A DNA stretch of 63,378 nt, counting the filler, from Stramenopiles sp. TOSAG23-3 (lineage: Eukaryota), in NCBI GenBank assembly GCA_900128585.1. It is 10 parts of 10 records of this genome, joined end to end, with 100 filler letters (N's around TTAATTAATTAA, not from the genome) between each part and the next. Parts side by side here need not be neighbours in the genome. Positions count along the whole stretch, not along the records: positions 47,445 to 56,795 come from LT642927.1; 9 more parts are not named here. One strand, 5' to 3'. The stretch's first letter is position 1. Each line of letters opens with the position of its first letter. The translations under genes and the position numbers were made by a program. This document shows, in pieces, positions 1 through 63,378 of the stretch. The notes beneath the pieces were generated by a model. The model worked only from the letters and a program-made list of their open reading frames with translations, did no database searches and had not been told where the DNA came from.

Positions 1-3000
1 CTCTGCCTTCTGTGGTCTGCTGAAGGGTATAGATTGAACCAGTGGGAGAAGTTTAATTATAGTGATCCTTTTGGCCGCGCATATTTCAACTTTGCAAGTA
101 CAAATGATGGCAGCTATGCCCTCATATATGGTGGCATGGGCGGCTCGACAACAACTTACGCGAAACCGTACTGCATGGTCCTCAAGGGAAACGCCGAAGG
201 AAATTACAGCCTTCGGATACAGGAACCACAAGGCGTCTCCCCTGGTTCCAGGTTTGCTTTTGGCATGGCCCCCGTGCGCAACGATGAAATCCTTCTTGTG
301 GGCGGAAGCATCGAATTTAGGTATTTAAACGGAACGTGGATATACAACGCGAAAAATAAGGCGTGGCGAAGGGCCGCGCTTGGAAGTAGCATGCCTTATA
401 TGAAGTACGTAGAGGTTGCAAAGTTGAACCATACCCACCTCCTTCTCTTTGGGGGGTCATATGCACATAGCTCGAAAACCCATCCTAAGGACGACTATCG
501 CAACACAACCTGGGTGTACGACTATAACGTTGATGCATGGGCCCCGTTGGATGTTGCAGTGAGTCCACCAGGCCGAAAGGACCATTGTATTGTACCGACG
601 GACCGTGGGCTTTTCCTTTTCGGGGGCAACGATGGCAAAAGAAACGCTGAGCACATGAACGATGCTTGGCTATTTTCAGGCAATGGGTGGCAACAAGTGC
701 AGCAACAAAACTCCTCTGAACCTTGGCCATCGAGGAGATCATCGATGTCGATGGCGTCCAATGGCACACATGTCATGCTTTTCGGCGGCAGGGGCGATGG
801 AATGGTACTTGACGATACTTGGGTCTTCACCGTTGTTACCTCGTCGTGGAACCAAATTTCCGCTGGAAACGTTGGCGAGTCAATTGAAAAAGGTCGGATG
901 AACTTTTTTGGGTCGAATTTCTTTCGCATGGGGGGGTTTCGAAATACGCAGTACAATAATGCCTTTGAAAAGTTAGTAGGAAATGAATGGCAGGCTATGA
1001 ACATAGGCCCCGAACCAAGTGGGATAAAAAAACATGCCATGGCCCGAATTGACGATAGCGTTGTGATCATTGGGGGAATGAAATCTGGCGGCACCGATTT
1101 GAACAATCTAGTGTGGAAATACAGCCGTGACGAGAAGTATTGGTCCATTGTAAAGCCTATGGTTCCTGGAACACAGCCGTCTCCCAACTTTCATAGCGCG
1201 GCGGCTTACCTTGAGCCAGGCAAAGCTTTGGTTTTTGGTGGGTATTACAAAACAAGTTACTACGGCGATACTTACACTTTAAGTCTGAAGAAAGGCGACA
1301 GCGTTGGTCAGTGGGAAAAGCTAAATCTCACCCATTCGCCGAAAGGGCTGGCATATCATGCAATGGCAGCAATTGTTGGTCGGCGGGCTGTCGTTTTGTT
1401 TGGCGGCCACTGGAGTGCTAGGAGTACATCATCCGACACGTGGGTGTTCTCTGCGTCAACGATGGGTTGGAGTCAAATTTCCGGGTATTCTCCTTCAGCT
1501 CGCGTTGGCCACGCCATGGCCTCACTGGGGGAAAACAAAGCAATTCTGTTTGGAGGCCGATTCGGTCCTACCTATAACAATGAGTTGTGGGAATTCAACT
1601 ACGACACAGAAACTTGGCGAAAAATCGAGCAAGGCCCAAACGGCAGCCCTTTCGATTGGCCACCAAGTCGCTACGGTGCTTTATTAGCCCCTCTGTACAC
1701 TCCAAACACAATGATTATGTATGGGGGCAAAGATACAGACATATTGACCGACACTTGGATCCTCTGGTTTGACGGAGCGAGCAACCATCATTGGGAACGG
1801 CATGCGTCAGATATAAATCCGTTGAATTCCTTTGAAGGAACCATCGCACCTATTGGAACTGGTCCGGGCACGGGCCCATCGGTTGAAGTCGTTGTCTTTG
1901 GGGGAGAGGTAACGAAAACGGTGAACAGTGAAACCACGTATTTCTTTCGGTCTAGTTGTGTGAGGGGAGCACAGTTGTCCGAGAACAAGAAGAACTGCGA
2001 GCTGTGCCCATTGGGAACGTACAGTGTGGATTCATCGCAGAAGTGCACCCCGTGCCCCCCCCAAATATCCACGTTAATTTCAGGCAGTAAAGACCGATTT
2101 GATTGTAACATTTGCAAAAAAGGCAAGGGTAGTTTGGGAGTATGCTCACTTATGGTTGAGGATGGAGACCCTACTCCACAATGGCCATATAAGCCACAGT
2201 GGAATTGCTACAAGGGCGTCTGGGGGAGACAGTGCGAGCACCGATGCCCTGGCTTCGACCCCGAGCTGATCGGTAAGCCTCAACCCGGTGTTTGCGGAAA
2301 GGGTTTAAATGGTATTTGCAACGATGGAGCAGACGGCGACGGGATGTGCCATTGCAGTTTTTTCTACTCTTTGAGTCCTAAAAACCATTGCAAGGTCCCC
2401 ATTACTGGCATTCTGTTTGGTGCCGTGCTACTACTTATGTTAGGGGGTATGTGCGCCCTGGCGAGGTACCGAGAAAAGCAAAAATTAATCCTTTCCGTTT
2501 TGTCCACAAGAGAAAACCAGCTCTTAAAGGCAAGCATTGAGCTGCGGCGCGAAAAAATTGAGACCCAAAAGGCGCAAGAAGGCTGGAGCATCCAAGAGGG
2601 CGAAATTACGCTAGGGGACCAAGTTGGCTCTGGGTCGTACGGCGACGTGTTTAAAGGCAAATGGGCCCCCTTGAAAGATGTGCCGGTGGCCATTAAAGTA
2701 GTTCGTTTTAAGCCTGGGGAAAAAGCAACTGCTTTGGACGATGCTGAAATGCTCTTGATGCAGAGGATTCGTCATCCTCGATTGGTCTTATTTTTTGGAT
2801 CGGGAGTTTTAAAATCCCGGAATTGTTCGTTTGCGGTTACAGAGTTTCTTGCTGGTGGAGATTTGATGGAGTTTATTGAAACTGCGGCAGCTTCGAATGA
2901 CTACGAAGGGGCTTACCCTTGGGAAATGCGGGTGCGCAGCGCACTGGACATAGCGGAAGGTATGGAATATTTGCACTCTCGAGACTGGGTCCACCGTGAT

Positions 3001-3726
3001 CTCAAAAGCGCAAACATACTGAGAGATGAAATAGGGCGTTGCAAAATTACCGATTTTGGCTTGTCCAAGTCCCTGTCAGGGCAGGGGGCGAAGGGTCCGA
3101 GCTCTGTTTCGTCAAAAAGCGCGCCCCGGAAACGATCGGTGGACACGAGCATTGAAATGACAGCGTTTACCGGCAGTGGTCCTTGGTTGGCGCCAGAATT
3201 AATAACAAAGAATTTTGAGGACATCGCTGTCGGTGGTAAAGAGGTGGATGTATACAGTTTTGGGTGCGTGTTGTACGAACTTGTGGAGGGCAGGATTCCG
3301 TGGTCCAATGCAAAGTGCTTAGAAGATATTTTTGGCTCTGTCGAGAATGGCGGGCGTCCAAAAGTTGCAACGCCAATGCCCAGTGGGCATGACCAGAGCT
3401 ATATACACTTAAAGGTCTGCAATTTAATGTCAGAATGCTGGCAACAATCTGCATCGCGGCGACCTTCGTTTTCTAAGATCGCGAAGGTATTGCATTCAGT
3501 GTACCAAGATCATTGTCGCACGCGCAAGCGAGCCAGTACGCGCGCAAGTCAGAGAACCAGTGCACTATTTGCCAGGAACAAGCAATCATGGGACAATGGT
3601 GTGAAGGATAAAACTGCATTTTTAGCGTCTGATTCTTTAGCTAAAGAGTCAAGTAATACTCGCGGGCGCAAATCGATCAGCAACCCCGTTGTGAAAATGG
3701 TTGCAAGAAAGAATGATATAGTGTGA
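1..3726 (+). CDS. Kelch-repeat receptor-like protein kinase (TKL group), probably 5'-truncated
   Basis: The frame is open from base 1 (LCLLWSAEG...). It contains many Kelch repeats (GG...W), Cys-rich CxxCPxGTYS and EGF-like segments, a TM helix (ITGILFGAVLLLMLGGMCALA), then kinase motifs GSGSYG, VAIK, HRDLKSAN, DFG, APE and DVYSFG. Confidence 0.9.
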   Translation, partial: LCLLWSAEGYRLNQWEKFNYSDPFGRAYFNFASTNDGSYALIYGGMGGSTTTYAKPYCMVLKGNAEGNYSLRIQEPQGVSPGSRFAFGMAPVRNDEILLVGGSIEFRYLNGTWIYNAKNKAWRRAALGSSMPYMKYVEVAKLNHTHLLLFGGSYAHSSKTHPKDDYRNTTWVYDYNVDAWAPLDVAVSPPGRKDHCIVPTDRGLFLFGGNDGKRNAEHMNDAWLFSGNGWQQVQQQNSSEPWPSRRSSMSMASNGTHVMLFGGRGDGMVLDDTWVFTVVTSSWNQISAGNVGESIEKGRMNFFGSNFFRMGGFRNTQYNNAFEKLVGNEWQAMNIGPEPSGIKKHAMARIDDSVVIIGGMKSGGTDLNNLVWKYSRDEKYWSIVKPMVPGTQPSPNFHSAAAYLEPGKALVFGGYYKTSYYGDTYTLSLKKGDSVGQWEKLNLTHSPKGLAYHAMAAIVGRRAVVLFGGHWSARSTSSDTWVFSASTMGWSQISGYSPSARVGHAMASLGENKAILFGGRFGPTYNNELWEFNYDTETWRKIEQGPNGSPFDWPPSRYGALLAPLYTPNTMIMYGGKDTDILTDTWILWFDGASNHHWERHASDINPLNSFEGTIAPIGTGPGTGPSVEVVVFGGEVTKTVNSETTYFFRSSCVRGAQLSENKKNCELCPLGTYSVDSSQKCTPCPPQISTLISGSKDRFDCNICKKGKGSLGVCSLMVEDGDPTPQWPYKPQWNCYKGVWGRQCEHRCPGFDPELIGKPQPGVCGKGLNGICNDGADGDGMCHCSFFYSLSPKNHCKVPITGILFGAVLLLMLGGMCALARYREKQKLILSVLSTRENQLLKASIELRREKIETQKAQEGWSIQEGEITLGDQVGSGSYGDVFKGKWAPLKDVPVAIKVVRFKPGEKATALDDAEMLLMQRIRHPRLVLFFGSGVLKSRNCSFAVTEFLAGGDLMEFIETAAASNDYEGAYPWEMRVRSALDIAEGMEYLHSRDWVHRDLKSANILRDEIGRCKITDFGLSKSLSGQGAKGPSSVSSKSAPRKRSVDTSIEMTAFTGSGPWLAPELITKNFEDIAVGGKEVDVYSFGCVLYELVEGRIPWSNAKCLEDIFGSVENGGRPKVATPMPSGHDQSYIHLKVCNLMSECWQQSASRRPSFSKIAKVLHSVYQDHCRTRKRASTRASQRTSALFARNKQSWDNGVKDKTAFLASDSLAKESSNTRGRKSISNPVVKMVARKNDIV

Positions 3727-4358
3727 AACAATTTCGAAAATTACATCAACATACAAAAAAAGCATTTTTAATATAGTTTGGGCTTTAAGAAAAAGTAAAA
3801 CACATTAAAGGATATCGCTACAAACTCGGAAATGATGATGTCGTGCACAATAAATGTTTATAATGTATCATGGGTTGATAAACATTTGATAGACTAACAT
3901 GTATTATAAATAAAACAACCTTAATTAATCTTACTTCTTCATTGATTAAAATCTTGGTAAAATATGCCTGCCCATGCTGTGGCTTGTTGTGTCAATCACA
4001 ACAAATAATTTCCAGATATTTTATAAATAATAATAAACAAAAAAATGTTTTCCCCCGTTCCTTCTCGCTCCGTCCTACCGGTGCCTGTATTATACCTGGT
4101 ACCGGTACCATTCAATTATCTAGAAGAGGAGTGGTGTGAGGGAATTGGATAAAATATGGAAACCATCCACATTTGTTGTGATCATCTTGTATTATTAGAT
4201 TAACACAAAAAAAAGGGTTTTAAAACCAGAAAGAAAAGGCAATAAAATAAAGAACACAAACAAGAAGTTGAATTGTTTTACTTAATAAAAAACGAATATT
4301 GTTAACCCCTTGAACAGACGTCCTTCCACCCCAATATAATTTCTTGTTTGGTAGAGTC

Positions 4359-7196
4359 ATGCGTTTCTGTTTGAAAGTAGTGTTGCTGTTCATTTATTAT
4401 ACAGCTTTCTGTTCCATCAGTCGTGCCGTTACTACACCGTATCGCAAAGACGTCATCGACTCGTTGTTGCAGTGGGTTGGTGCGCACAGTGCCAAAGATG
4501 GCGGTGTATTTATATCCGATAAAAAAAAGCAAGTGTACGAAGAAGTTACGGGGTACTATATTCCTACCCTCATAGAACATGGGGAAAGACATAAAGCGAA
4601 AGAATACCTTCAGTATCTGCTTAATACGCAAAAGACAGACGGGTCGTTTGGACTGAAAGGCGAAAGTTATGCGTTTGATACCGGGATGGTTATTCGCGGA
4701 TGGGTCGCGTTTTACCCTCGTTTGACGGATGGAAGCGATCTGAAATCAAGACTGACAAAGGCCCTGAAAAAGGCATGCTCGTGGTTAGCGGGGTACAGAG
4801 ATCCGCGGACAGGGCGATTTTTTGTCCCGGTCCATCAATGGGGATTGGACTACCATGGATATGTGTCAGAAGGCATACATCTTCTCGTGCTCAAACCTAT
4901 GATGGATTGCGGGGAACTGTTAAATCTGCCTCATGTCACAGAAGCTGCGAAGCAGATGAAACAGTCGTTTTTGAGCCCCGAGGTTGCGCAAGAGCTGGGC
5001 ATTACCAATTTTGAGCAGAGCCACATGCTGACTCACTTTTATGCGTACATTCAAGAAGCATTGGTGGAACTAGGAGAACATGCTTTGGCAACGCAAGGAA
5101 TGGCAATGGTGGCGAAGTACCAGGCCAACGATGGCGCGGTACCGGCTTATTACAATGTTAAATACGTGTGCACGACAGGCCTCGCTCAATTGGCCCTCGT
5201 GTGGTACAAGTTGGGCGACATTGACCGTGCTGACCGCGCATTGAACAGGGTGTTGGCCATGCGCAACGAAGGGACTGGTGGATTTTATGGTTCGGTGGGT
5301 AGCCAAGCAGACTATTTCCCAGATCAGGAGATCAGTTGGGCAGTAAAATATACGCTGGATGCGCTGGCGAGCTTGCCACAATCCCATTTTGACGCCACAG
5401 TAAACATTTATCCCACGCAGTTGCCAGCAAATGATGGGCGTGCTGAGGTGATAACGGCGCAAGTATTGAAGGTACAAAATGAATTGGGAAATAATCCGTT
5501 CAAGGTATTGGACGTTGGCGCAGGAAAGGGTAGGTTTGCACAACGAGTAAAAGAAACGTTCAAACAGGCCAGTGTTTATGCCGTCGACCTTTCCGAGAAT
5601 ATGCTTTCATTTGTGCCAAACAATATACACAAAAAACATGCATCGGCAACGTCGTTACCCTTCCCAGACAACTACTTTGCGGTTGTGTACGCAGTTGAGT
5701 CTTTGGAGCATGTCCCATTGCAAAATGCTGCCATATCAGAGATGGTTCGAGTTCTTTGTCCGGGAGGAATTCTTATAATCATTGATAAGAATGAGGAAGA
5801 CTACCGGTTCAAACAGTGGACCCTAGAGCCTTGGGAAAAATGGTTTTCGTGGGACGAGCTCGAAACTGTGTTCCTTTCGAACAAGTTGGGGGAAGTCAGC
5901 GTAAGTCCTATCGGTTACGAGCACATCACTGTCCCAGACGGGCTCATGCTTGCAGCGGTGGGCAGAAAAGGTGGGGTTCTGGCTAAATTATCCAGCGAAG
6001 CACGTGTCATTGACCTTAGTGGTTGCCCGGGTGTATCGGCAATGGATGTATTGGTAATTATAGGAACTCGACCAGAAGCAATAAAGTTAGCACCGGTTGT
6101 CAGGCAGCTAAAGGCGATTGGCCCTTGTATGCATGTTAAAGTTTGGGCCACCGGGCAACACTCGAGTTTGTTAAACCAAACTTTGGAAGCTATCAACTTA
6201 AACGTCGACCTAAACTTGAAGGCAATGGTGCCTGGTCAAGGTCTGGGCACGCTGCACGCTAATTTGCTTCATTTGCTGTCCCAAAATTTGAGAGCACAAA
6301 CAAAACCGTTTGATATGGTGGTTGTACAAGGGGATACCATGTCTACGTTGGCCGGGGCGGAAGCCGCGTTCTACTCCAAAATACCCGTTGCGCACGTAGA
6401 AGCAGGCCTAAGAAGTCATAACAAATCTTCCCCTTTCCCCGAGGAAATTAATAGACGATCAATATCTCTCCTAGCAAACCTCCATTTTGCAGTCAGCGAG
6501 CAGGGGGCAAACAATTTGAAGGCTGAGAATATCATGGAAAACGTGCACGTAGTCGGAAATACTGTCATCGACCAAATTAAAACCACTATAGATGCAGTTA
6601 TGGACGTCCAGACTGCCAAAAACCTCAATGAAATTTTTCACGCAGGGCCGAAGAAAACGTACATCCTTGCATCCTTGCATCGTCGTGAGAACCATGGAAA
6701 CCGGCTGGAACTGGTCTGCAATTGCCTGGTGGAATTTACCCACCAAAACCCAAACGTCCACGTGATATTTTTGTTGCACCCAAACCCAAATGTGGTAAAG
6801 CCGGTCTCAAATATGTTAGAAAATAACGAGCAAATTACCATGGTAATCCCATTGCCATATGCAACCATGACCCATGTTCTGAACAGGGTGCAATTAGTAT
6901 TTACCGACAGCGGGGGGCTGCAAGAAGAGGCCATTGCCTTAGGAAAGCCAGTGCTAGTCTTGCGCGACAATACTGATCGCCCCGAGGGCAATCCTGTGGT
7001 GCTTCAACGTTTTGAAAAGGAACACTTTTTCCAGCTGGCACAGAAGGTCTTAGAGAAAAGTTTTGCAGTGCAGAATACGTGCGCATCTGACGATGGCGAC
7101 TATGCCTCAAAATGCATGGACACAGTGTATGGGGACGGCGAAAGTAGCTTAAGGATTGTAGACCTGATAGTCCAGTTTATCAAGGACTCAAGATGA
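4359..7196 (+). CDS. Three-module fusion: alpha/alpha-toroid (prenyltransferase/squalene-oxidase-like) domain + class I SAM methyltransferase + non-hydrolysing UDP-GlcNAc 2-epimerase (WecB-like), with a hydrophobic N-terminal signal
   Basis: First ATG is at 4359. The toroid-like repeats include YEEVTGYYIPTL and TQKTDGSF. The methyltransferase shows VLDVGAGKGRF and LPFPDNYF. The WecB motifs are GTRPEAIKLAP, TGQH, QGDT, HVEAGLRS, PFPEE, GNTVID, HRREN, TDSGGLQEE and YGDG. Confidence 0.85.
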   Translation: MRFCLKVVLLFIYYTAFCSISRAVTTPYRKDVIDSLLQWVGAHSAKDGGVFISDKKKQVYEEVTGYYIPTLIEHGERHKAKEYLQYLLNTQKTDGSFGLKGESYAFDTGMVIRGWVAFYPRLTDGSDLKSRLTKALKKACSWLAGYRDPRTGRFFVPVHQWGLDYHGYVSEGIHLLVLKPMMDCGELLNLPHVTEAAKQMKQSFLSPEVAQELGITNFEQSHMLTHFYAYIQEALVELGEHALATQGMAMVAKYQANDGAVPAYYNVKYVCTTGLAQLALVWYKLGDIDRADRALNRVLAMRNEGTGGFYGSVGSQADYFPDQEISWAVKYTLDALASLPQSHFDATVNIYPTQLPANDGRAEVITAQVLKVQNELGNNPFKVLDVGAGKGRFAQRVKETFKQASVYAVDLSENMLSFVPNNIHKKHASATSLPFPDNYFAVVYAVESLEHVPLQNAAISEMVRVLCPGGILIIIDKNEEDYRFKQWTLEPWEKWFSWDELETVFLSNKLGEVSVSPIGYEHITVPDGLMLAAVGRKGGVLAKLSSEARVIDLSGCPGVSAMDVLVIIGTRPEAIKLAPVVRQLKAIGPCMHVKVWATGQHSSLLNQTLEAINLNVDLNLKAMVPGQGLGTLHANLLHLLSQNLRAQTKPFDMVVVQGDTMSTLAGAEAAFYSKIPVAHVEAGLRSHNKSSPFPEEINRRSISLLANLHFAVSEQGANNLKAENIMENVHVVGNTVIDQIKTTIDAVMDVQTAKNLNEIFHAGPKKTYILASLHRRENHGNRLELVCNCLVEFTHQNPNVHVIFLLHPNPNVVKPVSNMLENNEQITMVIPLPYATMTHVLNRVQLVFTDSGGLQEEAIALGKPVLVLRDNTDRPEGNPVVLQRFEKEHFFQLAQKVLEKSFAVQNTCASDDGDYASKCMDTVYGDGESSLRIVDLIVQFIKDSR

Positions 7197-7675
7197 AAGT
7201 AAAAAGAGTGCAAAATTCACTAAATACTTCTTATTGAATAAAACGTTAAAGCGCACACTTATTTAAATTTGTCAAAACACAGTAACATAGTACTTGGCGT
7301 GAGGAGAGAAATGGTTAACTAATCAATTTACTCTGGTCACTTGTCCTTAGACTATCATGCTCTGATGTACTCCATCCATGATCTGGTCAGATATATTTGG
7401 ATTTGCAACGATTTCAAGTGACCCGCACTCAACTTCTTCGTCCGATGCCTCACTCATAGATAAAACAACCCCTGTGTAATTTTCCAAGCAGTGGCGTGAA
7501 TGTTTTAGAGGTGCTCGTTTTCTGTCTTGTAAATCAATGATTAAAACACTGACTATGATAGTATAATATATAAGTGAGGTAGTATTTGATTTAAAATGAG
7601 AGTCTTAGTACCTTACTTTCTGTGACCTTTTCAGCAATTAAAACATTTTAAGTTCTTACAGTATAAGTTTATGCT

Positions 7676-8755
7676 TTAGTAGTCCGGGTTTATGAACGGG
7701 CTGTCCGGTCCGAACATCCACTCGACTGGGCCTGCAACACGACCCTCTTCCCACCGCCCCTTAAAACTATCTCCGTTCGGAAGCCGCATCGTTCCTATAC
7801 CATGGCGCCTGCTCTGGCGCCACTGCCCCTCGTATCGTTGACCGGTACTGGCGCAGGTGAATACCCCCAATCCGTCTCGAGCATCATTTTTCCAAAATCC
7901 CTCGTACAGGTTTCCATTCGAAAACGTGAGGACCCCTCTCCCGTTGGCTCTGTCGTCGGCCCATTCTCCTCTGTAGATGTCCCCGTTTTTGTAGTGGAGC
8001 TCGCCTTCCCCCGACTTGACGCCATCTACCCAGCTGCCAATGTATTTGTCCCCTCCCGAATAAAACAAAGTTCCACGACCATTTGCACGATCGTTTTTCC
8101 AATTGCCCTCATACCGCTCGCCGTTGACGTAGGTAAGAACTCCGTACCCGTCTTTCTGGTCATCTAGCCATTCCCCCTCGTAGACGTTGCCGTTAGGGAA
8201 CGTGTATACGCCCTTTCCGGACATTTTCGCCTGCACCCACTCGCCATCGTACAGCCCGCCATCCTGGTACTCATACCGCCCAAGGCCGTGCATTTTCCCC
8301 TCGAACCAGTCTCCGTCGTAACGCTCCACTGGACGCCGGTCTCGGTCTACGTATGTGACTGTGCCCTTTCCGTGTCGTTTGTCGCCAAACCACTCCCCTT
8401 GGTACATGTCCCCGTTGGCGTACGTGTAGGTTCCTACCCCTTGCATTTTCCCGTCAACCCACGCGCCTTCGTACCGGTCCCCGTCGGAATACAGCAGAGT
8501 CCCAGAGCCATTAATTTTGCCGTTCACCCACTCCCCTTCGTAGGTGTTCCCGTTGCTGTACGTGGCAACTCCCATGCCCGAAATAATGTCATCTTTCCAC
8601 TCTCCGGAGTAAGTGCCCCCATCCGAGTAGCTGTACTTTCCCTTCCCATGCCTTTTTCCAAACACCCAACTCCCATCGTATATCTCCCCGTTCGCGTATA
8701 CTAGCTTGCCAAGCCCGTGCATCTGGCCCTCGTGAATCTCACCCGTATATTGCAT
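7676..8755 (-). CDS. MORN1: MORN-repeat protein, apicomplexan/kinetoplastid MORN1 type
   Basis: About 15 tandem YxGxWxxGxxxGxG MORN repeats in 359 aa. It has the mid-protein insert (GTVTYVDRDRRPVERY) and the C-terminal F..DSP tail recalled from apicomplexan MORN1. Confidence 0.85.
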   Translation of the reverse strand: MQYTGEIHEGQMHGLGKLVYANGEIYDGSWVFGKRHGKGKYSYSDGGTYSGEWKDDIISGMGVATYSNGNTYEGEWVNGKINGSGTLLYSDGDRYEGAWVDGKMQGVGTYTYANGDMYQGEWFGDKRHGKGTVTYVDRDRRPVERYDGDWFEGKMHGLGRYEYQDGGLYDGEWVQAKMSGKGVYTFPNGNVYEGEWLDDQKDGYGVLTYVNGERYEGNWKNDRANGRGTLFYSGGDKYIGSWVDGVKSGEGELHYKNGDIYRGEWADDRANGRGVLTFSNGNLYEGFWKNDARDGLGVFTCASTGQRYEGQWRQSRRHGIGTMRLPNGDSFKGRWEEGRVAGPVEWMFGPDSPFINPDY

Positions 8756-9403
8756 CGTTCTTCTCGTTCGTCACAACACACACACAAAACAGTACCAATC
8801 TTGTTCACAATTTATTCGTTCGTACACAAACACAAATAATTGTAATTCCAGCGTCCTTATCCTATCGCTTTCTTTCGTCTTTTCTATTTAATAATTTAAT
8901 TATGAAACGACAGTACTTCTTCTTTTTGATCAAACTAAGTTAATCCCGAAGACCAAGTTTCACAGAGAAGAGCAGCAGATATAATAATATAAGAAGAAAA
9001 GAAGAAGAAGACGTCGTCGTCGTTAAAGAGTTTTTATCATTCATATTTACAACTACACAGCATAAGTATTAATTAATCGGTGGGAATGGTTTTTTTTCTT
9101 TTTTCTTCTATCATCTCTTCTTCTCTTCTCTTCTCTTCTTCTCTTCTTTTTTCTTCTTTTTTTCTTTTTTTTATATTAATAAAATATTAATACCACCGTA
9201 ATAGTATTGGTTTACACAATTACTATTATCAATCAAGTCGTTATTTTTTAATATAAATTAATATTAATTATATGCTCTGTTTATGTTATTCTAATTATTT
9301 ATAACTGTAGTTTTTGTATTAATGTTGTATTTAGGGTTACAAGAAGCGAAGAGAAGAAAGAAAGAGAAGAAGAAGAAAAAAAAGAAGAAAGAAGAGAAAA
9401 GAA

Positions 9404-9503
9404 NNNNNNNNNNNNNNNNNNNNNNNNNNNNNNNNNNNNNNNNNNNNTTAATTAATTAANNNNNNNNNNNNNNNNNNNNNNNNNNNNNNNNNNNNNNNNN
9501 NNN
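9404..9503. other. Artificial contig spacer N44-TTAATTAATTAA-N44 (also at 18896-18995, 28388-28487, 37874-37973, 47345-47444, 56796-56895, 58442-58541, 60088-60187, 61734-61833)
   Basis: The same 100-nt linker, with stops in all six frames, recurs between contigs of decreasing length. Confidence 0.99.
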
Positions 9504-10368
9504 CGGGACCGCGGAGGACGAAGCCGACAACGGCGAGTTCAACCCCGTCGCAAGCGCCTTGGTGAACGGCGCCCAGGACCCAGCGAGCATCGTTCCGGAG
9601 ACCGGAAGCAGCAAGGCGAAAGAGATGCAGAAGGAGGAGGGGGAGAAGGAGCAAGGAGAGAGGACGGGGGAGAGCGACGAGAAAGTAGAGAACGACGCGA
9701 AGAAGGGAGGGGAGGACGACGCGCCTCCCTCCGCCAAACCCGCGAAGAAGGACGGGGAGGACGACGCGCCTCCCTCAGGATCTAGAGGCCGTATTAACGT
9801 GAACGTTCACCCTGACCGTACCACCAAACCCGCGAAGAAGGACGGGGAGGACGACGCCCCTCCCTCCGCCAAACCCGTCTCCCCCAAACCGTCGCCCCCG
9901 TGCGTGCCCGTCGACGGCTCGACCATCGAAGGGTGCCCGAACCACCGGTTCTTCGGCCACGTCGCAGTAGAGGGGGAAACCCCGAAGAGCATCGCCGCAG
10001 CGCTTAAAAAGTTCTACTCGTACGTCCCGATGCTGGGCGGGTTCCTTGGCCACGTGTCGGACAAGTGCATCGCCGACTTGAAGGCGGGGATCTGCACGCT
10101 GGCGCTGCCGAGCTGCGGGGCCAAGTGCACGGGACGGGTCAAGTGCCGGTCCGAGTGCAAGGCGATCCACGCGTCGTGCGGGTCGTTCGTTAGCAAAGAC
10201 ACCCTGGGGCCAATCCAGCCTGGAGGAGCCATGGAGGGAATAGTGAAAGCGACGACGAGATGTTTTCCGCCATGCAGAAGCTGACGAAGACGATCCTCTG
10301 CGAGGGGGACCTGGCAGAGGCAGAGTGCAGCAAGGGGGAAGACTTTGCGAAGGCGAAGGACGTGTGAG
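9504..10368 (+). pseudogene. Partial, frameshifted gene with acidic repeats and a Frizzled-like cysteine-rich domain
   Basis: It has three AKK(D/G)GEDDAPPS units and the Cys pattern CIADLKAGICTLALPSC...CRSECKAIHASC. The GC3-rich continuation (DDEMFSAMQKLTKTILCEG...) lies in another frame from about 10250, and the sequence ends abruptly in AT-rich DNA. Confidence 0.5.
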
Positions 10369-10577
10369 GGACACAATGTAAACCTATCGAAATCGAGTAA
10401 GTAGAAATGAAACATCGAATTTTACAATAAATTATAACACTACACTACTGAAGAATTGACTGAAGAATTTACAACCAAATACAAACAAGTCTGGGACGGA
10501 AAGTCCGAAAAGGATATAATCGTATTTACAATATACTAACATTACCATACGGTAGTCTTTTTTCTATTTTAACATAT

Positions 10578-31400: not shown

Positions 31401-34400
31401 TGACAATATTTGATGCAGCCGGAGACTTTTTCTGGTGAGCATAGCCCAGCTGCTCCACACAACCCGTTTTCTATTTAATCTATTCCGAGCGGTGAAATTC
31501 AATACCAACCTGAGTGTATGATGGTGAGTTTTTTGACCACGTAGCTTTAGATCGTTGTTATTTTTGATTGCAACAGCGCGCTTGCGCCATTTTGAAAAAC
31601 AAACTCTTTCCCCCTGTATTACGCGGCGGCGTAGCACCATGCCGATTGCCTCTACTTTCTCCTTTTGGAAGCAGTAGTATTTATACCAGCCTCGAAACGA
31701 TAGTAATAGAAGGGCTTTGACTTTGTTGGACTGTCGCGCGGCAAGAATGCGCGCGGATTCCAAACGTAACGTATCCCGAAATCGCATAATTTTACGTTTC
31801 CAAGTGCTGAGAGCATATCGATAGAGCCTGGCCCGAGTTTGGCGAAGAAGCTTCAAAATGCTGACTTTGGCGTTTTGGCTTACGTTCACACGACACCGCC
31901 AGTAAAACCAGACCTTGACGAGCACAAACTTGCGTTTCTTTAGCAGACGGCTTTGGATAAGTCGCTTTGTGTGTAAGTTTCTTTGAGTCTTAGCATACCA
32001 AGCGTTGAAATAGCGGAGGCACATCTTTTCCGAATACCGCCTCACCAGGTGCGTGGAAAGCATGGCAAGTCTGTGGCCTTCTATTTCGTCAAAGCACATG
32101 TTGCTGGTGTGCTTGTCCCATATGCGAAATGCGGTGCTGAAATATTTATAACGGGCTGACAACACCAGAGACCTCAGGCTCTTTTTGCGTCTTCCTTCCA
32201 ACGAACTTAATTTATCGAGTTGTTTCTCTCTCCTCAAGTCTGAGAGCATCTGATCCAGTTCTTCCTTTTCAACCTGGGATTTCTGCTCCATTGCGCCAAC
32301 GACCCATTCTTGCCAGCTTCTGCGCAAATATTTTTGTTTCATGGTTAATATTAGCGCCGTAAGCAATCTTGCTTTGAGTTTGTGCTCATGATGCTTTGCA
32401 GTTGTGCGGCGTTCTTCTTCCAGGCGCTGAATTTCAAGTTCCTGCTCTTCAGCAAGAAACATACATTCGTGCGTTCGATAGTTTACGCACAACTTAAGCC
32501 AGCCATGTCGCAAATACTTAATTTTCATAACAGCCAAAATTGATTTTATAGATCGAAACCGATCACGCTGCAAACGGGCTGAAGCGTGAGATTTTCGTAA
32601 CCAAATACCCCAGGATTTTCTGTACAAGAACATTTGATACTTGGTGAAAGCATTGGCAATTGCCCATCGAAGCTTTCTCCTCCGCTGCAAAAAAGACTTC
32701 CACCGAAAAATTGTAGTTCTCCCAATTTGCGCGCTTGTCTTTTGCAAGTGCCTCTTTAAGATTACGCGAATGCGCACTGTCCTAGACGCGGTTCTTTGCC
32801 ACCTATGAAAGAATGCCCCCTTCTTCTGTTTGCGCAAGCCCAATGCTTTTTCTTGCACGAGCATCAACCGCAATGCGTTGGTTTCAGCGCTGCTGTTGGC
32901 AGCAGCCGATGCTTTCTCCTGCACGAAATGGTTGTATACTTTCTGTTTTTCTTTCTTTATTTGATCTACTTCCTCGCGCCTATCGCGTTTAAAATGCGCC
33001 ATTTCATCGTCTTTACAGTACAAGCACCACTTGTGCCATCCGGCGCGCAAATATTTTTGCTGTAGCGCACTAAGCAGTGGCTTTAGGACAAAGTACCTAG
33101 CATTGAGTATCCCGGTCCACCCGGCTGAAAAATACCGCCATCGTCCAAACGCCTGTCTGTAGCATGAGGTCCGTCGGTGAGTAACCAGGCGGCCCAAAAC
33201 TTGACGATACCGACGACGGCTCGACAGAAAATAGGCCCAGCGGGCCATCGCTTTCATCGACGTTCGTTTGTCGACGGTTACCAAGTGGTTTCGCAGCAGT
33301 AAGTTTCTGCGCGCGGATCGGGACGCGTACCGTTGCCATGAGAAAAAATGCTTCCGTTGGTACCAGCACCTGCTGTGCTTTTCAGCTTGAGATTCCATTA
33401 ACCTGCGGTTCCTTACCAATTCAAGATGGTACTCATAATTTATGAACAGAAAGTACCACTTTTTCCACGCTTTCCTAATCATTCGTAGCCTCAAATGCCC
33501 CAGGATGGTTTCTATGTCCTTTGTGCTCTCTACCATATAATTGTTAAAATCACGCCACGCGATTAGCGCACTGCGCTTCCGACCCTGATCACGCTTTCGA
33601 ACCAGGGACAAGAGAATAGTTAGGGCATGGTTGTTCCTTACTTCACCCCCAACTGCATCGTTGGAAAATTGTTTCCAGGCGCAAAACCGAAGGAAAAGGT
33701 TTCTCTTCTTCAGGCAGGAGAAGACGCGCCGAAACAGTTTGGTGGCCACTCTTTTCTCTTCGACGAGAATTCTCCAATGTCCGAGGAACGCTTTTGATCG
33801 AAGGTGCTGGTACCGTTTTCCGATGGCGGCAACGGCGTTATCGGTGCGCTTTTTTTGTTTGGTGTACAGCACACCCTCCCGCCACCTTCGCAAGGCTTTC
33901 GCTTGCATGATACCGATGGAGGCCTTCGTAACGTGTTTTCTGAGTCGGAAGACCGTCTTCATGTACTTGTTCCCCCGTTTTCTATGAAACGACATCATGT
34001 AATCTTTCAGATGGAGAAAACTTTGGCGGATGCGTTTTCGCACGAATTTTGTTATGACGAGATTCATGTTTTTGAGAACAACTTGGTTTAAAGCCTTTTT
34101 GGCAAACTCAAAATCCTCGATTGCCTTGATGCACTTCAGCTCCAGCGCATTGTCTTTCTTTTGAATGCTCTCGGACAGTGTCATCAGTTGGTCTATGGAG
34201 GCCTGCTTCGTCTTGAGCCTGCCGTTGATAACGGCGTCGTACTTTTGTTTTTCGACCATTAGCGCTCTACTGTGGTTCTCCTCCACACGCTCTAGCTGGG
34301 ATTCCTGTTCTACTTTTAGGGTATGAAGGGTTTCTTCCACCCCGTCTTTGTGGCCTTTTTGAAAAGCCATATCTACTAGCTGCCGGCACTCGGCTTGGAC

Positions 34401-35312
34401 TTGCTTTGCGAACTGGGCTCGATCCGTCTTGATTTTCTCTATCTTTTGCAAATATGAAGCGTTTTGGGACTGAATCATTTCTGTTTCCCGTGTGTGTTTT
34501 CGTTCGTCCCTGAGAACAGTGTCTTTCAGTTTTGAAATGGTTTCGTTGGCCTTGTCGAGCATGGCCAACATGTTCTTTTGCTGGTGTTTCTTCTTCTCCA
34601 GGATCTTCTTCAAAATGACCTGCTCCATGACGACTTCGGGATCGGCTTGCCGCATTTTACCGTTGATGATGATGTTCCGTTCTGGGGCGTTTTCGAGCTC
34701 GTCTGCTTCCTGTCTCACCAGCGCCCGGTCCACTGTATCAGAAAATTCATGGGTCAGCTGCTGGGCAAGCAACCTTTGGTTCTCGGTTTTGTACTCTATT
34801 AGTTCTGCCTCGTATTTGTCCCCCAACCGCTTCAGGGCAAGCTCTTTCTCGACCGTAAGCATTGCCTGGAGTGCGTCCAACTGCTGCTGGTAGAACGACG
34901 GAACGCGTTCGCTTCGTGGTGCATGCCTCCTGATCGAATCTAACGTGAAAGGAGTTCGAATATTGTGCGACGAGGCCAAGGGGCCATTCGGCGTTGGTAA
35001 GAACGAGGTGCTGCGGCCCAGGGACGACGGGGCGTACGGGGAAAATTCCCCTATCGTGCCCCCCTCCCCGATTTCCCTAACTGCAGCGGTTGGCGCCATG
35101 TCTGGGCCCACCGGCACCCGCGGACCCACCGGCACCCTCAGATCTGCACTAGTTTGGTAGATCACTTTCCCAATTGTGCCCCCCGGCAAGGCTTTGACGC
35201 CGTGTTCATTTGTTGAAGCGATGGATGGGGGAGCCAACGCGGCGACTCCCTCAGGCAGTGTGTCGTCCTTGGCACCGTCCACTTGAACTTCTTCTACGGT
35301 CGGTGTGCTCAT
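28488..35312 (-). CDS. Giant Sfi1-repeat (centrin-binding-like) coiled-coil protein, 3'-truncated
   Basis: Dozens of periodic basic (L)xxxFxxW(K/R) repeats. The first ATG is at 35312, and the ORF runs off the contig end. Confidence 0.75.
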
Positions 35313-36283
35313 AGTGTCGCAATCCAAAAGGCTTCTTCAACTATGTATTCGCATATGCACACTCATTGTATTTCAAGGGTCTTGCCTTTGCTTATTCCAT
35401 ATGGGTTTTACGAATTATGTGTTCAAAAATAGTAAAGGCCGACAAACAACTCTTTTGAAGGACTCTTTTTCCGCGCGAATGCACAGGAGCGAGGGATCGA
35501 AAAATAAACAATACGGCGATTTTCCTTCTCTAACACTAGACAGTTGTTTCCACAGCAAACAAATCGTCAGAGAAATATCGATTGGTAGACAACCTTAATA
35601 AATGATTCGTTAAAAGAAATAGAATCTAAACCTTTGTGAGCCCCCCCCCCCATAAGTATAAACATAAAAGTTTTTTATTTTATCAAAATCAAATGTTCAA
35701 ATGAAGAAGAAAGAAGCAAGAAGAAGAGAGAAGAGAAGAAAAAAGAGAGAAGATATTATTAATAATAATAATGAAGAAGATTTGTTTTTTTAATAAAAAA
35801 ATAATAATAATAATATTTTTTTGTTTTGTGTATTTTTTTCTCTTCATCATCATCAACATCTTGTTGTATGTTGTGTACCTGTTTAATAATGTTTTAATAA
35901 AAAAAGAATTATTGAAAAACTAGAGATTAAAATTTAAAAATACAGGTGCAGAGCAAAGGGAACAAAAAAGAAGAAGAAAAAAAGAAGGAGATCGATATAG
36001 TTTCTTCTTTTATCAATGCTCTGTAATATTATAATTAATTAAGGTATTTATCTTCCGTATTCATAGATCTGTTAATTATTATAATTATGACACGTTATAT
36101 ATCGACAACATATTATTCAATTGAGTACACAAAACCTTTACGTTAATAATCATAATTTTTTCTTCTTCCTTCCTTTTCCTTCCTTCATTCCTCCTTCCTT
36201 CCGCTCACTTCGCTTCATTCTTCTTTTCTTCTTCAATAATCGTAGTCTCCTTTACATCCGTTGTGTTGTTTGTTTTTTGATTA

Positions 36284-36967
36284 TTAGGCCACGGTCAAAT
36301 CGTCATTATAATACAAGTGAAGGACTGGTACGTAAAACCCAGTTTCAATTCTCAACCGTTTAAATTCTTCAGATTCGTCGTTGACTTTGTTCTCTTCCAA
36401 CGTTTTTTCCATATCTAAAGGCCGGAACTCGCCGTTGTCAAGGGCTTTCCAGGTGTAACTACTAGCGTGCCCATTGTAGTCCAAGTACCGGTCTAGAATT
36501 TGGGACAGGGTCTCCTCCGTACAGACTTCCAATATGACCTCTTGCTTGCTTAACGTGTTTACTATCCTGATATCTTTCGTCTTTTGCGACAATTTTCCAA
36601 TGCAAAGGTCTGGGTTCCTCCACCACGGGGTTCCGAAATCTGTCCTCCAATCCGCCACCGGCTCTGCGGGGGGGATGTGAATGAATCTACCATGGGGGCA
36701 ATAGGGAAGCTCCAAACTCGTCTTCTCATCTAAGTACGTCTTGACGTTCCCAGTGTTTTCGTCGAACCAATGCGAGATGTCCTCGCCTGCAAAACGTATG
36801 ATGGGCTGGGCCAACGGGCCCTTGCGAGACGCCAAGAAATCGCTCAGGTTGTACACTTTCCCAAATATGGAGACCCAGCAATCCTCCGAGCAGTTGTGCA
36901 ACGACACCTCCGCCGGCGTGTAAAACTCGCGCGTTTGGCCAATTACTAACTTGTCCTCACCGCTCAT
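36284..36967 (-). CDS. CYB5D1: Cytochrome b5 domain-containing protein 1 (axonemal)
   Basis: It shows FYTPAEVSLHN..DCWVSIFGKVY, AGEDISHWFD, PHGRFIH, PWW, YNGHASSYTWK and the C-terminal LYYNDDLT. Confidence 0.92.
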   Translation of the reverse strand: MSGEDKLVIGQTREFYTPAEVSLHNCSEDCWVSIFGKVYNLSDFLASRKGPLAQPIIRFAGEDISHWFDENTGNVKTYLDEKTSLELPYCPHGRFIHIPPAEPVADWRTDFGTPWWRNPDLCIGKLSQKTKDIRIVNTLSKQEVILEVCTEETLSQILDRYLDYNGHASSYTWKALDNGEFRPLDMEKTLEENKVNDESEEFKRLRIETGFYVPVLHLYYNDDLTVA

Positions 36968-37827
36968 GCTCCTTCTTTCTGTTCGGTTCGTACTACCTTT
37001 CCTAAAAGAGGGTTTTGAAAATGATTTCTTGTGCGTAATTAAAGAGCAGTTATTTTAAGAGTCTGTTCGTAATTTGTTACCTTTTATACCTTCCTTCCAA
37101 AGATATTCCTTCTCTTTAGCAATCCTTGCACCACCACTTTAGTTGTTTACTTTTCTTTACAAACAACGAAACAACCACCAAAAATAGTAATAAAATAATT
37201 AGAACAATTTTTTTTTTAATAATAATAATAAAATGATGTTTTTGTCCATTGTGTGCTGTTGTTGTTGTTTGTTTTTTAGTTTTGTTTGTTATTTCCAAAT
37301 AATGTTATTTTTATTATAATATAGTTAGTAGTATAATTATTGTATTTCTATATATAAAAAAAAACAATTAATTAATCAATGCCCCCTTACTATATACCTT
37401 CTAATTGTAAGAAGAAGAATGAGAAGAAAAAATAAAACTTAGATGCACACACCATTGAAAAAAATGAAGAATGAAACAACCGATAACCGATATTACAAGT
37501 ACACAGTATTATACCATAATAATAATACAAAAGAAAACTAAACTAAAAGAGAAAAGAAAAGAAAAAGAAAAAAAGAAAAAAAGAAAAAAAAATGAAAAGA
37601 AAGAAAAAAAAGATAAAACGGTTTCAAGAAGAGGAAACATAAACATAAACATACCATACAATTAGAGTTTTTATTAGGTTAATAAATCCCCGAATATATA
37701 TAACTAAGCACAACAGAAGGCAACGTTCGAAAAAACCCCAAATTTCGAAGAGTTGGAGATTAAGTTCTCTCTTGTCTCTTGTTCTTCTTTCTTTTTATAA
37801 TTTAAATTGATGATGCTATCTTCTTTT

Positions 37828-37871
<44 letters not shown>

Positions 37872-38672
37872 TCNNNNNNNNNNNNNNNNNNNNNNNNNNN
37901 NNNNNNNNNNNNNNNNNTTAATTAATTAANNNNNNNNNNNNNNNNNNNNNNNNNNNNNNNNNNNNNNNNNNNNTTTTTTTTCGTTTTTATTATTATAACA
38001 TAAACACAGCATTATCTTGCGACGTTCATAGATAAATTATTATCTCATTTATTATTAAGTACAATAATATAATATTACAATATAATCACACCATAGAAAT
38101 CCCATCTCAAATCGTTAAAAAAAAAAAAGTTGTTGTCGTCTAAAAAAAAAAAGTAAAATAGGCCGGATAAAAATATAAAAAAATAATAGTATAATCACAC
38201 CATAGAAATCCCATCGAGTTCCACGCACAAATAAATGAACAAAAAAGAAGAAGAAGGAAGAAGTTTCTTTTTTTTTCTTCGAAAGTATTGCCTTATTTGT
38301 ATTATTCCATGGTATTACTTTACCTGTTGGCCGCGCGTCGTGCGTATACTATTTCCCTACAAATACTGGAAAGAAGCGCTTGAATATTTCCCCATCGTGT
38401 CGTTCTTCTTTGCTTGTTCTTTTGTTGTTGCTGTAGTATGGTTGTTTTTTTAAATTTACTACTTCATGTTTGTTCCTTTCTTATCTATTTATATACTTAA
38501 AAGACTTTTCAAACTAAAACGAAGAAGAAGAAAAAAGAAAACCAAATTGATACATTGAAAAAATATTTATGAATATTCAGTAAATAAACGATTTATTAAT
38601 CTTTATTTACTTTGACGACAATTCAAAACCAGACGAAACATTTGCAAAGTTATAAAAGCGTAAGAGGCTTAA

Positions 38673-40706
38673 ATGGAATCAGCGAAGAACGAACCGCAGA
38701 TGCCAAAGGCAGTGGCAGGGGCAGTAGGGAAGGCAAAGGAATCGTCTGCAGGAGGCTCCGACAATGGGTGGGTGCGAGGATGGTTCAGCAACTCTCCGTC
38801 ACAAACGAAGTCGGACGTGTTCGAAAGTTCGGGGATTCCGGTCACGGTATCCATTCCTGATGGAAAGGGAAGTTACGCCAGCGTTGAAGAAGCTCTGGCA
38901 ATCCCGCAAAAATTTCGACCCGATGTTAACTCACTGGGAAGAGCAGTGAAAGACGGGAACGAACGTTTTCCCAGCGGGAGGGAAGGCAGCTCTGCCTCTC
39001 CTATTGCCACTGCCTTACCACTGACAAACGGAAATACGACAAAGGACGAACCAGCCTCGGAGACGAGGGAACCCTCGAAAGTGTTTACAAATTCGGAGTA
39101 CATAAACAGGCGCCTGAACATATTGGTTGCAGGCGCCTCCGGCCTTGGAAAAACAACCCTTCTTCGCGCCGTTGTCCAGGCGCTTTGCCGACAGTACGGA
39201 TGCATGGAGGAGTGGGAAAATTTTCTGCGGCGTTGTGGGAAAGATGTGGTGAAAACAACAGGCCAGAAACCAGAGGAGATCGCTCGTCTGGTTTTCCCGT
39301 GGTCCAATGATACAAAGTTGATAGTCACGATCATCGACTCTCGGGGCTTTGGGGATCAATTAGATGAGCGTAAATCATTTGAGCCCATCCAACAGTTCAT
39401 CAAGCAGATGTACGATTCGTACTCGCAAAAGTACGATACCGGAAAGGTCTCACCGTTGGACGACCCGCGTGTTCATTGCTGCCTTTACTTTCTGCAACCA
39501 ACAAGGTTTAGGGAGAACGATGCCGTCCATATGAAGGCGCTGGAAGGCTTTGTGCCAATTGTACCGATCATAGCGAAGGCCGACACACTCACCATCGACG
39601 AGATCAATGAGTTTTTACTTAGGGGGTACTGCACCCCGGAACAGGTGAGGGAGATCAAACTGAACGGCGAGCGTGGAGTTCCATTGGAGGCTGGTGGTAA
39701 CCTTTCCACAACCGGAACCCCCGGCTCGGCAAGTAGCGACCCGGACCTGCAAGAGCACGACACCGAAGCGCTGGGCGTCTTGGCAAGCATCCAAAAAACC
39801 AACATAGACATTTTCCGGCTGGAAAACAACGCTTCCCCGTCCTTCAAAATCAAGTGCTTACAGGGCCCCAAGGGGTTCAAAGTCACTGTTCAAGACGTGT
39901 ACTCGATCGTAGCTCGTGACAAATTCCTGCCAAACGGCGATCCTGAACCAAGGCCGTACCCATGGGGTGACTGTTCGATACAGAAAGACTACCACTCAGA
40001 CTTCTCTCGCCTGGAAGCGATGCTTTTTCGAGGCCGAAACATGGGAATGAAGCGGTTGATCGAAGAGACCGAAAATCGCTATTTTGTGTGGCGTTCCGAA
40101 AAAAAACGGCAAGAGGCAGAACGCGACCCGGTGAAAAGAAACAACAGAAGGTGGGTATACAGCATTGCTGCTTTCTTCCTTCTGCTCATCATGGTATACG
40201 TCGGACCGTTCTTTGAGATTGCCGGTGAACCTTCTATTCCACTTGAGAACAATCACACGGCTCGAAGCCCAGGCTGTGCTCGCAAGGAGTGCTCCAAGCA
40301 TGTACTTGCCGCCGATGCCAGAATCGAGAAGTTGCTGATTGAGGTGAAAAGTTTGGAAGCAATGAACCAGAAATTGACAGAGAAAGGTCTGAGGGACGAG
40401 AAGACGTACAAGCAGCGTATTCTTAAACTGGACCGGGATGCAGGGGCAAACACCAAACGGGAAACTGATTTGAAAGCGACAAACAAGCAGTTGAAGGAGA
40501 AAATCTTGAGCGACCAGAAGAACTACAAACAGCACATTTACAAACTGGAGCTGCAAACTGGAGCAAGCATCAAGCGAGAAACTGAAGCAATTCGGAAGAA
40601 GTTGGCGAGGTGCCGAGAGGGCAAGCCGGAAGAAAGTCTCTACTGGATCTACGAGTGGATGTTTACTAAGCTCGAATCCCTTCGGATCCGCCCTGGTGAG
40701 CTGTGA
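38673..40706 (+). CDS. Septin with a C-terminal transmembrane helix and coiled coil
   Basis: Septin motifs are GASGLGKTT, DSRGFGD, DPRVHCCLYFL, PIIAKADTLT, RPYPWG and HSDF. The TM helix is WVYSIAAFFLLLIMVYVGPFF. Confidence 0.9.
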   Translation: MESAKNEPQMPKAVAGAVGKAKESSAGGSDNGWVRGWFSNSPSQTKSDVFESSGIPVTVSIPDGKGSYASVEEALAIPQKFRPDVNSLGRAVKDGNERFPSGREGSSASPIATALPLTNGNTTKDEPASETREPSKVFTNSEYINRRLNILVAGASGLGKTTLLRAVVQALCRQYGCMEEWENFLRRCGKDVVKTTGQKPEEIARLVFPWSNDTKLIVTIIDSRGFGDQLDERKSFEPIQQFIKQMYDSYSQKYDTGKVSPLDDPRVHCCLYFLQPTRFRENDAVHMKALEGFVPIVPIIAKADTLTIDEINEFLLRGYCTPEQVREIKLNGERGVPLEAGGNLSTTGTPGSASSDPDLQEHDTEALGVLASIQKTNIDIFRLENNASPSFKIKCLQGPKGFKVTVQDVYSIVARDKFLPNGDPEPRPYPWGDCSIQKDYHSDFSRLEAMLFRGRNMGMKRLIEETENRYFVWRSEKKRQEAERDPVKRNNRRWVYSIAAFFLLLIMVYVGPFFEIAGEPSIPLENNHTARSPGCARKECSKHVLAADARIEKLLIEVKSLEAMNQKLTEKGLRDEKTYKQRILKLDRDAGANTKRETDLKATNKQLKEKILSDQKNYKQHIYKLELQTGASIKRETEAIRKKLARCREGKPEESLYWIYEWMFTKLESLRIRPGEL

Positions 40707-40989
40707 GGGGAACGGAAAAGTGAAGAACTGCTGAACGCACTCCGGTGTGTTGAACATAACCCCGTAATAATTTTATCAGGGGGACAGTGAACAAGTTTCT
40801 CTTTCGGAAATATTTTTTCACGATTTCAAAATAAAAAAAGAGAACAAACTTTACAGAGTACATTTTAAAAAAATGTTGATTAACTAAATGGTCTGCGCAT
40901 CCTACACGGTGCTCACTCGGCAACCTCTCCCCATTCCTCGTGGCAACCAATACCCTCCCACGCGCCTGCTAATTTCAAGTTATTTTTTT

Positions 40990-41757
40990 TTAGTAGTCCG
41001 CGGCGCCTGGGGCTACGATGACGGTGTTGGTGGTTTTCCCGGCGTCTTCGCCTTCCTCTTCCTCTTCCTCCTCTTCCTCTGGTTCGTTTCCGTTTAATTT
41101 GGCAACTGGCTTTCCTTCTACGAGCAAATCAAGTTGGCCTTCAAGTTGGGCCATTGGGGATCCACCGCGAGAAAACTGTTCACGCCATTGGATGACTCCT
41201 TGGGCGTCAACAACGTAGCACATACCAACTGGAAGACTCATGATCTGGGAAAGCTTTTGGAACGTGTCCCCAAGGGCACGTTCTGGGTCGTACGCAAGAG
41301 GGTAGGCGGCGCAGGTGGTGATACCTTTTTCGCCTAATTCGCGAAGAAAAGATCCAAGGCGGGAGATAAATTTGTCGCAGTCAGCTTCCTTGATATCGCG
41401 GGATACACCAACAAATTGCACGCCTTTGTCTGCGTACTTGCGTTGAAGGAAGTTCCACGCGTTCAAAGTGGTGTAGTCACCTTTGGCGAACTTTGCCCAG
41501 AAGCCTACAACGGTGATGGGTTTGTCCCCGTAGTTGTATGGACCGTCCTTCTTCCACTTTAAGTTTTCCAAAGATGGTGCTTTTGCTCCTAGGGCAGCGT
41601 CATCGTCCCAGATGGTGTACTTAGATTTGTCCAATCGCGCGGCGCCGGTGCCGGCAGCTTTGTACGTCTTGGCATCCTCCTCGATTTGCTTGTTGCGCTT
41701 CATCTCGGCCCTTTGTTCCTCGGTGGGGACGTTGGCGTCTACTGCTACACTGGACAT
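40990..41757 (-). CDS. Thioredoxin-fold (TlpA/redoxin-like) protein lacking CxxC
   Basis: It shows GAKAPSL, ITVVGFWA, LQRKYADKGVQFVGVS, YPLAYD and YVVDAQGVI. The active-site position reads WAKFAKGD. Confidence 0.75.
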   Translation of the reverse strand: MSSVAVDANVPTEEQRAEMKRNKQIEEDAKTYKAAGTGAARLDKSKYTIWDDDAALGAKAPSLENLKWKKDGPYNYGDKPITVVGFWAKFAKGDYTTLNAWNFLQRKYADKGVQFVGVSRDIKEADCDKFISRLGSFLRELGEKGITTCAAYPLAYDPERALGDTFQKLSQIMSLPVGMCYVVDAQGVIQWREQFSRGGSPMAQLEGQLDLLVEGKPVAKLNGNEPEEEEEEEEEGEDAGKTTNTVIVAPGAADY

Positions 41758-43139
41758 ATTATTTTGTTGGGTTGGTGGGTTATTGAATGGTTTGGTTGGT
41801 GAATGAAGTTGTTAAATTTCTAATTTAAATAGAAGATTGTAGGCAACATTTCCTCCTCTATTTATTTTTGTTATACAAATCATGTATACATAAGTTCCCA
41901 GATAGAAACATGTCGTCGAAAACGTAAAGGGTACTTACTCAAAAATACATGGTAGTACCGGTGGTAGTAGCATGGTGCCAAGGGTATTTGATTATTTTCA
42001 TGGTTAAAATATAACCACAACCTCCTCTGCTATTATTTATCATTATTAAAAAAAAGAAAAAAAGTCTTCTTCTGCTTTTAATTCCATCATCTTCTAATAA
42101 TAATACCTCCTACTCTATATTTATAATTTAATAAGTGTACTATTTAATACAGTATAATAACTAATTAGTTATATAATAATATGATAGTAGAACTGAAGAG
42201 CATCCTTGAAAATGAAAAAAAATAATAAAAATATAATAATCAGCGAAAACAAAACAAAAATGGATGGTCAGAATTTCAGAAAAATTAAGTATAATTTATT
42301 TATATTGTAATTGATAAAATATTGCTATAAAATGAAGGTTCAGAATTTCATTACAAAAGTATATTAAAAAAGTATAATACATTATACTGTAATATTAATA
42401 TTATGTATACACTAAAAATGTTTTATGTATTCTCTATTTTAATACTATATAATATTAATTATATATTTAACATTAAAATTGAAGTTGACCGTCCGTCCCT
42501 GCCCGTCTCGTCTTCTCCTTGGAGAGAAGACCAAATGATCAACGATTAAGGATATATATATATAAATAATATATGTGCTGTGTATATATAAATAGGTATA
42601 TTTTTTATCATTTGTTTAGTTCTATTTAGTTATTATGAATATAATTTATAATAAATCATTTAAATCTCTAGATCTACAATGACTTTATTATTCTGAAATG
42701 TCTCCAACCGTTATTCCTATATATACATATCCTTAATTTTTAGGTGGCTGATCTGACCTTTCCAGCCCTATACTATATAGAAGAATGAATAGAGGAGAAG
42801 AAGAGAGAGCCTTATTTTTATTAAGTTTGTGTATAGGAATAATGGAGTTTCTTCTGTCTTCTTGCTGTAAATTATTTAATTGTACTTAACTATTTCGATG
42901 GTTAATGAAAGGGAATTGCAAAATGATATGATATGAATGAAGTCAATCTGCTGGCGTGGGGAAAGAAGATTTTCGATTGAAACGGGAAAACGTTAAACGG
43001 GTTGAATTATTTTCATTTGTACGTTTTTCTTGGGTTTGTGTCTCACTTACTCTGTCCTTGTGCGGTCCGATAACAGTTGTGTTTTCTCCTCTCCGGGTTG
43101 GCTAAGCGGACGTTTTGTAGTTTTCAGAAATATAGTGCC

Positions 43140-43550
43140 ATGGTACGGTTCAAATTGAAATGGCAACAGGGCAAACTGTTTCAGATAACAAAGAATATGG
43201 TAGAGCACGGGAATATTAAGAAGCCTCTGTGGATGGAGGCTGCGGAGAGAGTGCCCCCGTTGCAGAGACCTGCGGCCCGGCCGAGGCGTGTTATTAGGTT
43301 TCCTTACGACTATTTGGCAGTGGACTTTGAAAAGCGGTTTCCAGAACGAGCGGCAGATGCGGAGCGAGTCGCCATGGGCCAGTACGATTTGATGAAAAAC
43401 CACGGGTTTAGGCAGCACGAAGCCCTCGAAAAAGTTCTGCAGCGCCCGGGCCAGTCGTTTGACGGGAAAAATTGGCTTACGGGAACGGAGTCCATCAAAC
43501 TAGACAAGCTCAGGAACGCGTCGGACGTGCTCGATGCGCTCAAGAAGTAA
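43140..43550 (+). CDS. Mitochondrial ribosomal small-subunit protein mS23-like
   Basis: The pattern KPLWMEAAERVPP...IRFPYDYL...FP...QYDLM..G...EA is typical of mS23. The first ATG is at 43140. Confidence 0.65.
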   Translation: MVRFKLKWQQGKLFQITKNMVEHGNIKKPLWMEAAERVPPLQRPAARPRRVIRFPYDYLAVDFEKRFPERAADAERVAMGQYDLMKNHGFRQHEALEKVLQRPGQSFDGKNWLTGTESIKLDKLRNASDVLDALKK

Positions 43551-43703
43551 GAATAGGCGGGATGATGGGGACAGATCCCAGCAGCAGGGGAGAGAGAGAA
43601 ATTTTTTTTGGTGTGGCAATAATTAGTATGGGTACTAGGGTTTTTTAATTTATCATCTGACTAATCTGCACTATGAATCTGACGGATTGGGGACGGGGTT
43701 CGG

Positions 43704-45557
43704 TTAAACTTTCACCGACTGGACGGCGTGGCGTACGACTGCCTTCAACAGCCCTTTCGTCACCTTCACCTCTCCCGCTTCGTACCCGTGCTGCATGCCT
43801 TTCGCAGCGATCGGGACCGTCCACAACTCTATGCCCAAGGACGCTGCCAAGTGAAAATAATCACGAAACGCTGCCTCCTGCGGCGTTATTTCGATGGCCT
43901 TTGCCCCTTCTCGGACGAAAATGAGATTGCTCAGCCCAGCGCCGTGCACGCCGCAGACGACGTGGCTGTCCGCAAAGGTGCGAATGGTCTCGACCATGTT
44001 CCGACAGCCGTCCTCGACCGTGAGCCTCCATTGGTCGGAGAGTTCGTTGGCGATAATGTCAACCACCTCGTCGTGGTCCGACAGAATTCTCTTCCTCTTC
44101 TCAACGGTAGACACATGGTACTGGCCACATCTTCCATGCAAAAATCTAGATATAAAGACGAGGGAGTAGCGCGCCCCTTCTTCTTCCCTGCGCTCCCGCA
44201 TGAAGGGAAGGGAGTGCATGTATGTGCGTGCCTCCACGATCCCGTAGCGGGTGCTGGCCGTTTCCATGTTGATCTCGTGAGCACTGTCTTCCCCGTACCA
44301 CTCTACCGTCCACAACTCTTTTACATGGACAATTTGTTCGGTTTCCAAGTACAAAATCGGAAAGGGAGCCCCGGCCTGCTGAAACCCCGGAAGCACTAGC
44401 TCCAACAGCTCTCGAACGTACGCAGGGCCTTTCTGGACTATAAGGTACGGGACCCGCGGCTGGTTCGTTTCTCTCCAATGCCTGAGCATCAAAATCAGCC
44501 GAGGGACGGCTTCTACCAAAAAGTGATAGTAATTATCGTTCCACCTAGACAATGGACTCATGGCAAATTCGACAGTTACGATGCCCGACCCTGCTGCTAT
44601 GCTGGAAGGCTTCGGAAGAGAATAATGCAATCGGTCAAAAATGAAACCGGTCGGCGGCAACATATCTGCCTGTCGTAGGAACACAGAACACCCATCGTGA
44701 ATCGTCCCGACCGCGTTGCCGTCTATGTACACACCCTTGAACTGGGCAAGAATAACCGTGCGATCAAAGTACACGATCCCCCGCTCCTCGCCGACCACGG
44801 GCGAAAACCTCATCATTCTACTCAATCGATCTCCCATATGCTTTGTACCCCGACCGTACCGTTCTCCGCCCCGATGCAAAGCCTTTACCACGGCTGCGGC
44901 AGGGGCGCGGTGCCAATCTTTTGGGAAAAAAAACTTCAATTTACAGGCTTGCAAACTGAATCCCATGTCTAGCTGCATCCGCTTGTACTTATTAATCTGG
45001 TCAAAGACAACATGCAAGGCTTGCTGAAAGTACACCCTGTAGTCAATACTCGATACACCAAATTCCGATGCAATCTCCGCGGCACGGTCTTTGCTCGCAA
45101 TCGATCGAAGCACAAGACCAAGGTTGGCCATTGTTTGCTCGTACTGTATAACTCCAGAGGTTGAGAGCGTTCTTTCTACGGAACAGATGACTGCCGCGTG
45201 GAAGAAAAACCGCAATGACTCCTCTAATTTCCCTTGCTTCATTTTAATTACACCCATGCCGCTGAATGCATTTATGTGCGGCGAGGCCCGCTGAAGGGCT
45301 TTTTGAAACAAAGGCACCGCCTCATCGATCCGGTTCAAATCAACAAAAGTTGTCCCCAGATTACAAAGAGCCTCTGTGTGATTCTCCTCCACACTCAGAA
45401 CGTTACGATAGACCTTTGTCGCTTCGATCAAACTCCCATTTTTATACAACTGGTTGCCGTAGTCAAACATGGAAGCCAAGTCCACCGCAACACCAAAAAA
45501 AGCATGGAGAAGAAAAGCCACCAGCAGGCACTCTCCACGCAAGGAAGGCAAACCCAT
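43704..45557 (-). CDS. Signal peptide + TPR repeats + GT61 (DUF563) glycosyltransferase
   Basis: A hydrophobic N-terminus is followed by TPRs (EALCNLG, AVPLFQKAL), then NYYHFLVEAVPRL and VVCGVHGAGLSNLIF...AIEI. Confidence 0.85.
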   Translation of the reverse strand: MGLPSLRGECLLVAFLLHAFFGVAVDLASMFDYGNQLYKNGSLIEATKVYRNVLSVEENHTEALCNLGTTFVDLNRIDEAVPLFQKALQRASPHINAFSGMGVIKMKQGKLEESLRFFFHAAVICSVERTLSTSGVIQYEQTMANLGLVLRSIASKDRAAEIASEFGVSSIDYRVYFQQALHVVFDQINKYKRMQLDMGFSLQACKLKFFFPKDWHRAPAAAVVKALHRGGERYGRGTKHMGDRLSRMMRFSPVVGEERGIVYFDRTVILAQFKGVYIDGNAVGTIHDGCSVFLRQADMLPPTGFIFDRLHYSLPKPSSIAAGSGIVTVEFAMSPLSRWNDNYYHFLVEAVPRLILMLRHWRETNQPRVPYLIVQKGPAYVRELLELVLPGFQQAGAPFPILYLETEQIVHVKELWTVEWYGEDSAHEINMETASTRYGIVEARTYMHSLPFMRERREEEGARYSLVFISRFLHGRCGQYHVSTVEKRKRILSDHDEVVDIIANELSDQWRLTVEDGCRNMVETIRTFADSHVVCGVHGAGLSNLIFVREGAKAIEITPQEAAFRDYFHLAASLGIELWTVPIAAKGMQHGYEAGEVKVTKGLLKAVVRHAVQSVKV

Positions 45558-46115
45558 TACAGTACTTGCAGCATGGCAGTCACTTGCGCCTGAGAGACAT
45601 TACACCATCAATATTGAGGGTGGTTATTACAGCTGCTCTTTTTATTACATTGTTTTGATGTCATGGTGCTACAAAAAAAGACGAATACGCCTTCGTCGGC
45701 AACGGGGTCGCTCAAGTTTGCATTTACTGTTTTTAATCCTCACAACCAGATGTCATGCTTCAAAAAAATTGTTGATGACAATAATAGTCAATATAAATAA
45801 TAATAAAAAATTATAATAATAATAAAATAAAAAAATAATACGACGACGACGAGAGGGGAGGAGGGGGGGAGGTGTGATGATCTCTATTATTATTTATTGT
45901 GTGTTTAAAAATAATAATATTGATTCCTCCAGGAGTAGTTACGTTGTTAGTACTAATAATACACATTTTTGGAATGCTAGATTGATATAGTACTGTCACA
46001 AATAAAGCCCCTGGCACAATAATTTCTGAATACATTTTATACCCAACAAGACTCACTACCAACCTATCCAGCCGTTACTTTGTACCTAATAAGACAAGAA
46101 CGACAGGGAATGTCG

Positions 46116-46883
46116 TTAATCCATTATTGTCATGGTCATAAATGCTGCCAAGGCTTTCCACCGACCTCTGCGCTCCATTGGCAGTGCTATCAGTGCAGCG
46201 ATTGTAACAAACAGGGCCGTTAAGTTTTTCGTTAACCCGTCCTTTGTAATCTTGTACTTGCTTGCCATCCCTAATGACATCCAAAACCAAAAGCCAAACG
46301 AAAACAGGAGACCACACGTCCGTAACTGACCAATGGCAAAGTTCATCACGCCCCTGGGGAACAAGGTCCGCAGAAATCCTAAGCCCTTGTGGCGGTTCAG
46401 CAAGTACGCATAGAACCGCCATCCGATGGAATACGCCCAGTACGCAGACAGCGTCCCGTTTTGTATGTTCCGATAAAATGACCACGACCCAGAATCTAGG
46501 GCTTTCTGCAGAAACGATGTATGCCCAGAATCTTTAAGAAATTTTGTACAATCAGCCCATGGCACGGGCTTGGATTGACCCCGAATGCGGAGGACCGCAG
46601 CATCGTCTCCCGCCAAGTTGGCGACGTATAAACGAGTTCCGTGAGGCTCGTGAAAGTCGTGTAGAATTTTCAACACTGAAACAAACGTTGAGCAGCCGAA
46701 AAGTGCAGCACTCTGCAAAGGCTTCATGTCGCCCAGAGCTTGGTGAACGTATCCTACAAACGCAAGCTTCTTGCCCCAACCACCCCAACGGCCCAACGAA
46801 CGCTCAACATAATAGGCCCACGTATTCGGGCGTTGTTTCTTCTCTACTTCCTTCGAGCTAGAACTTGGCTTCGTGCTGGCCAT
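46116..46883 (-). CDS. Membrane protein, possibly TMEM135-like
   Basis: Several hydrophobic segments are present. The C-terminal ALPMERRGRWKALAAF resembles the TMEM135 ExxxRRxELA motif. Confidence 0.5.
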   Translation of the reverse strand: MASTKPSSSSKEVEKKQRPNTWAYYVERSLGRWGGWGKKLAFVGYVHQALGDMKPLQSAALFGCSTFVSVLKILHDFHEPHGTRLYVANLAGDDAAVLRIRGQSKPVPWADCTKFLKDSGHTSFLQKALDSGSWSFYRNIQNGTLSAYWAYSIGWRFYAYLLNRHKGLGFLRTLFPRGVMNFAIGQLRTCGLLFSFGFWFWMSLGMASKYKITKDGLTKNLTALFVTIAALIALPMERRGRWKALAAFMTMTIMD

Positions 46884-47590
46884 TTTGTTGAATTGTTCTG
46901 CGTCTCACTGCTAACAGCCAGGAAATACCCAACAAAATCGTGGAAATCTACACTGTTTTCTTTTAATCTTGAACATATCTTTTAATTCAAACAATTCGAA
47001 GGTATACTGGACAATTATTATATTCATTCAACGAAAGAGACACAAAAAAAAATCACATCATCATCATTCATTCATCATCCTTTTTTTTTTATTATTATTA
47101 TAATAATATTATTTTTAAAAAAGTTTTATTTATAATAAAATATAAATAAAATAATAATAATTTAAATCCAATATTGTTGTTTTAGAAGAGAATACCAAAT
47201 AGTATAATATTGCCCAATAGCTCTTTTCTTCTTCTTTTACTACAAACGACGTATAACTCTAACACATAAATGAGATAATAATTTATCTATGAACGTCGCA
47301 AGATAATGCTGTGTTTATGTTATAATAATAAAAACGAAAAAAAANNNNNNNNNNNNNNNNNNNNNNNNNNNNNNNNNNNNNNNNNNNNTTAATTAATTAA
47401 NNNNNNNNNNNNNNNNNNNNNNNNNNNNNNNNNNNNNNNNNNNNGTTTTTTTCAAGTCGTATACATAAACCTGCGTAAATGTATTTTCTGAAGATCCAAG
47501 TCTACTAAGAGTATCATGGATTTAAAATCAATATGATATTTTTTACATATTTGTTTAAAAAATCTTGTTCGCACGAAAATTTTTCTAAAA

Positions 47591-49378
47591 TCAAAACGCA
47601 TATTTACTTTTCAACATGTCGTTTATTTTGACACCTCTTCTGGCGTATTTATTATTGCATACCTGACAGCACCAGGCAAACACGTCATCCCCAAATAAGT
47701 CGAGCATTTTTATCTTTTTATTTTTCATGCCGCACCTGGAGCACTTCCAGTCTGCTGCCGGCGGTTTGTACTCACGGTGGGTGCATTGCTCCTTCAAATG
47801 ATAATCCAAGTCTTCAAATCTCATGGTATCACGGCAACCGTTTGAGCACTCCACAAATCGCAGAGGACAATCTCCCCTTTCATGAAGCTTTCTTCGTACC
47901 TCTGACACTTGGAACCCGCACCCAAGGCTGCATAAAACCTGCCTTTGCTTGCACTCCCACGTCTCATGGTATTCACGGTCTTCCTCTCTCATCGTTTTGT
48001 AGCAGCCCATGCTGCATGTAACGAAGCGTTTCTTGCAACGGTACTTCTTGTGGCTCTCCATGTTACAGAGCAGAATTATTTCGCCACAGTCATTACCACA
48101 GGGCACTTGCTTCCGTTGGCAATCGTGCCTCCAGTGATCGTCCATGGTGTTGAGCCGAACCAATTCTCCACAACCATGAATTCGAACTAGTTTTACTTGT
48201 TCCTTCATTTTACTGGGGGTTTTCCTCGCCGCGTTTTCTTCTTTCTTCAACTTCATCCCGTAGTCTTCCTGTTTCGAAACGTTTCGGGACAGACTCCGTT
48301 CACGCAAAAATATATCTTCACCATCTTCTGGATTCAAATCATCATCTTTTAAGACGGTGTTTTCAGGCACAAAAATATGGTCACATTTCACCAAACGGTA
48401 CTCGCATTCACGTTTTTCATGCTGATCTCTTTGACTAAAGGGAAAACGAATTATGCAATGCGATGAGCGACAGTCCACAACCCGCATTTGGCACTCAGAT
48501 TTACGATGCTCTCTGTAATGGCGCTCTTGAATTGTTTCTCCACACTCACAATTGATGATGCGGTAAGGGCACTCGTCCTCTTCATGCTCTTGCTGGCGTT
48601 TTGCTCTGCACCAGGTTAGCGCACCATCACGATGTTGCAAAAGCGATCGAAAACGCTATGCAAGGGGTGCTGTTGACGGCACGTAGGGAAGGGCAGGAAC
48701 GCGAGCGGGTGGCGAGACTGCATCGGATACTTTTGGAGAACAGGGACCGCAGGGAGCTAATGGAGCTGGCGCTAATGAACAAAGACGTGAATGCCCTTCG
48801 AGGCGTTTGCAGCCCACTGCCATCGGCGCATATAAAAGCTGGGTACGACGACCACGTCATGAACGTGCAAGACATGAAACCCTTCATCGCTTCGTATTAC
48901 AAGAACTGTGACACCCAAAAGCATGGGAACCAAAAGACTGACGGGGACGATGTACAGGTGAACGATTTAGACGTCCCTTTGATTGGGGAAGCGAGTAGAA
49001 TGGCCTTCGATGCCGCGCTTCTAGAGCTGAAAGAGGACGCTCCAGACCCTGTTCCCCGCAACGTTTCCTACTGGCCCAATCTAATGCCGTTTTCCCCTTC
49101 CCGTCCTTGACAAATACTAAATCTCTCAAAATCCGTTCCCCGCGGGCAACATCTAACAACAATCGGGTACACTTCAGGTGGCCATTCCCAGCTGCCCGCA
49201 TCAAAGCCGTGCGACCGTACTTGTTTCTTGCAAGCTGGTCAGCACGCTCTAAAAGAAGGTCTTGCAGAAGATCGTAATCACCATCTGCACAGGCTTTCAT
49301 CAATGCCGTATCCCCATTTTTCCCCAGCACCTCGTCAACGTCGCCAGACGAAATTAATTCTAGATCCTCGATTTTCAT
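47591..49378 (-). pseudogene. Ankyrin + TRAF-type zinc-finger gene disrupted by an internal 456-bp inversion (48615-49070)
   Basis: Ankyrin repeats (GDTALMKAC, GRTALMRAA, GKTALDWA) and TRAF fingers (H...CxxRxxxC) are on the minus strand. The middle part reads on the plus strand, and both junctions rejoin in frame when it is flipped. Confidence 0.85.
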
Positions 49379-50133
49379 TCCTGTTTTGGAGGGAATAGGA
49401 ATATTCGCTTCCCGCACACAAACACGTACGCAACCACTTTCTTTTTTAATGTTTTAAACAAAACTTCACATTCTGTACTATTTATTTCCGTTGTGAAATC
49501 ATTTCCTGGTCAATCGAATCGAATTGGTACTTGGAGACTTCAGCGAAAGAAAAAAGCCGTTATTTTTTTATTATAATATATTATTATTTTATTATATTGA
49601 TCATCATCATTTTTAGTAGACAAAATTTACCTTATTATCATACTCTAGTAGAATAGAATGGTATCTACATCTTTAGAATAAATAATTGGTTTATCATGCA
49701 TTCAATTAAAAAATCATTTACATCCATTAACATTATCAATAGTATAAGGATGTTCGCATAGTTTTGTAAATGTTCCTTAAACCTATTCCAGCATCTCCTC
49801 AAATATCATAATTTTGTTTTTTTTGTCTTCATCTCTCTCTCCCAGCAGCCCAGCAGCCAGCGCACATTTAATAATCTCTATCATATCTCATATAATAATA
49901 ATAATAATAATGCATATTATTGTTATATATGAATGTCTTTTTGGTTTTGTTTGCTCTTCAATTTGTATAACCGTTTTAATATTTTAAACGTATTGCAATA
50001 AATTGATAGACAAACATGAATGAAGTAGAACTTTTTTTTCTCTCTCTCCAAGACTTCTGCCCCGCTGTCAATTTTTGGATTCTGAATTGATGCACCAAAC
50101 GATCATTATAGATAAATAGATTGACGGAGGAAG

Positions 50134-52212
50134 ATGGCCTCGTTGGGTGGGGACCAGGACGAGATTGATGACCTTGAATTCCAGAAAATGTTGGATTTAA
50201 TGAATTCCATCGAAAGGCCGCAGGAATTGAAAGAGATGACGTCGTCGGTGGTGGTACATGCCAACAAAGAGGTAAAGAAGAAGACGAAAAAGACAGTCAA
50301 CGTTCCCGTTCCAGAAAAACAGGAGTACGTGGACCCGTTGGAAGCGTGGAAAGGAAAACTACGTGTTGTGTTCATTGTGGGGGAACCGGAGTCTGACTCT
50401 GAGAATTTAGCCCGAGAAGTATCCAAAATGCTGGGGCATAACTTGATCACTGCGTCGAAAGCCATCAAAGATATGATAAACGACGAAGGGTTGAGCGAGA
50501 GCCTGAAAAAAGATCTGAGCGGGAACTTGTCCATGACCCCGCCCGACGTGTTTCGTGCCGTCAAGCACGCTCTGCGAGGGGTCCTCGATAGCCATGACGT
50601 GACAATGACGGGGGCGACGGAGCTGTGTTTCATCATTGAAGGGTTTCCTTCCACCTTAGCCCTGTCTCAGGCGTTTGAAGCGCAGATTAAAACTGCACAA
50701 CTCTTAGTCTACATAAAAACGTTTCGGGGGTTCAAAAAAATGAACTCCGCCCTTCCCGTCGTAAAAACCGATAATAAGAGGCAGGGGTGGGGTAAGAAAG
50801 GGGGAAATTCCGGGGGTGGTTTTTCTGCGGCCGCACCAAGTGTCAACCAGGCAGGGGGAAACGGGAAGGGTTGGGGCAAGAAAAAAAGGAACGGTGCAAA
50901 AATACCGGTCAATTCGTTCGAAGAAGAAGCCGCGAAAAAGCGAGTAGAAACGGAGAAACAAAGAAAATTATTTAGAGAGCTTACGGGCGAAATGCGGGAG
51001 AGGTACGAGAAAGAGGGGCGACTTGTTACGATTTGGGGGGGAAGGCGAAGAGAGGAGATGATGAAGGACCTCCTCGGGCTTTTCGACGAGGTTCCCGTAA
51101 AAGTCTTGGTGGAGACAAAGAAGAAATCGAAGAAGGTCATAATTCAGCACAAAAGTCACAAAAACGACCAGGTGGACAAACAGGGACTGGTCACGTCTGG
51201 CATTCAGGCCAACACGAGCGTCCATACGTTCTTTCGTGGAGGAGAGAGCGAGACAATCCCGATCCCGGAATCGATGACTCCCCAGAGGCTAGTGCCCCCG
51301 AAGGAGTCCCTGGAAATTGACCTTTTGAATTGGCTGAAAAGTCTTTACCTTTGGAACGGCCCGGTGGTACAGGATTTTCGTTGCTGGAGGAGAAAGTTTT
51401 CGAATGGCTACATGATGGCAGAGTTGATAGAATCGTACTTCCACCCGAATGTGATAGATTTACATACGTTTGACAAATATGCCAACTCGACAAAGAACAA
51501 AGTCGATAATTGGAATCGGATTATACTGGTGTTACGAAATTTACGGTATAGGTTCAAGAAGCTGGAGGTCAACGTCGACGTAAACCTGTTGATGAACGAA
51601 CGAAAAGGGTCTGCGGTCAGGGTGCTTCGTCGTTTTTATACGGGTTTGATGCGAAGAGGGATTACTCCGGAGACGAAATTTTTGAAGCTTCCAAAAGAGA
51701 AAGAAGAAGAGGTCTACGAGGAAGAGGTCGCCGTTGCATCGGACAAGCCCCCAGACTTTCTGAACGTGGCGTTGGGTAAGATTAAGACCGCTTTGGATTC
51801 ACGAATGAAACCTAATATTAAGGCGTTTCAAGGTCGCCCGTTGGACATGAAAGAATTCAAAGGCCTCCTGAAGCAGGAGTTGCGCGTGACACTGACTGGT
51901 CACGAGTTACGGGAGACCTTTAAATACTTTGACCAGGACAACAGCGGCGATATCGATTACGCGGAAATTATACACAAAATTTACCACAAGGAGCGCCTTC
52001 ATGTTGCCAGACCATCAGGGGCAAATCGAGATGGAGGAAATCCCAGCCCTAAGAAAAGGCAAATCATCGATAAGAAAGACAAAACAATTCGAAAAGAATG
52101 GAAGGGCTCCCTTACTAGCACCAAGTTAGACGCTGTGGAGATAAGCATTGTTTTCGAAGACGGGGACAACACGGAAGTTCTCGTTGGAAAGATGGCGGAG
52201 GAGGAACTGTAA
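50134..52212 (+). CDS. Degenerate adenylate-kinase-like domain + SPEF1/SPATA4-type CH domain + EF-hand protein
   Basis: AK-like with a broken P-loop: FIVGEPES...IIEGFP. CH domain: LLNWLKSL...FSNGYMMAEL...KVDNW. EF-hand: DQDNSGDIDYAE. Confidence 0.7.
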   Translation: MASLGGDQDEIDDLEFQKMLDLMNSIERPQELKEMTSSVVVHANKEVKKKTKKTVNVPVPEKQEYVDPLEAWKGKLRVVFIVGEPESDSENLAREVSKMLGHNLITASKAIKDMINDEGLSESLKKDLSGNLSMTPPDVFRAVKHALRGVLDSHDVTMTGATELCFIIEGFPSTLALSQAFEAQIKTAQLLVYIKTFRGFKKMNSALPVVKTDNKRQGWGKKGGNSGGGFSAAAPSVNQAGGNGKGWGKKKRNGAKIPVNSFEEEAAKKRVETEKQRKLFRELTGEMRERYEKEGRLVTIWGGRRREEMMKDLLGLFDEVPVKVLVETKKKSKKVIIQHKSHKNDQVDKQGLVTSGIQANTSVHTFFRGGESETIPIPESMTPQRLVPPKESLEIDLLNWLKSLYLWNGPVVQDFRCWRRKFSNGYMMAELIESYFHPNVIDLHTFDKYANSTKNKVDNWNRIILVLRNLRYRFKKLEVNVDVNLLMNERKGSAVRVLRRFYTGLMRRGITPETKFLKLPKEKEEEVYEEEVAVASDKPPDFLNVALGKIKTALDSRMKPNIKAFQGRPLDMKEFKGLLKQELRVTLTGHELRETFKYFDQDNSGDIDYAEIIHKIYHKERLHVARPSGANRDGGNPSPKKRQIIDKKDKTIRKEWKGSLTSTKLDAVEISIVFEDGDNTEVLVGKMAEEEL

Positions 52213-52421
52213 ACTGGAATCAAGTTAATGAAATACTCTTTGCAATTTGCAAAAGTTCGCTTTTCTTTAAATTAAATGCTTTGGCGAAAGGAATAGATTT
52301 ACATTCGCGTTACATTAGGGAGATAAATTTTAATTTAATAACACAGGGCAATTATTTTTGTTTTTATGCTCCATGCGCACTACCGAGCGCCCAAAGTTTC
52401 CCCTGGGTCCTAATTCTTAAA

Positions 52422-53120
52422 TTAGTAATCATCTGCATCGACTTCGTCCTCCTCACCACTGCCTTCTTCCTCGTCATCAAATTGTGAATCTGTCACAAGA
52501 ACCTTCTTTTTGCTCGCTCTACCCTTTAAAAACCGGCGAATAGCGAAGCTGACCGCCGATAAGAAAGTTGCCCAGAAAGTCAAAACTTGCCAACCTGCAA
52601 CGCCGTAAGTCAACGGGGCGCTTCCGGAGCACTGCCCTGCACCCAAAAACGCCACTAATCCTATACTGTTGATAGCAACTGCTACCGCGGCTGTGAACCC
52701 ATAAAATATCTGGATTTGTTTAAACTTAGTGCACCGCAATTCGCATTCGCACAGCGCCCACGGACCGATGCAATCTCCCCCAATAAACATACACGCGAAG
52801 CCAAACATGAAAAAATATGCCAGCCCTTGCGAGAGCGACAAGTAAAGTCGCAACTGTGTTCCTTGGCAGTTTGCGCCGACGTTGGTGGTCACACCGCACA
52901 AGCATATTGTAATCACGGAGAGCAAAGCGGGGACCAACGGCCCAAGGTATAGAATTGGAACTTCGGTGCGCATCTTTCTTTTGTGCTTTTCCAGCCTGCC
53001 TTGCTTAATTTGCTGTATACGCTCTTGTTTGCTTTGCCGCTTCTCACGTGCCGCCGCACGCTCATCGTTCAGCCGCTGGTGAAGGTCGACTTCTGCTTTC
53101 CTCCCTTCTCTCGTCTGCAT
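52422..53120 (-). CDS. Four-TM hypothetical membrane protein
   Basis: A charged N-terminus is followed by four hydrophobic helices with loop cysteines and an acidic tail. The first ATG is at 53120. Confidence 0.7.
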   Translation of the reverse strand: MQTREGRKAEVDLHQRLNDERAAAREKRQSKQERIQQIKQGRLEKHKRKMRTEVPILYLGPLVPALLSVITICLCGVTTNVGANCQGTQLRLYLSLSQGLAYFFMFGFACMFIGGDCIGPWALCECELRCTKFKQIQIFYGFTAAVAVAINSIGLVAFLGAGQCSGSAPLTYGVAGWQVLTFWATFLSAVSFAIRRFLKGRASKKKVLVTDSQFDDEEEGSGEEDEVDADDY

Positions 53121-54273
53121 GGTTCTGTTTTTTTTTTGCACTAAAAGCCTTGGCTATTCGGCGTACAATTATTAATGTAATGTATGTTCAAATGAAGCCG
53201 TTCTTCTCTAAAACACCGCGAAATAAGTCACCATGTACTGTTTGGAAGCGTGTCGAACCCCTTTCAGTTTGGTTATTATTATTGATACGTAATAATGGAT
53301 AGAGCCATAATATTATTATATATTACTTGGTTTAATAACTGCCGTTCTCAATGATCGATAATAGTTTAAATTATACACAACAGCTCTTTTCCTTACAGGT
53401 AAATAGAAGGCATCTATCATCATGCCCTTGCTAATAAGTACGAGTAGTACCGCCACGATACTACTCGTATATATATTAAAGAACTCAAGCTGAAGCACCA
53501 CCATTGCTCCCAGACTAATAGAACGATTATAATAAACTAATGATGCACGGATTCTTCTTCTTTTTATTATCTAAAATTATTATCTTGACTCTTCGTATGC
53601 GGAACGGAACGGGACGGGAGAAGAAAACCAATTCAATCTGAACTCGGGATGAAATAATAAATATTAATTAATTACAACAACAGCAACAAGAAGAGGATTT
53701 CAGATTATTAATTAATTGAATTGGATTTCATTTTTTTTTTTCAACTGGTACTACAGTACAATAGTCGTCTATTATTAATAATTTAATTGTTTTCGAATTC
53801 AATTGAAAAGGGTGAACGAATGAATGAAGAAAGAAGGGGAAGCAAATAGTAAAGTAAAACAAATCTCAACAAAATAACCGCACGAAGAAGATGTTACAAC
53901 ATTAAATAGTGAGTGCTATGTTACTTTTAGCAGTTATTATTATTGAGTTATGTTACCCACAAACATACAAACAGAAAACTCCCATGTTACGTTATTATAT
54001 TAGCTTGATGATTCAAGATAATGTGATTTTGAAATTGAAGAATTTTAAGTAATTATATACAAAAATAATAAATAGTTTAAACTAATATTAATACTGGTCA
54101 AACTAGTTTATTGCAGATGTTATTATAAATGTATTTATTACATCTCCTTAATACTAAAGTTCATTAAAAAAACCTCGTAAATAAAAATTTTACACAAATA
54201 AAAAAATATGGGGTCGTTTCGTTACTTTTTCTTCTTTTGCATAAAATCATATTTTTACAGGATCATTCGAGGC

Positions 54274-56238
54274 TTACTTTTTCATTCCCATCCCGGAATT
54301 TTCAAGTTGCTGTTGGCTGATTTCATTGCTCATGTCCGTCCCATAAAAGTTCCACACACATATGCAACAGTCAGACCCGACAGACACGATTTGCCTCTCG
54401 TCCGGACTCCATTGCAAACTAAGGACGTTGTTGGAATGACCGATCCCAACAGCAACCAAAGATTCACTACGAATGTCATACACCTTGGCTTGGTTGTCTT
54501 CTCCGCAAACGGCGACGTAGCGCCCAGATGGAGACATGGCAACGCGGTTCAGCCGCATTCGGTTCGGGTCCAATATGTTCTGGACCGGGGCGGGCTCGTC
54601 GCAGTCCCAGAACAGAATCCTTCCGTCGGTTCCCGCGGTCACCAACTCCAACTCATTGTCCGTCCGCTGCGCCAACGAGGTGAACCACCCGTCCGTGTTG
54701 CCACTCAACTGGTGGATGACGGTGCGCTTCTCTCGCTTCAAATCGTACGTCAACAACGACCTATCCGCACCCGCAGAATGGATCAGATGGTCCTGGCCGA
54801 TGTCGATAGACACGGCCATGACAGGCTTTTGGTGCTCTGCAAACTGAATGAGCAGGTCTTGCCCCGTGCGCTGCCAGACCCGAACGCACTTGTCGTCCCC
54901 TCCGGAGACGATGTAATTGGCGCTCTCGGCAACCGCGCGAGTGTATCCACGGTGGGCGTTCGCGCGCTCCCACATTAGCGCCCCGTTGCTCGCGCTGTGA
55001 GCCCGAATCGCACCGCTCTTCCACCCCGAGATCACAGAGTCGTCCGATTTAGCAAAGACGAGGCAGGACCCCTCGTCGTGGTCGACGTTGATGGGGCAGA
55101 TGACGGAGTAGTCGCTCAGGTCCCAGAGTCGGATTTGGCCGTCGACAGACAGGGTGCTAAAGATGTCGCTTCGGGCCCCAAACGAAATGTCCACGACTTG
55201 GTTTATGTGCGAGGCGTTCAACTGCGCCACGCTCATGTCGTCGATCAGCAGTCGGTACATGTTTCCCGCGTCCGTCCCCACCAAAATGTCCAGGGCGTCC
55301 GGGGACAGGGACAGGGAGATGACGCGCCCTTCGAACTGGGCCTCCCCCTCCAGCGTCCAGCGCTGGTCGTAGCCGCGGAGCTTCTTCACCGTCCCGTCGC
55401 CGCTCCCACAGAACACGAAGTCTGGGGAGGCACATATGGACAGGACGCCGCCGGTGGAGATCCCAACGCTCGCGCGGTACACCCGCTGCTCGATGTTGAA
55501 AATGCACATGTCGCTCACGCTCGTCCCAGAGATGAAGGAGGTCTGCCCGTGGTCGACGCGCACGCAGGCCACGACGTAATCGCGCACCAGCCCCGACGCC
55601 GGCAAGGAGCATTTCTCTGTGGCCATCATGTAGGCCATGTTGACTACTTGGTACTCCAAGACGTTCACAAACACTTGGTTGTTGGTCGCGGTTACGAGGG
55701 TGTAGACCGGTCGGCGACCGCTGGTGTCGACTGCCGTCCACGTGATGCTCGTCACCGGCTTAATGTACTTCTTGGAGGCGACGACTTCCCCGGTCTGCAT
55801 GTCCCACACGTAAAAGGAGTTGTTGCTCCCCCCCGTCGCGGCGAGGAACCTCGCGTCCGCGCTGAAGGCCAAGTTTTCGACCCCTTGCGTGATCCCTAGA
55901 AGCTGGTACACATCCCTCCGCCCTTGGGTATCCCACACTATAACAGGGGCATCGTAGCCTTTATGGAGCACGCTTCCAAGCTGGCCGGACGCAACGAGCC
56001 CCCCGTCGGTCGAAACGGCAATCGCACTAATTTCGTTGTCGTGGCCCCGCAGGAAATCTTGCTGGTGAGCGTCTTGCAAATTTTGAATAACTACCACCGC
56101 GCCCATCCCGTACACTATCGTGTTCGGCTGCGTGGGATGGTAGTGCAACGTATTGCCCGCCTTTCCAGTGTAACCGATCACGTGCTCCAACTCCATGACG
56201 TCTTCTCCTACCAGGCCTGATTCTGCCATTTCGCTCAT
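54274..56238 (-). CDS. CFAP52: Cilia- and flagella-associated WD40 protein CFAP52/WDR16-like
   Basis: It shows LEHVIGYTG...LHYHP, QDFLRGH, ASGQ...APVIVWD, multiple WD repeats and the C-terminal GIGHS...WSPD..QIVSVG. Confidence 0.85.
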   Translation of the reverse strand: MSEMAESGLVGEDVMELEHVIGYTGKAGNTLHYHPTQPNTIVYGMGAVVVIQNLQDAHQQDFLRGHDNEISAIAVSTDGGLVASGQLGSVLHKGYDAPVIVWDTQGRRDVYQLLGITQGVENLAFSADARFLAATGGSNNSFYVWDMQTGEVVASKKYIKPVTSITWTAVDTSGRRPVYTLVTATNNQVFVNVLEYQVVNMAYMMATEKCSLPASGLVRDYVVACVRVDHGQTSFISGTSVSDMCIFNIEQRVYRASVGISTGGVLSICASPDFVFCGSGDGTVKKLRGYDQRWTLEGEAQFEGRVISLSLSPDALDILVGTDAGNMYRLLIDDMSVAQLNASHINQVVDISFGARSDIFSTLSVDGQIRLWDLSDYSVICPINVDHDEGSCLVFAKSDDSVISGWKSGAIRAHSASNGALMWERANAHRGYTRAVAESANYIVSGGDDKCVRVWQRTGQDLLIQFAEHQKPVMAVSIDIGQDHLIHSAGADRSLLTYDLKREKRTVIHQLSGNTDGWFTSLAQRTDNELELVTAGTDGRILFWDCDEPAPVQNILDPNRMRLNRVAMSPSGRYVAVCGEDNQAKVYDIRSESLVAVGIGHSNNVLSLQWSPDERQIVSVGSDCCICVWNFYGTDMSNEISQQQLENSGMGMKK

Positions 56239-56717
56239 ACTCTTTATTTCTTCGTACGTACCAGCAGCACTTGTTTCCCAACGGTTGCAATGGACTAAAT
56301 GAACTATAAACTATTCCAAGGAACAATATACGTGTATGTATATGTATATATATTAATGGTATTGCAAGCCTTTGTATAATCCAAGAACAAAATGTATCTA
56401 ATGGTTTGAAACGTTTTCACTTGTGTCTTTTTTTTCATTCCTTTCTTTCTTTCTTAAAATTATTACCTACGTTTCTTACAAAATAATGTAAAATCATCAT
56501 CAAATTTTATTTTTCTTCTTCTTCTTCTTTGTTTGTTGTTTTTATATTATATAAATAATATTAAAATAGAGATACGTAAGAATAAGAAGAACAAAGAAAT
56601 TAAAAAAAACGGCCTTTTTTTCTTCTAAATGATAATATTATATATATGCACACAGCATGAAATAAAAATGATCTTGTCTATATTTTATTTAATTAAAGGG
56701 AAGTCAATGCCAATTGC

Positions 56718-56720
56718 ATT

Positions 56721-56795
<75 letters not shown>
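56718..56795. repeat. (TTTC)n microsatellite at a contig end; similar tracts at 18996-19100 and 37826-37873, and (AAT)n at about 15210-15241
   Basis: The tandem repeats are directly visible. Confidence 0.95.
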
Positions 56796-56895
56796 NNNNN
56801 NNNNNNNNNNNNNNNNNNNNNNNNNNNNNNNNNNNNNNNTTAATTAATTAANNNNNNNNNNNNNNNNNNNNNNNNNNNNNNNNNNNNNNNNNNNN

Positions 56896-58064
56896 TCCAT
56901 ATACCGCTTGTGCCACAGCTCTCGAGCATGATACTGAATGGAGGCAATGCACATGATTTGGAGCATGAAAGATCCAACGCCACCTTTGTACGTTTCGTTT
57001 AGTTCTCTTTGAAGCAAAAAATACTTTAACACCAAGATCATGGGCCGCAGGCCTGGGACATTGTCTAGCATTGAGCGTATCAAGCGCCCCATGTTCGGCC
57101 CGGAGGGTTGGTCAAAGCACACGTCTGCATGGGTTCCATTTTTGTGAGTAAACTTTACGATTGGAACACGAGCTTTATCAATGACTTCCAAGTACTGAAC
57201 CACGCCACGGCGTTTTAACTCTTTGGCCAGACTGAAAAGAGGTGCCGTTTTCGAGCCGCTTTTAGCTATTGCGCCAAAAATTACAATATCTACGTCGCTT
57301 TTCGGCAAACACAGACCTGTCAAGAAAGAACCAAAAATGTCAACCTTAACGCTTTCCCCGTAAGCCCTGGGCCACAGCTGTTGGCAAACGCTCTTCACTT
57401 CTTCAACTACTTCCTGCCGGCCCAGTGTTTCCCGTTCCGTTGGCTCAATAAGCTTCGCAAAATCTAATATTTCACAATGCAGGCGCAAATTTGGGTTCAT
57501 GGGTAACGTGGACTTTCTCCTTTTTGCAGCCACACTTGCCGTGCTGCCAGAGTTACGACCCCGCTTTTTGGAAGACGTTGCGGATGGGCTGGTTGCGAGG
57601 GTAAGTGTGTCCTGTTCCGCATCACTCAGCCGGTTCTCAACGCTGCCTGCTTCGTCTTTCTTCACACTCTTCATTTGGCCAAGGGGCGAGAGCTCCAAAA
57701 AATCGGGGCATTCTGCTCCCTTTTGGGGCCCCGCTTTCTGAATTGACCTTAACAAGTCCCGGACAGTGCTCCCTGCAGCAGCGATCAGCGGCGTTTCTTC
57801 CTCAACGCTTGATCTACTCGCACCGGGCCCACTCTCATCCGCAAACAATTTTATATAATTTGCTGGGAAGATACCCATCACCGACGTGTTCTCGGCCGAG
57901 CACCCATGATACCACCCCTGACTCTCACTTACAACATTTACAGTCTCATTACATTTCAACGAAAGCTGCATTTTCCCAATTTTCCCAAGCTTCCCCTCGG
58001 CGGGAGTAAATGAGTACATTGCGCGCCCGGTACGGTTCAACGCAACCCAATCTAACTTGCTCAT
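56896..58064 (-). CDS. SH3 domain + TRF4/TENT4-type non-canonical poly(A) polymerase, 3'-truncated
   Basis: SH3: AMYSF...LSL...GWYHG...GIFPANYI. Nucleotidyltransferase: LHCEILDF, FGSFLTGLCLPKSDVD, KARVPIVKF, LKYFLLQRELNETYKGGVGS. Confidence 0.85.
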
Positions 58065-58541
58065 ATGGAAGAAGCCGCGCTGTTAACTAATCTACTCGCA
58101 GATTGTTCAAAAATCGAAAAAACTATCCTTCACAAAGTTACTATAAATGTACTCCTGCTCTCTAAAAACTACGCTATTATTACCAAGCTCTCAGAAACAT
58201 CTTCTTCATATTTTATCTCCTTTTTTCCTAGAAAAATAGTATTCGCGAAATCGGAAGAAGAAATGGAGAAAATGGATGGTGGTCGGAATGATGAAAAGAA
58301 GAAGAAGAAAGAAGGTTGGTGTCCGTCTGTCAATCATCAGGATGAAGTTATAAGGGAGATAGGGAGGCTTTTCAAAATAGTAAGGTATTCAATATCGATA
58401 TTATCCTGGTTTTATCACATCGCTATAACTACATTCAATACNNNNNNNNNNNNNNNNNNNNNNNNNNNNNNNNNNNNNNNNNNNNTTAATTAATTAANNN
58501 NNNNNNNNNNNNNNNNNNNNNNNNNNNNNNNNNNNNNNNNN

Positions 58542-60087
58542 GGTTTTCTATCGTCAGTTGGAGGACGCCCATGACCGCGAGGATATTACTAATTGACGGG
58601 GCCGTGCTGCCTGCGGTCCCGCAGCTGAACATGAATATGATGTAGAATGCCGAACTTGCACACATCGACGATGCCGCTACCAGTTCAGTGACCGAGAACA
58701 GAATGTACTGCGCCTTGATAAACTCTTCGTAAGCCGTTACCAGCTTCTTGTACGAAAGGTCCGCCAAAGCATATTCTGCGCGTTCCCCCTGATAAAAGGC
58801 GATTGATTCTGCAAATTCACTACTGCGAGACACGGTTCTCCTTAAGTTGCCCTCGTGCATGTTCAATTTGTATTTCAAACTAGTCACCCGTTTCATGAGA
58901 ATCCAGATAAGAACGAGGATTGCGCTGGCGTAGACAAATGTTATGATCAACACCTTGACCGTCACAACGCCTGAGAAAGTGGTGAGGAGAAGCACGGCCA
59001 CAGCGCCTAGCATCCCACCGTATCCAAACAGGTGATTGATCATTTCTTCCGTAAATTGCTTTACGTCCATTGCTATACGTTGGTCCACGTTGTCCACCTC
59101 TGAAGTTAAATGGTTGATTGTGTACACATTTTCATTGTTCAAGTACATTTGTTGAAAACGATTGACCAATTTTTTCCTCCACAACAGGCCGATACGTTTC
59201 GAAAGCCACAAGGAGAAGCTGTAAGTTGCCCCCATGACCCCGATGACAACTCCGTACTGAAACAAATCGCCGGACACGCCGGACCCTGTCGAATATTGTT
59301 CGAGTAGCCCGGGACGCAGTTTCCCAGTAATGAAGTTTATGTTCAGCACAAAATATAGCAGCTGGAGCGAGACCGCCAAAAACGCAGCCATGGACTGCTT
59401 CGTGCACACCCCCGGGAATCCGGCCCGTACCATGTACCATAGGCGGAAGGCCACCACAGAGGACCTTCTTTTTTGGCAGCACATTCTGCGAGGACTTTGG
59501 TGGCCTGGAACCCCATCGCTGACCGCTGAGTCCAGAGGGGCCACGGCCTCAGACCGTAAGCTTGACTGATCTGCATCATGGCGGAATCGGCCTCCGTGGC
59601 TATCCGGCGGAAGTTGTGCGGACACCGGTGGTGGGGCTTTCCAGTCCGGAACTTCTTCAATACTGAAACCGCATTTCCCATCAAGCCGTAAGATCGTTTG
59701 GTGGTACTTCAGAAGCGTAGAACGGTGGCCCACGGAGACACAGGTGACGCCGTACTGGGCACAGAGCCTCATGCAAATGTCTTCCAGTTTCTCATCGAGT
59801 GCTGAAGTCGCTTCGTCCATGATGCAGAAAGTTGGGCGATGGTACAGCACCCGAACAAAAGCGATTCGTTGCTGTTCGCCACCGCTGAAGATATCGCACC
59901 AGTCGCCGCACGTGTCGAGATCGTAGTCCTTTAGAATGTAGCCAAGGCCGACTTTGCGGACCAATTCCATAAGCAATTCGTCACTTTCGTACGCATAATT
60001 CTCCAACGATTTTGGGTATACCAGCTGCTCCCGAAGAGTTGTGAGCGATAGGTAGGGTCTTTGGGGTAAAAAGAGGACCCCCCCCCC
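58542..60087 (-). CDS. ABCD-family (peroxisomal-type) full-size ABC transporter, internal fragment (end of NBD1 + TMD2)
   Basis: It shows FLPQRPY, LREQLVYP, FSGGEQQRIAF, DEATSALD and SVGHR, then NVDQRI..DV and the EAA-like EFAESIAFYQG. The frame is open at both contig ends. Confidence 0.9.
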
Positions 60088-60863
60088 NNNNNNNNNNNNN
60101 NNNNNNNNNNNNNNNNNNNNNNNNNNNNNNNTTAATTAATTAANNNNNNNNNNNNNNNNNNNNNNNNNNNNNNNNNNNNNNNNNNNNGAGTTTGGGTTCT
60201 TGAACGGTTTTACCTTCTTTTTTCTTTTCTTTTTTGACTTAAAACATACTATATATAATTTGTGTTCATAAATATGATAAATTTAAAAATTAAAAAAATG
60301 GTTGTGTTTTATTTTTATTTACTTAAAGCACTATCATATTCATACTTCTCGTATCATAGTAATTAAAATTTATCTTCCTCATTTACCGCGAAAAGAAATC
60401 TGCTCCTTTTGTCCATTAAAGGTTTACGTTCCTTCATTGTACACAGCGAACTTATCTCTGCTAATGTGATTTTACTTCAATATATCATACCCTTATCATT
60501 TAGGCTTGACTATCATTCTCAGGTGTGCCCCATTCACGACCCGAATCGATGTTTGGATTTGCGACGATGTCAAATGACCCGTAGTCAACTTCTAATTGCT
60601 AATGTTTTATAAAATTCTTCATTTCTTAACTATATGACAATATGAGATATATAAGAACTCACTACTAAGATTTTTCTTTACGTTTTTCTTTTTAATTCTG
60701 ATATAAAAATGTAAAATAATACACGTAGTCCTTCTTCGAGCGTTTAAAGTATGGGGAAGGTTCTCTGTTGCGCGTTGAATTAGTTAAATTTAACAACTCA
60801 AACAATCAAGGAAGTTGATTTGCGCCTCCCTCAAAAAAATTACTTTTTTGAATTCCAGAAATT

Positions 60864-61433
60864 TCAGCATGTGGGTTGAAAGAATCCACCCGACAAAAAG
60901 CGATGGTAAAAGTATTTGAATTCATTTCCACCTTTCGTCTGCACAGCGAAGAAAGGCCATCGCCGGTAAGGATGTGATTCTAACTGCGCCATGGCCACGT
61001 CGCAACCTTTTTGCTCCCCTGCGAGAATCCTCATAGCAAAAACGGGATGGACAAAAAAAAGACAGGCGGGCAACAATGACCGAAACGTCCATAACTGAAC
61101 TTCAACCACCGACCCGTGGTGCCTGGTATCAAGGTACGCAACCCTTGCAGCGTAATTCTCTAGCGCCCCCCCAGCAACCCCTATCCCAAAACACGCAAAT
61201 CTACCTTGTGGCAAATACAATGGCCTGTTGATGAACTGGTGCAGCAGAAGGCCCAGCCGCTTTTGAATGACAAGATGAATACGGGGTAAAATCGTAGCGC
61301 AAACAATAGCGGAAGACACGCAACGAAACGCTAGTCGGTTTTCGTCCCCACAACCGTATTCAAAGTACCAACTCGGGGGACCCTTGAAGAATCCCGTCCG
61401 GAACTGGTCCTTAAAGTCTGCAAAACGTGGCAT
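60864..61433 (-). CDS. Hypothetical protein
   Basis: It is the longest ORF in the GC-richer part of the contig, with an ATG at 61433. No motif was recognised. Confidence 0.4.
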   Translation of the reverse strand: MPRFADFKDQFRTGFFKGPPSWYFEYGCGDENRLAFRCVSSAIVCATILPRIHLVIQKRLGLLLHQFINRPLYLPQGRFACFGIGVAGGALENYAARVAYLDTRHHGSVVEVQLWTFRSLLPACLFFVHPVFAMRILAGEQKGCDVAMAQLESHPYRRWPFFAVQTKGGNEFKYFYHRFLSGGFFQPTC

Positions 61434-62182
61434 TGTATGAGAACAGTCCGTAACCCAATTTTTACCGTACACTGCCTCACCCCTTTACACAGTCGTCCAA
61501 TTTCAAAAAGCACGATCGTGCATGCGTGGGGGGAAAGTCGAGTTGAACAATTATTTATAATTCAAACCATACCTATCTTCGTGCTAACCATTTTATTTGT
61601 AATTTTTATACTGTTCAAACTGTTAAAAAAAGGGAAAAGAAGATCAGCCATCGTAAGAAAAGAAGAACGTAAGCTGCTCTACATCTGCTCTTCAATCAAC
61701 GCAACAAACGGCAGGCATCATGTAATTTTAATCNNNNNNNNNNNNNNNNNNNNNNNNNNNNNNNNNNNNNNNNNNNNTTAATTAATTAANNNNNNNNNNN
61801 NNNNNNNNNNNNNNNNNNNNNNNNNNNNNNNNNAAAAGAAAAGAAAAGAAAAAAAGAAAAGAAAAGAAAAAAAGAAAAGATATATAAATAGTCCTATCAT
61901 ACATAATAATATTTTTTACTACTAACCACAAAGTAGAGAGTAGTAGTATTTTATATAATAAAAAATTTAAAAAAGGAATAAATATTTTTTTAATTATATA
62001 TTATTTTTTACATGATTTTTTTAAAATGGTAATTTGTTAGAAAAAGATTGCATTTAAATATTTATGAAACTTAACTCCTTCACGTTTACTTTAATTGTTC
62101 GTTTGATTGAGTTAACGTTGCGACATACACAACAGAACGGTCGAGTCCCCCCACTCTCTCCCGCGCGCTCAAGCCTTCTACT

Positions 62183-63244
62183 ATGCCCATTGGAAAACCC
62201 GGTCCAAAGAGGGAAATTAAGCCAGAACGGTCGTTCTGGCTTGTCCTCGACGACCCGTGCGGCCTTACCTGCGCGATTATTACCTACTTTGTAGTCTTCT
62301 TTGTGGATTACATAACCGTCCGCCGCGTTATAGTTCCGTCGTACTTTAACCCTTCCGACTATCGCTATGGAATTGTACACTTTTTGTTCTTCCAGTCCGT
62401 TATTGGTCTAATTTGCTGGTCTCACTTGAAGTGCATGCTGAGCAACCCAGGCACCTTGACGCGCGTGTGGCCCAGCGCCGTGATGGACAAGGTTTGTCAG
62501 ATTAAGGAGGCTCAAAAGGACCAAGAAGAGCGAAGAAAGAAGCACGGGTATCTGGACGAGAAGCGGATATACGTGCCCTGGTGCTCTAGATGCGACAATT
62601 ACAAACCAAAGCACACGCACCACTGCAGCCAGTGCGGGACCTGCGTGGAAAACATGGACCATCACTGCCCTTGGATGAACAATTGTGTAGGCAAGCAAAA
62701 CCACAAATTTTTCATGCTTTTTCTGCTGTACGTTGGCACGGGCTCCCTGTATTCCATATGCATGACGGGCGTGCGGCTCTACTCCTGCTACAGGTACAAA
62801 AATGCCGGGGCAGTCGCACTGAGCATCTACACAAGGCTGCAATGCGCCGGCAGCTCGGCGCCGTTTACGATCGTCGGGTACATTATGAGCATCATATTTT
62901 CCTTTCTTTTTTGTTTGTTTGTAACGTGCATGTGCTGGGAACAGTTGGAAGAAATCGGCGATGTGACTACAATGATTGAGAAGAAGAAGGGAATGGAAGC
63001 AGAGCGCCGCGGTGTCGTGAAAGGCCTGGAGGTCGTGTTCCAAGAGGAGAGGTCGTACAGGTGGTTGCTCCCGTTGCGCCCTAAAGAAATGCTCGATAGC
63101 TTTCCACGGTACGGGGATATTGTGAAAACGTACGGGTGGTCGTCGATCGTCATCAGCAGTGTTTTCTTAATGGTCATGGCGTATTGGTCAGATCTGCTCA
63201 TCAGGCTCTTGGTTATAAAGTACAGTAGAAAGTTCTCGAACTAA
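62183..63244 (+). CDS. DHHC palmitoyltransferase (ZDHHC3/7-like)
   Basis: It has DPCGLTCA, CSRC...KP..THHCSQC..CVENMDHHCPWMNNCVG..NHKFF and flanking TM helices. Confidence 0.95.
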   Translation: MPIGKPGPKREIKPERSFWLVLDDPCGLTCAIITYFVVFFVDYITVRRVIVPSYFNPSDYRYGIVHFLFFQSVIGLICWSHLKCMLSNPGTLTRVWPSAVMDKVCQIKEAQKDQEERRKKHGYLDEKRIYVPWCSRCDNYKPKHTHHCSQCGTCVENMDHHCPWMNNCVGKQNHKFFMLFLLYVGTGSLYSICMTGVRLYSCYRYKNAGAVALSIYTRLQCAGSSAPFTIVGYIMSIIFSFLFCLFVTCMCWEQLEEIGDVTTMIEKKKGMEAERRGVVKGLEVVFQEERSYRWLLPLRPKEMLDSFPRYGDIVKTYGWSSIVISSVFLMVMAYWSDLLIRLLVIKYSRKFSN

Positions 63245-63378
63245 AAGGATGCGTCGAGCTGATAAACGCCGTGTGAGTTTGCAAAAATATTTTATCACTA
63301 TTTAAAAACAAGAAAAATTGGCTGTTATTTTATAGTAATTAAAATTAAAGAAAAAAGAAGGTGTCAGTTCAAGAACAA

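Follow-up and report, generated by a model that had tools for sequence, protein, structure and literature searches.

Layout of the ankyrin/zf-TRAF locus

The window, by which we mean the whole 63,378-nucleotide stretch of Stramenopiles sp. TOSAG23-3 DNA that was analysed, consists of ten concatenated contigs of 1.5-9.4 kb (six of ~9.4 kb and four of ~1.55 kb), with artificial spacers between them such as the unstranded one at 47345..47444, which is made up of 44 N, a 12-nt all-frame stop and another 44 N. Its gene layout is one of long open frames with eukaryotic domains and AT-rich spacers between them, and its DNA is present in marine metagenomes, as judged from a run listing by sampled words. 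The long frames include one of at least 1241 codons that combines Kelch repeats, an ephrin-receptor-like cysteine motif and a protein kinase domain (1-3723, plus strand), a 960-aa ORF in which a class I methyltransferase domain is fused to UDP-N-acetylglucosamine 2-epimerase (4314-7193, plus strand), and an 832-aa ORF with a TET-associated glycosyltransferase domain (10581-13076, minus strand; PF20691, E 1e-8). The 832-aa ORF is followed at 13223-15600 by direct repeats (230 nt at 93% and 80 nt at 99%) and a 122-nt inverted pair at 97.5%. Two other frames, of 2283 codons (28488-35336, minus strand) and 664 codons (19579-21570, plus strand), gave no Pfam match at E ≤ 0.001.

The ankyrin-TRAF locus lies near the left end of the contig at 47445-56795, and is built from three pieces of a larger native gene. 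Piece A, the gene start (49075..49378, minus strand), carries ankyrin repeats in native orientation (native residues 14-114/115; Pfam Ank_2, E 2.9e-25). Piece B (48613..49072, plus strand) encodes the end of an ankyrin repeat and a linker (native residues 116-268), and is inverted with respect to both A and D. Piece D (47591..48612, minus strand) carries zf-TRAF fingers in native orientation and ends with the stop codon (native residues 2317-2655; Pfam zf-TRAF, E 4.2e-11). The initial annotation had described a minus-strand ankyrin frame that reaches GKTALDWA at 49073, a plus-strand ORF at 48613-49074 that carries on the ankyrin repeat, and a minus-strand zf-TRAF frame from 48610; all three hold. 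Also borne out is the inverted match between CCAG (48611-48614) and CTGG (49071-49074), which bounds 48615-49070 and measures exactly 4 nt with no inner extension. When these 456 nt are flipped, the locus indeed reads as one open frame of 595 codons plus stop.

We found no longer inverted repeat at the ends of the flipped segment among the best 25 of 230 inverted pairs by length. The open frame itself is weak evidence for a flip, because a single open frame also results from 705 of the 2250 breakpoint pairs that we tested around the junctions, and we dropped it as an argument. These 705 pairs fall into 546 distinct classes, and in two of these classes the ends match over 4 nt in inverted orientation. 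Long ORFs and the GC track of the window's other contigs, inspected by eye rather than by homologue comparison, gave no obvious second flipped gene.

The native gene and the three junctions

A cluster search from P0003, a protein in which more TRAF fingers precede D, led to two full 2655-aa proteins from two collections, P0025 and P0028, which show five residue differences besides the first residue. The native gene has the order A-B-C-D in one intronless frame of 2655 codons, and encodes an ankyrin/zf-TRAF protein (2642 aa from the same Met as the window) that its source record names 'ankyrin repeat protein'. Pieces A, B and D correspond to native residues 14-115, 116-268 and 2317-2655, and P0025 and P0028 each differ from them at no more than one residue. 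The 101 residues of A are identical in P0025 and P0028; the 153 residues of B show no difference to P0025 and one to P0028; and D is identical to P0020 at 339/339 residues, with no difference to P0028 and one to P0025. Missing from the window is piece C, which spans residues 269-2316 (2047 codons, ~6141 nt or ~6.1 kb, 77% of the frame) and contains further ankyrin blocks and most of the zf-TRAF fingers; no part of it was found in the window at E < 1e-30. The earlier claim that the flip restores a whole gene of ~595 aa thus fails, since the native protein has 2655 aa and 2047 codons are missing between B and D. Nor was the inversion 'precise': of the clean reciprocal double junction that had been described, one end is clean and the other lost ~6.1 kb.

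A Pfam search of P0025 gave 7 Ank_2 and 15 zf-TRAF stretches and no further family at E ≤ 0.05, and hence neither a RING nor a MATH domain. The native protein also has a distant orthologue, collinear with it over residues 35-1021 at 39% identity. Both results mark the lost part C as coding sequence of long standing rather than an inserted element. Moreover, five of the six differences between the window and run X3 in D are synonymous; with the collinear orthologue, this makes the intact gene look constrained. Since the single metagenome scan yielded one locus from 449 pattern matches, the native DNA of C is known here from no more than 30 loose letters. Within P0025, residues 492-1140 and 2130-2610 contain ankyrin and TRAF finger blocks that are alike at ~27% identity and resemble an old internal duplication. 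A further cluster member, P0032 (native residues 1-111), matches residues 1-109 and then has a different two-residue tail, which would fit a one-base loss in an ankyrin motif, through either a sequencing error or another broken allele. When P0003 was compared with viral contigs, one stretch fitted the pattern and none was confirmed.

At the first junction, J1 (49071..49074, unstranded), the end of A is joined to the far end of the inverted B. By comparison with L001, a locus from the metagenome scan, A-derived letters can reach 49071. The native protein continues Tyr-Ser at the end of B, from which we work out that 49071 comes from B and that the overlap is 1 nt; should Ser be encoded by TCN, 49072 would come from B as well, and the overlap would be 2 nt. 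At the second junction, J2 (48611..48614, unstranded), the start of B is joined to D and ~6141 nt of the native gene (C) are gone. B-derived letters can begin at 48611, again by comparison with L001. The X3 contig departs from the window at 48612, and its next letters encode KWKDNGCEG, the native residues before D, so that the overlap at J2 is 2 nt.

With overlaps of 2 and 2 nt, the tetramer is one native word cut midway, with no base lost or doubled, and its second copy was itself formed by the non-native join. The same letters also fit two steps, in which C would be lost with zero overlap and B then flipped via the 4-nt match; the two routes are indistinguishable by sequence alone. The proposed 4-bp inverted microhomology therefore stands as a match in the window but is not shown to be a native repeat pair, the overlaps with native sequence being 2 nt and 1-2 nt. 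Likewise, both junctions are in frame after the flip, as had been observed, but this is little evidence because one of them simply recreates the native join, and at the other one random join in three would keep the frame open.

A third junction, J3 (47445..47523, unstranded), joins the 79-nt edge of a high-copy repeat to the 3′ flank of the gene with a 2-nt overlap at 47522-47523. It lies 68 nt past the stop codon and 1.1 kb from J2, at a point where other samples carry unique DNA: the runs X12 and X3 and locus L001 all stop following the window at 47522 and continue in a shared stretch of unique DNA, which in L001 runs on to a CRAL-TRIO gene. Pieces over the repeat edge reach depths of 14,500-17,000 in X12 and X2, whereas the gene is covered at 8-22. 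J3 could be either a chimera or a polymorphic insertion. Copies of the repeat edge depart from the window at 47511, 47514 and 47523 in different runs. The neighbouring contig end holds a perfect 79-nt inverted pair (37974-38052 and 47266-47344) of the same length as the repeat edge, which probably represents assembly overlaps with a collapsed repeat.

Forms of the locus in other samples and assemblies

In a listing of 24 runs, all sampled words were present only in X1 and X2, both marked as possible sources, while RNA runs held at most 0.21 of the words. Four of the 24 runs, X2, X3, X4 and X12 (X1 not among them), were compared at the locus as contigs. In X2, the probable source, one 9254-nt contig with a depth of 21.8 spans J1 and J2 and matches 47494-50400 unbroken and with no differences, showing that the rearranged molecule was sequenced in the source and was not invented by the assembler. 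A mis-assembly made purely in software might be suspected because the assembly is fragmented and its contigs end at repeats. We give it next to no credence, since Logan's separate assembly of the probable source run follows the same path in one contig at this depth. Nor can a k-mer graph be misled by overlaps as short as 1-2 nt. Of the amplification or assembly chimera that the initial annotation had allowed for, the software half thus falls with the X2 contig, and the amplification half is now the best reading.

The X3 and X4 contigs join A to B natively, as do L001, P0025, P0028 and P0017 (an 83% relative); B is therefore truly inverted in the window, as had been proposed. Both orientations had been suggested for comparison, and among the run contigs the un-inverted A-B join is found in X3 and X4, while X2 holds only the inverted form. 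Intact copies share the window's upstream flank. Both X3 and X12 stop matching the window at 48612 and continue for 1249 and 251 letters, respectively; the departure of X12 at the C/D point is known by position alone. X12 is another sample labelled with the same organism and is identical to the window in D, where it has coverage; most of B is at no depth and A has none, which we take as a hint of drop-out only. The C/D point is crossed natively by P0003 and by six of the nine members of the native protein's cluster, which need not be independent samples, and the other three do not reach it. The inverted form was absent from the contigs of X3, X4 and X12, in which a rare allele would be missed. 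The flipped 595-aa state, with B joined directly to D, was found in none of the four runs and in none of the nine cluster members, and when B was searched against proteins of 271-2000 aa, none of A-B-D length came up. Finally, no native joint was seen in the X2 contigs, though contigs drop rare forms.

These comparisons bear on the proposal of a reversible ON/OFF inversion switch, or of ciliate-like scrambling with 4-nt pointers. Either would account for the 4-nt inverted match at both ends and the open frame once flipped, and the un-inverted A-B join does exist in other samples. However, the flipped product lacks 2047 of 2642 codons, so that the 'ON' state would be without 77% of the protein, and that state occurs in none of the runs or cluster members compared. 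C is present in those un-inverted samples whose sequence extends to the C/D point, and these therefore represent the intact gene rather than the other switch state; the contigs of the source run show one orientation only. An invertible switch has the same DNA content both ways and one whole gene, whereas the flipped form here lacks 77% of it; instead of inverted recombination sites with a recombinase, the locus has 4 nt, and no recombinase family matched in the 28 ORFs and proteins scanned, including the main ORFs of the contig at 47445-56795. Pointer-guided unscrambling meets the same lack of 77%, and no spacer/pointer arrangement is present: there is no spacer at either junction, and C is absent from the window. 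Because no flip returns the lost 6 kb, we exclude a switch or scrambling, to which we would grant only a very slight chance.

The sole locus from the metagenome scan, L001, has A and B straight and joins B directly to D (window 48944 to 48526, L001 1835), with a 1-nt overlap, a frameshift and a loss of ~6.36 kb. Its breaks lie close to those of the window, 128 nt apart on the left and 86 nt apart on the right. We rejected this deletion as an intron, its left end having neither GT nor GC. The near-coincident losses in L001 and the window are poorly explained by independent chance breaks; for independent random breaks in an 8-kb gene, a rough estimate of the coincidence is ~1 in 1000. One reading is that the loss of C is recurrent or inherited in the wild, through an in-frame A-B-D allele or a fragile or targeted interval. 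An A-B-D allele would have had B flipped via the 4-nt inverted match in the window's lineage, and would have lost a further 215 nt, with a frameshift, in that of L001. This path gives the loss-free A/B boundary and the 4-nt match without added assumptions, and no difference separates the window from L001 along 334 nt in B and 1005 nt in D.

We nonetheless hold a recurrent or inherited loss to be improbable. The direct B-D join occurs in none of the four runs, and no protein of such length appears in the 271-2000 aa search or among the nine cluster members. On the A side, the window and L001 differ over 1.5 kb by three substitutions and three indels. Identity in D shows no shared deletion, because X12 is also identical there and yet departs from the window at the native point. 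Moreover, no repeat shared by B and the start of D stood out from chance, the score being equalled or exceeded in 17 and 72 of 200 shuffles. If a recurrent loss were true, one and the same core of 6.1-6.4 kb would be lost time and again from this giant ankyrin/zf-TRAF gene in wild populations of the marine protist. The L001 coincidence, if real in unamplified samples, would then mark a recurrent, possibly selected, natural knock-out of a conserved giant immune-type scaffold gene.

The rearranged form also appears in a second assembly. A 453-aa gene model in a public eukaryote protein collection, P0001, consists of CRAL-TRIO, an antisense stretch of D, and B; it covers window positions 48071-48145 and 48619-49107 and reads past J1 exactly as the window does. 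In its assembly, a single piece carries both the inverted form and the CRAL-TRIO neighbour, which is missing from the window. P0001 would be explained by co-assembly of the source with an X12-like sample, and equally by a second carrier. The rearranged form has in this way entered a protein collection as a false 453-aa protein.

Origin of the rearrangement and comparison with known systems

The locus is most likely a one-off deletion-inversion, either an amplification artefact or a one-off broken allele, and not a genetic switch. In our view, the order A, inverted B, D probably arose through two switches during whole-genome amplification (phi29 MDA) of one protist cell, and the resulting chimera is the only form of the locus that came to be assembled. 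We infer the amplification from the source itself, which looks like an amplified single cell: the source and X12 runs are small and carry one-organism labels (8-16 million letters of contigs), X12 shows drop-out of A and B, and the depth ratios are extreme, with a repeat-to-gene ratio per piece of ~800-1700 in the source and X12 runs, against less than 60 in X3 and X4. In such a reaction, a nascent strand would stop at the A/B boundary, prime 456 nt away on the displaced strand in opposite polarity, and copy B backwards to the end of that strand. Its second priming would be at D, ~6.6 kb downstream. That no base was lost at the A/B boundary might be due to two strands meeting end to end at that point or to a break in the template, and the switches would have to occur early enough in amplification for the chimera to dominate.

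Published properties of MDA products bear on this picture. In the excerpted text of PMC1855051, inversions accompanied by deletions accounted for 85% of the 475 chimeras, 83% of inversions linked sites less than 10 kb apart, and about one junction arose per 22 kb. The joins here are likewise inverted, with sites 456 nt and ~6.6 kb apart (less than 10 kb) and 6141 nt lost. Chimeras with two junctions (2-level) occur, according to an extract of PMC4595205. A portion of a further report describes early chimeras that attain high depth, and 1,607 misassemblies in a short-read assembly of one amplified algal cell (10.64898/2026.06.11.730069). The form is also private to the probable source, and a third non-shared junction, J3, lies 1.1 kb off, both of which would fit a chimera. 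Against it, the overlaps of 2 nt at J2 and 1-2 nt at J1 are allowed but short, since those of MDA chimeras are mostly at least 2 nt with a peak at 6-7 nt in the quoted parts of PMC5372508 and PMC4595205, and L001 lost almost the same interval. The X2 contigs are without a native junction, though a late chimera should coexist with native molecules; this is not decisive, because contigs drop rare forms. In addition, P0001 carries the inverted form in another assembly, which may rest on the same reads.

The junctions themselves also bear on a real null allele, private to a cell or lineage, in which the gene broke at A/B and within C, C was lost and B was re-joined backwards. We regard such an allele as possible but rather unlikely. 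The route, just as tentatively, would be end joining or template-switching repair giving a deletion-inversion complex variant. In the available extract of PMC7702065, inversion junctions in vivo are blunt or have 1-6 nt overlap, with little or no loss at one break, and real human inversions commonly show a loss-free break on one side with 1-3 nt overlaps, which counts against a chimera. The window's junctions follow this pattern, with 1-2 nt overlaps and one break without loss: as in the NHEJ/MMEJ junctions of real inversions in that extract, no base was lost at A/B. The source run moreover shows a single form at even depth, and P0001 shows that form in a second assembly. The allele was nevertheless not seen in the contigs of X3, X4 or X12 or in any native-cluster protein, and would destroy a conserved gene.

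Under either origin the product does nothing, because both halves are cut and no flip returns C, so that the arrangement amounts to a dead allele, as the initial annotation had allowed. We judge it more likely that the deletion-inversion was made in the tube than in the sea. As biology, the locus is most likely of little consequence, being neither a switch nor a 595-aa gene. It does carry a caution, in that a flipped piece that 'restores' an open frame can mask a multi-kilobase loss, and such a hidden loss is shown only by full-length homologues.

Among known families, the native gene shares both domain types with ankyrin-repeat plus TRAF-type zinc-finger proteins (PF12796, PF02176). Classical TRAF proteins have RING and MATH domains, whereas the native protein here has neither by Pfam. 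Phase-variable invertible segments such as Hin/hix, the fim switch and shufflons have long inverted recombination sites and a recombinase. The locus resembles these in that a flip of a few hundred bases alters an open frame, and differs in having no long inverted sites, one orientation, and another state that is not a whole gene. In ciliate scrambled genes, as an excerpt of PMC10901763 describes them, coding segments (MDS) are out of order, split by eliminated IES and linked by pointers. Like the spirotrich germline genes in that excerpt, the locus has a reversed coding piece with a short repeated word at its ends. Unlike them, it has no eliminated spacer, most of its coding sequence is missing rather than reordered, and the gene is un-inverted in other samples, where it sits in ordinary chromosomal DNA between shared flanks.

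Two systems come closer. With deletion-inversion variants (delINV; NHEJ, MMEJ, MMBIR), the locus shares one loss-free break, overlaps of 1-2 nt, an adjoining deletion and a single form. It differs in that 0.46 kb was inverted and 6.1 kb lost within one coding frame, and in that such variants exist in unamplified DNA, whereas this one is known from the probable source and from P0001, which may share reads with it. In phi29 MDA chimeras the overlaps are usually longer, the two switches here meet at one base, and amplification is inferred in our case; otherwise the locus shares with these chimeras its inverted joins between sites less than 10 kb apart, its short overlaps, the loss of the intervening DNA, its restriction to one sample and its entry into an assembly.
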